This document shows positions 1 to 64,000 of a DNA stretch of 64,000 nt, piece by piece. The stretch is from an uncultured Acidobacteriota bacterium (GTDB taxonomy: Bacteria; Acidobacteriota; Thermoanaerobaculia; Multivoradales; SZUA-115): NCBI GenBank assembly GCA_963805975.1, contig CAWDVR010000001.1:1408001-1472000 (forward strand), given 5' to 3'. How positions within the stretch are numbered: position 1 is the first letter of the stretch; every line of letters starts with the position of its first letter. The notes beneath the pieces were generated by a model, which saw only the letters and a list, made by a program, of their open reading frames with translations, was not told the origin of the DNA and searched no databases. Both the position numbers and the translations under genes were made by a program.

Positions 1-2
1 CG

Positions 3-173
3 GTGCGGGTCGGCGGCGTGCGCTGGACGGTGAAGGACGGCATCGTCTACGACGCGCCCAAGCTCCTGGCCGACGTGCGGCGCATGGTGCGCGAAGCCAA
101 GGACCAGGAGGGCCGCGAGATCGTGCAGCCGGGGATGCCGGGGGACGAGCCGAAAGCCGCGGCGAAGGAGTAG
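3..173 (+). CDS. C-terminal fragment of an amidohydrolase-family protein (5' truncated by window edge)
   Basis: Frame 3 reads VRVGGVRWTVKDGIVYDAPKLLADVRRMV... to TAG at 171-173, resembling the closing beta-strands of amidohydrolases. Confidence 0.55.
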   Translation: MRVGGVRWTVKDGIVYDAPKLLADVRRMVREAKDQEGREIVQPGMPGDEPKAAAKE

Positions 174-254
174 GGCGCTTGACCAGCTCCGGCCGCCCTG
201 CGAACATCGGGTTCCGTTTTGCCGTATACGGCTGCGAAAGGAAACCCCATTCCG

Positions 255-2174
255 ATGAGAACCTCACTCCGCCCCGTCCGCCCGCTCCTGCTCGTCGCCC
301 TCGCTCTCGCCGTGACCGCGGGGGCCGGCGCCGCCGAGGTCCCGCGCTACTCGATCGAGGACTTCCTCACCACCACCAGCCTGCGCGGCGGCTCCTTCTC
401 GCCCGACAAGAGCAAGATCCTGGTGTCGAGCGACCAGAGCGGGGTGTTCAATGCCGTCGCCATCCCGGTGGACGGCAAGCCGGCCGTCGAGCTCACCCAC
501 TCGACGGTCGACGGCGTCAACGTCGTCTCCTACTTCCCCGCGGACGAGCGCTTCCTCTACGTCTCGGACCAGGGCGGCAACGAGAACGACCACGTCTACG
601 TGCGTGAGCTCGACGGCCGGGTCGTCGACCTCACCCCCGGCGACAAGCTGAAGGCCGACTTCCTCAAATGGGCGCAGGACGACAAGTCCTTCTTCGTGAT
701 CAGCAACGAGCGCGACGCCAAGTTCTTCGACGTCTACGAGATCCAGCTCGAGGGCTACAAGCGCAGCCTGTTCTACCAGGACGACCAGGGGCTGCAGGTG
801 GGCGATATCTCGCCCGACAAGCGCTACATCGCATTCGGCAAGCCGGCCACCACCACCGACGTCGACGTGCTGCTGTACGACCGGCAGACGAAGGAGCTCA
901 AGAACATCACCCAGCACGAGGGCGAGGTCAACAACCTGCCGCAGGCCTTCAGCCCGGACGGCAAGGCCCTCTACTTCACCACCGACCAGGGCTCCGAGTT
1001 CAGCTACCTGGCGCGCTACGACCTCGCGAGCGGCAAGGTCAGCGAGGTGGTGCGGCCGGAGTGGGACCTGGTCTCCGCCACCTTCTCGAAGAACGGCGAG
1101 TTCCTGGGGGTGCTGATCAATCACGATGCGCGCAACGAGCTGCGCCTCTTCCGCGCCGCCACCATGGAGCGCGTGGCCCTGCCCGAGCTTCCCGGCCTGG
1201 ACATCGGCATGATCCGCTTCTCGAACGACGCCAAGCGGCTGGCGTTCTACGGCTTCTCCGGCCGCTCGCCTTCCAACCTCTTCGTCTTCGACCTGGGCGA
1301 CAAGGCGCCGCGCCAGCTCACCCAGACGCTGAACGCGAAGATCAAGCCGGAGCACCTGGTCGAAGGCGAGGTGGTGCGCTTCGCCTCCTTCGACGGCCGC
1401 CAGGTTCCCGGCATCCTCTACCAGCCGCACGGCGCGAGCCCGGCCCACAAGGTGCCGGCGCTCCTCTGGGTGCACGGCGGCCCCGGTGGCCAGTCGCGGA
1501 TCGGCTACAGCGGGCTGGTCCAGTTCCTGGTCAACCACGGCTACGCCGTCTACGCGATCAACAACCGCGGCTCCTCCGGCTACGGCAAGACCTTCTTCAA
1601 GCTCGACGACCGCAACCACGGCGACGGCGATCTCAAGGACTGCGTCGAGAGCAAGAAGATGCTCGCCGCCACCGGCTGGGTGGACCCGGCGCGCATCGGC
1701 ATCCTGGGCGGCAGCTACGGCGGCTACATGGTGCTCGCCGCGCTCGCCTTCGAGCCCCAGGAGTTCAACGTCGGCGTCGACCTCTTCGGCGTCTCGAACT
1801 GGCTGCGCACCATGAAGAGCATCCCGCCCTACTGGGAGTCGTTCCGGAAAGCGCTCTACCAGGAGATCGGCGATCCCGCGGTCGACGAGGAGTACCTGCG
1901 CCGCATCTCGCCGCTCTTCCACGCCAAGAACATCGTCAAGCCGCTGTTCGTGCTCCAGGGCGCCAACGACCCGCGGGTGATCAAGCCGGAGTCGGACGAG
2001 ATCGTGGCCGCGGCGCGCGCCAACGGAGTGCCGGTCGAGTACCTGGTGTTCGACGACGAAGGGCACGGCATCGAGAAGAAGGCCAACCAGTTCAAGGCCT
2101 ACCAGGCGGTGCTGACCTTCCTCGACACCCACCTGAAGACGGCCGCCGCCAAGCCGGCCGGGCCGGCCTCGTAG
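255..2174 (+). CDS. S9 family (prolyl oligopeptidase/acylaminoacyl) peptidase, secreted
   Basis: Signal peptide after ATG 255; beta-propeller SPDG/SPDK repeats; HGGP, GGSYGG nucleophile, NDPRV and DEGH triad motifs. Confidence 0.92.
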   Translation: MRTSLRPVRPLLLVALALAVTAGAGAAEVPRYSIEDFLTTTSLRGGSFSPDKSKILVSSDQSGVFNAVAIPVDGKPAVELTHSTVDGVNVVSYFPADERFLYVSDQGGNENDHVYVRELDGRVVDLTPGDKLKADFLKWAQDDKSFFVISNERDAKFFDVYEIQLEGYKRSLFYQDDQGLQVGDISPDKRYIAFGKPATTTDVDVLLYDRQTKELKNITQHEGEVNNLPQAFSPDGKALYFTTDQGSEFSYLARYDLASGKVSEVVRPEWDLVSATFSKNGEFLGVLINHDARNELRLFRAATMERVALPELPGLDIGMIRFSNDAKRLAFYGFSGRSPSNLFVFDLGDKAPRQLTQTLNAKIKPEHLVEGEVVRFASFDGRQVPGILYQPHGASPAHKVPALLWVHGGPGGQSRIGYSGLVQFLVNHGYAVYAINNRGSSGYGKTFFKLDDRNHGDGDLKDCVESKKMLAATGWVDPARIGILGGSYGGYMVLAALAFEPQEFNVGVDLFGVSNWLRTMKSIPPYWESFRKALYQEIGDPAVDEEYLRRISPLFHAKNIVKPLFVLQGANDPRVIKPESDEIVAAARANGVPVEYLVFDDEGHGIEKKANQFKAYQAVLTFLDTHLKTAAAKPAGPAS

Positions 2175-2179
2175 TCGCG

Positions 2180-3278
2180 ATGACGACCGCCGACCGCCGG
2201 CTGTTCGTCGCCACCAGCGAGGGCCTGTTCCGCCTCGAGCACGACGGCGAGTGGCAGGTCCGCCAGGTTTCGTTCCCGGGCGCTCCGGTGAGCATGGTGC
2301 TGCCGGACCGCCGCGACGGCACGCTCTACGCCGCGCTCGACCTCGGCCCCTCCGGGGTGAAGCTCCATCGCTCGGCCGATGGCGGCAACGCCTGGGAGGA
2401 GATCGGCGCTCCGGCCTATCCGCCGCAGCCCGAGGCCGCCGCCCACGACCAGCACCCGTGGTCGGTGAAGCTCGTCTGGTCTCTCGAGGCCGGCGGCCCG
2501 GACCAGCCCGGCCTGCTGTGGGCCGGCACGGTACCGGGCGGGCTCTTCCTCTCCCGCGACCGCGGCACCACCTGGCAGCTCGTCGCCTCGCTCTGGAACC
2601 GGCCCGAGCGCCAGGAGTGGTTCGGCGGCGGCCACGACCTGCCCGGCATCCACTCGATCCTCGTCGACCCGCGGAGCTCGAACCACCTGCTGGTCGCGGT
2701 CTCTTGCGGCGGCGTGTGGCGCACCGAGGACCTGGGAGCCACCTGGGAGCTCTCCGCCAAGGGCATGTGGGCCGCCTACATGCCGCCCGAGCGGCGCGAG
2801 GACCAGCGCATCCAGGACGCCCACCGCGTGGTGCGCGCTCCGGCCGACCCGGACATCCTCTATGCCCAGCACCACAACTCCGCCTTCGTGAGCCGTGACG
2901 GCGGGCGCCGCTGGCAGGATCTCACCGCCATCCGCCCGTCCGCCTTTGGGCTCACGGTCGCCGTCCATCCCCACGAGCCCGACACTGCCTGGTTCGTGCC
3001 GGCGGTGAAGGGCGAGTGCCGCGTGCCGGTGGGCGGCAAGCTGGTGGTCGCCCGTACCAGGAACGGCGGCGACCACTTCGAGGTCATCTCCCGCGGCCTG
3101 CCGGAAGAGGACGCCCAGCGACATCGTCTCTCGCCACGCCCTCGACGTGGACGCCTCCGGCAACCAGCTCGCCATGGGCTCCACCACCGGCTCGCTCTGG
3201 ACCAGCGACGACTCCGGCTCGAGCTGGCGAGCGATTGCGGAGCCCCTGCCGCCGATCCTCTGCGTGCGGTTCGGGTAG
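2180..3278 (+). CDS. BNR/Asp-box beta-propeller (exo-alpha-sialidase-like) protein with a +1 frameshift near 3118
   Basis: Repeated SxDGGxxW motifs; conserved tail DIVSRHALDVD...GSTTGSLWTSDDSGSSW...LPPILCVRFG* continues in the next frame to TAG 3276-3278. Confidence 0.8.
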
Positions 3279-3290
3279 GGCGACCGCTCA

Positions 3291-3311
3291 GCCGAGCAGC
3301 CACTGCTCGGC
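3291..3311. terminator. Hairpin between convergent genes
   Basis: GCCGAGCAG-cca-CTGCTCGGC, 9-bp perfect stem; no U-tract. Confidence 0.45.
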
Positions 3312-3328
3312 GCCGCGCCGCTGGCGCT

Positions 3329-3706
3329 TTATAGCGACTTGGTCGAATACAGGATCTTCTTTCGCCGGCGCCAGTCGCCAGCGGGAACGGTCGGCGAGCC
3401 GGCGACGGCCGTGGCGGGCCTCAGGTAGGCATGGGCCTCTGAGCCGTCGGCCAGCGGGATGACGACGCGGCGGTAGAGATCGGGGTGCTGCTCGAACTGG
3501 TCCAGCCGGGCCACGGTGCGCGGGCCGACCTCGTACAGCTCGCCGGCCACCGCCGTACCGCCGCCGGCCACCAGCGCCGGGTAGGAGCCCAGGTCCGCGA
3601 GCTCAAAGAGCGGTGCCGTGAGCACGCGGCCGAGAAACCGGGCACGGGCGAGAAAGCGATGGTTCGGCTCGCCGCGCATCAGTGAGCCATAGACGAAGAG
3701 CCGCAT
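3329..3706 (-). CDS. Gamma-glutamylcyclotransferase family protein
   Basis: N-terminal LFVYGSLMRG motif; GELYEV and LDQFE motifs. Confidence 0.9.
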   Translation of the reverse strand: MRLFVYGSLMRGEPNHRFLARARFLGRVLTAPLFELADLGSYPALVAGGGTAVAGELYEVGPRTVARLDQFEQHPDLYRRVVIPLADGSEAHAYLRPATAVAGSPTVPAGDWRRRKKILYSTKSL

Positions 3707-3756
3707 CGTGAGGTCATTATCTGCGAGCCCTTCCTGACCGAGCTAAGATCTCGCTC

Positions 3757-5784
3757 ATGCTCAGCTCCGAGACTGCGTCACGCACGCTCACCACCGCCTG
3801 CCCGCTCGACTGCCCGGACGCCTGCAGCCTCGAAGTGCAGATCGAGGACGGCCGTGTGGTGAAGCTCGACGGCGATCACCGCAACCCGATCACCGCCGGC
3901 TTCATCTGCACCAAGGTGCGGCACTTCCCCCGGCACGTCTACGGACCCTACCGGCTGCTCCACCCCGCGGTGCGCGACGGCGCCAAGGGTGAGGGCCGCT
4001 TCCGGCGCACCTCCTGGGACGAGGCCCTGGGGCTCGTCGCCGCGCGCCTCGAGGCGGCGCGGGCGCGGCACGGCGGCGAGGCCATCCTGCCTTTCTCCTA
4101 CGGCGGCTCGAACGGCGCGCTGACCCAGAACACCACGGACGCCCGCCTCTTCCGGCGGCTCGGGGCCTCGCGCCTGGAGCGCACGGTGTGCGCCGCCGCC
4201 ACCACGCGCGCCACACAGGGCCTCTACGGCCGCATGCCGGGCATCGCCTACCCGGACTTCGCCGAGGCCAGGCTGATCGTGCTCTGGGGCGCCAACCCTT
4301 CCGCCTCGGGCATCCACCTGGTCCCCTGGATTCAGGAGGCGCAGCACCGCGGCGCACGGCTCGTGGTCGTCGACCCCCGCCGCGTGCCGCTGGCCAAGAA
4401 GGCGGACCTCCATCTGGCGCTGCGGCCGGGCACGGACCTGCCTGTCGCCCTGGCGGTGATCCGCTGGCTGTTCGAGAACGGCAAGGCCGATCTCGACTTC
4501 CTGAGCCGGCACGCCACGGGAGCCGAGGAGCTGCGGCGCCGGGCGGAGCCCTGGACGATCGAGCGGGCGGCCGAAGTGGCCCAGGTGCCGGCCGCGGACC
4601 TCGAGCGGCTGGCCTCGCTGTACGCCGAGGCGTCGCCGGCCCTGGTCCGCTGTGGCTGGGGCCTGGAGCGCAACCGCAACGGCGGCTCGGCGGTGGCGGC
4701 CGTGCTCGCGCTGCCCGCGGTGGCCGGCAAGTTCGGCGTGCGCGGCGGCGGCTACACGCTATCGAACTCTTCTCACTGGAACCTGGATACCTCGGCCGCC
4801 GTGGGCGAGGCGCCGAAAACCACGCGCAACCTCAACATGAACCGACTCGGGCGCGACCTGCTGGGAAGCCGGCCGCCGGTCGAGGCGCTCTTCGTCTACA
4901 ACGCCAACCCGCTGGCCACGATCCCGAACCAGGAGGCGGTGCGCGCCGGGCTCCTGCGCGAGGACCTCTTCACCGTGGTCTTCGACGCGGTGATGACGGA
5001 CACCGCCCGCTACGCCGACGTGGTGCTGCCGGCGACCACGTTCCTCGAGCACGCCGAGCTGTCGCGCGGCTACGGCTCGGTGGTGATGCAGCAGATCGAG
5101 CCGGTGATCGCGCCGGTCGGCGAGGCGCGGCCCAACTTCGACGTGTTCCTGGAGCTCTGCGACCGGCTCGGCCTCTCACGGCCGGAGGACGCGCGCACGC
5201 CGGCCGAGTTCCGCGCCGCGGCGCTCGCCGCCCACGGCGATGGCGAGCGGCTGGCGGCCGAGCTCGAAGCAGGGCGCCTGGCGTGGCCGGCCGTCGACCG
5301 CCCGGTGCAGATGGTGGACGTATTTCCGCGCACGCCGGGCCAGAAGGTGCAACTGGTGCCCGCCGACGTGGAAGCCGAGACCGCCTCCGGGATGTACCGC
5401 TTCCAGGAGGACCCGGCCACCGCGGCCTTCCCGCTGGCGCTGATCTCGCCGGCGAGCTCGAAGACCATCAGCTCGACGCTCGGCCAGCTCGACCGTAAAC
5501 CGGCGGCGCTCGAGCTGCACCCGCAGGACGCGGCAGTTCGCGGCATCGCCGACGGGGACCGCGTGCGGGTCTGGAACCCGCTCGGCGAGGTCCACTGCGC
5601 GGCCCGCCTCTCGGCCGACCTCAAGCCCGGCGTGGCCGCGCTGCCCAAGGGCCTGTGGAGCCACCACACCGCCAACGGCGCCACCAGCAACGCCCTCTGC
5701 CCGGACACCTACACCGACTTCGCCGGCGGAGCGTGCTTCAACGACGCGCGGGTGGAGGTGGAAGTGCTGCGAGTCTCCGGCTGA
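3757..5784 (+). CDS. Molybdopterin-dependent oxidoreductase (MopB superfamily, uncharacterised clade)
   Basis: CPLDCPDAC...C Fe4S4 motif, WDEAL, RPGTD, TARYADVVLP, C-terminal molybdopterin dinucleotide-binding domain. Confidence 0.9.
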   Translation: MLSSETASRTLTTACPLDCPDACSLEVQIEDGRVVKLDGDHRNPITAGFICTKVRHFPRHVYGPYRLLHPAVRDGAKGEGRFRRTSWDEALGLVAARLEAARARHGGEAILPFSYGGSNGALTQNTTDARLFRRLGASRLERTVCAAATTRATQGLYGRMPGIAYPDFAEARLIVLWGANPSASGIHLVPWIQEAQHRGARLVVVDPRRVPLAKKADLHLALRPGTDLPVALAVIRWLFENGKADLDFLSRHATGAEELRRRAEPWTIERAAEVAQVPAADLERLASLYAEASPALVRCGWGLERNRNGGSAVAAVLALPAVAGKFGVRGGGYTLSNSSHWNLDTSAAVGEAPKTTRNLNMNRLGRDLLGSRPPVEALFVYNANPLATIPNQEAVRAGLLREDLFTVVFDAVMTDTARYADVVLPATTFLEHAELSRGYGSVVMQQIEPVIAPVGEARPNFDVFLELCDRLGLSRPEDARTPAEFRAAALAAHGDGERLAAELEAGRLAWPAVDRPVQMVDVFPRTPGQKVQLVPADVEAETASGMYRFQEDPATAAFPLALISPASSKTISSTLGQLDRKPAALELHPQDAAVRGIADGDRVRVWNPLGEVHCAARLSADLKPGVAALPKGLWSHHTANGATSNALCPDTYTDFAGGACFNDARVEVEVLRVSG

Positions 5785-5789
5785 AGCCC

Positions 5790-6956
5790 TTGAGCTCCTT
5801 CACAGCTCAGCTCCTGACGCCTGCCCTTCTGCTGCTCACCCTCAGCGGTTGTCGCGGGCTGCAGCCGTTGCCCGCACCGCGGGCGCTGTCTCTTCCTTCC
5901 GCCACTGAGTCTGCCGCGTTCTGGCGCGAGGTGGAGGCTGGCAACCCTTTGCCCGCTGTTTCGGAGAGCGCCTGGCGCAGCACCATGCGCATGGTCTGGG
6001 CGGACCTTGCCGGGAAGAAGAAAGCGCAGCGCCAGGCGACTTCCTGCCGGAGCGAGCCGCCCGCGGGCTTCGAGGCGCTCGAAGGCATCGCAGTACCCGG
6101 CGCTCCCCCGCTCTTCGCCTACTTCGCGCGCGGCCGCGCCGAGCGCCCCATCGTGCTCGTGCTGCACGGCCTCTACGACAGCCGCAACTCGCTCTACGTC
6201 GAGCGCACGGCGCGCTGGCTGGCGGACCAGGGCTTCGGCGTGCTGGTGCCGGACATGCGCTGGCACGGTTGCCTGCTGTCCGAGGAGTGGCTGCCGGCAC
6301 TGGGCCTCCAGGAGGCGCGCGACCTCGTGGCCTGGGGGCAATGGCTTCACGAGCGCGAGCCGGGGCGCGAGCTGGGCCTCTTCGGCTTCAGCCTGGGTGC
6401 GCTGGACGTGATCCACGCCCTCGCCGCCGACGAGGCGCCGGAAGTGTTCCGGGCCGGCGGCGTCGCGGTATCGCCGCCGGCCGAGCTGGCGCGCACGCTC
6501 GCCGCCCTCGACCGCGGCACCCGGGCGGCCGACCGCGGCCTGCTGCGCCTGCTCGACCGCGGGTTCCGGGACCTGCTCCTCCTCCGCATCCGCGACCAGA
6601 AGATCGCGCCCGCCGGCGCCGCTGTACGAGAGCCCTTTGGCTTGCTGCTGGATCATGTGATCCGGACGCGGTTCGCGGCATTGCGGCTGACGCGCGAGCG
6701 CCTGTTCGCGCTGACCGATCCGGCGCCCAGGCTGCGAGCCGCCAAGCGGCCGTTGCTGCTCCTGACGACCAGCAACGACCCGCTCTTCGGCGAGCTGGCC
6801 GCCGCCGCTCTCGGCAGCGCCGCGAGAGACAACCCGCTGGTGCGCGTGATCGAAACTCCCTACGGCGGCCACATCGGGCAGCTCGGGCTGTATCCGCAGT
6901 GGATGGCGGATCTCGTGGCGAGGTTCTTCGCCGGCTCTACCGACATCGCCGGATGA
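5790..6956 (+). CDS. Alpha/beta hydrolase lipoprotein
   Basis: TTG start, hydrophobic stretch with lipobox LSGC, HG oxyanion motif, GFSLG, NDP, GGH. Confidence 0.8.
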   Translation: MSSFTAQLLTPALLLLTLSGCRGLQPLPAPRALSLPSATESAAFWREVEAGNPLPAVSESAWRSTMRMVWADLAGKKKAQRQATSCRSEPPAGFEALEGIAVPGAPPLFAYFARGRAERPIVLVLHGLYDSRNSLYVERTARWLADQGFGVLVPDMRWHGCLLSEEWLPALGLQEARDLVAWGQWLHEREPGRELGLFGFSLGALDVIHALAADEAPEVFRAGGVAVSPPAELARTLAALDRGTRAADRGLLRLLDRGFRDLLLLRIRDQKIAPAGAAVREPFGLLLDHVIRTRFAALRLTRERLFALTDPAPRLRAAKRPLLLLTTSNDPLFGELAAAALGSAARDNPLVRVIETPYGGHIGQLGLYPQWMADLVARFFAGSTDIAG

Positions 6957-6963
6957 CCCGATC

Positions 6964-7473
6964 TCAGGCGCGCTCGTCGGGCGTGGTGACGTCCGGCACC
7001 TCTTCGCCGAGCGCCGTCGCGAGGTCGATCTGGTGCTCCTGCTCGGCCTTCAGGATCTCGCGGATGTGCTCCGCCATGGCGTACTCGCCCAGCGCCTCGC
7101 ACTGGCGGACGCGCTGGCGGTAGTGGCGGATCGTCTCGTTCTCGTTTTCGAGATCGAAGCGCAGCATGTCCTTGGCCTTGTCCGAGGTCTTGACCGGCTT
7201 CGCGGTCACCGTCGGCATGCCGCCCAGGTAGTCGATCTGCTTGGCGATGACGAGGGCGTGCTGGAGCTCCTCGGCGGCGTGGATCTCCAGCTCGTCGGCG
7301 ATCGCCATGTAGGCGGCGCCCTTGAGCACCTGCGAGTAGACCACGTAGGCGATGATCGCCTGGTACTCGCGCGACAAGTCTTCGTTGAGCAGACGGATCA
7401 GCTCTTGACGGCTGATCGGCGCATCGGTCTGCACTGCAGTCTTCTTCGCTGCGGACGGGGGTCGCTTGGCCAC
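6964..7473 (-). CDS. Ferritin-like / bacterioferritin domain protein
   Basis: Di-iron carboxylate pattern E...EExxH...E...EQEH; YLGG; SD AAGGAG before GTG. Confidence 0.88.
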   Translation of the reverse strand: MAKRPPSAAKKTAVQTDAPISRQELIRLLNEDLSREYQAIIAYVVYSQVLKGAAYMAIADELEIHAAEELQHALVIAKQIDYLGGMPTVTAKPVKTSDKAKDMLRFDLENENETIRHYRQRVRQCEALGEYAMAEHIREILKAEQEHQIDLATALGEEVPDVTTPDERA

Positions 7474-7514
7474 GTTCGTCTCCTTGGCAGAGAGTCAGGT
7501 TTCTCGCTCGGCAC

Positions 7515-7599
7515 TGCAAGGCCCATTCCGCCGAGCAGATGTGAAGCGGCGGGCCCTGATGCTCGGTTCTGTGACAGGAATGGCAACTTTTTCCGTTGC
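7515..7599 (-). promoter_or_regulatory. Candidate sigma54 promoter with upstream activator-binding palindromes for the ferritin-like gene
   Basis: Minus strand CGGAATGGGCCTTGCA (GG-N10-GC) at 7530-7515; GCAAC-N7-GTTGC at 7583-7599; TGACA-N4-TGGCA at 7572-7585. Confidence 0.5.
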
Positions 7600-7610
7600 G
7601 CGGCCGGCGG

Positions 7611-8129
7611 TCATCCCGTGGTTTCGTAGCTCTTCCGGCGCTCCATGAGGTCGTCCCTCACGCGAAAGCCAAAGCGCTCGTAAAGACTTCGGCTGCGCGG
7701 CGTCGGCCAGAGGAGGGCGGCGTCGACGTTGGCGGCGGCGCACTCGGCAAGGGTGGCTTCGAGCAGCGCCGCTCCCACTCCGTGGCCGCGGTGCGAGGGC
7801 ACCACGTAGAGGTTGCTCACGTAGCCGTGCCACTCCGGCTCGGCGACCGGGTTGGGGACTTTCTCGAGGAGCTGCAAGAGGATCGTACCGACGATCGCCC
7901 CGGGCACCACCGCGACCCAGCAGCGCCAGGCGCTCTTCGGCCCCAGTCGCTCGGCCATCCAGGTCTCGCAGCGGCCCAGGAACATCTCCTCCGGCTCCTC
8001 GGGAGCGAGGATCGCGGCGCGGAACTCGTAGCGCAGCCGCGCCAGCTCCGCCGCGTCCTCGGGCGTGGCGCGCCGGATGACCGGCGACGGCGCCTCGCCT
8101 GCCACGGGGTCCACGGGAAAGGCGTCCAT
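7611..8129 (-). CDS. GNAT family N-acetyltransferase
   Basis: IRRATPEDA start motif, LYVVPSHRGHGVG acetyl-CoA motif, LYERFGF. Confidence 0.88.
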   Translation of the reverse strand: MDAFPVDPVAGEAPSPVIRRATPEDAAELARLRYEFRAAILAPEEPEEMFLGRCETWMAERLGPKSAWRCWVAVVPGAIVGTILLQLLEKVPNPVAEPEWHGYVSNLYVVPSHRGHGVGAALLEATLAECAAANVDAALLWPTPRSRSLYERFGFRVRDDLMERRKSYETTG

Positions 8130-8178
8130 TTGCGCACGATGGTACACCCTGGAACCCACCGTCGTGCTGCAGCCGGCC

Positions 8179-8224
8179 TCTTGACGATCACATCTTGACA
8201 ATCAAGAGGTGATCTGGCTATCTT
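8179..8224 (+). promoter_or_regulatory. Sigma70 promoter overlapped by palindromic operator(s), probably PadR autoregulation
   Basis: TTGACA 8195-8200 and TGGC-TATCTT (hexamer 8219-8224); perfect TCTTGA-CAA-TCAAGA 8193-8207 and degenerate copy TCTTGA-CGA-TCACAT at 8179. Confidence 0.65.
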
Positions 8225-8231
8225 GGGTCCC

Positions 8232-8581
8232 ATGGACGGAACCAAGACCGACGAAGCGAACACCGACGTCATCCAGGGCACGATGGACCTGCTGATCCTG
8301 AAGACCTGAGCCTCCAGCCCATGCACGGCTTCGGCATCGCCCGCCGCATCGAGCAGATCTCGCGCGGCGTCTTCAAGGTCAACCCGGGGTCGCTCCTCAC
8401 CGCGCTGCAGCGGCTCGAGCGCGCCGGCTGGCTCGACGCCGAGTGGCGCCAGACGGAGAACTCGCGGCGCGCCAAGTTCTACACGCTCACCCGCGCCGGC
8501 CGGAAGCAGCTCGAGGTCGAGACCGCGGACTGGACCCGCCGGGCCTCGGCCATCGCCCGCCTGCTCAAGGCCGAGGGCTGA
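8232..8581 (+). CDS. PadR family transcriptional regulator (acidobacterial type) with a 1-nt deletion near 8306
   Basis: IQGTMDLLILKT then, in shifted frame, SLQPMHGFGIARRIEQ...GSLLTALQRLE...ENSRRAKFYTLT. Confidence 0.85.
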
Positions 8582-8583
8582 CC

Positions 8584-11227
8584 GTGTCACTCTGGCGCCA
8601 GCTCACGCGCGGCCTTCGCGGCCCTGGCTCGGCGGTCCGCCGCCGACCAGGACGTGGCCGACGAGGTGCAGCACTACCTCGACCAGGCCACCGCCGCGCA
8701 CTTGCGCGCGCGGCCTCTCGCGGGAGGAGGCACTTCGCGCCGCACGGCTGGAGCTCGGCAACGTCACCAGCGTCCGGGAGGAGGTGCGCGGCTACGGCTG
8801 GGAGAACGCCGTCGCGGCGCTGGGCGCCGACCTGCGCTTCGCGATACGCCGGCTGCGCACGGAGCCGGTCTTCACCGCCATCACGGTGCTGACGCTGGCG
8901 CTCGGCTCGGCGCCACCACGGCGATCTTCAGCGCCGTGAACCCGATCCTGTTCGAGCCGCTGCCGTACCCGGACGCCGGCCGGATCACGATGATCTGGGA
9001 GATCGGCGAGCGACGGATCGCGCACCGAGGGGACGTTCGGGATGGTTCGCGAGCTGGCGCAGCGGGCCCGCTCGTTCGAGGCGATCGCCGTCTTCAAGCC
9101 ATGGCAGCCGACGATGACCGGCGCGGACGCAGCCGGAGCGGCTCGACGGGCAGCGAGTCAGCGCGAGCTACTTCCAGGTGCTGGGCGTGGCGCCGAGCCT
9201 GGGACGAGACTTCCTGCCGGCCGAGGACCGGCCGACGGACCGAACGTGGTGATCCTCAGCGAGGCGCTCTGGCGGCGGCGCTTCGGCGGCGACCCAGCGA
9301 TCCTCGGGCGCCCGATCATCCTCGACGACAATCCGCTACCTCGTCGTCGGCGTGATGCCGCAGGGATTCGAGAACGTGCTGTCCCCTGCGGCCGAGCTGT
9401 GGGCGCCGCTGCAGTACGACCTGTCGCAGGGACGGGCCTGGGGCCATCACCTGCGGACGGTCGGGCGGCTCCGGCCGGGGGTCGATGTCGAGCAGGCGAC
9501 GCGAGAGCTCGACGAGCTCGGCCACGCCGTGGTGAAGGAACAGCGTCCGGCGACCTATGGCGCCCAGTTCGGGCTTCTCGTCACACCCTTGCGGGACGAC
9601 GTCACTCGCGGCGTCAAGCCGGCGCTCCTCGCCATCCTCGGCGCGGTGGCCCTGGTGCTGGTGATCGCCTGCGTGAACGTGACCAACCTGCTCCTCGCCC
9701 GCGGCGTCCACCGGCGCGGCGAGTTCGCCTTGCGCGTCGCTCTCGGCGCCGGGCACCGTCGGCTGATCCGCCAACTGCTCACCGAGAGCCTGCTCCTCGC
9801 CGCCATGGGTGGCGCAGTCGGCATGGTCGTGGCGGTGCTCGGCGTGCGAGGCCCTCGTGGCTCTGAGCCCTCCGGGCCTGCCGCGCGTCCAGGCGATCGG
9901 TGTCGACGGAGCGGTGTTCGCTTTCGGATTGGGCAGTCACCACGCTGATCGGTCTGGCCTTCGGATTGGTCCCGGCGCTGCAGGCGGCGGCGAGCGACCC
10001 GCACCGGGACCTGGAACAGGGCTCGCGCCGCACCGCCGGCGGGCACCGGCGGACCCGGAGCGCGCTGGTGGTCGCCGAGGTCGCGCTCGCGCTCGTGCTG
10101 CTCGTCGGCTCGGGACTGTTGCTGCGGAGCCTGGAGCGCCTGTTCGCGGTCGAGGTGGGGTTCGACTCCTCTCGCCTGCTCACCATGCAGATCCAGACCT
10201 CCGGGCGCCGGTTCGACGACGCCGGCACCACGTCGCGCTTCTTCGCGCAGGCGCTCGAGGCCGTCCGGGGGTGCCCGGCGTCACCGAGGCGGCCTTCACC
10301 AGCCAGCTACCGCTGAGCGGCGACTCCGACCACTACGGCGTGCGCTTCGACCCGAGCCCGCAAGAGGATCCCGGCGAAGTGGCCGGCACGTTTCGCTACG
10401 CCGTGAGCCCTGGCTACCTCGAGACGATGCGCATCCCGCTGCGGCGCGGCCGTCTGCTCGACGAGCAGGACGGGGCGGACGCGCCACGCGTCGCGGTGAT
10501 CAGCGAGTCGATGGCGAAGCGCCGGCTCGCTGGGCTCGACCCGATCGGCCAGCGGTTGCGCATCGGCGCGCTGGACGGACCGCTGTACACGGTCGTCGGC
10601 GTGGTGGGCGACGTGAGACAGATGTCGCTGGCGCTCGCAGACTCCGATGCCGTGTACGTCACCGCGGCCCAGTGGCGCTTCGCGGACAACGCCATGTCGC
10701 TGGTGGTGCGGGCGGGCGGCGACGCGGCGGCGCTCGCTCCCGCCCTCCGCCAGGCGGTCTGGTCGGTGGACAAGGACCAGCCGATCGTGCGCGTCGCGAC
10801 CATGGACGACCTGCTCGCCGCCTCGGCGGCCGAGCGCCGCTTCGCGCTGATCCTGTTCGAGGCGTTCGCGCTCGCCGCGCTGGTGCTGGCGGCGGCCGGG
10901 ATCTACGGCGTGCTCTCCGGCAGCGTGGCCGAGCGCACGCGGGAGATCGGGGTGCGCGCGGCGCTGGGCGCGTCGCGCGAGAGCATCCTGGCGCTGGTGG
11001 TGCGCCAGGGCATGACCCTCACCGGCCTCGGCGTGGCGGTCGGCCTGGCCGGCGCGGTCGCGGCGAGCCAGGCGCTCGTCGCCATGCTCTTCGGCGTCTC
11101 ACGCCTCGACCCGGCCACCTATCTCGGCGTGGTCGCGCTGCTGGCCGTGGTGTCGCTGATCGCCTGCGCGGTACCGGCGTGGCGCGCGGCACGAGTCGAC
11201 CCGGCGAGCACGTTGGGCGCGGAGTAG
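8584..11227 (+). pseudogene. ADOP-type duplicated MacB/FtsX-like permease with about 10 frameshifts (pseudogene or assembly errors)
   Basis: [70 protein letters not shown] and RTREIGVRAALGA lie in alternating frames. Confidence 0.85.
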
Positions 11228-11285
11228 GCGGACGCGAGCAGCCTTGCTGCGCAGACCCGCCCGTGCCGGTCCACGATGGCCCTCC

Positions 11286-13349
<2,064 letters not shown>

Positions 13350-13391
13350 GGGCCCGGATGATACTGTACGCCGCCCACAGGAGAGCCGTGC

Positions 13392-14156
13392 TTGAGCGAC
13401 CGGACCGTGATCGTGCTGCCGGCTTACAACGCCGCGCGGACGCTGGCGCGGATCGTAGCCGAGATCCCGCCCGGCGTGGCCGCCGAGCTGATCGTGGTCG
13501 ACGACGCCTCCGAGGACGCGACCGTCGAGATCGCCCGCGACCTGCCCGTGACCCTCATCCGGCACCCGACGAACCGCGGCTACGGCGGCAACCAGAAGAC
13601 CTGCTACGACGCGGCGCTGGAGCGCGGTGCGGACTACGTGGTGATGCTGCACCCGGACTACCAGTACGACGCCCGCCTCATCCCCCCGGCGCTCGCGGTG
13701 CTCGCGACCGGGGTCTGCGACGTGGTGCTGGGCAACCGCATTCGCACCCGCGCCGAGGCCCTGGCCGGGGGCATGCCCAAGCCCAAGTACTTCGCCAACC
13801 GCGCGCTGACCCTGCTCGAGAACGTGCTCGCCGGCCAGAACCTGGGCGAGTGGCACAGCGGCTTCCGCGCCTACCGCCGTGCGGTGCTCGAGAAGGTGCC
13901 CTACCGGACCAATGCCGAGGGCTTCGTGTTCGACTCGCAGTTCCTGGTGCAGTGCGTTCACTTCGGCTTCCGGCTCGGGGACGTGCCGATGCCGGTGCGC
14001 TACTTCGACGAGATGAGCTCGATCCGCTTCCGGCCCGCGGTCGGCTACGCGCTGGGCACGCTGTGGACCTTCGTGCGCTGGTACCTGCACCGGGCGGGCT
14101 TGGTGCGGAGCCGGCTCTTCGCACCGCCGCCGGCCGGGGGGCCGGGACCCGCGTAG
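13392..14156 (+). CDS. Glycosyltransferase family 2 (DPM1-like)
   Basis: VLPAYNAA, VVDDASED, NRGYGGNQK, HPDYQY, SGFRAY. Confidence 0.9.
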   Translation: MSDRTVIVLPAYNAARTLARIVAEIPPGVAAELIVVDDASEDATVEIARDLPVTLIRHPTNRGYGGNQKTCYDAALERGADYVVMLHPDYQYDARLIPPALAVLATGVCDVVLGNRIRTRAEALAGGMPKPKYFANRALTLLENVLAGQNLGEWHSGFRAYRRAVLEKVPYRTNAEGFVFDSQFLVQCVHFGFRLGDVPMPVRYFDEMSSIRFRPAVGYALGTLWTFVRWYLHRAGLVRSRLFAPPPAGGPGPA

Positions 14157-14170
14157 TAGACTCCGGAGCG

Positions 14171-15742
14171 ATGAAGAGCGATCACTACGACGTCGTCGTC
14201 ATCGGAGGCGCCTTCTCGGGCTCGGTCTCCGCCGTCCTTCTCAAGCGCTGGCTGCCGCAGGCGAAGGTCTTGGTGGTCGAGACCTCCAAGGCTTTCGATC
14301 GCAAGGTCGGCGAGGCAACAGTCGAGATCTCGGCCATGATGCTGTCGCGGGTGCTCGGCCTGCACGATCAGATGGCCCGCGAGCAGCTCCCCAAGCACGG
14401 CCTGCGCTACTGGTTCACGGACGGCCCGAACCGCACCCTGGCCGAGATGTCCGAGGTCGGGCCGCGCGAGGTGCCCCGGTTGCCCGCCTTCCAGCTCGAC
14501 CGCTCGGTGGTGGACCAGCGCCTGTTCGAGCTCGCGGGCCACGAAGGCGCCGAGGTCGCCAGGCCGGCCAAAGTGGTGAGCTTCGAGCTCGGCTGGCCGC
14601 AGAGCAAGCTCACGATCGAGAGCGCCGAGGGCCGCCGCGAGGTCACCACGCGCTGGGTGGTCGATGCTTCGGGCCGTCACGCGATCATCGCCCGCAAGCT
14701 GGGGATCATGAAGCGCACGCCCGAGCACCCCACGGCCGCCGCCTGGGGCCGCTGGGAGGGCGTCGCCGACATGGACGGCGTCGAGATCACCGGCAAGGAC
14801 ACGCGGCGTCCCCGGCTGGCGCCCATCCAGGCCGCGCGGCGCCTGGCCACCAACCACTTCTGCGGCTACGGCTGGTGGTGCTGGGTGATCCCGCTGGCCT
14901 CCGGCGCGAGCTCGATCGGCGTGGTCTACGACAAGCGTTTCTTCGAGTGGCCGCCCGCCGGCTCGATGAAGGAGCGCTACCTCGCCTTCCTGCGCTCCCA
15001 GCCCGGTCTCTCCGAGCTGATCGCCAACGCCACGCTCGACGAGGAGGACTTCCGCTCCTACAACCACCTCGCCTACTGCTCGCAGAAGTACATGAGCCGC
15101 GGCTGGGCCCTGGTGGGCGACGCGGCCTCGTTCCTCGACCCCTACTACAGCCCGGGCCTCGACCACGCCTCGATCTCCGCCTTCGCCACCGCGCGGTTGA
15201 TCGAGGCCGACCTCCAGGGCAAGCTCTCGCCCGAGGCCCTGGACCTCGAGATCGAGGACCACAACGACCGCTTCCTGCGCTCCTACAAGCGCTGGATCTC
15301 GGCGCTCTACGTGGACAAGTACGAGTACTTCGGCGACGCCGAGCTGACCGGAGCCGCCTTCCTGATGGACACGGCCATGTACTACATGGGCGTGGTGACA
15401 CCGATCTACGAGGACATGGAGAACCTGCGCCATCCGCTCTTCGGCCAGGCCATCCCCCAGACCCGGATGGCCTACAACCTGATGCACTTCTACCACCGGC
15501 GGCTGGTCTCGATGGCGCGCACGCGGCGCAAGCTCGGCACCTACGGCCGGAAGAACCTCTCGCTCCGCGTGCTGGTGCGCACCGCCGGCCTGGGCTGGGG
15601 CGGCGGCTTCCCGATGTTCAGGGAGGGGCTGAAGCTCTGGCTCAAGGCGGAGCTCTCCACCCTGGGCCAGCGGCTGCGCCGGGGCAGGATCTCGCTCCCC
15701 TCCCCGCTCCCGGCCAGCGCCGGCGTCGACGCCACGACGTAG
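14171..15742 (+). CDS. Flavin-dependent halogenase-like FAD oxidoreductase (tryptophan halogenase family)
   Basis: DVVVIGGAFSG FAD motif, KVGE, PKHGLRYWF, DASGR, WCWVIP (WxWxIP), GDAASFLDPYYSPG. Confidence 0.8.
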   Translation: MKSDHYDVVVIGGAFSGSVSAVLLKRWLPQAKVLVVETSKAFDRKVGEATVEISAMMLSRVLGLHDQMAREQLPKHGLRYWFTDGPNRTLAEMSEVGPREVPRLPAFQLDRSVVDQRLFELAGHEGAEVARPAKVVSFELGWPQSKLTIESAEGRREVTTRWVVDASGRHAIIARKLGIMKRTPEHPTAAAWGRWEGVADMDGVEITGKDTRRPRLAPIQAARRLATNHFCGYGWWCWVIPLASGASSIGVVYDKRFFEWPPAGSMKERYLAFLRSQPGLSELIANATLDEEDFRSYNHLAYCSQKYMSRGWALVGDAASFLDPYYSPGLDHASISAFATARLIEADLQGKLSPEALDLEIEDHNDRFLRSYKRWISALYVDKYEYFGDAELTGAAFLMDTAMYYMGVVTPIYEDMENLRHPLFGQAIPQTRMAYNLMHFYHRRLVSMARTRRKLGTYGRKNLSLRVLVRTAGLGWGGGFPMFREGLKLWLKAELSTLGQRLRRGRISLPSPLPASAGVDATT

Positions 15743-15757
15743 GCCGGACGCGCGCTT

Positions 15758-17490
<1,733 letters not shown>

Positions 17491-17494
<4 letters not shown>

Positions 17495-17904
17495 GCCGGG
17501 CCTTCCTTCCGGAGCACGTGATGATCGAGGACGAAGCAGGTGAAGGTACCGGTCATCACGTCCTCGACCGCGTCCTCTCGAACCCGATATACCGAGACCT
17601 GCACCTGCCGCTTCTTGCCCTCGCCCTCGGCGGCGTGGGCGTCCGCCAGGACCCTCTCCCCCACCTGCACCGGCTCGAGAAAGCGCACGTCCGCGGCGCC
17701 GAGCACCACGTGGGGATGATTGACGGCCAGCATGGCGGCGTGGTCCGCGAGGCCGAAGACGAAGCCGCCGTGGACCAGCCCTTCGTCGTCGACCGCCATC
17801 TCGTGACGGGTCCTGAGCTCGACGCGGGCCCAGCCGGGCTCGACGGCGACCGGTGTTCCAAAGAGCTCCCGGTCGATGGAGCGATGGGTCTTGATCTCGG
17901 GCAT
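17491..17904 (-). CDS. PaaI/hotdog-fold thioesterase
   Basis: [17 protein letters not shown] motif. Confidence 0.88.
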
Positions 17905-17938
17905 CCGCAAAGTATGGCACGCGGCCGGGGAGGCCCCC

Positions 17939-17981
17939 TTGTCATCCCGAGCGTTGTCATCCTGAGCGCAGCGAAGGATCT
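17939..17981. repeat. REP-like intergenic element (partial copy followed by full copy)
   Basis: TTGTCATCCCGAGCG followed by TTGTCATCCTGAGCGCAGCGAAGGATCT, resembling a widespread REP-type sequence. Confidence 0.6.
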
Positions 17982-18043
17982 GGACGGGGGAGCGCCGCGC
18001 GAGGCCGAGGTACTCTACTCCTCTCTCGTTCTACAATGCCCTC

Positions 18044-18661
18044 ATGCTCTTAGGAATCGACGTCCACGACTATCGTCATCCCACGAACCCCATCCAGCCC
18101 TGGATCGTCGAGCGCTGGTCGCCGCGCGCCATGTCCGGCGAGCCACTCACCGCCGAGGAGATCGGCAGCCTGTTCGAGGCTGCCCGCTGGGCCCCGTCCT
18201 CGGGCAACTCCCAGCCCTGGCGCTTCCTCTATGGCACCCGCACCGGCCCTCACTGGCAGACCTTCCTCGACCTCCTGGTGGAGGGCAACCGCCGGTGGGC
18301 CAAGGACGCCGGCCTCCTCGTCGTGGTCACCTCCCGCGCCCTTTCCGAGCGCGACGGCAAGCCCGATCCCACCCACGCCTACTCGGCCGGCGCGGCCTGG
18401 ATGGCGCTCGCGCTCCAGGCCGTGAGCATGGGCTTCGTGGTCCACGGCATGGCGGGCTTCGACTACGAGAAGGCGCGGCGGGACCTGGCCGTGCCGGACA
18501 ACTTCGCGGTGCTGGCCATGCTCTCCGTGGGCCGCCAGGGCCGCATCGAAGACCTGCCGCCCGACCTCCAGGAGCGCGAGAAACCCTCCGGACGCAAGGA
18601 GATCGCCGAGATCGCCTGGGAGGGCGGGTTTGGGGACCGGCCGCCGGCCGCGGCCGGCTGA
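18044..18661 (+). CDS. Nitroreductase family protein
   Basis: RWSPRA, AARWAPSSGNSQPWRF, HGMAGFD. Confidence 0.92.
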   Translation: MLLGIDVHDYRHPTNPIQPWIVERWSPRAMSGEPLTAEEIGSLFEAARWAPSSGNSQPWRFLYGTRTGPHWQTFLDLLVEGNRRWAKDAGLLVVVTSRALSERDGKPDPTHAYSAGAAWMALALQAVSMGFVVHGMAGFDYEKARRDLAVPDNFAVLAMLSVGRQGRIEDLPPDLQEREKPSGRKEIAEIAWEGGFGDRPPAAAG

Positions 18662-18791
18662 ACCGCGGAAACCCGCCGCGCCGTCACAAGAAGGCCATCT
18701 CCGGCGGCCTTCGATCCGCTAAGATCCCGCTATCTCCCTCAGCGGGGCCGGCCGGCTGGGCCGGTATCAAGTCGACTTGGAGGATCTGCTC

Positions 18792-21700
18792 TTGCGAAAC
18801 TCTCTACGCCTAGCCCTGGCCGCGTCATCCTGCCTCGTCGCCCTGGCCTTAGCTCGACCCGCCATCGCCCAGGTCTCGATGACCACCATCGGGTCCCCCT
18901 CCACTCAGAGCTTCGACACTCTGGCGACCTCGGGCACCGCCAACACCTGGACGGACAACACGACACTCGTCGGGTGGTACTCCCAGTTCGCCGCAACCGC
19001 CAACCCGACGACCTACCGTGCAGATGCCGGTGGGTCCAACACCGGGGCGATCTATAGCTGGGGCACCGGAACTGCCACCGAGCGCGCGCTCGGCTCGGTC
19101 GGATCCGGCGGGACGGCCGACATCTTCAATGCGGTCCGGCTGGTCAACAACACGGGCGTCACCATCACCTCGCTGCTGGTCGCCTTCAACGGCGAGCAGT
19201 GGCGTGCAGGAGGCTGCACCCCGACGCCCTGCACCCCGGCCGCCCAGAAGATCGACTTCCAGTACCAGGTCGCCAACGCCGGTGTGATCACCGATGCCAA
19301 CACCCCTACCACCGGCTGGACCGATCACAACCCGCTCGACTTCACCAGCCCGACACCCGGCACCTCGACCGCGGCGGCCCTCGACGGCAACGCGGCGGCC
19401 AACCGCACGGCCCTGTCGGCGACCGTCACGGTGACCGTCCTCGCCGGGCAGGAGATCTGGCTTCGCTGGTTCGACACCAACGACGCGAACAACGACCACG
19501 GCCTGGGCATCGACGACCTCTCCGTCACCCCGAACGGCGTCGCGCAGCCCAATCTGACGATCAACGACGTGTCGCTCAACGAGGGCAACGCCGGCACCAC
19601 GAACTTCACCTTTACTGTCAGCCTCTCCGCGCCGGCCGGCGCCGGCGGCGTGACCTTCAACATCGCGACCGCCGACGGCACCGCCCAGGACGACAACCCG
19701 GTCACCGAGGACAACGACTACCAGCTCAAGTCCCTCACCGCCCAGACCATCCCGGCCGGCAGCAGCACCTACGCCTTCACCGTGCTGGTCAACGGCGACA
19801 CTGCCCCGGAGACCAACGAGACCTTCTTCGTCAACGTCTCGAGCGTCACCAACGCCACCACCCTCGACTCCCAGGGCCAGGGCACGATCGTCAACGACGA
19901 CGCGGCGCCCAATCTGACGATCAACGACGTGTCGCTCAACGAGGGCAATGCCGGCACCACCACCTTCACCTTCACCGTCAGCCTCTCCGCGCCGGCCGGC
20001 GCCGGCGGCGTGACCTTCGACATCGCCACCGCGGACGGCACCGCCCAGGACGACAACCCGGTCACCGAGGACAACGACTACGTCGCGAAATCCCTCACCG
20101 CCCAGAGCATCCCGGCCGGCAGCAGCACCTACACCTTCGACGTGCTGGTCAACGGCGACCTCGTCCCGGAGGGCAACGAGACCTTCTTCGTCAACGTCAC
20201 CAACGTCGTGAACGCCATCCCGGCGGACGGGCAGGGCCAGGGCACGATCGTCAACGACGACCTCCACAAGATCCACGACATCCAGGGCAACGGCGCCGCG
20301 ACCCCGATCCCCGCCACCTCGGTCACCATCGAGGGAATCGTGGTCGGGGACTACCAGGGGGCGGCTCAGCTGCAAGGCTTCTTCCTGGAGGAGGAGAACG
20401 TCGATTTCGACGCCGACCCCGCGACCTCGGAGGGAGTCTTCGTCTTCTGCGGTTCCTGCACGACAGCGGTGGCCGAGGGGCAGCGGGTGCGCGCCACGGG
20501 CCTGGTCTCGGAGTTCTTCGGCATGACCGAGGTCACGGCCTCGAGCGTGGGCTCGGTGGTCGTCGTCAGCGCCGGCAACCATCTCGCCGAGGTGACCGCC
20601 GCGCCGCTCGACCTGCCGGTGGTCGGTGACGTCAACACCTACTACGAGGCGCGCGAAGGGATGCTGGTCACCTTCATCGACACGCTCTCGGTCTCCGAGT
20701 ACTTCGAGCTGCCGCGCTACGGAACCATCGAGCTCTTCGAGGGCGGCCGGCCGCGGCAGTTCACCGAGGCCTCGCCCCCGAGCGTGGCGGGCAACACCGC
20801 GCACCTCGACAACCTCAACCGCCGGCGGGTCATCCTCGACGACGACGACGACGGGCAGAACGTGCCGCTGACGCTGCCCGAAGGCAGCCAGTTCGTCTTC
20901 CACCCGCAGGCCAACGGCGGCTTCTCGGTCGGCACCCAGGGCACCGATTTCTTCCGCGGCGGCGACCTCGCCACCGGCTTGCGGGGCGTGCTGCACTGGT
21001 CCTTCTCGGGCGTTTCGGGCACCGACGCCTGGCGGCTGCGCCCCACCACCGCGGCCCCGGCCACGTTCACAGCCACCAACCTGCGCCCGGCGACACCGCC
21101 GGTGGTCGGCGGCGCCATCAAGGCGGCGAGCGTCAACCTCCTCAACTACTTCACCACCATCGACACCACCTCTAGCTCGACCTCGGGGCCCTGCGGCCCG
21201 GCGGCCGACCAGGACTGCCGCGGCGCCGACAGCGTCGCCGAGCTCACCCGCCAGCGGGAGCGGACCTCGATCGTGCTCTGCGCGCTCAACGCCCACGTCT
21301 TCGGCTTCGGGGAGCTCGAGAACACCACCGCCACCGGCACCATCAACGACCTCCTCGGTGCGGTGAACGCCCGCTGCGGCGGGGCGAACCCCTATGCCTT
21401 CGTCAATACCGGAAGCACTCTGGGTACCGATGCGATCCGGGTGGCGCTGATCTACCGCTCGGCCACCCTCTCCCCCGTGGGCTCGCCGCTCGTCGACCTC
21501 GACCCGATCCACAACCGGCCGCCCACCGCTCAGACCTTCGACGTCATCGAGGCGGCGAACCCGGCCTTCGGGCAGCGCTTCACGGTCATCCCCAACCACT
21601 TCAAGTCCAAGGGCTGCGACGCCTCGGCGGTCGGCGCCGACGCCGACACGTCCGACGGCCAGGGCTGCTACAACGGACGGCGCACTGCGCAGGCCACCCG

Positions 21701-24224
21701 CCTGCTCACCTGGATCACCAGCACCGTGTTGCCGGCAGCGGGTGATCCCGACGTGCTGCTGCTCGGTGACTTCAACTCCTATGCCCAGGAGAACCCGGTG
21801 ACCACGCTCGCGGCCGGCGGGTTCACCGACCTCGAAACCGCGTTCCTCGGTGCCAACGCCTACTCCTACCTCTTCGACGGCCAGCTCGGTCACCTGGACT
21901 ATGCCTTCGCCAGCTCGAGCCTGCTCCCGCGCGTCACCGGCATCGAGAGCTGGCACATCAACGCCGACGAGGTGCCCCTGCTCGACTACAACGACGAGGT
22001 CAAGGACACCGGCGAGGCCGCCTTCGAGGAGAAGCCCGACGGCTCCGCGCTCGTGCCGCCGCGCGTGATGTTCCAGCCTGCCACTCCCTTCCGCGCTTCC
22101 GACCACGATCCCGTGATCGTCGGGCTCTTCCAGGTCGCCGATCTCTCGGTCACCAAGGTGGACACCCCCGACCCGGTGACCGCCGGCAGCAACTTGACCT
22201 ACACCATCACGGTCGCCAACGCCGGGCCGGATCCAGCCGCTACGGTGGCTCTGTCGGACACCCTGCCCGCGGGGACGACCTTCGTCTCGCTGCCTCAGCC
22301 CGCCGGCTGGACCTGCACCACGCCCGCCGTGGGCTCCGGTGGCACCGTCTCCTGCTCGAACCCCAGCCTCGCGGTGGGCAGCACGGTCTTCACGCTGACC
22401 GTGCAGGTGGGCGCCGGCACGGCCGCCGGAACGGTGCTCTCGAACACCGCCACCGTCACCTCGGCTACGGGCGATCCCACACCGGCCGACCACAGCGCCA
22501 CGGCGACGACGACGGTTGGCGCCTCGGCCGATCTCTCGGTCACCAAGGTGGATACGCCCGACCCGGTGACGGCGGGCACGAACCTGACCTACACCATCAC
22601 CGTCACCAACGCCGGCCCGAGCAATGCCGCCTCGGCCAGCCTCTCCGACACCCTGCCCGCGGGGACGACCTTCGTCTCGCTGCCTCAGCCCGCCGGCTGG
22701 TCCTGCACCACGCCGGCGGTGGGTTCCGGCGGCACCGTGAGCTGCACGAACCCCAGCCTCGCGGCGGGCAGCGCGGTCTTCACGCTGACCGTGCAGGTGG
22801 CCGCCGGCACGGCCGGAGGCACCGTGCTCTCGAACACCGCAACGGTTTCTTCGGCGACCACGGACCCGAGCCCCGGCAACAACAGCGCCACGGCCACCAC
22901 CACGGTGGGTGCCTCGGCGGACCTCTCCGTCACCAAGGTCGACACCCCTGACCCGGTGACGGCAGGAACGAACCTGACCTACACCATCACCGCCACCAAC
23001 GTCGGTCCCAGCAACGCGGCCTCGGCCGGCCTCTCGGACACGCTCCCCGCTGGCACCACCTTCGTCGCGCTCGTCCCGGCAGCCGGCTGGAGCTGCACCA
23101 CCCCGGCGGTGGGCTCCGGCGGCACCGTGAGCTGCACGAACCCCAGCTTCGCGGCGGGAAGCGCCGTCTTCACGCTGACCGTGCAGGTGGCGGCCGGCAC
23201 GGCCGGCGGCACGGTGCTCTCGAACACCGCCACGGTCTCGTCCAGCACCACGGACGGCAACCCCGGCAACAACAGCGCCACGGCCACCACCACGGTGGGC
23301 GCCTTGGCGGACCTGTCCATCACCAAGACCGACAGCCCCGACCCGGTGACCGCCGGCACCAACCTGACCTACACCATCACCGTCACCAACGCCGGTCCCA
23401 GCAGCGCCTCGACCGTCAGTCTCTCGGACACGCTGCCCGCCAGCACCACCTTCGTCTCTCTCGCTTCGCCGGCCGGCTGGAGCTGCACCACCCCGGCGGT
23501 GGGCTCCGGCGGCACCGTGACCTGCGCCAACCCCAGCTTCGCGGCGGGGAGCGCGGTGTTCACGCTCGTCGTGCAGGTGGACGTCGGCACGGCCGGTGGC
23601 ACGGTGCTCTCGAACACCGCCACGGTCACCTCGGCGACCTCGGAGCCCGGCACGGGCGGCAGCAGCAACAGCGCCACGACCACCACCACGGTGACGGCGG
23701 CGAACGCGGTGTCCGCCACCAAGACCGCATCGGGCGGCTCGGGCCCCAACACCACTGTGCTCTATACCGTGGTGCTCTCGAACCCCGGCCCGAATGCCCA
23801 GGGCGACAACCCGGGCGACGAGTTCACCGACGTGCTGCCGACCGACCTGACGCTCACGGGTGCCACGGCTACCAGCGGCACGGTGGCGACCGACGGCAAC
23901 ACGGTGACCTGGAACGGCGCGATCCCGGTGGGCGGCTCAGTGACCATCGAGATCGAGGCCCTGGTCAATCCCGAGGTGCAGCCGGGCACGGTCATCAGCA
24001 ACCAGGGCACCGTGGCCTACGACGCCGACGGCAACGGGACCAACGAGTCCAGCGCCCCGACCGACGACCCGGCCGTGCCCGGCGGCGGCGACCCGACCAC
24101 GATCGTGGTGGGTGTCGCCGGCACGATCGACATCCCGACCCTGGACTCGCTCGGGCTCGTGCTGTTGGCGATGGTTCTGGCGGCGCTCGGGTTGGCCGTC
24201 CTGCGGCGGCGGAAGGCGGCGTAG
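18792..24224 (+). CDS. Large extracellular ExeM/NucH-family endonuclease with 2 Calx-beta domains, 4-5 DUF11 domains and an IPTL-CTERM sorting signal
   Basis: SD GGAGGA then TTG; signal peptide; IHDIQG, NHFKSKG, GDFN, LDY and SDHDP nuclease motifs; C-terminal IPTL + TM helix + RRRK. Confidence 0.88.
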   Translation: MRNSLRLALAASSCLVALALARPAIAQVSMTTIGSPSTQSFDTLATSGTANTWTDNTTLVGWYSQFAATANPTTYRADAGGSNTGAIYSWGTGTATERALGSVGSGGTADIFNAVRLVNNTGVTITSLLVAFNGEQWRAGGCTPTPCTPAAQKIDFQYQVANAGVITDANTPTTGWTDHNPLDFTSPTPGTSTAAALDGNAAANRTALSATVTVTVLAGQEIWLRWFDTNDANNDHGLGIDDLSVTPNGVAQPNLTINDVSLNEGNAGTTNFTFTVSLSAPAGAGGVTFNIATADGTAQDDNPVTEDNDYQLKSLTAQTIPAGSSTYAFTVLVNGDTAPETNETFFVNVSSVTNATTLDSQGQGTIVNDDAAPNLTINDVSLNEGNAGTTTFTFTVSLSAPAGAGGVTFDIATADGTAQDDNPVTEDNDYVAKSLTAQSIPAGSSTYTFDVLVNGDLVPEGNETFFVNVTNVVNAIPADGQGQGTIVNDDLHKIHDIQGNGAATPIPATSVTIEGIVVGDYQGAAQLQGFFLEEENVDFDADPATSEGVFVFCGSCTTAVAEGQRVRATGLVSEFFGMTEVTASSVGSVVVVSAGNHLAEVTAAPLDLPVVGDVNTYYEAREGMLVTFIDTLSVSEYFELPRYGTIELFEGGRPRQFTEASPPSVAGNTAHLDNLNRRRVILDDDDDGQNVPLTLPEGSQFVFHPQANGGFSVGTQGTDFFRGGDLATGLRGVLHWSFSGVSGTDAWRLRPTTAAPATFTATNLRPATPPVVGGAIKAASVNLLNYFTTIDTTSSSTSGPCGPAADQDCRGADSVAELTRQRERTSIVLCALNAHVFGFGELENTTATGTINDLLGAVNARCGGANPYAFVNTGSTLGTDAIRVALIYRSATLSPVGSPLVDLDPIHNRPPTAQTFDVIEAANPAFGQRFTVIPNHFKSKGCDASAVGADADTSDGQGCYNGRRTAQATRLLTWITSTVLPAAGDPDVLLLGDFNSYAQENPVTTLAAGGFTDLETAFLGANAYSYLFDGQLGHLDYAFASSSLLPRVTGIESWHINADEVPLLDYNDEVKDTGEAAFEEKPDGSALVPPRVMFQPATPFRASDHDPVIVGLFQVADLSVTKVDTPDPVTAGSNLTYTITVANAGPDPAATVALSDTLPAGTTFVSLPQPAGWTCTTPAVGSGGTVSCSNPSLAVGSTVFTLTVQVGAGTAAGTVLSNTATVTSATGDPTPADHSATATTTVGASADLSVTKVDTPDPVTAGTNLTYTITVTNAGPSNAASASLSDTLPAGTTFVSLPQPAGWSCTTPAVGSGGTVSCTNPSLAAGSAVFTLTVQVAAGTAGGTVLSNTATVSSATTDPSPGNNSATATTTVGASADLSVTKVDTPDPVTAGTNLTYTITATNVGPSNAASAGLSDTLPAGTTFVALVPAAGWSCTTPAVGSGGTVSCTNPSFAAGSAVFTLTVQVAAGTAGGTVLSNTATVSSSTTDGNPGNNSATATTTVGALADLSITKTDSPDPVTAGTNLTYTITVTNAGPSSASTVSLSDTLPASTTFVSLASPAGWSCTTPAVGSGGTVTCANPSFAAGSAVFTLVVQVDVGTAGGTVLSNTATVTSATSEPGTGGSSNSATTTTTVTAANAVSATKTASGGSGPNTTVLYTVVLSNPGPNAQGDNPGDEFTDVLPTDLTLTGATATSGTVATDGNTVTWNGAIPVGGSVTIEIEALVNPEVQPGTVISNQGTVAYDADGNGTNESSAPTDDPAVPGGGDPTTIVVGVAGTIDIPTLDSLGLVLLAMVLAALGLAVLRRRKAA
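19548..20260 (+). repeat. Two intragenic tandem Calx-beta repeats, 360-bp period
   Basis: CCCAATCTGACGATCAACGACGTGTCGCTCAACGAGGGC starts at 19548 and 19908. Confidence 0.9.
22137..23696 (+). repeat. Four intragenic tandem DUF11 repeats, 390-bp period
   Basis: ADLS(V/I)TK..D.PDPVTAG units begin at 22137, 22527, 22917, 23307. Confidence 0.9.
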
Positions 24225-24242
24225 CGGCGGGGGCAGCGGGCC

Positions 24243-24266
24243 AGCGAGGGGTTTCGACCCCTCGCT
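24243..24266. terminator. Hairpin between convergent nuclease gene and nadE
   Basis: AGCGAGGGGT-ttcg-ACCCCTCGCT, 10-bp stem. Confidence 0.6.
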
Positions 24267-24295
24267 CCCCTCCCTCTGGCTTGCACGAAGAGCTG

Positions 24296-26368
24296 CTACT
24301 CGTCCGGCACGTTGGCTTCGAGCTCCGCCAGCCAGGTCTCCGCCCCGCTGTCGCTCGGGGCACGCCAGTCGCTGCGCGGCGAGAGAGAGCCGCCGGAGCC
24401 CACCTTGGGGCCGTCGGGCATGGCCGAGCGCTTGAACTGACTCTGCCCGAAGAAGCGCTCGAGGAATACCCGCAGCCAGCGCTTGATCGCCGCCAAGTCG
24501 TGCTCGCCACGCTCCGGGTCCGGGATCGAGGAGGGCCAGAGGCCGCGCTCGCGGTCGCCCCAGGCCTGGTAGGCGAGGAAGGCGACGCGCGAGGGCCGGA
24601 ACCCGTAGCGGCTCACGTAGTAGAGGTGGAAGTCCTGGAGCTCGTAGGGGCCCACCGAGTCTTCCGTGCGCTGCACCCTTGATTTACCGTCCGGCCCCTC
24701 GCCCGGCGGCACCAGCTCGGGCGAGATCACGGTGTCGACGATCGCGCGCAGCACCTCTGCGGTCTCGGGGTCCACTCGCCCGCTCGCCGCCTCCCAGCGG
24801 AGCAGGTGGCGGACCAGAGTCTTCGGCACCGAGGCGTTGACGTTGTAGTGCGCCATCTGGTCGCCGACGCCATAGGTGGTCCAGCCCAGCGCCAGCTCCG
24901 ACAGGTCGCCGGTGCCCACCACCAATCCGCGGTGAAAGTTGGCGAGACGGAAGAGGTGCGAGGTGCGCTCGCCGGCCTGCACGTTCTCGAACGTCAGGTC
25001 GTAGACCGGCTCGCCCTGGGCTGCCGGATGCCCGAGGTCGGCGAGCATCTGGAGGCAGGAGGGGCGGATATCGATCTCCCCTGCGGTCACACCCAGGGCA
25101 CGCATCAGCCGCCAGGCGTTGGCGCGCGTATCCTCGCTGGTGCCGAAGCCCGGCAGGGTGTAGCCGAGCACGTTTGTCCGCGGCAGGCCCAGCCGGTCCA
25201 TGGTCTGCGCGGCGACGATCAAGGCCTGTGTCGAGTCCAGCCCCCCCGAAACGCCGACCACCAGCTTCTCGATGCCGGTGGCCGTGAGCCGCTGCGCCAG
25301 GCCGTGGACCTGGATGCTGTAGACCTCCTGGCAGCGCTCGTCGAGCCGTTCCGCCTCGGCGGGCACGTAGGGAAAACGGTCAACGCGCCGCAGCAGGCCC
25401 TCCTCGGCCGCGGGTGCAGCGAACGCGAAGGGCACGCGCCGGAACGCGGAGAGCGCAGGGCCGTGCTCTCGCGCCGCTTCGTGGAAGCTGGTCAATCGCA
25501 GGCGTTCGGCCGCCAGCCGCTCGAGGTCCAGGTCCGCCACCAGCACCTGCTCGCTCGGAGCGAACCGCTCGCTCTCTGCCAGCAGCGTCGCGTTTTCCCA
25601 GATCATGGCGTGGCCGTCCCAAGCGAGGTCGGTGGTCGATTCGCCCGCGCCGGCCGCGGCATAGAGATAGGCCGCGGCGCAGCGGCCGGACTGCGAAGCG
25701 CAGAGCAGGCGCCGGTAGTCGGCCTTGGCGACGGTGACGTTGCTCGCCGACAGGTTGCAGAGCACGGTGGCGCCCGCCAGCGCGGCGAAGCTCGAAGGCG
25801 GCAGCGGCAGCCAGAGGTCCTCGCAGATCTCGGCGTGGAGCACGAAGCCCGAAAAATTGGCGGCGGTGAACAGCAGGTCGTTGCCGAAGGGCACCTCGCG
25901 GCCTAGGAGCACGGAGGTTTTCGCCACCGCGGCGCTCGCCGGTGCAAAGTGCCGGGCCTCGTAGAACTCGCGGTAATTGGGCAGATAGGTCTTGGGCACC
26001 ACTCCCAGGAGCTGGCCGTGGTACACCACCGCGGCGCAGTTGAAGACCTTGCCCTCCACGACCAGCGGCGCGCCCAGAACCAGCACCGGAGAGAGGCTAC
26101 GACTGGCTTCGATGAGGCGACCCAGGGCGGCTTCCGACGCTTCGAGCAGCGCCTGCTGGTGGAAGAGATCCTGGTTCGAATAGGCGGAGAGCCCCAGCTC
26201 CGGGAACAGGGCCACCGCGGCCCCGAGCTGCGAGGCGCGCTCGGCGAGCTCCAGGGTGCGCTCGGCGTTGACCGCCGGATCGGCCACCGCGACCTTGGGC
26301 ACACAGACCGCAACCCGCAGAAAACCCTGCGCATAGAGGGAATGGAAAGTCTCGCGAGTGGCTGCCAT
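24296..26368 (-). CDS. nadE: Glutamine-dependent NAD(+) synthetase
   Basis: Nitrilase-like domain ([24 protein letters not shown]) plus [29 protein letters not shown]. Confidence 0.96.
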
Positions 26369-26451
26369 CGCGGAGATTCTATGCTCTGACCCGGCACGCT
26401 CGGTCCCACGGTCGGGCGCGGGTACAATGCGCGCTCGACCAGGAGGCTCGC

Positions 26452-27690
26452 ATGCGGCTCTACGCATTCCAGGGACTGCGCTTCAACCGGCCGGCCGCGG
26501 AGATCGACCCGCTGGTCGCCCCCGCCTACGACCAGATCGACGACAAGCTGCGGGACGAGCTGCATGCCCGCTCGCCTCAGCAGTTCGCCTGGCTGACGAA
26601 ACCGGTCGCCGGCCCCGGCCGCGACCCCTACCAGCAGTCGGCCTGGCTGCACCGCGAGTGGCTGGAGGACGGCACCGTGGTGCGGGACCCGGAGCCCTCG
26701 CTCTACGCCTATGCGATCGAGCTCGCCGGTGGGGGCCGGCGGCTCGGGATCTGCGCCCTGGCCGGGGTCGAGGACCCGGCGAGCGGCATCATCCGCGCCC
26801 ACGAGGAAACTCTCGACAAGCCGCTCGCCGACCGCGTTGCGCTGCTCAAGGCCAACCGTGTGGACCTCGAGCCGATCTTCTTTCTTACCGAGGACGGCGG
26901 GGCGCTCGATGCGCTGCTCCTGGAAGACATGGCCGGCGCCGAGCCCGTGGCCGAGCACCACGACCCGGACGGCCACCGACATCACCTCTACCGCATCGCC
27001 GATCCGCGTCGCATCACCCGCTACCGAGAGCTCCTCTCGCCGCTCCCGGCCGCCATCGCCGACGGCCACCATCGCTACAAGACCGCCTCCCTCTATGCGG
27101 CGGAGTCGGGCGCCGCGCCGGGCACCGCCGCCGCCGCCAAGCTCACCGTGGTCACCAGTCTCGACTCACCGGGCCTCGCCATCGACCCCATCCATCGCGC
27201 GCTCGGCACGCTGCTGGACGTCACCCCGGCCCGGCACCTGGCCCTTGCGAGGCAGACCCTGGAAACCACGGACGGTGCCGAAGTAGCCGCGGCCGTGGCC
27301 ACCGCGCCGCAGCCGTCTCTGGGAGTCTGGGTGAGCGGAGAGAAGCCCGAGGTTTGGCAGCTCGACGCCAGCCAGGCGCCTGCCGGGCTCCCGGCCGGCG
27401 CCCGCGACCTCTCGGTCTCGCTGCTCCACGGCATGTTCTTGCCGGCGCTCGGCTTCGCGCCGGAAACCGCGACCGACGGCACCATCGTCTACCGTTCGAG
27501 CCCGGAGAAGCTGGCGAGTGAGCTGCGCACGGGTGCCCTCGCCGTGGGGCTGCTGCTGCCGCCGATGACGCCGGCCGCTTTTGCCGCCGCCATCGCCAAC
27601 GGCGACCTGCTACCGCCCAAGTCCACGCGCTTTTTGCCGAAGGTTTTTTCCGGCCTCGTGTGGGCCGATCACGATTCCGGGCTGGGCTGA
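26452..27690 (+). CDS. DUF1015 family protein
   Basis: [28 protein letters not shown]; TACAAT and AGGAGG upstream. Confidence 0.88.
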
Positions 27691-27695
27691 GGAAC

Positions 27696-27830
27696 GAAAA
27701 CGGGCCCGTGCACCAGCGGTTGAACGCCTCCCCTCCCTGACACCGTTCTCCTTCGGGAGAGGTTCACCCCGGGAAACGGTAAAAACCGGGGTTCGACGCC
27801 TGCCGCCCGTGCCAAGCATCCGGGCCACGC
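27696..27830 (-). ncRNA. Candidate structured small RNA of unknown family (about 130 nt); strand uncertain
   Basis: Closing stems GGCCCG/CGGGCC and GCAC..GCGG/CCGC..GTGC enclose two hairpins; sigma54-like motif just upstream and TTTTCGTT after the closing stem on the minus strand. Confidence 0.5.
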
Positions 27831-27838
27831 GACGCAGA

Positions 27839-27856
27839 AAGCACGATCGGGGCCAG
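27839..27856 (-). promoter_or_regulatory. Candidate sigma54 (-24/-12) promoter
   Basis: Minus strand CTGGCCCCGATCGTGCTT = TGG-N10-GC; predicted start near 27829. Confidence 0.5.
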
Positions 27857-27901
27857 CTTTGGAACGCAAGGGCTCGGAGAGCGCCGGCAGTTACGCCGGT
27901 C

Positions 27902-30049
27902 TCAGCTCTTGGCTCGCGCGGCGAGCGGTGGCAGCACGTAGAGCGCGACCGCACCGGACATCAGCGTGCCGACCGCCACCGCGATGCCGAAGCGCTGGGT
28001 GGGTGGGAAGCTCGAGAGAGCGAAGAGCACGAAGCCCAGGGCCACGATCAACGTGGCGCTGACCACGGCGCCTCCCATCTCGACCCGCGCCCGGAGCCAG
28101 GCGGCGGCAGCCGGAAGCCCCTCGCGGCGCGCCCGGCGGGCGGCGGCGGCGAGCTGGATCATCGAGTCGACGCCGATGCCGATCGCCACCTGGGCTGCCG
28201 GCGAGGAGATGAAGTCGAGCGGCATGCCGAGGAGACCCATGCCGCCCACCAAGAAGATCGGCACCAAGGCGAGCGCGCCCACCATGGCGAGCCCCGTGCC
28301 GAGCGAGCGCGAGACCCAGCTCCCGATGACGAAGAAGAGCAACAGCAGGCCGGCGAGGCCGGTCGCCAGGCTCTCCGCCACCAGCTCTCCGAGCTTGCCC
28401 TGCAGCTCGTAGAGACCACCCACCAGCTCCGGCTCCAGGCCCGCCTGCCGCACCTGGGCCGAAACCCGGTCGATCACCGCCTGCCGCGGCTCGGCGCGGC
28501 CGGCCTCGCGCATGCGGAGGAAGAACTGGGCGCTCTTGCGGTCGGCGGTGACGAAAGACAGCGCCACCCGGTCGTAGGCGGGCTGCTCGAGCACGGTGAG
28601 GAGCGCAGCCGAGGGCAGGAGGGCCGCCATCGCCGAGGCGCGCCGCGCCTCCTCCAGGAGCGGCGCCGCCGACAGCACGGTGCCGGCCGCCGGCTCTTCT
28701 TCCAGCGCGGCCTGCAGGGCCCGCAGCTTGGCCACCGCCGGCTCCGTGTCGAGCACTTCGCCGGCAGGGTCCCGGACCACGACCGAGAGCGGGCTCGAGC
28801 CGCCGTCGGCGTCGATCAGCTCGAGGCCTTGCCGCAGCTCGGAGCCGGAACGGAAATAGGAGAGCAGGCTGGGGTCGGTCGACAGGCGGAGCGCCCCGAG
28901 CCCCACCACGAGGCACAGGAGGGTGAGCGCCAGCGCCGGCCGCCAGCTCGAGCTCGCAGCCCCGGAACCCATGGAGGCGTTGGCCGGTGGCTTGGCGCCA
29001 CGCAGGAAGGGCGGGTAGAAGGTGTAGGCGGTGGCGATGGCGAGCGCCGTGCCCACCGCACCGGCGAGGCCGAGCTCGCGCATGGGCTTGGCGGAGGCGA
29101 AGAGCAGCGAGAGGAAGGAGAGGAGGGTCGCCGCCATGCACCAGAACGAGGCCGGGAGCGTGAGGCGCACGGCCTCCCTGACTACGGCTTCGGGGTCGGC
29201 ACCCTCCCGCACCGCGAGCCGCCGCCAGTTCGAGGACAGGAACACGGCGTGCGACAGCGTGAGCACGAAGACGATGGTCACCAGGTTGGCGGTCAGGATG
29301 CCCAGGTGAAAACCGGCCACGCCCAAGAGGCCGAGGGTCAGCGCGCAGGCGGTGAGGCACGCCGCGAGAGTGCCGGCCACGATCCGCGCCGAGCGGAACA
29401 GGGCGGCGATCACCAGGCCGAAGATCAGGATGGCGCCGCCGGAGAAGAGCGACAGATCGCGCCGCAGGTAGCGGCGGATCATCTCGACCACGTAGGGAAC
29501 GCCCGAGATCTCGACGTCGAGGCCGGAGCGCGCAGCGGCCTCTTCGACGGCCGCGACGGTCGGAGCCGGCTCGCCGTCACCCAGCAGCACCACGAGGTTC
29601 GTGGCCTGCTCCTCGCGGGGCACCAGCAGGCGGCGCCAGAACGGGCTGTCGAAGGCGGCTGCCGGCCGCGGCGGGCCCTTGGTCAGGCTCTGCACGCTCG
29701 CCACGCCCGGCGCCTGGGCGATCTCCGTGGTGAGCTTCCCGACCGCCTCGGCATACTCCGGCGAGCGCACTGCTCCGGCGGCCCGCAGGATGAGCTGCGG
29801 CCGGGACGGGAAGCGCTCGGCGATGGCCTCCGAGGCCTGGAGCTGCGGATCGTCGGTCGAAAAGAAAAAATCACTCTCGACGCGCGGTGCCAAGTCCACG
29901 CCCAAGAGCACCGCCGCCACGCAGAGCGCGGCGAGGAAGAGCAGGAGGCCCTCGCGCGCCCAGCCGGCCTCGGTCGACCTCGCGTACGCGTGAGGTAGCT
30001 CTCTCGTTGCGGTGCTCGAGCTCCCTGGCAGGCGGCCTGCGCTCCTCAC
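27902..30049 (-). CDS. MMPL/RND-family transporter (start uncertain)
   Basis: Two halves, each with a periplasmic loop and TM bundle; SGVPYV, IGIGVDS, FPPTQRFG. Confidence 0.85.
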   Translation of the reverse strand: MRSAGRLPGSSSTATRELPHAYARSTEAGWAREGLLLFLAALCVAAVLLGVDLAPRVESDFFFSTDDPQLQASEAIAERFPSRPQLILRAAGAVRSPEYAEAVGKLTTEIAQAPGVASVQSLTKGPPRPAAAFDSPFWRRLLVPREEQATNLVVLLGDGEPAPTVAAVEEAAARSGLDVEISGVPYVVEMIRRYLRRDLSLFSGGAILIFGLVIAALFRSARIVAGTLAACLTACALTLGLLGVAGFHLGILTANLVTIVFVLTLSHAVFLSSNWRRLAVREGADPEAVVREAVRLTLPASFWCMAATLLSFLSLLFASAKPMRELGLAGAVGTALAIATAYTFYPPFLRGAKPPANASMGSGAASSSWRPALALTLLCLVVGLGALRLSTDPSLLSYFRSGSELRQGLELIDADGGSSPLSVVVRDPAGEVLDTEPAVAKLRALQAALEEEPAAGTVLSAAPLLEEARRASAMAALLPSAALLTVLEQPAYDRVALSFVTADRKSAQFFLRMREAGRAEPRQAVIDRVSAQVRQAGLEPELVGGLYELQGKLGELVAESLATGLAGLLLLFFVIGSWVSRSLGTGLAMVGALALVPIFLVGGMGLLGMPLDFISSPAAQVAIGIGVDSMIQLAAAARRARREGLPAAAAWLRARVEMGGAVVSATLIVALGFVLFALSSFPPTQRFGIAVAVGTLMSGAVALYVLPPLAARAKS

Positions 30050-30067
30050 GAGAGAGCTACCTCACGC
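29988..30067. repeat. Perfect 20-bp inverted repeat (REP doublet / MITE-like) over the MMPL 5' end
   Basis: GCGTGAGGTAGCTCTCTCGT (29988-30007) and ACGAGAGAGCTACCTCACGC (30048-30067), 40-nt spacer. Confidence 0.85.
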
Positions 30068-30113
30068 TCGGGCGCGCGCGATCGATCTTCCGTTGCGCTG
30101 CTCACGGAAGAAG

Positions 30114-31568
30114 CTACGCGGCCAGCGCTTGGAGAGTTACAGCCAGCAGGCGGTAGAAGCGGCCCACGGTCTCGATCTCCACCCGCTCGTCGGGCGAGTG
30201 CGGGAACTGGATGGTGGGGCCGAAGGAGATCATGTCCATGCCCGGCTTCTTCTCGCCGAGGATGCCGCACTCGAGCCCGGCGTGGATGGCGCCCACCTTG
30301 GGTGCGAAGCCCAGCACCTCCTCGTGGGTGCGCTGCATCACCGCCAGGAGCGGCGAGTCGAGGTTCGGCTTCCAGCCCGGGTAGCCGGTGCCCTCGGCCA
30401 CCTCGGCGCCGGCGAGCCGGGCGATCGCCCGGTTGCGCTGCCGGATCGCTCGGAGCGCCGAGGCCACGGAGCTCCGGTTGGCCATGGCGATCGAGAGCGT
30501 GCCATCCGTGTCCGTGACCCGCCCCAGGTTGGTCGAAGTCTCGACCAGCCCCGGAATGTCATAGCTCATCGCCAGCACGCCGTGCGGCATCGCGGTCAGG
30601 AGCGCGAGCGCGCGGCCCGTCGAGGCCTCGTCCCACGCCGAGCCCGGCACCTCTTCGGAGGCGATCTCCCACATCAGGCCAGGCTCGGCCGGGAGGTACT
30701 CCTCACGAATCGCCGTCAGGTTCTTCTCCACGAGATCGCGGCAGCGGTCGCGGTCGGCGGCGGCCAGCACCAGGAGCGCCAGCGCCTCGCGCGGGATGGC
30801 GTTGGTCTTGTCGCCGCCCGAGAAACGGGCGAGCCGGAAGGGCGCCTCGAGCGAGGCGGCGAACAGGGCCCGCGCCAGGAGCTTCAGGGCATTGCCCCGC
30901 TGGAGGTGGATGTCCACGCCAGAGTGACCGCCCTTGAGGCCCGCCAGCCGGATCGAGAGCGCCGCGGATCCCGTTGCCGGAGGCGAGGAGGAGAGCGCCA
31001 ACGCGAGCCGGCTGTCGGCACCGCCGGCGCAGCCCACGGTGAGGGTTCCCTCCTCCTCGGAGTCGAGGTTGAGCAGGCGGGTGCCGGAGAGGAGGGAGGC
31101 GTCGAGGCCGGAAGCGCCCGACAGGCCGCGCTCCTCGTCGATCGTGAACAGCAGCTCGAGCGGTCCGTGCACCAGCGAGCGGTCCTCCGCCACCGCCAGC
31201 ATCGCGGCGACGCCGATGCCGTTGTCCGAGCCCAGGGTGGTGCCGGTCGCGGCCAGGAACTCGCCGTCGCGCCGCGGCGCGATCGGGTCGTGGTCGAAGT
31301 CGTGGACCACGTCCGAGTTCTTCTCGTTGACCATGTCGAGGTGAGACTGGAGGATGGTGGCGGGCGCGGCCTCCTGGCCCTGGCTCGCCGGCTTCAAGAC
31401 CACCAGGTTGCCGGCCGCGTCGCTCCGGTGCTCGAGGCCGTGGCGATCCGCGACGCCGATCACGTAGCGCCGCATCCCTTCCTCGTTGCCGGAGCCGCGG
31501 GGGATCTTCAGGATCTCGTCGAAGTGCCGCCAGAGCTGCTGCGGCTGAAGCTGCGCGACAAAGCTCAT
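30114..31568 (-). CDS. pepD: Aminoacyl-histidine dipeptidase (M20)
   Basis: PRGSGNE, LQSHLDMV, TTLGSDNGIG, DEERG, NLDSEE, GGHSG, IHAGLECG, HSPDER. Confidence 0.94.
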   Translation of the reverse strand: MSFVAQLQPQQLWRHFDEILKIPRGSGNEEGMRRYVIGVADRHGLEHRSDAAGNLVVLKPASQGQEAAPATILQSHLDMVNEKNSDVVHDFDHDPIAPRRDGEFLAATGTTLGSDNGIGVAAMLAVAEDRSLVHGPLELLFTIDEERGLSGASGLDASLLSGTRLLNLDSEEEGTLTVGCAGGADSRLALALSSSPPATGSAALSIRLAGLKGGHSGVDIHLQRGNALKLLARALFAASLEAPFRLARFSGGDKTNAIPREALALLVLAAADRDRCRDLVEKNLTAIREEYLPAEPGLMWEIASEEVPGSAWDEASTGRALALLTAMPHGVLAMSYDIPGLVETSTNLGRVTDTDGTLSIAMANRSSVASALRAIRQRNRAIARLAGAEVAEGTGYPGWKPNLDSPLLAVMQRTHEEVLGFAPKVGAIHAGLECGILGEKKPGMDMISFGPTIQFPHSPDERVEIETVGRFYRLLAVTLQALAA

Positions 31569-31713
31569 ACCGACCTCCCGATCAGCGAAGAGCGATGGTA
31601 TCACCGGCCTGCGGCCGAGCCTCGGATCGAGCCGGGGACTGGACCTCCTTTTCAGCTACAATCCGCCCAAACTTCGCTTCCGTTCCGCCGCCTGCGCGGC
31701 CTTGAGGAGCCTT

Positions 31714-33726
31714 ATGGCTGAGACCCGCGAGAAGCCCTTCACGCCATTCGTCCCCGCCTCGACGGTGCTGCCCGAGTTCACGGTGCGCGCCGTCGTGCTG
31801 GGAGCGATCTTCGGCATCATCTTCGGCGCTTCGACCGTCTACCTCGCGCTGCGCGCCGGTCAGACCGTCTCGGCGTCGATCCCCATCGCGGTCCTCGCGA
31901 TCGCGATCCTGGGCAAGCTCGGCCGCGCCTCGATCCTCGAGAACAACATCGTGCAGACGGTGGGCTCGGCCGGCGAGTCGATCGCCGCCGGCGTCGCCTT
32001 CACCATCCCCGCCCTGGTCTTCCTGGCGGGCGGCGTCGAGTTCTTCAACTACTTCAACATCTTCACCATGGCCCTGATCGGCGGCATCCTGGGTGTGCTG
32101 TTCATGGTGCCGCTGCGCCGCTCGCTGATCGTCAAGGAGCACGGCACTCTGCCCTACCCCGAGGGCACGGCCTGCGCCGAGCTGCTGATCGCCGGCCAGA
32201 AGGGCGGGTCGCTCGCCAGCCGCGTGTTCGCCGGTCTCGGCGTCGGCGCTCTCTACAAGACCCTGATGAGCATCCTCGGGTTGTGGAAAGAGGTGCCGGC
32301 CCTGGTCGCCGGCCGTGGCGGGGCCTTTCCGCGCGCCTCGGTGGCCTGCGAGATCACGCCCGAGTACCTCGGCGTGGGCTACATCATCGGCCCCAAGATC
32401 GGCGGCGTGCTGGTCGCCGGCGGCGTGCTCACCTATCTGGTCCTGATCCCGCTGGTCGCCTACATCGGCGATTCCCTCGCGGCGGCGATCCCGCCGGGGA
32501 TCACCCCCGACCCCGGCGAAGCCCCTTTGCTGATCAGCCAGATGGGCCCCGACGAGATCCGCCTCGGCTACACCCGCTACATCGGCGCCGGCGCGGTGGC
32601 GGCCGGCGGCCTCCTGACCCTGATGCGTACCATCCCGACCATCGCCTCCGCGGTCAAGGACAGCTTCAAGAACCTGCAAGACCTCAAGGCGGGCCGCAAC
32701 CCCGCGCGCACCGAGCGCGACATCCCGATCACCTACGTCATCGTCGGCTCGCTGATCCTGATGGCCATCATCGCGCTCCTGCCGCAGCTCCCCGGCACCT
32801 TCCCGGGCACCCTCTTCATGGGCATCCTGGTGGTGGTCTTCGGTTTCTTCTTCGTCACCGTCAGCTCGCGCATCGTCGGCCTCATCGGCTCCACCTCGAA
32901 CCCGATCTCGGGCATGACCATCGCGACTCTGATGGCGACCTGCGCCATCTTCGTGGCCATCGGTTGGACGGGCGACGCCTACCAGGCCATGGCGCTCTGC
33001 GTCGGCGGCATCGTCTGCATCGCCGCCGCCAACGCCGGCAACACCAGCCAGGACCTCAAGACCGGCTACATCCTGGGCGCCACGCCGATCTACCAGCAGC
33101 TCGGCCTGATCGTCGGCGTGCTGGCCTCGGTCTTCGCCGTCGGCTTCACTCTCAACCTGATCGACAGCACGCAACGCCTGAACGGCATCGAGCACGCGAT
33201 CGGCACCACGGCCTACCCGGCGCCGCAGGCGACGCTGATGGCGACCATCATCCAGGGCGTGCTGGCGCAGGACCTCCCCTGGGGCCTGGTGCTGGCCGGG
33301 GCCTTCATCTCGGTGGTGGTCGAGCTGTGCGGCGTGCGCTCGCTGTCCTTCGCGGTCGGCGTGTACCTGCCGCTCTCGACCACGCTGCCGATCTTCCTCG
33401 GCGGCGCGGTGCGCGGCATCTTCGAAAAGGTGAGCGGCAGCAAGCCCGACAACGAGTCCGAGGTCTCGCCGGGCATGCTCTACGCGACGGGCCTGGTGGC
33501 CGGCGGTTCGCTCCTGGGGGTCGCCATCGCCGCCCTCCAGGTGCTCGAGAAGACGGTGATCGTGGACGGCGTCGCCACGCAGGTGCGGCTCTATGACTGG
33601 ATCCTCGACACCGTGGGTGTCCACGGCTTCGAGAGCCTGGGAGGCTGGGCGGACGTGCTCGGCAGCCTGGCGTTCCTGGCGCTGTGCTACCTGCTGTTCA
33701 GGGCGGCGCGGAAGAAGCTGACGTAG
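31714..33726 (+). CDS. OPT family oligopeptide transporter
   Basis: EFTVRA, SASIPIA, ENNIVQT.GSAGES, SNPISG, SQDLKTG, PAPQATLM. Confidence 0.94.
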   Translation: MAETREKPFTPFVPASTVLPEFTVRAVVLGAIFGIIFGASTVYLALRAGQTVSASIPIAVLAIAILGKLGRASILENNIVQTVGSAGESIAAGVAFTIPALVFLAGGVEFFNYFNIFTMALIGGILGVLFMVPLRRSLIVKEHGTLPYPEGTACAELLIAGQKGGSLASRVFAGLGVGALYKTLMSILGLWKEVPALVAGRGGAFPRASVACEITPEYLGVGYIIGPKIGGVLVAGGVLTYLVLIPLVAYIGDSLAAAIPPGITPDPGEAPLLISQMGPDEIRLGYTRYIGAGAVAAGGLLTLMRTIPTIASAVKDSFKNLQDLKAGRNPARTERDIPITYVIVGSLILMAIIALLPQLPGTFPGTLFMGILVVVFGFFFVTVSSRIVGLIGSTSNPISGMTIATLMATCAIFVAIGWTGDAYQAMALCVGGIVCIAAANAGNTSQDLKTGYILGATPIYQQLGLIVGVLASVFAVGFTLNLIDSTQRLNGIEHAIGTTAYPAPQATLMATIIQGVLAQDLPWGLVLAGAFISVVVELCGVRSLSFAVGVYLPLSTTLPIFLGGAVRGIFEKVSGSKPDNESEVSPGMLYATGLVAGGSLLGVAIAALQVLEKTVIVDGVATQVRLYDWILDTVGVHGFESLGGWADVLGSLAFLALCYLLFRAARKKLT

Positions 33727-33731
33727 GAGAG

Positions 33732-33851
33732 CCCCTCACCCCTGCCCCTCTCCCCGCTCACGCGGGGCGAGGGGTTCTGAAGCCCGACGCTTTGACGGTC
33801 TCCCCTCCGGTCCCCTCTCCCCGCATGCGGGGAGAGGGCTAGGGTGAGGGG
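33732..33851. repeat. Inverted pair of CCCTCACCCC-type REP elements
   Basis: CCCCTCACCCCTGCCCCTCTCCCCGC..GCGGGGCGAGGGG (33732-33774) and CCCCTCTCCCCGCATGCGGGGAGAGGGCTAGGGTGAGGGG (33812-33851). Confidence 0.85.
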
Positions 33852-34885
33852 TAGACCGGCGTCTTTGCCGGCGCGCCGGCCACTTCCCGCACCAGGCGCG
33901 GCACCAGGTACCCGGGAAGCCGCACCGTCAGCGCGGCCATCAGCCGCACGGCCTCCTTCTCCTCCACCTCGAAGTGGGCCGTGCCCGTCACGCGGTCGAG
34001 GAGGTGGAGGTAGTACGGCAGCACTCCGGTCGCGAACAGGGCCCGCGAGAGATCGGCCAGCGCCTCCACCGAATCGTTCACCCCGCGCAGCAGCACGGCC
34101 TGGTTCAGCAGGGGCACGCCGGCTGCCTTGAAGCGCGCCATGGCCGCGGCGACCTCGGCGTCGATCTCCCGCGCGTGGTTGGCGTGCAGCACGACCACCG
34201 GTGCGAGGCGAGTGCCGGTGAGCCAGGCGAGGAGGTCGTCATCCACCCGCTCTGGGAGCACGACCGGGGTGCGGGTGTGGACCCGGAGCCGTGTCAGGTG
34301 GGGGATCTCGGCGAGCGACTCGGCCAGCCGTGCGAGCCGCGCGTCGGGAAGGAGCAGCGGATCGCCCCCCGAGAGGATCACCTCTTCGATCGTGGGATCG
34401 GCCGCGAGATAGGCCAGCGCCTGCTCGAATCCCGCCGCTGACGCGCCCTGCTCCGCGTACGGGAACTCGCGGCGGAAGCAGTAGCGGCAGTGGACGGCAC
34501 AGGCTCCCGCCGCCACCAGCAGCGCCCGCCCCTGGTACTTGTGGAGCACTCCGGGCACGGCCGCCCAGGCCAGCTCGCCGAGCGGATCAGCGGTGAAGCC
34601 CGGCCTCGCCTCGAGCTCCGCTGCCAAGGGAAGGACCTGGGCGAGCAACGGGTCGCGGAGGTCACCCTTCCGCATGCGCGCAACGAAGCTCCGCGGCACC
34701 CGCAGCGGGAACAGCCGGCCGGCACGGCGCATGCCGTCGAGGAGCCCGTCTGCGCTCGCGGAGGGCAGCTCGAGCAGCACCAGGAGCTCGGCCGGGTCGG
34801 TGACCGCTTGGGCGAGGCTCCGGCGCCACGCCCCCGGCACGGGCCGGGACGTCACCTGCGGATCAGCGGCAGTTCGCGCTATCAT
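33839..34885 (-). CDS. epmB: EF-P beta-lysylation protein EpmB (lysine 2,3-aminomutase)
   Basis: [11 protein letters not shown] radical SAM motif, [24 protein letters not shown]; divergent from efp. Confidence 0.95.
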
Positions 34886-34939
34886 TCCGCGCGCTCCGCG
34901 GCAAACCCCGAGCAGGATGAGCTTTCGAAGAGGATCCCC

Positions 34940-35503
34940 ATGGCGACGTATTACACCAACCAGTTCAAGTCCGGCCTGAAGATTATGATCGATGGCGACC
35001 CCTACACCATCGTCGAGAACGAGATGGTCAAGCCGGGCAAGGGCCAGGCCTTCAACCGCGTCCGGGTCAAGAACCTCAAGACCGGGCGCACCGTCGAGAA
35101 GACCTGGAAGTCCGGCGATTCGGTGGAAGGCGCCGACGTGGTCGAGACCGAGATGCAGTACCTCTACAACGACGGCGAGAAATGGCACTTCATGGTGCCC
35201 TCGACTTACGAGCAGCACGAGGCGGACGAGCTCGTGCTCGGGGATGCCGCGCAGTGGCTCAAGGAGCAGGACATCTGCTACGTGACGCTCTGGGACGGCC
35301 GACCCCTCCTGGTCGTTCCCCCGGCCTTCGTGGTGCTCAAGATCGTCGAGACCGATCCCGGCGTGCGCGGCGACACCTCGAGCGGCGGCACCAAGCCGGC
35401 CAAGCTCGAGACCGGCGCGGTGGTGAAGGTGCCGCTCTTCATCCAGGAAGGCGAGGTCATCCGGGTCGACACCCGCATCGGTGAGTACGTGTCGCGAGCG
35501 TGA
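34940..35503 (+). CDS. efp: Elongation factor P
   Basis: [39 protein letters not shown]. Confidence 0.98.
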
Positions 35504-35516
35504 GCAAGGACCTGTC

Positions 35517-36479
35517 GTGAGCGCGGACTGGCGCCCGTCCGCCTCGTTCGCCAACCTCCGTCTGCGGGCGCAGATCCTGGCGCAGATCCGCGCCTTCTTC
35601 GCCGCCCGCGGGGTGCTCGAGGTGGAGACCCCGGCGCTCTCGGGCGCCACCGTCACCGATCTTCATCTCGCGAGCCTCGAGACGCGCTGCCGGGCCGGGG
35701 CCGCCGGCGAGCGCACGCTCTATCTCCAAACCTCGCCCGAGTTCGCCATGAAGCGGCTGCTGGCCGCCGGCAGCGGGCCCATCTACCAGCTGGCCCGCGC
35801 TTTCCGGGACGGCGAGGCCGGACGCCGCCACAACCCGGAGTTCACCCTCCTCGAGTGGTACCGCCCCGGCCTCGATCACCACGGCCTGATGGACGAGATG
35901 GAGGCCTTGCTGAGCGAGATCCTGGGGACCGGGCCTGCCGTGCGGCTGAGCTATGCGGAGCTGTTCGAGGAGCGGCTGGGCGTCGACCCGCATGCGGCTT
36001 CCCCGCTCGAGCTCGCGGCCGCGGCCCGAGCCGCAGGCCTCGCAGATCCGCTCGACCTCGACCGCGACGGCTGGCTCGACCTGCTGCTCGCCGTGGTGCT
36101 CGAGCCGGGGCTCGGTCGCGGCCGGCCGGCCTTCCTCTACGACTTCCCGGCCAGCCAGGCCGCCCTGGCGCGGGTGCGGCCCGGGCCGCCGGCCGTCGCC
36201 GAGCGTTTCGAGGTCTTCGTCGAGGGCGTGGAGCTCGCCAACGGCTTCCACGAGCTGGCCGACCCAGCCGAGCAGCGGCGGCGCTTCGAGCGCGACCTCG
36301 AGCGCCGCCGCGAGCGCGGCCTGCCCGCGGTTCCGATCGACGAGCATCTGCTCGCAGCCCTCGCCGCCGGCCTGCCGCCGTGCGCCGGCGTGGCGCTCGG
36401 AGTCGACCGCCTGGTGATGCTGGCCGCAGGTGCCTCGTCGCTCGCGGAGGTGCTCGCCTTCCCCGTCGACCGCGCCTGA
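35517..36479 (+). CDS. epmA: EF-P lysine aminoacylase EpmA
   Basis: LQTSPEFAMKRLL, HNPEFTLLEWY, ELANGFHEL, GVALGVDRL. Confidence 0.96.
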   Translation: MSADWRPSASFANLRLRAQILAQIRAFFAARGVLEVETPALSGATVTDLHLASLETRCRAGAAGERTLYLQTSPEFAMKRLLAAGSGPIYQLARAFRDGEAGRRHNPEFTLLEWYRPGLDHHGLMDEMEALLSEILGTGPAVRLSYAELFEERLGVDPHAASPLELAAAARAAGLADPLDLDRDGWLDLLLAVVLEPGLGRGRPAFLYDFPASQAALARVRPGPPAVAERFEVFVEGVELANGFHELADPAEQRRRFERDLERRRERGLPAVPIDEHLLAALAAGLPPCAGVALGVDRLVMLAAGASSLAEVLAFPVDRA

Positions 36480-36574
36480 GAGCGTGCTATCCTTCTGGTT
36501 CCAGTAAACGACAGGAAACAGTGGTTCGCGGGCGTCCGCCGGGGGCACTCGCCCGCCTCGTCCAGGAGGTAGAC

Positions 36575-38653
36575 ATGGAGATCGGGAAGCAGTCTCGCTG
36601 GCTCAAGCTGATGCTCGTCCTGGCGCTCGCGGCGTGGCCCGCGCTGGCGCAGGAGGAAGCTCCGCCGCCGGAGGACACGGCGGCCCAGGAAGAGGAGTCG
36701 ACGACCGTCGAGGACATCATCGTCGTCACCGCCTCCAACGCCGAGCAGCGCCTGCAGGACGCGCCGGCTACCATGACAGTGATCACCGGCGAGGAGCTCG
36801 AGTTGGCGCCTGCCGACGACTACGGCGACGTGCTGCGCAACGTACCCGGCCTCAACGTGTCGCAGATGAGCGCCCGCGACATCCAGATTACCGGCCGCTC
36901 CTCCACCAACAGCCTGGCGGCGAGCGAGCTGGTGCTGCTCGACGGACGCTCCGTGTACCTCGACTTTTTCGGCTTCGTGATGTGGGACCTCCTGCCCATC
37001 AACCCGCGCGAGATCAAGCAGATCGAGGTGGTGCGCGGTCCGGGGAGCGCGGTCTGGGGCGCCAACGCCCTGACCGGCGTCATCAACCTGATCACCAAGA
37101 CCCCGCGCGAGTCGGCCGGCGGTGCCGTGCAGTTCGGCGCCGGTGAGCTCGGCACCCTCTACGGCAGCGCGAGCTACGCCGCGGCCGGCGAGAAGGCGGC
37201 CTTCAAGGTGATGGGCGCCTACTACGAGCAGGACGCCTATGACCGCCCGACCGGCATCATCCCCGGCACCAACACCCCCTATCCGCCCTTCGAGAACCAG
37301 GGAACGGAGCAGCCCAAGCTCGACCTGCGGGTGGACCTCGACCAGGACCCCAGCTCCGTCTGGACCTTCGGCGCCGGCACGGCGGGCACCGACGGCATCA
37401 TCCACTCCGGCATCGGGCCCTTCGACATCGAGAAGGGCACCAAGATGAGCTACGCCAAGGTCGGCTGGATGCGGGAGACGATGCGCGCCGGCTTCTTCAC
37501 CAACATCCTCGACGGCGAGGCGGACAACCTCCTGACCGTGGGCGCCGACGGCCGGCCGATCAAGCTCGGTTTCGACAGCAAGACCTACAACCTCGACTTC
37601 TCGAACGTCAGTCTGGTCGGGCAGAGCAACGTCCTCACCTACGGCGCCAACGCCCGCCACAACACCTTCGACCTGACGATCGCGCCGGAAGGCGACAACC
37701 GCGACGAGTACGGCGTCTTCCTCCAGGACGAGATCCTCTTCGGCCTCAAGGCCCGCTGGCTGATCGGCGGCCGGCTGGACAACATCGACCCGATCGGCAA
37801 CGTGTTCTCGCCGCGCACCAGCCTCGCCTTCACGCCCTCCGGCAACCACACCTTCCGCCTGTCGTACAACCGCGCCTTCAAGTCGCCGTCGCTGATCCAG
37901 AACTACCTCGACATCACCATCGTGAACCTCGTGAACCTGCCGACCGGCCCCTACATCTTCCCGTCGGTGGCGCAGGGCAACGAAGACTTGAAGGAAGAGC
38001 GGCTCGACGCCTACGAGGTCGGCTACGTCGGCACCTTCGGCCGCACCACCTTCTCGCTCGCGGTCTACCACAACGAGACCAAGGACTCGCAGGACTTCTA
38101 CACCGCCGGCACCTACACCGCGGCCAACCCGCCGCCGCGTTTCCCGCTGCCGCCCTTCGTGCTCGCCATCCCGCCGCCGCAGGGCCTGGCGGGCGTGCTG
38201 CCGTCCAGGTTCTCGTACCGCAACATCGGCCAGACCACCGACGAGGGCGTCGAGGCGTCGCTGATGTACCGCTCCACCCTGCCGTGGTCCTGGTCGCTCA
38301 ACTACTCCTACCAGGCCGACCCCGAGGTGGAGGGCATCCCCCGCGAGCAGATCAACACCCCGCCGCGCCATCGCGCCAACATGAGCCTGGGGTACAACGG
38401 CGACCTGTTCTTCACCAGCGGCAACGTCAACTACCAGGACGAGGCGTTCTGGACCGACGTGCTGGACTCTCGCTTCCACGGCCCCACGGAAGAATTCACC
38501 CAGGTCAACCTCACCGTGGGTGTGCGGCTGCTCAACGACCGTCTCCAGCTCTCGGTGATCGGCAGCAACATCTTCGACGAGGAAGTGCAGCAGCACATTT
38601 TCGGCGACCTCATCAGCCGCAAGATCAGCGGCCAGATCCTGTGGAGCTTCTGA
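36575..38653 (+). CDS. TonB-dependent receptor
   Basis: SD AGGAGGT, signal peptide, TonB box DIIVVTA, plug motifs LLDG and IEVVRGPGSAVWG..A..GVIN, C-terminal Phe. Confidence 0.93.
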   Translation: MEIGKQSRWLKLMLVLALAAWPALAQEEAPPPEDTAAQEEESTTVEDIIVVTASNAEQRLQDAPATMTVITGEELELAPADDYGDVLRNVPGLNVSQMSARDIQITGRSSTNSLAASELVLLDGRSVYLDFFGFVMWDLLPINPREIKQIEVVRGPGSAVWGANALTGVINLITKTPRESAGGAVQFGAGELGTLYGSASYAAAGEKAAFKVMGAYYEQDAYDRPTGIIPGTNTPYPPFENQGTEQPKLDLRVDLDQDPSSVWTFGAGTAGTDGIIHSGIGPFDIEKGTKMSYAKVGWMRETMRAGFFTNILDGEADNLLTVGADGRPIKLGFDSKTYNLDFSNVSLVGQSNVLTYGANARHNTFDLTIAPEGDNRDEYGVFLQDEILFGLKARWLIGGRLDNIDPIGNVFSPRTSLAFTPSGNHTFRLSYNRAFKSPSLIQNYLDITIVNLVNLPTGPYIFPSVAQGNEDLKEERLDAYEVGYVGTFGRTTFSLAVYHNETKDSQDFYTAGTYTAANPPPRFPLPPFVLAIPPPQGLAGVLPSRFSYRNIGQTTDEGVEASLMYRSTLPWSWSLNYSYQADPEVEGIPREQINTPPRHRANMSLGYNGDLFFTSGNVNYQDEAFWTDVLDSRFHGPTEEFTQVNLTVGVRLLNDRLQLSVIGSNIFDEEVQQHIFGDLISRKISGQILWSF

Positions 38654-38666
38654 TCCCGCCCTGCAC

Positions 38667-38717
38667 CTAGTCCAAGACGGCCGTCTCCCCCACCTTCAGC
38701 ACCTGGAGGCGGCGGCC
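38667..38717 (-). repeat. Orphan duplicate of the last 17 codons of the MBL-fold gene (pairs with 39463-39513)
   Basis: Encodes GRRLQVLKVGETAVLD* versus GRRLQVLRVGETGELD*; 41/51 nt identical, first 18 nt perfect. Confidence 0.88.
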
Positions 38718-38734
38718 GGCGCGGGGGCCTTGGG

Positions 38735-39079
38735 TCAGCTCGGTTCTTCCCGCTCCACCAGCGGCTCCAACACGGTAAGCACCTCGTCGGCGTGCCGCTC
38801 AGCCACCTGCCACACACGGTCCCAGTCGATCTTCTCGTAACCGTGGATCAGCCGGTCGCGCATCCCGGCCAAAGCCTGCCAGGGGACCTCGGGATGAGCG
38901 GCTCGAAACTCGGAAGAGAGCCGCTTCGTCGCCTCGCCAATGACCTCGATCTTCCGTACAACAGCCGAACGCACCAACTCGTTTGCAAAAAACTCATCTC
39001 TCGTCATCTCGCCGGTAAAGACGTGGATATCCCGACAAGCCAGGACGATGTCGAGCGCCCAGCCGAGATCACGCTGCAT
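38735..39079 (-). CDS. HEPN/DUF86 (HepT-like) ribonuclease toxin
   Basis: EVIGEA and GMRDRLIHGY (Rx4HxY) motifs. Confidence 0.92.
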   Translation of the reverse strand: MQRDLGWALDIVLACRDIHVFTGEMTRDEFFANELVRSAVVRKIEVIGEATKRLSSEFRAAHPEVPWQALAGMRDRLIHGYEKIDWDRVWQVAERHADEVLTVLEPLVEREEPS

Positions 39080-39413
39080 AGAGGAGCTGTGCGCTCTCGA
39101 GGATCGAGCGCCGGCGGATCCAGTTGCGGCTTTCCTCGACTGCCTGCCGGCTGACGAGGTCTACCTTGCGCCCGAGAAGGCGGGACAGGTCTTCCTCAAG
39201 CGCCTGGTAGTGCCCCGCCCACGGCTTCTCGGCACCTAGCTCGAAGACCACGAGGAAGTCCACGTCGCTGTCGGTTCGGAAATCTGGGCCCAGAACGGAG
39301 CCGAAGGCATACAGCTCACGAACCCCATGCTTGCGACACAGGGCTCGAATCTCCTCGCCGGAGAGGCGGAGGGAGTTCGCGGGATCGATGGGCTCGGAGT
39401 GAGGTTGCGGCAT
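39069..39413 (-). CDS. Minimal nucleotidyltransferase (MntA-like) antitoxin
   Basis: FGS-x10-DVD motif, GRKVDLV; TAGAAT and AGGAG upstream; overlaps the HEPN gene. Confidence 0.92.
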   Translation of the reverse strand: MPQPHSEPIDPANSLRLSGEEIRALCRKHGVRELYAFGSVLGPDFRTDSDVDFLVVFELGAEKPWAGHYQALEEDLSRLLGRKVDLVSRQAVEESRNWIRRRSILESAQLLYAA

Positions 39414-39462
39414 CTGTGCGCTCCTGGCCTGTATTCTACGGCCGTCCTTTCTCGCCGCGCCT

Positions 39463-40397
39463 TCAGTCGAGCTCGCCCGTCTCCCCTACCCTCAACACCT
39501 GGAGGCGGCGGCCGTCTGTCGGCCCTTCTCTCTCCCACCAGGTTCGTAGGCGATCGGCAGGCTCGGATATCGGCTCGTCGGTGAGCTGGAAGGCGCCCCA
39601 GTGCGTGGGAACAAGGTTCCGGGCACCGAGGGTGAGGAAGGCGCGGCCGGCCTCCTCCGGGTTCATGTGGTTGCTCCCCATGAACCAGCCGGGCTCATAG
39701 CCGCCGATCGGCAGCAGGGCCGCGGCGAGGTCGGGGAAGCGGCTGGCCGATCTCGGCGAAGCCCGCAGAAGTCTGCCGTGTCTCCCGCGTGGTAGACCCC
39801 CTGCCCACCACCTTCGATCACGAATCCGCCCCACCAGGAACGGTTCACGTCACCCGGTACGCGGTGCGACCAGTGCCGGGCCGGTACGAGAGTGATGCGG
39901 AGCGAGCCGAGCTCGGCCGCCTGCCACCAGCCGAGCTCCCGCACCTCGCGGAAGCCACGGCGGCGGAGCCAGGCCCCGAGCCCGAGCGGCACGACAGCCG
40001 GTAGCGGCTGGGCGAGCGCTGCCAGCGACGGCGCGTCGAGGTGGTCGTAGTGGTTGTGGGAGACGAGGACGGTCGTGAGGCGCGGCAACTGCTCGGGACC
40101 GAGCCCCGCTGCCCCGTGACGTGGGTAGAGCCAGCCGATGCGGCGCGAGAACACCGGGTCGATCAGCACGTGCTCGCCGCCCAGCGAGACGAGGAACGAA
40201 GAGTGACCAATCCAGGTGACGCGCGGCACCGGCGAGGCCGAGTGGATCCGTGCGAGGTCCGGCTCGACGCTCGGCGCGGGTGGGCCGGGCGGCGCGATGC
40301 GGCGGCGGCCGGTGAGCCGGTCCCACACGCCCCAGCGCAGCACCGCGCCCAGGCCCTGGGGACGGTGCGTCGGATCAAGGTTGGAGAAGCGAGGCAT
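39463..40397 (-). CDS. MBL-fold metallo-hydrolase (NAPE-PLD/RomA-like) with two +1 insertions near 39741-39767
   Basis: WIGHSS, SHNHYDHLD, HAGDT, then LLPIGGYEP...HMNPEE...PTHWG in another frame. Confidence 0.85.
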
Positions 40398-40481
40398 GGT
40401 CGGCTAGAGGGTAGCATCGCCGGGCTGCCCCACTCCTGAGCCGGCCGCCGCCCGATCTCGCGAGCTACAATCCCGCCCGCC

Positions 40482-41207
40482 ATGCACCTGACGATCGATC
40501 CTCTCGTGCTCGACCGCTTCCCCGGCGTGGTGCTGGGCGTGGTCGTGGCTCGCGGCGTGGACAACTCGGGCGCCAGCCCCGAGGCCACCACCCTGCTGCG
40601 TGCGGCCGAGGCCGGGCTCGCGGCACGCTTCGGTTCCACCCCGGTTCCCGAGCACCCGGCGATCGCGCCCTGGCGGGAGGCCTACCGCGCCTTCGGCGCC
40701 AAGCCCAAGGACCACCCCTCGTCGATCGAGAACCTCGTCCGCCGCGTGCTCAAGGGCAACCCGCTGCCCACGATCAATCCACTCGTCGATCTCTACAACG
40801 CGATCTCGCTCGAATTCCTCTTGCCGGTGGGGGGCGAGGATCTGGATTCGCTCTGTGGTGACCTCTGCCTCACCTTCGCCAGCGAGATGGAACCCACCGT
40901 GCGCCTGCTGGGCGAGGCCGAGGAGAGGGCACCCAAGCCGGGTGAGGTGATCTATAGGGACGACCTTGGCGCCGTCTGCCGGCGCTGGAACTGGAAAGAG
41001 GCCGAACGCACCAAGCTGACGGCGGAGACGAGGAACGCGGTGCTGGTGCTCGAGGCGCTGCCGCCCGTCGAGCGGTCGGTCCTCGAGGCCGCGACTGGCC
41101 GCCTACGCGATCTCGTCGCGCGTCATTGCGGCGGCGAGGTGCGAGCGGCCCTCATCGACCACGACTACCCGAGCGCCCACCTCGGCGCTCAGGGCACGAA
41201 GCGGTAG
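40482..41207 (+). CDS. Stand-alone B3/B4 (PheRS-beta editing-like) domain protein
   Basis: WREAYRAFG, PSSIENL, INPLVDLYN, GGEDLD, CRRWNWKE. Confidence 0.9.
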   Translation: MHLTIDPLVLDRFPGVVLGVVVARGVDNSGASPEATTLLRAAEAGLAARFGSTPVPEHPAIAPWREAYRAFGAKPKDHPSSIENLVRRVLKGNPLPTINPLVDLYNAISLEFLLPVGGEDLDSLCGDLCLTFASEMEPTVRLLGEAEERAPKPGEVIYRDDLGAVCRRWNWKEAERTKLTAETRNAVLVLEALPPVERSVLEAATGRLRDLVARHCGGEVRAALIDHDYPSAHLGAQGTKR

Positions 41208-41914
41208 CCCACGCCGCGCACTGACAGGATGTGCCGCGGGCGCCAGGCGTCTTCTTCGAAGGCACGGCGCAGGGAGACGATCACGTTGTCCACCACTCGC
41301 GTGTTGGGGTGGTTGGGAAGCTCCCAGACCTCGGCCAGGAGCTCGCGGCGGTCGATCACCTGCTGCGGCCGCGCGGCGAAGACCTTCATCACCGCGACTT
41401 CCTTCTTCGACAGCTCGACGATACCGGCACGGGTCTGCGCCTCGAAGGTGTCGAAGTCCACCCAGTAGTCACCGAACGAGAGGCGGCCGGCGACCGCTTC
41501 CGGTGTCCCCGGCGCCGAGGCCGCCTCGGCCTCGCGCGACCAGGCGCGGCGGCGCAGCAGGCCCTCCACCCGCGCCAGGAGCTGCTCGAGGTCGAAGGGC
41601 TTGACCACGTAGTCGTCGGCGCCGAGCTTGAGACCATTGACCACGTCGTCCGGCTGGCTCCGGGCGGTGAGCATCAAGATGGGAGTGAAGTTGCGCTCGT
41701 GGCGCAAGCGCCGGCAGACCTCGAAGCCGTCGACCTCGGGCAGGCGCACGTCGAGGAGGATCAGGTCGTAGCGTTCGCCTCGGACCTTGTCGAGCGCCTC
41801 GCGCCCGTCGCGCGCCAGGTCTACCTCGTAGGCCTTGAGCTCCAGGTTGAGCACCAGGCCGGCGGCGAGCGCCTCCTCGTCCTCCACCACCAGCACGCGC
41901 GCGCGGTCGCTCAC
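41189..41914 (-). CDS. OmpR-family response regulator
   Basis: LVVEDE, LLDVRLP, GADDYVVKPF, winged-helix VRGVGYRF; GTG overlaps kinase stop. Confidence 0.94.
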   Translation of the reverse strand: MSDRARVLVVEDEEALAAGLVLNLELKAYEVDLARDGREALDKVRGERYDLILLDVRLPEVDGFEVCRRLRHERNFTPILMLTARSQPDDVVNGLKLGADDYVVKPFDLEQLLARVEGLLRRRAWSREAEAASAPGTPEAVAGRLSFGDYWVDFDTFEAQTRAGIVELSKKEVAVMKVFAARPQQVIDRRELLAEVWELPNHPNTRVVDNVIVSLRRAFEEDAWRPRHILSVRGVGYRFVP

Positions 41915-42858
41915 CCCGCGGCCTCGACGACGGGCAGCTCGATGCGGAAGCGGGTGCCCGGCCGGCCTTCCTGCGAGAAGGCGCGCACCGTGCCTTTCAT
42001 CTCCCGCACCAGGCCGGAGACGATCGCCAGGCCCAGCCCGGTGCCCTTGCGGCGGTCGTTGATGCCGCGGCGGATCTGGTAGAAGCGGTCGAAGATCTTC
42101 TTGAGCTCCTTGCCGGGGATGCCCACGCCGTCGTCCTCGACCTCGATCGCCACCTTGCCGGGCAGGTCGGCGAGCCGGCAGCGCACCTCGCCGCCCCGGT
42201 TCGAGAAGTACACGGCGTTGTCGAGCAGGTTGGTCATCACCCGCTCGAGCGCGTCCTCGGTGGCCCGCACCACGGCGCGCGTGCCGCCCTCCACCGCCAG
42301 GTGCACCCCACGGCTCTCGACGCGCGGCCGGGCGGCCGAGAAGTAGGCGGTGAAGAAGCTCTCGAGCTCGATCGGCTCGAGGACGAGGCGTTTCTTTCTC
42401 GCCAGCAGGCGGCTGCTCTCGAGCACGTTGTCCACCAGCACGCCCATGCGCTCGGCCTCCTCGAGGATGAAGCTCACCGAGCGGCGCTGCTGGCCCTCCG
42501 ACAGGCCCGGCTGCTCCAGGGTCTGGGCGTGGAGCTTGATCCCGGCGAGCGGCGACTTCATCTCGTGCGTGATGTTGGAGACGAACTCCTCTTGTTTCTC
42601 GGAGTAGCGCCGCGCCGCGAGCGTCTGCGCGAGCTGGTAGGTGAGGCCGACGATGAGCAGGAAGAGCAGCGTGCAGCCCACGGTCAGCACCACCCACTGG
42701 AAGCCGCCGCCGCCGGACGGGCGGACCTGGAGTGCGAGCTCGTTGATGCGGGCGCTGGCGCGAACCACGTAGACCACCCACACGACCAGCAGGGCGATGG
42801 TGGCGAGGAGCGACAGGATGTACGTGAGGACGATGGGGGTGAAGCGCTTGCGGGTCAT
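41911..42858 (-). CDS. Sensor histidine kinase
   Basis: Two TM helices, HEMKSPL H-box, NLLDNA, DDGVGI, GTGLGL. Confidence 0.94.
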   Translation of the reverse strand: MTRKRFTPIVLTYILSLLATIALLVVWVVYVVRASARINELALQVRPSGGGGFQWVVLTVGCTLLFLLIVGLTYQLAQTLAARRYSEKQEEFVSNITHEMKSPLAGIKLHAQTLEQPGLSEGQQRRSVSFILEEAERMGVLVDNVLESSRLLARKKRLVLEPIELESFFTAYFSAARPRVESRGVHLAVEGGTRAVVRATEDALERVMTNLLDNAVYFSNRGGEVRCRLADLPGKVAIEVEDDGVGIPGKELKKIFDRFYQIRRGINDRRKGTGLGLAIVSGLVREMKGTVRAFSQEGRPGTRFRIELPVVEAAG

Positions 42859-42998
42859 GGGAACCCGTCTAGCCTAACCCAGGAAGGGCGCCGACCCTGC
42901 TAAACTGGCCCCTGCGTTTACCAGCGAAGAGCACTTACAGGCCCGGGCCTCGCTGCTGCAGCCGGTCGCCGGGTCGAGCCAACAAGGAGGCTTCCTCG

Positions 42999-45383
42999 AT
43001 GCCCATGTTCCGTCGTCTTGCGACCGCGATCGGATGGCTGGCCGGCCTCGCCGCCGCCGTGCCGGCCGCGGCCCTGCCCTCCCCCGACACCGCGCTACCG
43101 GTGACACGGGACTTCTACATCGTGCGCTTTGCCGAGGCGCCTCTCGCCCGCTACGCGGGTGGCGAGCCTGGCCTCGCGGCCACCAACCCGCAGGCCCGCG
43201 GCGAGGCGAAGCTCGACGCCCGGAGCCCGGAGAGCCAGGCCTATCTCGCCCATCTCGACCGTGTCCAGGGCGATCACCTGGCGGTGATGGAGGACACTCT
43301 CGGCCGGTCGCTCGACGTGGTCTTCCGTTACCGGGCGGTCTACAACGGCGTTGCGGTGCGCATGAACGAGGCCGAGGCGACGCGGGTCGCCGCGCTCCCC
43401 GGCGTCCTTTCCGTGCTGCCGGACGTGCACTATCCCCAGCACACCGACCGCGGACCGATCTTCATCGGCGCTCCCGGCATCTGGAACGGCACCGACACCG
43501 GCGGCCTGCCCGGCACCAAGGGCGAGGGGATCATCTTCGGCGACATCGACTCCGGGGTGAACATGCTCCACCCCTCGTTCTCGGACACGCCGGCCGACGC
43601 CTACACCTACGTCAATCCCAACGGCTCCGGCAACTTCCAGGGCTGGTGCGATCCGCTCAATCCCGACTACAGCCCGGCCTACAACTGCAACGACAAGCTG
43701 ATCGGCGCCTGGGACTTCGTCGAGGCGGTGCCCGGCATCACCGAGGCGGACGGGCCGGAGGACGACAACGGCCACGGCAGCCACACGGCCTCGACGACGG
43801 TGGGCAACACCTTACCCAGCCCTGCCATGTCGGGCGTGGCGCCGCATGCCAGCATCATCACCTACGACGCCTGTTTCACCTCCGGTGCCCAGGGCCTCTG
43901 CCCCTTCGCCGCCACCTCGGCGAGCGTCGAGCAGGCAGTACTGGACGGCGTGGACGTGATCAACTACTCGATCGGCGGCGGCAGCAGCCCCTGGGGCGGT
44001 GACATCGATACCTTCTTCCTGGACGCCGTGGCAGCCGGGGTGTTCGTGTCGGCCTCTGCCGGCAACTCCGGGCCCACCGCCTCGACCGTCGCCCACTTGG
44101 GCCCCTGGGTCATCACCGTCGGCGCCAGCACCCACGACCGCGTCAACGTGTTCAACGACCTCACCGGGATGACCGGTGGCACCTCGCCGCCGGCCGACAT
44201 GCAGGGCGCCAGCCGCACCGGCGCCTATGGCCCGGCTCCCATCGTCCACGCCCGCGCTTTCGACGCCTTCCCGCCCGGAGACCCCAGCGACGGCCAGTGC
44301 CTGACGGCCTTCCCGGCTGGTACCTGGACCGGCGGGCAGATCGTGATGTGTGACCGTGGCACCCTGGCGCGTGTGCTCAAGTGCGCCAACGTACAGGCGG
44401 GTGGTGCGGGTGGCTGCATCCTGGGCAACCTCGCGGAGGTCGGGGTGATCGCCGATCCCCACGTCGTCCCGGCAACCCACGTGGACCAGGCCGAAGCCAC
44501 CGCGCTCCGCACCTGGCTCGCGACCGGCAGCGGCCACACCGGCTCGATCACCGCCTCGGCGGTCGAGATCGATCCGGCGGTGGCGGACATCATGGCGGGC
44601 TTCAGCTCGCGCGGTCCGAACCTGACCTTCGACGCCCTGAAGCCGGACGTGACCAACCCCGGGGTGAACATCTTCGCCGCCGTGCACGAGGCCTCCATTC
44701 CCGGCTTCACGCCGGACTTCGGCAACCTCTCCGGCACCTCGATGTCGAGCCCGCACACTGCCGGCTCCGGCATCTTGCTGCGGGCGCTCCACCCCACCTG
44801 GACGCCCAGCGAGATCAAGTCGGCCCTGATGACCACCGGCAAGACGGCCGACGTGTTCAAGGAGGACTCGACGACCCCGGCCGATCCCTTCGATCGCGGC
44901 GCCGGCAGAGTGGACCTCTCCAAGGCCGGTAGAGTCGGCATCACGCTCGACGAGACCGCCGCCAACTACCTGGCGGCCAACCCCGGCACCGGCGGCAACC
45001 CGCGCACCCTCAACGTGCCCAGCATGCAGCACTCCGCCTGTGCCGGCTCCTGCTCCTGGACGCGCACGGTGGACAGCGCCGTGGCCTCGTCGGTGACCTG
45101 GACCGTCACCACCAGCGGGCCGCTCGGGCTGCTCCTGTCGGTGACACCCGCCTCGTTCACCCTCGGTAGCGGAGCCAGCCAGGCGCTCACCATCCAGGCG
45201 CAGATGAGCTTCCTGCTGCCCCTCAACGTCTTCGTCTTTGGCGAGGTGACGCTGACGCCGAACAATCCGGCCATCCCGGCGGCGCACTTCCCCATCGCGG
45301 TGCGCCCGACCGCTACGAGCTCGATCTTCGCCGATGGTTTCGAGTCCGGGAACACCTCGGCCTGGTCGCTGACGGTCCCGTAG
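42999..45383 (+). CDS. Secreted S8 subtilase with I9 propeptide, PA and Fn3-like domains
   Basis: IDSG, HGSHTAST, SAGNSG, GTSMSSP; C-terminal IFADGFESGNTSAWS. Confidence 0.93.
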   Translation: MPMFRRLATAIGWLAGLAAAVPAAALPSPDTALPVTRDFYIVRFAEAPLARYAGGEPGLAATNPQARGEAKLDARSPESQAYLAHLDRVQGDHLAVMEDTLGRSLDVVFRYRAVYNGVAVRMNEAEATRVAALPGVLSVLPDVHYPQHTDRGPIFIGAPGIWNGTDTGGLPGTKGEGIIFGDIDSGVNMLHPSFSDTPADAYTYVNPNGSGNFQGWCDPLNPDYSPAYNCNDKLIGAWDFVEAVPGITEADGPEDDNGHGSHTASTTVGNTLPSPAMSGVAPHASIITYDACFTSGAQGLCPFAATSASVEQAVLDGVDVINYSIGGGSSPWGGDIDTFFLDAVAAGVFVSASAGNSGPTASTVAHLGPWVITVGASTHDRVNVFNDLTGMTGGTSPPADMQGASRTGAYGPAPIVHARAFDAFPPGDPSDGQCLTAFPAGTWTGGQIVMCDRGTLARVLKCANVQAGGAGGCILGNLAEVGVIADPHVVPATHVDQAEATALRTWLATGSGHTGSITASAVEIDPAVADIMAGFSSRGPNLTFDALKPDVTNPGVNIFAAVHEASIPGFTPDFGNLSGTSMSSPHTAGSGILLRALHPTWTPSEIKSALMTTGKTADVFKEDSTTPADPFDRGAGRVDLSKAGRVGITLDETAANYLAANPGTGGNPRTLNVPSMQHSACAGSCSWTRTVDSAVASSVTWTVTTSGPLGLLLSVTPASFTLGSGASQALTIQAQMSFLLPLNVFVFGEVTLTPNNPAIPAAHFPIAVRPTATSSIFADGFESGNTSAWSLTVP

Positions 45384-45405
45384 GGATTGGACCCGGTTCG
45401 ATGGA

Positions 45406-45430
45406 CGGGGCGGCCCTCACGGCCGCCCCG
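45406..45430. terminator. Hairpin between convergent S8 gene and nuo-kor operon
   Basis: CGGGGCGGCC-ctcac-GGCCGCCCCG, 10-bp stem. Confidence 0.7.
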
Positions 45431-45447
45431 GACTTGCCCCTTACCCT

Positions 45448-45843
45448 TCAGAGAGTGACGACGCTCCGCGCCTCGGCGATCATCTGCGAGAAGGTCTGCC
45501 AGCCGAGGATGGCGTCCACCGCGGCCTGCACCCTGGCCTGGTCCAGGCTGTAGAAGCGGGTCGAGGCGCTGCAGGCGTAGAGGCGGACGAGCCCGCTCTC
45601 GCGGCCTGGTGCCAGGAGATCCGAGAGCGGTGGCAGGTCCAGGACCTCCAACCGCTCGGCGGTGAGCGGCGGCGCCGGGTCGAGCGCATCCCAGCCACCC
45701 TCCACCCAGGCTTCGAGAGCACCGAAGAAGAGCGCGATGTCCACCGAGCCGCCACCCGCGGCGTGGCTCGCCGCGAGCGAAGAGATCTGGAAGCGGCCGT
45801 CCCAGTGGCCGGCATGGGCCAGGATCAGGAGGTCAGCGGCCAT
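45448..45843 (-). CDS. DsrE/DsrF-like small protein
   Basis: Beta-alpha pattern with IALFFGAL and single-Cys VRLYACSAS motif typical of DsrE-like proteins. Confidence 0.6.
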   Translation of the reverse strand: MAADLLILAHAGHWDGRFQISSLAASHAAGGGSVDIALFFGALEAWVEGGWDALDPAPPLTAERLEVLDLPPLSDLLAPGRESGLVRLYACSASTRFYSLDQARVQAAVDAILGWQTFSQMIAEARSVVTL

Positions 45844-45858
45844 GGGTAGGTTCCCGAC

Positions 45859-46884
45859 CTACGACGCCGCCTCCCCCACCACCCAGGTCTCGGGGCCGCG
45901 GATCAGATCTTCGAGCTTCGCCGGCCGGCGTGCCTGCGCCTCGGCGATCTGCGCCACCGCGGCGGCGTCGTAGGTCGGCATGTCGACCGCCCGCACCACG
46001 CCGATCGGCGTCGGGAACTCGGGCGGCAGGAGCTGCGACATCAGGAAGGCGAAGATCGGGTCCTTCTGCCCCTCGTCCCACACCAGGCAGTCGTCGGCGC
46101 TCCACTGGCCGCCGAGCTCGATCACCTCGAGCCTGGTACCGGCGAGGCGGATGCCCTTGTTGCGGCCGGCGCCGAAGGTGAGCGGCTTGCCGTGCTCGAG
46201 GTAGAGCACCCCGTCCTCGCGGCTCTCTTTGTCGGTCATGTAGGTGAAGGCGTGATCGTTGAAGATGTTGCAATTCTGGTAGATCTCGATGAAGGCCGTG
46301 CCCTGGTGCTGGTTGGCGCGGCGCAGCACCTCGCGCAGGTGGGGCTGGAAGATGTCGACGCTCCGCGCCACGAAGGTGGCGCCGGCACCGATCGCCAGTG
46401 CCAGCGGGTTGAAGGGGTAGTCGACCGAGCCCATCGGCGTCGACTTGGTCCGCTTCCCCACCTCGCTGGTCGGCGAGTACTGGCCCTTGGTCAGGCCGTA
46501 GATCCGGTTGTTGAACATCAGCACCTTGACCCCGACGTTCCTGCGGATCAGGTGGATGAAGTGATTGCCGCCGATCGACATGGTGTCGCCGTCGCCGGTC
46601 GCGATCCACACCTCGAGGTCCGGCCGCGCGAGCTTGAGGCCGGTGGCCACGGCCGGCGCCCGGCCGTGGATGGTGTGGAAGCCGTAGGTGTTCATGTAGT
46701 AGGGGAAGCGGCTGGAGCAGCCGATGCCCGACACCACCACGAACTTCTCCTTCGGGATGCCCAGCTCCGGGAACACCGTCTGCACGGCGGAGAGGATGGC
46801 GTAGTCCCCGCAGCCGGGGCACCAGCGCACCTCCTGGTCGGTCTGGAAGTCCTTCTTGGTGAGGACCGGCGCGTCAACGGGCAT
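45859..46884 (-). CDS. korB: 2-oxoacid:ferredoxin oxidoreductase beta subunit
   Basis: WCPGCGD, SGIGCSSR, GDGD...NN TPP motif, YGLTKGQYSPT, QNCNIFN. Confidence 0.95.
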   Translation of the reverse strand: MPVDAPVLTKKDFQTDQEVRWCPGCGDYAILSAVQTVFPELGIPKEKFVVVSGIGCSSRFPYYMNTYGFHTIHGRAPAVATGLKLARPDLEVWIATGDGDTMSIGGNHFIHLIRRNVGVKVLMFNNRIYGLTKGQYSPTSEVGKRTKSTPMGSVDYPFNPLALAIGAGATFVARSVDIFQPHLREVLRRANQHQGTAFIEIYQNCNIFNDHAFTYMTDKESREDGVLYLEHGKPLTFGAGRNKGIRLAGTRLEVIELGGQWSADDCLVWDEGQKDPIFAFLMSQLLPPEFPTPIGVVRAVDMPTYDAAAVAQIAEAQARRPAKLEDLIRGPETWVVGEAAS

Positions 46885-48781
46885 CGGGCACCTCGAGCAC
46901 CTCGCGAATCCTGTCGTAGAGCTCCTGGCGAAAGAACGGCTTGCCCTGCACCTTGCTGAAGGTGATGACGTCTTTGAGATAGCGGGCGCGCAGCAGCAGG
47001 GCGAGCTGGCCGGAGTTCATCTCAGGCACCAGCACGCGGGAGAACCGCGCCAGCACCTCGCCCAGGTTGTCTGGGAAGGGGTTCAGGTGACGCAGATGAG
47101 CACGGGAGACCGGCAGGCCCTCGCGCCGCGCCTGGTTGACCGCGCCGGTGATGGCGCCGGCCGTCGAGCCCCAGCCCAGGACCAGGAGCGGGCCGCCCTC
47201 GGGATCGCCTTCGACCACCACCGGCGGGATGTCGCGGGCGATCCGCGCCACCTTCTCCGCCCTGAGGCGCACCATGCGCTCGTGGTTGCCCGCGTCGTAG
47301 GAGACGTTGCCGGTCACGTCCTGCTTCTCGATGCCGCCGATCCGGTGCTCGAGGCCGGGCGTGCCGGGAATGGCCCAGACGCGGGCCAGCGTCTCGGCGT
47401 TGCGCACGTAGGGATGGAACCCTTGCGGGTCGTCGCGGAAGGAGACCTGCAAATCCGGCAGATCCTCGACCCGCGGCAGCTTCCAGGGCTCCGAGCCGTT
47501 GGCGATGTAGCCGTCCGAGAGCAGGACCACCGGCACCATGTACTTGAGCGCCAGCCGGCAGGCCTCGACGGCGGTCTCGAAGCAGTCCTTGGGCGACGAG
47601 CAGGAGACCACCGGCACCGGGGACTCGCCATTCCGGCCGAACATCACCTGCAGCAGGTCGGACTGCTCGGTCTTGGTGGGCATGCCGGTCGAAGGGCCGC
47701 TCCTCTGGATGTCGCAGACCACCAGCGGCAGCTCGACCATCAGGGCCAGGTTCATGGCCTCGGCCTTGAGCGCGATCCCCGGCCCGCTCGACACGGTGAT
47801 GCCCAGCGCTCCACCGAAGGCGGCGCCGATCGCCGCGCAGATCGCCGCGATCTCGTCCTCGGCCTGGAAGGTGGTGACGCCGAAGTGCTTGTAGCCGGCC
47901 AGCTCCTCGAGCACTCCCGAGGCCGGGGTGATCGGGTAGGCGCCCAGGAAGAGCGGCAGGCCGCTCCGGCGGCTGGCGGCCACCAGGCCGATCGACAGCG
48001 CCGAGTTGCCGTTGATGTTGCGGTAGGTGCCGGGCTCGAGGTCTGCCTTGTCCACCTCGTAGCGGACCTGGAAGGCCTCGGTGATGTTGCAGAAGTTCCA
48101 GCCCGCCTTGAGCACCTTGATGTTGGCCTGGGCGAGCTCCGGCTTGGCCTTGAAGCGGCTGCCGATCCAGGCGATCGAGTTGTCGAGCGGGCGCGAGAAC
48201 AGCCAGTAGGCCATGCCGAGGGCGAACATGTTCTTCGCCCGCTCGACGCTCTTCGAGTCGAGCCCGCTCTCCTCGAGCGTGCGCCGCGTCATGGTAGTGA
48301 GCGCCGCCTGGTAGACGCGGTAGCCGGCGAGGCTGCCGTCCTCGAGCGGGTTGGTCGTGAGGCCGGCTTTCTTGAAGTTGCGCTCGTTGAACTCGTCGGT
48401 GTTGACGATCACCACGCCGTTGGGCTTCAGGTCCTGGATCTCTTTGGTGAGCGCCGCCGGGTTCATCGCCACCAGCACGTCCGGGGCGTCGCCGGGCGTG
48501 TGGATCTCGTGGTCCGCGATCCGCACCTGGAAGGCGGAGACGCCGGGGAGCGTTCCCGCCGGGGCACGGATCTCGGCCGGAAAGTCCGGCAGGGTCGAGA
48601 GGTCGTTGCCGAGGAGCGCCGAGGTGTTGGTGAACTGGCCGCCGGTCAGCTGCATGCCGTCGCCGGAGTCCCCGGCAAAGCGGATGACGACGTCCTCGAG
48701 CTTCTCGAGGCGGACCTCGCGGAGCTGGGTGAGCCCGGTCTCGGGCGAGGTTTCTCGAGTGGTGGTGGCGGGGGTGGTCAT
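46874..48781 (-). CDS. korA: 2-oxoacid:acceptor oxidoreductase alpha subunit (gamma-alpha fusion)
   Basis: GDSGDGMQLTG, PAEIRAPAG, YPITP, QAEDE, RSGPSTGMPTK. Confidence 0.95.
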   Translation of the reverse strand: MTTPATTTRETSPETGLTQLREVRLEKLEDVVIRFAGDSGDGMQLTGGQFTNTSALLGNDLSTLPDFPAEIRAPAGTLPGVSAFQVRIADHEIHTPGDAPDVLVAMNPAALTKEIQDLKPNGVVIVNTDEFNERNFKKAGLTTNPLEDGSLAGYRVYQAALTTMTRRTLEESGLDSKSVERAKNMFALGMAYWLFSRPLDNSIAWIGSRFKAKPELAQANIKVLKAGWNFCNITEAFQVRYEVDKADLEPGTYRNINGNSALSIGLVAASRRSGLPLFLGAYPITPASGVLEELAGYKHFGVTTFQAEDEIAAICAAIGAAFGGALGITVSSGPGIALKAEAMNLALMVELPLVVCDIQRSGPSTGMPTKTEQSDLLQVMFGRNGESPVPVVSCSSPKDCFETAVEACRLALKYMVPVVLLSDGYIANGSEPWKLPRVEDLPDLQVSFRDDPQGFHPYVRNAETLARVWAIPGTPGLEHRIGGIEKQDVTGNVSYDAGNHERMVRLRAEKVARIARDIPPVVVEGDPEGGPLLVLGWGSTAGAITGAVNQARREGLPVSRAHLRHLNPFPDNLGEVLARFSRVLVPEMNSGQLALLLRARYLKDVITFSKVQGKPFFRQELYDRIREVLEVPDAR

Positions 48782-48797
48782 GGCCTGGGGTCCCGGC

Positions 48798-49445
48798 TCA
48801 CGAGGCCACACCCGACTGCGGCGCCCGCGCCTCGAGCGCCCCGGCGCGGCGCGCGGCGTCCACCAGGTTGAAGGCGTCACGCCGCATCTTGGCGCGCACG
48901 ATCTCTTCTTCCGGGTAGCGTGGCCGGTAGCCCAGGCGGTTCTCGTCGAAGGCGAAGGGCTTCAGCAGGTCCTCCTTGCCGACGATCGACTGCTCGCGGG
49001 TGTAGTAGGCCATGTCGTAGTTGTTGCTCATGATGATGGCCTCTTCCGGGCAGGCGTCCACGCAGTAGCCGCAGAACACGCAGCGCAGCATGTCGATCTC
49101 ATAGACCACCGGGTACTTCTCGATGTTGACGTCCGGATGCTCGCCGGCCTCGATGGTGATGCAGTCGGCCGGGCAGTTCTGGGCGCAGAGGAAGCAGGCG
49201 ACACAGCGCACCGAACCGTCGGGCCGGCTGGTCAGGATGTGGTGGCCGCGGAAGCGATGGCTGTACTCGCGCCGCTCCTCGGGGTACTCGATGGTGTACT
49301 TCGGACCCCGGAAGAGGGTGCGAAAGAAGTGCTTCGCGGTCACCATCAGGCCGGAGAGGAGCGGCAGGTAGAGCTTCTCGGCCAGGCCCTGCTTGTACGG
49401 CCTGGTCGTGGTGGGATGAGGGGTGGCGATCACGGGCTGGCTCAT
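48798..49445 (-). CDS. nuoI: Complex I subunit I (2x[4Fe-4S])
   Basis: YPEE..FRG, CVACFLCAQNCP and CVFCGYCVDACP. Confidence 0.94.
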   Translation of the reverse strand: MSQPVIATPHPTTTRPYKQGLAEKLYLPLLSGLMVTAKHFFRTLFRGPKYTIEYPEERREYSHRFRGHHILTSRPDGSVRCVACFLCAQNCPADCITIEAGEHPDVNIEKYPVVYEIDMLRCVFCGYCVDACPEEAIIMSNNYDMAYYTREQSIVGKEDLLKPFAFDENRLGYRPRYPEEEIVRAKMRRDAFNLVDAARRAGALEARAPQSGVAS

Positions 49446-51142
49446 CGCTCGAGCTCTCCGGCAATGACGTTCAAGCCGCCCAGCGAGATCACGGCGTCCG
49501 ACAGCGTGCCGCCCTGGATCAGCTCGGAGAAGGAAGAGAAGATCGGGAAGCACGGCGGCCGCACCTTGAGCCGGTAGGGCTTCGAGGAGCCGTCCGAGAT
49601 GGCGTAGAAGCCGAGCTCGCCGTTGGCGCCCTCGACCGCGGAGTACTGCTCGCCGGCCGGCACCTGGATGCCGTCCATGATCAGCTTGAAGTGATAGATC
49701 ATCGCCTCCATCTGGTTGTAGCAGGCCTCTTTCGAGGGCAGGGCGACATGCGGGTCGTCGACGATGAACGGGCCCTCGGGAATGCCGCGGTCGAGGAGCT
49801 GGCGGATCATCGACAGCGACTGGCGGACCTCGAGCATGCGGATGCGGAAGCGGTCGTGGATGTCGCCGCCGTGGAGCACCGGCACCTCGAAGTCGAGCTC
49901 AGAGTAGAGGTCGTACGGATGCGCCCGGCGCAGGTCCCACTCGACACCCGAGGCGCGCAGGCACGGCCCGGTCCAGCCCCAGTTGACGGCGTCGGCGCCG
50001 TTCATCACCGCCACGCCCACGGCCCGGTCGAGCCAGATGCGGTTCTTGTTGATCAGCTTCTCGACGTCGTCGAGGAACGGCGGGATGATCTCGAGCAGGC
50101 GCCGGGAGCGGGACATGAAGTCCGGCGGCAGATCCTGCGCCAGGCCGCCGATGCGGCCGTAGGAGACCGTGAGCCGCGCGCCGGAGCAGGCCTCCAGGAG
50201 TCCGTAGATCTCCTCGCGCGGCTGGAACATGTACCAGAAGTTGGTGAGCGCCCCGGCGTCGACCAGCGTGGTGCCGTTGCACACGCAGTGGTCCATGACG
50301 CGGGAGAACTCGGAGAGCACGGTGCGCGCCCACACCGCCTTGGGCGGTGCCTCGATGCCGAGCATGGTCTCGACCGTGCGGCAGTAGCCCACGTTGTTGA
50401 TGAACGAGGAGCAGTAGTTGAGGCGGTCGGTGTAGGGGATCACCTGCTGCCAGTTGTGGGTCTCCGCCATCTTCTCGAAGCAGCGGTGCAGGTACCCGGT
50501 CTCGATCTCCGAGGCGACGATCACCTCGCCGTCGAGCTCGGCCACCAGCCGGAAGGTGCCGTGCATGGCCGGGTGCGAAGGCCCGATGTTGATCGTCATG
50601 CGCTCGAACATGTCGTCGGCGCCCTGCGGCACCGAGAGCTGCGGCCGGTACATCTTGTCCTCGGTCAGGATCCAGCGCCGCGCCGCGTCGTAGTCCTTGC
50701 GCAGCGGATGGCCCTGGAACGCCTCGTGGGTGAGCAGGCGCCGGAGGTTGGGATGGCCGGTGAAGCGCAGACCGAACATCTCGTAGGCCTCGCGCTCGAA
50801 CCAGTCGGCGGCCTTCCACACCGGGATGAGCGACGGCAGCACCGGGTCGGCGGCAGTGAGCGGTACCTTCAGGCGCAGGCGCCTGGCGCGCGGCAGCGAG
50901 TAGAGGTGATAGACGGCCTCGAAGCGCTCGGCACGGTCCGGATAGTCGACGCCGCAAAGATCCAGCAGTAGGTCGAAGCGCGTCTCCGGGCTCTCGGCCA
51001 AGTCACGCGCCACCTCGGCCAGCACCTCCCGGCGGACGACCCAGGTCTCCTGGTCCATCCCCTCCTGGACGGCGATCGAGCCGGCCGGGTACTTGTCGAA
51101 CGCCCTAGGCAGAGGCGGCTGCGGCAGCGTCTCGACGGCCAC
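49442..51142 (-). CDS. nuoCD: Complex I fused subunit C/D
   Basis: ERE.YEMFG, HPLRKDY; GPSHPAMHG, GYLHR, DRLNY, GPCLRASG, EGANGELG; no NiFe CxxC motifs. Confidence 0.94.
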   Translation of the reverse strand: MAVETLPQPPLPRAFDKYPAGSIAVQEGMDQETWVVRREVLAEVARDLAESPETRFDLLLDLCGVDYPDRAERFEAVYHLYSLPRARRLRLKVPLTAADPVLPSLIPVWKAADWFEREAYEMFGLRFTGHPNLRRLLTHEAFQGHPLRKDYDAARRWILTEDKMYRPQLSVPQGADDMFERMTINIGPSHPAMHGTFRLVAELDGEVIVASEIETGYLHRCFEKMAETHNWQQVIPYTDRLNYCSSFINNVGYCRTVETMLGIEAPPKAVWARTVLSEFSRVMDHCVCNGTTLVDAGALTNFWYMFQPREEIYGLLEACSGARLTVSYGRIGGLAQDLPPDFMSRSRRLLEIIPPFLDDVEKLINKNRIWLDRAVGVAVMNGADAVNWGWTGPCLRASGVEWDLRRAHPYDLYSELDFEVPVLHGGDIHDRFRIRMLEVRQSLSMIRQLLDRGIPEGPFIVDDPHVALPSKEACYNQMEAMIYHFKLIMDGIQVPAGEQYSAVEGANGELGFYAISDGSSKPYRLKVRPPCFPIFSSFSELIQGGTLSDAVISLGGLNVIAGELER

Positions 51143-51686
51143 GGGACTCTCTCTCCTTGGCGAGCCGCTCGCGATGCTTCTCGCGGTCGCGGATCACCTT
51201 CTCTTTGAGGGTGAGCACGCCGTAGATCAGCCCCTCGGGGGTCGGCGGGCAGCCGGGAACGTAGACGTCCACGGGGATGATCTCGTCGATGCCCTGCATT
51301 ACGTGGTAGGCGCGGTAGAAGCCGCCCGAGCAGGCGCAGGCGCCCATCGAGATCACCCACTTGGGGTCGGCCATCTGGTCGTAGATCTTCTTGAGCACCG
51401 GCCCCATCTTGTCGTTGATGGTGCCGGCGACGATCAGCACGTCGCTCTGGCGGGGCGAGAAGCGCACCACCTCCGAGCCGAAGCGCGACATGTCGTAGTG
51501 GGCCGACACCGTGCTCATGAACTCGATGGCGCAGCAGGCGGTGCCGAACGGGAAGGGCCAGAAGGAGTGTCGTAGAGACCAGTCCTCGAGCTTTTCGAAG
51601 CGGGTGGTCACCCAGGACTCGCCGGTCAGGCCGCTCTTGGCGGAGCGCCCTTCCCCGGAGTCCAGGACTTTCAACTTGTCACTCAT
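51105..51686 (-). CDS. nuoB: Complex I subunit B
   Basis: GTACCAIE, SPRQSD, MGACACSGG, PGCPPTPE. Confidence 0.95.
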   Translation of the reverse strand: MSDKLKVLDSGEGRSAKSGLTGESWVTTRFEKLEDWSLRHSFWPFPFGTACCAIEFMSTVSAHYDMSRFGSEVVRFSPRQSDVLIVAGTINDKMGPVLKKIYDQMADPKWVISMGACACSGGFYRAYHVMQGIDEIIPVDVYVPGCPPTPEGLIYGVLTLKEKVIRDREKHRERLAKERESRGRRDAAAAASA

Positions 51687-51739
51687 CGGTGCCCCCTTCG
51701 AGGTGCGACTCTACCACCAGCGGCGTGCCTCATCCAAAC

Positions 51740-51761
51740 GCTTGTGCGCGCCGGCACAAGC
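51740..51761. terminator. Hairpin downstream of the 515-aa hypothetical gene and upstream of the nuoB promoter
   Basis: GCTTGTGC-gcgccg-GCACAAGC. Confidence 0.45.
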
Positions 51762-51798
51762 CTGGAAAACCTACCGGAAGTGGCACTTAGGGACCTGT

Positions 51799-53346
51799 TC
51801 AGACCGGGCCCGAGTCGCCTCGGAAGGGCTTGTAGGCGAGCAGCCAGAGGCCCGAGTAGTCGCGCATCAGGCGCATCCGCAGGAGCTGCAGCTCACGGGC
51901 CTCGGCCACGTCGCCGTCGGTCGTCGCCTCCTCGATGTAGGGGTCGAAGCGGCGCAGGAAGTGGGCAGCCAGGCGGGTGGTCTCGAACGCGGAGCGGTAG
52001 ACCGGCGCCTCGCCGGTGGTGACGGTGTCGTCCAGGATGGCGCGGATCTCCGCCACCTCGTCGTTGAGGCGCACCCGGAGGGCCGCCGACTCGAGCAGGA
52101 AGCGCTCGGCCTCCGGCCGCCCGCCGTCCCCGGTGGTGAGGCGCCGGTAGGCTTCCACCTCGCGCGGCTCGAGGCGCAGGGCGAAGATCTCCGGCCGCAG
52201 CACCACCACCCGCGGATCCTCGCGCGGGTTGGTGCCCTCGAGCGCCGCCACCAGCCGTTCGTAGTGCGCGGCGAGGAGGTCGCCGGCGCCGCCCGTGGCG
52301 GGCTTCTCCCGCGGCTCGGCCGCGAGCGTCGCCGGATGGGCATCGGTCCGCCCGGCGGCGCGGCTCACGCCGGGCCCCAGCCGGGGCATCAGCGAGCGCA
52401 TGCGGCGTCGGATCTGCGCCAGGTCGTCGAGCGACAGCTCGTCGCGCTGCCGGCGCTCCTCGAAGCGCTCGATGTCCTGGCGGAACTCGACCAGCTCCTG
52501 GTCGAGCTCGCTGCCCACGCCCACGTCCCGCCCCAGCTCGAAGATCTGCTGGTAGTCCTGGGCGAGCCTCTTCTCCTCGTCCTGGTAGAGGGCCTGGATG
52601 CGGTCGCGCAGCTTGAGGTTGGCGTCGACGATCGCCCGCAGCAGGTCGGGAAAGAGGAAGAGCGAGCCCATCGCGTGCTTGATGCCGCGGTAGCGGGGCA
52701 CGATCTCCCGGTGGACCAGCTCGTCCAGGTCCTTCACCTGGGCGACCTCGGTACGGATGCGGGCGATGCGCCGCATCTGCTCCTCGACCACAGGCTCGGG
52801 CGGCGTGCTCTCGCCCAGCACCTGCCACAGCCCCTTGAGCACCTCGCGCCCCGTGTCCTGGTGGCCGGAGACCCGGCCGGCGTCGGCGCCCGGAGCCTCG
52901 TCGGAGAGCCGGGTCAGGAGAAAGTCGAGCTTGTCGATGCGCGCCGCCGGCCAGCCGGAGCCGTCGTGGGTGTAGATGTAGAACTTGATCAACTGGGTCA
53001 GGATCTTCTCGGTGGTGTTGCGCACGCGCAGGAAGAAGTGACGCAGGGAGGCGGGATCGATTCTGCTATCCTCGGCCAGCAACGCCTCCATCAACATGCC
53101 GAGCTGCCGGTCGATCACCCCCAGCTTCTCCTGGACCAGCCCCACCGAGGAGGCGTTCAGGTGATGCGAGACTTCTTTGAGGTCCGAGTAGACCTGCTGG
53201 AAATCCACCGGATAGCGCGGCGGCTCGCCGTCGAGCAGGATCTTGTGCAGGCTCCCCACGAACTGGTGGAAGGCCCAGGCCGCGCGGAAGCGCTCGGAGG
53301 AGTCGACGTACCGCCGGTGGAGGGAGCCCAGCTCCGCTACCGTCAT
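51799..53346 (-). CDS. Hypothetical all-helical / coiled-coil protein (515 aa)
   Basis: Long ORF with host-like codon usage and amphipathic heptads; no recognised motif. Confidence 0.75.
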   Translation of the reverse strand: MTVAELGSLHRRYVDSSERFRAAWAFHQFVGSLHKILLDGEPPRYPVDFQQVYSDLKEVSHHLNASSVGLVQEKLGVIDRQLGMLMEALLAEDSRIDPASLRHFFLRVRNTTEKILTQLIKFYIYTHDGSGWPAARIDKLDFLLTRLSDEAPGADAGRVSGHQDTGREVLKGLWQVLGESTPPEPVVEEQMRRIARIRTEVAQVKDLDELVHREIVPRYRGIKHAMGSLFLFPDLLRAIVDANLKLRDRIQALYQDEEKRLAQDYQQIFELGRDVGVGSELDQELVEFRQDIERFEERRQRDELSLDDLAQIRRRMRSLMPRLGPGVSRAAGRTDAHPATLAAEPREKPATGGAGDLLAAHYERLVAALEGTNPREDPRVVVLRPEIFALRLEPREVEAYRRLTTGDGGRPEAERFLLESAALRVRLNDEVAEIRAILDDTVTTGEAPVYRSAFETTRLAAHFLRRFDPYIEEATTDGDVAEARELQLLRMRLMRDYSGLWLLAYKPFRGDSGPV

Positions 53347-53390
53347 TGTCCGTAGACCGTCATAGAGGGTTTGTCCGCGAGGAGGAGCCA

Positions 53391-53969
53391 TTGTACGAGA
53401 AGGACCCTGCGCACGAGAAGACTGAAGGCTCCCCGGGTTCCGAGCTGCGCGAGCTGATCGGCCGCGAGGAGCTCGAGCGCCGCGTCTCGGAGCTGGCGGC
53501 CGAGATCAGCCGCGACTACGCCGGCTCCCGCCGCTTCATCGCCATCGGGGTGCTCAAGGGCTCGGTGTTCTTCATGGTCGACCTGCTCAAGCAGGTCACC
53601 GTGCCGGTGGCGGTGGACTTCTTCCAGACCTCGAGCTACGGCGACGCCACCTCCCCCGGCGAGGTCAAGATCAGGAAGGACGTCGACCTCTCGGTGCGCG
53701 GCGCCGACGTGCTGCTGGTGGAGGACATCGTGGACACCGGCTACACCTTGCGCACCATTCTCGATCTGCTCCGCTTCCGGGGCGCCAAGAGCGTCAAGCT
53801 CTGCGCGCTCCTCGACAAAGTGGAGCGGCGCAAGGTCGAGGTGCCGATCGACTACCGCGGCTTCCGGATCGAGGACCTGTTCGTGGTCGGCTACGGCCTC
53901 GACTTCGCGGAGCGCTACCGCAACCTGCCCTACATCGCCGTGGTCAACGAGGGGGCCGAGGCCGGCTGA
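53391..53969 (+). CDS. hpt: Hypoxanthine phosphoribosyltransferase
   Basis: GVLKGS, SSYG, LLVEDIVDTGYTL, VVGYGLD..ERYRNLPYI; GAGGAG before TTG. Confidence 0.95.
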   Translation: MYEKDPAHEKTEGSPGSELRELIGREELERRVSELAAEISRDYAGSRRFIAIGVLKGSVFFMVDLLKQVTVPVAVDFFQTSSYGDATSPGEVKIRKDVDLSVRGADVLLVEDIVDTGYTLRTILDLLRFRGAKSVKLCALLDKVERRKVEVPIDYRGFRIEDLFVVGYGLDFAERYRNLPYIAVVNEGAEAG

Positions 53970-54012
53970 GCCGGCCGCCCGCCCGATCCACGCGCAAGGA
54001 GCTTCGACCCCT

Positions 54013-54393
54013 ATGGACTTCCATCACACCGACCAGGCACCGGCCGCCATCGGCCCCTACTCCCAGGCGGTCTCGGCCGACGGCTGGCTCTACACTTCCG
54101 GCCAGGTGGGCCTCGACCCGGCGAGCGGCGAAATGGTCGCCGGCGGCTTCGACGCGCAGGCGCGGCAGGTGCTCGCCAACCTGACCGCCGTGCTGGCGAG
54201 CGCCGGCTGCAGCTTCCAGGACGTGATCAAGACCACCGTCTACCTGGCCGACTTCAAAGACTTCCCGGCCCTCAACGCTCTCTACGCCGAGGCCATGGGC
54301 AGCCACCGACCGGCCCGCTCCACGGTCCAGGCCGCCGGCCTGCCCAAGGGCGCCCTGGTCGAGATCGACATGGTGGCGCGGAAGCCGCAGTAA
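54013..54393 (+). CDS. RidA family enamine/imine deaminase
   Basis: APAAIGPYSQA, SGQ, PARSTV, LPKGALVEID. Confidence 0.94.
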   Translation: MDFHHTDQAPAAIGPYSQAVSADGWLYTSGQVGLDPASGEMVAGGFDAQARQVLANLTAVLASAGCSFQDVIKTTVYLADFKDFPALNALYAEAMGSHRPARSTVQAAGLPKGALVEIDMVARKPQ

Positions 54394-54427
54394 GAAGCCG
54401 CAGCCAGCCGGCGGTCGAGCCCAGGCT

Positions 54428-55206
54428 TCACCCCGCGGTCTTCTCCGCCCAGCCCATGTATTGCACCGAGCAGTCGTGGCTCTCGCCGAGGCCGGCACGG
54501 CGCACGGCCTCGGCATAGCTCAGGCGGCCCTGTTTCCGGGCGCGCAGGATCATGACCAGGCGCAGGGGGTTGGCGCGCGCCTTGAGGCCGGTCCGGCCGC
54601 CAGGCGTGAGACCGCATTTCCCGAGCTCGGCCTCCAGCTCGTCCGGCTTGATGAACATCGACCAGTCGTGGAGGTTGGGGGGCATGAAGCGGGTCCAGCT
54701 CCACTCCTGGAAGATCTTGATCGCGATCAGCTTGCTCAGAGCAGTGCGGTTGATCGTGTCGTAGAGGTAGATGCCTCCCGGCTTGAGCACCCGCGCGGTC
54801 TCGCGGAGGACGCGCCCGAGGTCGTCCACGTGCTCGAGCACATCGCAGCAGTAGGCGAGGTCGAAGGTTTCGTCCGCGAACGGCAATGCCTCGCCGCTCG
54901 CCTGCCGGTAGTCGATCGCGAGGCCGGCTTCGCCGCGTGGGCACGGGCCGCGACGAGAGACTCGGCCGAGGGGTCCACGCCCGTCACCTTGCAGCCGAGG
55001 GCCGCGAGCTCCTCCGCCAGGAGCCCTCCGCCACAGCCGATGTCGAGCGTCTCGAGACCGGCCGGGTCGCGGCCCAGCTCTTCCACCAGGACGCGCCGCA
55101 TATAGCCGAAGCGCGCGGGGTTCAAGGCTTTGAGCACGTGCAGGAAGCCGTCCTCGTCCCACCAGCTTCCCGCCATGCGGTCGTAGAGCTGGTTGTCAAC
55201 CGGCAT
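54428..55206 (-). CDS. ubiG: UbiG-like SAM-dependent O-methyltransferase with a 1-nt deletion near 54933
   Basis: WWDEDG..L.ALNP.R, LDIGCGGGLL, then CDVLEHV..LKPGG..DTINRT..HDW..FIKP in the next frame. Confidence 0.75.
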
Positions 55207-56146
55207 GGTCGTCCTTCGGAGAAACGTACTCGGCCAGCAGCTCGTCGACCAGCGCCGCCCGGCCGGCCTCTACCCGGTCCTCGATCACGGTGCGGCTCAA
55301 GGCCTCGAGCTCCGGCACCACGGCGAGGTTGCCTTCGCGGGCGAGGGCCGCCACGTCGTAGGCCGCGCCGTCCACCCAGCGGCCGGCACGGGACAGGGCG
55401 AGGCCCTGGCCCACCGGGCGCTCGAGAGCGAGCCAGAGCTCGGCGGCGAGGAGCAGGGCGGCGGCGAGCTCGCGGTTGCCCGCGCCGCCGAGCGGCGGCC
55501 TGGGCAAGGGTCGCGGCAGGAAGACGCCCAGCCCGAAGCCCGCCGCCACGCGAGCGAAGTCTCGGGCGTTGGACGGAGCACGGTGGAAGAGCGCCTTGAA
55601 CACCTGCTCGCCCCGCCCCTGGGCGAGCCGCCGGCTGGCGGCAGGCGACAGCTCGAGCGCCAGCGGCTGCACCACCGAGACGCCTGCTCCGGCCAGGACC
55701 TCACAACCCCGGCGCCACTCTCCGGGATCGTCCGTCAGCCCGGCAACGAGTGGCCAGGCGGCGGCGGCACCGGATGGCAGGCGAGCCAAGGCCGCGAGAT
55801 CGCGATCGAGGAGCGCCGGCAGCAGGTCGTAGACCGAGGTCAGACCGGCGACCGGCGCCTCTTCGCCCGGCGCGAGCTGCCAGAGCACCGGCGTGCCCTC
55901 GGCGAGCCGCGCCTCGGCCACGGCCTGGCGCGCCTCTGCTGCCGCGGGAGCCACGGGTGGTAGATAGAGAAGATCGTCGAGCGGGCGCTCGATCTCGATC
56001 GCCGCCTCGGGCGCCGGCTCACCGAGATCGGCGGTCGCGAAGCTCGTCCAGAAAGACGCGGGGCCAGGCCAGACAGAGGGCGTGAACCGGACCCAGAGCC
56101 GGCCCGGGTCCGGGAGCAGCGTCCGGAGCCGCGTGGTGTCGGTCAT
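55196..56146 (-). CDS. Hypothetical protein with C-terminal PolX-like helix-hairpin-helix (8-kDa) domain
   Basis: C-terminus NRELAAAL...ALSRAGRWV...DVAALAREGNLAVVP...G.AALVDELLAEY resembles the PolX N-terminal domain; central PLVAGLTDD. Confidence 0.6.
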   Translation of the reverse strand: MTDTTRLRTLLPDPGRLWVRFTPSVWPGPASFWTSFATADLGEPAPEAAIEIERPLDDLLYLPPVAPAAAEARQAVAEARLAEGTPVLWQLAPGEEAPVAGLTSVYDLLPALLDRDLAALARLPSGAAAAWPLVAGLTDDPGEWRRGCEVLAGAGVSVVQPLALELSPAASRRLAQGRGEQVFKALFHRAPSNARDFARVAAGFGLGVFLPRPLPRPPLGGAGNRELAAALLLAAELWLALERPVGQGLALSRAGRWVDGAAYDVAALAREGNLAVVPELEALSRTVIEDRVEAGRAALVDELLAEYVSPKDDHAG

Positions 56147-56766
56147 TCTCGGCCCGGCCCCGCTCCGGCATACATCTCGACGGCACGGAGAACGTACTTG
56201 CCGAGCACGTCGGCCTCGAAGTTCACGCGGTCGCCGGGCGTGAGCTCATCGAGCGTGGTCACGGCCAGGGTGTGGGGGATCAGCGCCACCTCGAAGCGAT
56301 CGCCGACGAGCGTTGCGACCGTCAGGCTGACGCCGTCGATCGCCACCGACCCTTTGGGGACCACGTTCCGAGCCAGCGCGGCGGGAAGCTCGAAGGCGAG
56401 CACGCGGTGGCCGGTGAGGTCCTGCCGGTCGAGCACGCGCAGAGTCCCATCGACGTGGCCCTGCACCCAGTGGCCACCCAGCGGATCGCCGAGCACCAGC
56501 GGCGGCTCGAGATTGACGGCCTGGCCCTGGCGCAGGTTGCCGAGCGTCGTCCTGGCGAGGGTCTCCGGCGACAGCTCCACCAGCGAGCGCTCGGCATCGC
56601 CCTCGACCACCGTCAGGCAGACGCCGGAGACCGCGAGGCTGGCGCCGGGACTGAGCCTCGCTCCCAGCCGGGCCGAGTGGCCGATCGCGAGCCGCAGGCC
56701 GCCGAGCCTCGACGGCGCCGGGTCCTCGATCAGCCGCCCGCGCTCGGCAACAAGTCCCGTAAACAT
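56143..56766 (-). CDS. ribE: Riboflavin synthase
   Basis: MFTG start, GVCLTV, VNLE, GGHWVQGHVD, DGVSLTV. Confidence 0.96.
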   Translation of the reverse strand: MFTGLVAERGRLIEDPAPSRLGGLRLAIGHSARLGARLSPGASLAVSGVCLTVVEGDAERSLVELSPETLARTTLGNLRQGQAVNLEPPLVLGDPLGGHWVQGHVDGTLRVLDRQDLTGHRVLAFELPAALARNVVPKGSVAIDGVSLTVATLVGDRFEVALIPHTLAVTTLDELTPGDRVNFEADVLGKYVLRAVEMYAGAGPGRE

Positions 56767-57825
56767 CCGTTGCGGTGTCCTGTCAGCAGGAAGTCTTCGC
56801 CCAGCCGGCCGACGGTGAGATTTTCGAGCGCCGGTGCCTCGGCGAGGGGTCCGAGGCCCGGACCGCCGAGCGGCGTCGGTGCCTCCCGGCCGCCCACGAG
56901 CTTCGGCGCCACCACGGCGAGGACACGATCGTAGCAGCCGGCGGCCACGAAGGCCGAGGCCACCTCCCCACCCCCTTCGACGAGAACGCTCTGGGTTCCA
57001 TGGGCGGCCAGATCGGCGAGCACCGCCGCGGGCCCCACCCGGGCGAGCCGCACCACCTGCGCACCCGCCCGCTCCAGAGCTTCCCAGCCGGCGGAAGGCT
57101 CTGCCTCGGTGTAGACCACCACCGGCCCTTCGTCCGCCAGCAGCTTGGCGTCGGCCGGCAGGCGCAGCCGCCGGTCGAGCACCACGCGCAGATTGGGACG
57201 GCCGGCAAAGCCCAGCCGGCGGTTGCCGCGCGGATCGTCCGCCAGCACGGTGCCGATGCCCACCAGCAGGGCATCGTGCTCCTCGCGCAAGGCGAGCGCC
57301 CAGCGGCGGGCGCGCGGCGAGGAGATCCAGCGGCTCTCGCCGCCGGCGGTGGCGATCTTGCCATCCAGGCTCATCGCCCACTTGAGCGAGACGCCGGGCC
57401 TGCCGAGGCGCTTGGCGATCAAAAAATGCAGATTGAGGAGCGCCGCCTGCTCGGCGAGCAGGCCGACCTCGACCTGGATCCCCGCCGCGCGCAGCCGGGC
57501 CAGCCCCGAGCCGCTCACCCGCGGGTCCGGATCGGCGTGGCAGGCCACCACCCGCGCGATCCCGGCGGCGATCACCGCCTCGGTGCACGGGGGCGTGCGG
57601 CCGAAATGGTTGCAGGGCTCGAGGGTGACGTAGAGCGTGGCGCCCACCGCCCGGCTCCCGGCTTGGCGCAGCGCTTCTACCTCGGCGTGCGGCGCCCCGG
57701 CGGCGGCGTGGAAGCCCTCCCCCACCAGCTCGTCGCCGGCCACCACCACGGCGCCCACCCGCGGATTGGGAGCCGTGCGATAACGCCCGCGGGCCGCGAG
57801 AGCCAGGGCTCGGGAAAGTGCGCGC

Positions 57826-57842
<17 letters not shown>
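56730..57842 (-). CDS. ribD: Bifunctional riboflavin deaminase/reductase, probable CTG start
   Basis: PNPRVGAV, HAE, TLEPCNHFGRTPPC, SLDGK, VEGG; conserved N-terminus extends upstream of the GTG at 57758. Confidence 0.93.
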
Positions 57843-58796
<954 letters not shown>

Positions 58797-58800
<4 letters not shown>

Positions 58801-59168
58801 GCCTTGACGAAGGCCTCACCCGCGAGCAGCCGCGCCGCGTTCTCGAGCTCGCGCCGGGCCATCGCGGCACGCACCGGCGGGCGCTGCACGAGAACCAGGT
58901 AATAGCCGTCGGGCAACGGCACGGCATGGATCAGGAAGTCGTCCTGCTCGAACTGCAGCACGGAGAACTCACCCAGCCAGTTCGAGGAGACGATGCGCTC
59001 CATCTGCCGCAGGTGGATGCCGAGATAGGCGCCCAGGATGCGGAGCTGGTAGGGGCTGATCTCGGTGCAGGAGAGGTCGATGGTCTCGCCGCTCGGGTCG
59101 AGGAACAACGCGCCGACGGCGTTCTCGTTGTTGGCCAGCAGGTTGGCGAGCACGTAACGAAAGGGCAT
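58797..59168 (-). CDS. Roadblock/LC7-like small protein
   Basis: 123 aa helix-strand pattern GALFLDPSGE...YYLVLV...AARLL. Confidence 0.7.
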
Positions 59169-59185
59169 TGCGCAGCTCCTCGAGC

Positions 59186-61036
59186 TCAGGCGAGTAGCGC
59201 GGCGCTGGCCCGTACTTCGTCGCTCGGTGCCGGCGGCCGCTCGATGGCCGACTCTACCTGACCGGCGTCGAAGGCGGAAAGGAAGGCGGTGACCACCTTG
59301 GCGTCGAAGCGGGTGCCGGCGAGCTTCTTGATGGTCTCGACGGCGAACTCCGGCGTGTAGGCCTGCTGATAAGGCCGCGTGGTGGTGACGGCGTCGAAGG
59401 TGTCGGCCACGGCGACGATGCGGGCGAAGAGCGGGATCTGCTCGCCCTTGAGGCCATCCGGGTAGCCGCGCCCGTTCCAGGCCTCGTGGTGCCAGCGGAT
59501 GGCGGGCACGATCTCCCGCAACTGCTCGATGCGCTCCATGATCTCGGCGCCGATCACCGTGTGCAGCTTCATCTGCTCGAACTCGTCGGCGGTGAGCAGC
59601 TCGCCCTTCTTGAGGATGCGGTCGTCGACCCCGATCTTGCCCACGTCGTGCAGCAGCGCGCCCAGCCAAACCCGCTGCTGGAACTCCTCGTCGTAGCCCA
59701 GGTGACGGGCCATGGCGCGGCTCACCGCCGCCACCCGCTCGGAATGGCCGCGGGTATAGGGGTCCTTGGCGTCGATCGCCGCCGCGAAGGCGCGGATCGA
59801 GCCGATGAAGAGCTCGCGGTTGACGGCGGCGGCGCGGCGGAGCTGGTCGACGTAGCTCTCGAGCGTGGCGCTCATGCGGTTGAAGTTCTCGGCCAGGTCC
59901 GCCATCTCGAAAGCGAGGCCGCCCACCTGCACCCGGTGCCCGAAGTTGCCGGCCGCGATCTCGTCCGTGGTCTCGGTCAGCCGGAAGAGCGGCTCGCCGA
60001 TCTTGCGGGCGACGGTGACGGCGAAGAGCAGGGCGAGGGCCACCAGCACGAGCGACGACAGCAGGGTGTTGTAGATCATGCGATCGACGGCCGCCGAGGC
60101 GGCGATCGTCGGCTTGACCACTGCCACCGAGCCGCCGGTCGAGCGGATGCGCGAGATCGTCATCTGCAGCTCGCGGCGCTCGCCGTCGACCTCGGTGTTG
60201 AAAGCCTGGGTAAAGCTGTCGGGGCTGCGGACCGCGTCCGCCAGGAGGCCCGACGCCGCCACCGCGGCGCGCATTTTCTCTCCCAGGGCGTTGGCCCACA
60301 GCGGCTTGCCCGCGGCATCGACGAGAAAGACGGCGGCCGAGCCGCCCTGGTCGGCCAGCGACTCGCCGAGCGGCAGCCGCGCCGCGGCCTCGATCACCAG
60401 CTCGGGAGGAGCGGTGCTGCCGGTGGGGAGCGGCACCGCCACGATGGCCAGCGGATCGCCGGCTCCGACCCGGGTCACGGCCAGGTGGGGCGCCCGCCGG
60501 TTGCGCGCCTCCTGAAAAGCGGTGCCCAGCTCGGCGTCCACCTGGGGTGAGACCGCGCCTCGCCGGGCCGTGGGCCCCGCGCCCGCGGCGTCGAGCAGGC
60601 GCAGCACCTCGAACCGCTCGCCGCTCTCCAGGCAGGCGCCGAGGTAGTCCTGGAGCCAGAGCTGCCGCAGGCGCTCGCCCACCGGACCGGGGCCGGGCAG
60701 CGCCAGGAACGTCTCGCCGCATTGCCGGACCTCGCGCTCCAGGGCCGCGAACCGGCCTTCCAGCCCTTGCGACAGCGAGGCCGCGGACTGGGCCAGGAAC
60801 CGGCGCTCCTGCTCCACCAGCAGGCCGCGGTTCTGCCGGATCAGGAGGGCGGAGGAGATCCCCAGCGGGATGATCCCGGAGAGCAGGAGGCAGAGGAAGA
60901 GCAGGTGGCCGAGCTTGAGGCGGTTTCGGGAGCTGGTCTTGCGACCGGGCTCGGGCGCCCTCCACGGGGTCGGCGACAGGCCGCCCGGGACGGCGAGCCT
61001 CACGGCGCCGTGAAGGGGCGAACTGGAAGAGGACAA
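59186..61036 (-). CDS. Membrane HD-GYP phosphodiesterase with periplasmic sensor and HAMP domain
   Basis: Two TMs, HAMP, DAKDPYTRGHSERV, LHDVGK, HHE.WNG.GYPDGLKGEQIP, RPY; TATAAT (61063-61058) and GAGGAG upstream. Confidence 0.92.
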   Translation of the reverse strand: MSSSSSPLHGAVRLAVPGGLSPTPWRAPEPGRKTSSRNRLKLGHLLFLCLLLSGIIPLGISSALLIRQNRGLLVEQERRFLAQSAASLSQGLEGRFAALEREVRQCGETFLALPGPGPVGERLRQLWLQDYLGACLESGERFEVLRLLDAAGAGPTARRGAVSPQVDAELGTAFQEARNRRAPHLAVTRVGAGDPLAIVAVPLPTGSTAPPELVIEAAARLPLGESLADQGGSAAVFLVDAAGKPLWANALGEKMRAAVAASGLLADAVRSPDSFTQAFNTEVDGERRELQMTISRIRSTGGSVAVVKPTIAASAAVDRMIYNTLLSSLVLVALALLFAVTVARKIGEPLFRLTETTDEIAAGNFGHRVQVGGLAFEMADLAENFNRMSATLESYVDQLRRAAAVNRELFIGSIRAFAAAIDAKDPYTRGHSERVAAVSRAMARHLGYDEEFQQRVWLGALLHDVGKIGVDDRILKKGELLTADEFEQMKLHTVIGAEIMERIEQLREIVPAIRWHHEAWNGRGYPDGLKGEQIPLFARIVAVADTFDAVTTTRPYQQAYTPEFAVETIKKLAGTRFDAKVVTAFLSAFDAGQVESAIERPPAPSDEVRASAALLA

Positions 61037-61075
61037 AATGTTTAGGCTCCTCGAAGCATTATAACGGACGACCGC

Positions 61076-62173
61076 TCAAGAGAAGGGCGAAACGAGAAAG
61101 AGTCGCAGCGCCTGCTCGACCTCGGAACCGGGCACCGCGACCCCGATGCGGCCTCGGCCGAGGGCCTCCGGCAGCACCCAGGCAACTCCCTGCTCGGTGG
61201 CCTTCTTGTCCCGTCCCATGGCCGCGAGCAGCTCCGGGACCGCCACCTCGGGCAAGCGTGGCAGGTCGAAGCGCGCCAGGAGCCGTGTCAGCCGGCCGGC
61301 CTCCGCAGGAGTGAGCCCGCGCGCGAGGGCGAGGCGGGTCGCGAAGAGCATGCCGTAGGCGACGGCCTCGCCGTGGCGCAACCCGCGATAGGCCGCGGCC
61401 GATTCGAGTGCGTGGGCCAGGGTGTGGCCGAAGTTCAGGAGCTGGCGCTCTCCCCGCTCGTCCGGGTCCCGTTCCACCACTCGTGCCTTGAGCCGCGCCG
61501 CGGCCGCCGCCACCGAGGAAAGGGCCTCGCCGTCGCCGGCGAGCAGGCTCTCGAGATCGCGCTCCAGGGCCGCAAAGAGCTCGGCATCGAGGAGCATGGC
61601 CATCTTCACCACCTCGGCCAGGCCAGAACGCAGCTCCTCGGGCGGCAGCGTCGAGAGCACGGCCGTGTCGCCGACGACGAATGCAGGATGATGGAAGAGG
61701 CCGACCGCGTTCTTGGCCGCCGGCAGGTCGACGCCGGTCTTGCCACCGATCGCGGCGTCCACCTGCGCCAGCAGGGTGGTCGGCAGTTGCGCCACTTCGA
61801 CGCCGCGCAGGTAGGCCCCGGCGACGAAGCCGGCCAGGTCCCCCACGCTCCCGCCACCGAAAGCCACCAGGCGGCTGTCCCGCTTGCCGCCGGCCAGGAG
61901 CAGCCAGTTCCATAGCTCGCCGGCCGCGGCGACCGTCTTGGCGGGCTCGCCTTCCTCGACCTCGAAGACCTCCGAGCGCGCGGCCGCGGCGCGGAGGTGG
62001 GCAAGGCGCTCGCCGTGGAGGCCCATCACCCGCGGCGTCGAGATCACGAAGAGGGCGCGGCCTCGCACCCAGCTCGCGAGGTCGGCCGCGGCCTCGACCA
62101 GCGCTCCATGCCCGATCCGGATCGAGGTCGCTCCGGACGGGTGGCGCAGCTCGAAGCGCTCCGAGGAGGCCAT
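61076..62173 (-). CDS. aroB: 3-dehydroquinate synthase
   Basis: GGGSVGD, PTTLLAQVDAAIGGKT, LNFGHT, HGEAV, DKK. Confidence 0.96.
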   Translation of the reverse strand: MASSERFELRHPSGATSIRIGHGALVEAAADLASWVRGRALFVISTPRVMGLHGERLAHLRAAAARSEVFEVEEGEPAKTVAAAGELWNWLLLAGGKRDSRLVAFGGGSVGDLAGFVAGAYLRGVEVAQLPTTLLAQVDAAIGGKTGVDLPAAKNAVGLFHHPAFVVGDTAVLSTLPPEELRSGLAEVVKMAMLLDAELFAALERDLESLLAGDGEALSSVAAAAARLKARVVERDPDERGERQLLNFGHTLAHALESAAAYRGLRHGEAVAYGMLFATRLALARGLTPAEAGRLTRLLARFDLPRLPEVAVPELLAAMGRDKKATEQGVAWVLPEALGRGRIGVAVPGSEVEQALRLFLVSPFS

Positions 62174-62191
62174 GCGCGGCGCCCCTTTTCC

Positions 62192-63949
62192 TCAGTCTAC
62201 GCAGACCGCGATGCCCAGCTCCGCCAACTGGCGCGCGTCGACCTCGGACGGCGCCTCGGTCATCAGGCAGGTGGCCGAACCGGTCTTGGGGAAGGCGATC
62301 ACGTCGCGCAGCGAGCCGGCGCCCGCCATCAGCATCACCAGGCGGTCGAGCCCGAGCGCGATCCCGCCGTGAGGCGGCGCGCCGTAGCGCAGGGCCTCGA
62401 GCAGGAAGCCGAAACGGGACTGTGCCTCTTCGGCACCGATCCCCAGCAGCTCGAAGATCCGGCTCTGGACGTCCTGGCGGTGGATACGGATCGAGCCGCC
62501 GCCGATCTCGGTGCCGTTGAGCACCACGTCGTAGGCTCGCGAGCGGACGGCACCGGGATCGGTCGCGAGGGTATCGAGGTCGCGCGGGTCCGGGCTGGTG
62601 AAGGGATGGTGGAGCGCGGCCCAGCGCTTCTCCTCGGCGTCGTACTCGAGGAGCGGGAACTCGGTCACCCAGAGGAAAGCATGCTTGCCTTCGGGGACCA
62701 GGCCGTGGGCGCGGGCCAGCTCCTGCCGCAGCACGCCGAGCGCGGTCTCGGCGACCTTCCGCGGCGCGGCCACCAGAACCGCCAGGCCCCCCTCTTCGAG
62801 TCCGAGGTCGGCGGCGGCGCCCTCGAGCTCGGCCGAGGTCAGCGCCTCCTTGACCTGGAACTGGATCTCGCCGCCGCGGCGGCGCAGCGTCAGCACACCC
62901 GCCGCGCCGCTCCTCCGTGCCAGGGCCGCCCACTCGTCCACCTGCTTGCGGCTGGCCTCGGCGGCGCCGGGAACGGCGAAGCCGCGCACCACTCCGCCCG
63001 CCGCCACGGTCTCGCGGAAGCCCCGGAAGCCGCTCTCGCCCAGCCGTGCCGAGAGGTCATGGATCGGCAGCTCGTAGCGCAGGTCCGGCCGGTCCGAGCC
63101 GTAGCGGGCCATGGCCTCGGCGTAGGTCAGCCGTGGATAGACGGCCGGCGGCTCGATTCCGGCGAGCGGAAAGATGCGCGCGAAGAGGCCCTCGATCAGG
63201 CGCATGACTTCGTCCTCGGTGACGAAGGACATCTCGAGGTCTACCTGCGTGAACTCCGGCTGGCGGTCGCCGCGCAGGTCTTCGTCACGGAAACAGCGCG
63301 CGATCTGCACGTAGCGCTCGAAGCCCGCCACTTGCAGGATCTGTTTGAAGAGCTGCGGCGACTGGGGCAAGGCGTAGAACGACCCGCGCCGGACACGCGA
63401 AGGAACGAGGTAGTCGCGCGCGCCCTCAGGCGTCGAGCGGGTCAGGATCGGTGTCTCGACGTCCAGGAAGCCCCGCTCGTGAAAGTAGGTGCGTACCGCC
63501 ATCGTCACCCGGTCGCGGAGCAGGAAATTGGCCTGCAGCTCCGGCCGGCGCAGGTCGAGGAAGCGGTAGCGCAGGCGGGTCTCCTCCGCCGCGTCGCCGG
63601 CGGTGTCCGGCGTGAAGGGCGGCGGATCCGAGCGGTTGAGCACCTGGGCACGGTCGGGGATCACCTCGACCAGCCCGGTGGGGATCCGCGGGTTGGGGTT
63701 CTCGCGCGCGGCGACCACACCCTCGATCTCGACCACCCACTCCGACCGCACCTCGGTGAGCGCCGCGGCCACCGTGGGACGTTCGTCGGGCCGCACCAGA
63801 ACCTGCGCCAGGCCGCTCCGGTCGCGCAGGTCGAGGAACATCACGCCGCCGAGGTCGCGGCGGCGATGCACCCAGCCGGAGAGCAGCACGGTGGTGCCAA
63901 TGTCGGTTTCTCCAAGCGTGCCCGCGCCTCGCCGCTCCATCGCGTCCAC
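62192..63949 (-). CDS. aspS: Aspartate--tRNA ligase
   Basis: RRRDLGG, RYRFLDLR, PEGARDY, ALPQSPQLFKQ, FRDED, GAPPHGG.ALGLDR. Confidence 0.97.
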   Translation of the reverse strand: MDAMERRGAGTLGETDIGTTVLLSGWVHRRRDLGGVMFLDLRDRSGLAQVLVRPDERPTVAAALTEVRSEWVVEIEGVVAARENPNPRIPTGLVEVIPDRAQVLNRSDPPPFTPDTAGDAAEETRLRYRFLDLRRPELQANFLLRDRVTMAVRTYFHERGFLDVETPILTRSTPEGARDYLVPSRVRRGSFYALPQSPQLFKQILQVAGFERYVQIARCFRDEDLRGDRQPEFTQVDLEMSFVTEDEVMRLIEGLFARIFPLAGIEPPAVYPRLTYAEAMARYGSDRPDLRYELPIHDLSARLGESGFRGFRETVAAGGVVRGFAVPGAAEASRKQVDEWAALARRSGAAGVLTLRRRGGEIQFQVKEALTSAELEGAAADLGLEEGGLAVLVAAPRKVAETALGVLRQELARAHGLVPEGKHAFLWVTEFPLLEYDAEEKRWAALHHPFTSPDPRDLDTLATDPGAVRSRAYDVVLNGTEIGGGSIRIHRQDVQSRIFELLGIGAEEAQSRFGFLLEALRYGAPPHGGIALGLDRLVMLMAGAGSLRDVIAFPKTGSATCLMTEAPSEVDARQLAELGIAVCVD

Positions 63950-64000
63950 TCCTTGCGCTTCAGGTCCCGGGACCCAAGATTTGTAGGTACTCGTCTTTCA

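Follow-up and report, generated by a model that had tools for sequence, protein, structure and literature searches.

A further copy of the orphan CyVA-1 RNA in an Acidobacteriota genome, with a predicted loop-loop helix and a probable sigma54 promoter

Qrr, GlmY and CrcZ are small RNAs whose transcription is driven by sigma54. CyVA-1 (RF02965) comes from the study of Weinberg et al. 2017 (PMC5737381), the main text of which mentions it a single time, with a mean length of 78 nt; a cyanobacterial CyVA-1 is reported at low abundance in a halite metatranscriptome (10.1101/761684). The Rfam model of the family is 77 nt long and both of its loops are drawn unpaired (such models cannot show pseudoknots). 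Among other structured RNAs of bacteria, three of the DUF3800-I, drum, skipping-rope and FuFi-1 motifs were tested and no self-cleavage was seen, as stated in the main text of PMC5737381, and in the 5' domain of the SRP Alu RNA of B. subtilis two hairpin loops form a pseudoknot of 5-7 bp, as described in the text of PMC4231752.

The locus described here lies in a stretch of 64,000 nt (the window) from the genome of an uncultured Acidobacteriota bacterium of the class Thermoanaerobaculia, in an intergenic gap of 211 nt (27691-27901) bounded by the convergent genes of a DUF1015 protein (plus strand) and an MMPL-family transporter (minus strand). An initial annotation had proposed in this gap a candidate sigma54-dependent structured small RNA of the minus strand, not assignable to a known family and perhaps titrating proteins through two unpaired twin motifs. 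Its letters and coordinates were right throughout, since the gap, the stem GGCCCG/CGGGCC, the segments GCAC..GCGG/CCGC..GTGC, the hairpin CCCCGG/CCGGGG and both 10-mers were all found in place, but three of its structural readings (the unpaired twin motifs, GGGAGGGGAGG and a TCTCC/GGAGA hairpin) were not sustained. In the interpretation, the stand-alone structured RNA and its probable sigma54 promoter held, whereas the lack of a known family and the titration through twin motifs had to be given up. The features of the locus, in positions of the window, are the following.

26452..27690, plus strand: flanking gene of a DUF1015 protein (PF06245, E 1.8e-58), convergent, context only
27696..27829, minus strand: predicted RNA of ~130 nt, the CyVA-1 core on a long interrupted closing stem (constrained fold)
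27703..27826, minus strand: predicted outer stem stack, 27826-27821 with 27708-27703, 27812-27809 with 27713-27710 and 27807-27803 with 27719-27715 (constrained fold)
27723..27800, minus strand: helix P1, GGCGUC (27800-27795) with GGCGUU (27728-27723), from the Rfam alignment and the constrained fold
27724..27799, minus strand: CyVA-1 core, Rfam RF02965, model positions 1-77 of 77
27730..27762, minus strand: hairpin P3 with the conserved loop GAAGGAGAACGGUGUCA; 92.9% of cells paired, two-sided changes at 6 of 8 pairs
27742..27780, minus strand: predicted loop-loop helix of 7 bp, ACCGUUU (27780-27774) with GAACGGU (27748-27742), three pairs covarying
27767..27791, minus strand: hairpin P2 with the conserved loop GUUUUUACCGUUUC; 89.9% of cells paired, two-sided changes at 4 of 5 pairs, in 69 sequences
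27841..27855, minus strand: probable sigma54 promoter TGGCCCCGATCGTGC, -24 GG at 27854-53, -12 GC at 27842-41, predicted +1 at 27829
27902..30049, minus strand: flanking gene of an MMPL-family transporter (PF03176, E 1.2e-29), upstream of the RNA on the same strand, context only

The family was identified by cmscan, which matched RF02965 at 27724-27799 of the minus strand with 52.6 bits against a gathering score of 41.4 (E 3.5e-9); the candidate is therefore, in the terms of the initial annotation, real but not novel. Rfam classes RF02965 as 'Gene; sRNA', and the window copy agrees with it in score, in the three-way junction with two large loops and in its intergenic position. CyVA-1 was the only family of Rfam 15 above its cut-off anywhere in the window, where no match to 6S, Acido-1, Acido-Lenti-1, riboswitches or ribozymes passed. 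RF02965 was also the best match at the motif in all 20 homologue loci tested (above the cut-off in 15), with no other family there at E up to 0.05; of 20 viral loci that had matched more loosely, 7 passed the RF02965 cut-off. A second copy was detected in the 5.36-Mb genome neither by Rfam above the cut-off (next best E 0.028) nor by nhmmer with the alignment of homologues (next best E 0.15), which agrees with the earlier expectation that the element is no dispersed repeat. On sequence evidence, we conclude that the locus is a real RNA gene, a further member of a known but functionally blank family.

In other parts of the window, a 98-nt tRNA-Gly called by ARAGORN at 55580-55677 of the minus strand is probably false, as Rfam finds no tRNA there. 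A radical-SAM gene, efp and a class II lysyl-tRNA-synthetase-like gene are clustered at 33842-36479 (Pfam), which we take to be an EF-P beta-lysylation set of epmB-like, efp and epmA-like genes. At 18777-24224 of the plus strand a secreted-looking protein of 1815 aa is encoded, with Calx-beta, endonuclease/exonuclease/phosphatase and five DUF11 domains and a C-terminal membrane anchor, presumably of the IPTL type.

The folding energy of the region was ordinary when compared with shuffled sequences (z -0.39 for the minus and 0.71 for the plus strand), so the case for an RNA must be comparative and not thermodynamic. Unconstrained folding, likewise no better than shuffles, mispaired the core and was set aside. 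Open reading frames crossing the gap (27581-29998 on the plus and 27610-27954 on the minus strand) overlap real genes and were rejected as shadow frames, because one-sided changes from C-G to U-G and from A-U to G-U point to RNA.

Homologues were collected with core patterns, which gave at least 119 stretches in GTDB, 14 contigs in IMG/VR (48 with a looser pattern) and, with a variant of the core, at least 120 stretches in metagenomes. From 120 de-duplicated loci listed 10 failed the core filter, one of which (L061) was later reinstated while L010 was removed, and the alignment holds 69 of the 117 loci listed after a 90% redundancy filter. It should be emphasized that the patterns themselves fix the core, thus its invariance is overstated, and that related copies are not independent. 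Covariation among homologues, named in the initial annotation as a check, was found in P2, in P3 and in three loop-loop pairs. In the 69 non-redundant copies 94.6% of the cells of P2, P3 and the loop-loop helix were paired, against 35-51% in slid controls, and 11 of their 20 pairs had two-sided changes. The stem of P3 is extended by G27754-C27739 and A27753-U27740, with A27738 bulged.

The first loop-loop pair, A-U in 41 and G-C in 26 of the 69 sequences, was the second-ranked pair of columns by APC-corrected mutual information. The second pair was then predicted to covary as well. When A was required in loop 3 and no base was imposed on loop 2, U occupied the loop 2 position in about 88 of 93 normal-length metagenome cores among the matches listed. 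In the viral scan 31 of 32 distinct phage cores, with 10 different triplets, were complementary at the three free pairs; with a stricter filter, which omitted L315 (non-pairing, probably a chance match) and L320 (pairing, with a long spacer), the count was 31 of 31, while shuffling gave a mean of 5.0 and a maximum of 14. The remaining four pairs are invariant but fixed by the search patterns, hence uninformative. Folding with the loops constrained to stay open gave a three-way junction for 211 of the 219 distinct members, its stems having medians of 10, 6 and 9 bp, and about 22 loop bases are invariant across phyla, many of them fixed by the search pattern. The outer stem stack lies outside the Rfam model and its length varies among homologues. 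The predicted fold is thus a three-way junction locked by a loop-loop helix of 7 bp, and this loop-loop pairing is the main conserved feature, which the first reading had overlooked. The pairing could be intramolecular or swapped between two molecules, and a homodimer of the CyVA-1 RNA is a possibility. That the invariant run of five U forms base triples with the invariant U-A pairs of the loop-loop helix is a guess.

The same comparison bears on the twin motifs. AGGCGTCGAA and AGGCGTTCAA, which had been described as unpaired, are the two partners of a duplex of -6.9 kcal/mol (27800-27795 with 27728-27723), the Rfam alignment also makes them the closing helix, and they look alike because helix P1 is nearly palindromic; the genome G001, of the same genus, has GGGCGCC and GGCGCCC at these positions. 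GGGAGGGGAGG, proposed as a further junction motif, belongs for the most part to the 3' strand of helix P3 (27762-27755 with 27737-27730). Only 12 of 221 distinct cores could form the TCTCC/GGAGA hairpin, which conflicts with the conserved fold. A role in titrating a CsrA- or Hfq-like protein, with repeated single-stranded motifs as its binding sites, or in mRNA pairing of the Qrr type would be suggested by the sigma54 box, by analogy with Qrr, GlmY and CrcZ, and one GGA does occur in loop 3 of the window copy. The repeats needed for titration are engaged in helix P1 and are not conserved, AGGCG being found on both sides in 1 of the 117 homologues listed, and at the two bases which complete the GGA here, GA occurs in 12 of 221 cores. 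Additionally, neither CsrA nor Ro60 (TROVE) was found in any of five carrier genomes (91-100% complete), and the variable loop bases covary internally, which makes pairing to an mRNA or another outside target unlikely. This model is largely refuted and we regard it as highly improbable.

The promoter reading fared better. The letters CTGGCCCCGATCGTGCTT are present on the minus strand with GG at 27854-53 and GC at 27842-41, and a start near 27829 from a probable sigma54 promoter, as first proposed, is upheld by the enrichment of the box in the window's class, by its retention with identical spacing in G001 and by rpoN in the genome, which encodes sigma54 (one PF04552 gene) together with 22 matches to the activator domain PF00158. 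The box was scored at 11 positions of the sigma54 consensus (-24 GG / -12 GC), of which the window copy matches 8. A score of at least 8/11 was reached by 6 of the 8 first-found copies of the class against 5 of 87 other copies, mostly from Terriglobia (shuffles 5.3%), or by 6 of the 7 class members having 130 nt of upstream sequence; at -24 the class member L006 reads GT, not GG, and in the eighth, L040, no box was found within 107 nt upstream. Sigma54 boxes also precede L142 (same order), a single Pirellulales copy, one of three Gemmataceae copies and a single copy in a 'proteobacterium' record, whereas none of seven phage copies has one. With 70% GC in this genome, the bare GG-N10-GC turns up 28 times in every kb; the tighter TGGC[AC]C-N5-NTGC[AT], a pattern designed once the site was known, has 92 matches genome-wide. 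Among homologues the predicted +1 precedes the core by 24-48 nt, a distance that varies roughly with how long the closing stem is; this is a soft test on non-independent kin, and the agreement between +1 and stem start weakened once 12 more bases were folded. Another TGGCACG, at 27814-27808, was rejected as a promoter since it has no -12 partner and is not kept in G001.

Judged from these sequence features, control of the window's RNA by sigma54 is likely. It is a lineage-specific trait and not one of the CyVA-1 family, because in many Terriglobia-type copies the promoter box is GCATCTAA-like. This box was found at 20 of 105 and 35 of 86 other copies among the matches listed, where about one was expected; it stands upstream of GTDB and metagenome copies (e.g. 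L011, L022), and in some copies GAACT lies ~16 nt ahead of it. We take it to resemble the -10 element of ECF sigma factors, which suggests an ECF-type promoter in Terriglobia. The ends of the predicted transcript were placed by the promoter box and by the U-tract at 27702-27699. For the window's RNA no canonical intrinsic terminator was detected, and among the matches listed only about one copy in three is followed by a U-tract.

The occurrence of the RNA is patchy: by the exact pattern, which misses divergent copies, it was found in 5 of 251 genomes of the order and 3 of 301 of the phylum. GTDB copies among the matches listed belong mostly to Terriglobia/Acidobacteriaceae, with some in Thermoanaerobaculia, Planctomycetes and others. 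A strict pattern run on 401 genomes of the class recovered only the genome's own copy, being too strict and missing the G001 variant; the Rfam search of 61 relatives scored 63 candidates per genome, so its misses are weak; and our search model R1 found nothing in five genomes of the same family with 150 candidates each. The interval between DUF1015 and MMPL is a variable slot among relatives. G001 has a CyVA-1 copy in the same interval, whereas G004 and G005 retain both genes with a small ORF between them and no RNA; the RNA thus behaves as an accessory cassette. In G001 (L005 321-1921) the slot also holds a small Cys-rich ORF and an extra gene, serine-hydrolase-like by eye, the end of which overlaps the 3' arm of the RNA on the other strand, and the ORF of G004 (L154 1085-1471) and G005 encodes ~128 aa and is rhodanese-like by eye.

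No fixed neighbour gene of CyVA-1 copies was found among the bacterial and phage loci compared. The downstream gene was on the opposite strand in 21 of the 32 loci where a crude caller found one, and the upstream gene was on the same strand in 14 and on the opposite strand in 12. The convergent downstream gene in the window and the varied neighbours of homologues agree with the initial view of a stand-alone RNA of the minus strand and not a 5' UTR riboswitch. Local associations do occur. In one Terriglobia clade (L014 1164-1463, ~30 related loci) the RNA is followed by a convergent membrane protein of ~100 aa without a Pfam match and by an exported-looking protein of ~170 aa; the 30 and 26 hits to these proteins all lie in the loci, and both are absent from the window's genome and from the phage loci. 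In L011, L018, L022, L031 and L064 a gene for a small protein, RRM-type by eye, lies divergently upstream of the RNA, as a possible partner for the U-rich loop or by mere synteny. A HipA-like gene lies directly upstream of the copy in L006 (143-1399), the one with the GT-for-GG box.

These neighbourhoods weigh on two other explanations. The element could act in cis, protecting or processing an mRNA end (here that of the MMPL message) with no separate RNA being made; the window RNA lies 73 nt downstream of the same-strand MMPL gene, and in phages, copies stand behind probable capsid or portal genes or ahead of a Shine-Dalgarno sequence and ATG. Against this, many copies have a promoter box of their own, the relatives G004 and G005 keep DUF1015 and MMPL without the RNA, and the orientation of the upstream gene is mixed, as counted above. 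For several phage copies, which directly precede a same-strand gene, a cis role fits equally well, but for the locus as a whole we hold it to be improbable. Alternatively, the invariant core might be the ligand pocket or active site of a free-standing aptamer or ribozyme. Its topology resembles that of purine riboswitch aptamers, some phage copies lie between genes of one operon, and the RNA occurs in several phyla, contains a junction and a pseudoknot and has many invariant bases, which are the three marks of 'biochemically sophisticated' RNAs in the main text of PMC5737381. This explanation has to account for the lack of a consistent downstream gene or expression platform among the loci, for a promoter box directly at the 5' end, which suggests a stand-alone transcript, and for the absence of any riboswitch or ribozyme family at E up to 0.05 in 20 loci. 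It is therefore unlikely, though less so than the cis-acting element.

Phage carriage is the further property revealed by the scans. The phage copies have terminase, head, tail, SSB, nuclease, tRNA and tmRNA genes nearby and no common partner; their adjacency to phage hallmark genes may come from the selection of viral contigs. In the phage contig L320 (1500-3067) a tmRNA, a spore photoproduct lyase-like gene and a long-spacer variant of CyVA-1 lie within 1.6 kb. Searches with blastn against INPHARED phages and PLSDB plasmids gave chance-level matches only. Cyanobacterial-type or loop-mismatched units were sought in three viral scans, with 0, 0 and 13 hits; none of the 13 scored under R1, and no cyanobacterial copy was recovered. 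Among 290 pattern matches, counted with their duplicates, not one had a second unit in tandem.

The tRNA and tmRNA genes, near phage copies in 4 of the 20 loci scanned and in L131, would suit a free counterpart of the SRP Alu domain or of the tRNA elbow, which would bind the ribosome or a translation factor and slow translation when switched on. Such an RNA would share with the Alu 5' domain the closing helix, the two hairpins, the short linker and the loop-loop pseudoknot, as these are given in the text of PMC4231752. However, the linkers (UUG, CUUA, CUUG, GAA) lack UGU and there is no S domain, no SRP family matched the window or the 20 loci, this type of junction is common, and the distribution, with 3 carriers among 301 genomes of the phylum, is patchy; a general association with tRNA is absent in bacteria (3 of 60 loci). 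We consider this reading doubtful, about on a level with the cis-acting element.

The reading that we prefer, to which we give a probability of roughly 0.5, is a stand-alone, trans-acting RNA of ~130 nt, the rigid fold of which is bound by a protein or RNP partner. A single CyVA-1 unit would be transcribed alone from the sigma54 promoter, would fold into the three-way junction locked by the loop-loop helix, and would present a rigid surface in trans to a conserved protein or RNP, as decoy or scaffold. Expression would be conditional, as is suggested by the different conserved promoter box carried in other lineages. The reading draws on family membership, the single copy, the covariation of P2, P3 and three loop pairs, phage carriage, patchiness and the lack of a fixed neighbour; a protein- or RNP-binding RNA is favoured because there are no repeats, no CsrA or Ro60 in the five carriers and no common neighbour, because the marks of a demanding function are present, and because comparable motifs (PMC5737381) occur alongside proteins and showed no self-cleavage in tests. 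A more daring version, which we consider improbable, would see in CyVA-1 an Alu- or tRNA-elbow-like free RNA machine, spread by phages, possibly a loop-swapped homodimer, and domesticated under alternative sigma factors (sigma54 here), which binds the ribosome or decoys a conserved stress or defence protein, the three covarying loop pairs serving as a code of self-recognition.

The 2017 supplement may already show the pseudoknot of CyVA-1; in the open literature, a scope that leaves aside this supplement and subscription papers, we found the pseudoknot, the phage carriage and the promoter boxes nowhere described. The locus is one more copy of a catalogued RNA, and its value lies in what it adds to an orphan family: the loop-loop pseudoknot is well supported, phages carry members, and the promoter boxes, which differ by lineage (the sigma54 type here, the GCATCTAA type in many Terriglobia), indicate when to look for the RNA. 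A pseudoknotted RNA of 77 nt that occurs in several phyla is easy to make and to test, and finding its partner, ligand or activity would amount to a new RNA function.

Compared with known systems, the window RNA shares a probable sigma54 promoter and the stand-alone small format with Qrr, GlmY, CrcZ and the CsrB/RsmZ type, but it has no seed region and no repeated motifs, there is no CsrA in its carriers, and its core is invariant and pseudoknotted. A likeness to Y RNA/YrlA was not seen, either as a TROVE gene in the five carriers or as an Rfam match in the window and the 20 loci. The DUF3800-I, drum, skipping-rope and FuFi-1 motifs are likewise highly conserved, trans-acting structured RNAs of several phyla, but according to the main text of PMC5737381 they have 3' terminators and three of them a specific neighbouring protein, neither of which was found here for CyVA-1. 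With the Alu 5' domain of B. subtilis, as treated in the text of Kempf et al. 2014 (PMC4231752), it has in common the three-way junction and the closing helix; unlike SRP Alu it has no UGU linker, no S domain and no sequence or Rfam similarity, and CyVA-1 is patchy and phage-borne whereas SRP Alu is a housekeeping RNA. The closest system remains CyVA-1 itself (RF02965), matched over its full length and shared in the three-way junction, the loop sequences, the intergenic position and the want of a fixed neighbour. Relative to the Rfam model the window RNA has ~50 nt of extra closing stem and the sigma54 box, and its loops are self-complementary (ACC/GGU), whereas the ACC/GAC of the Rfam consensus is non-complementary at two positions.
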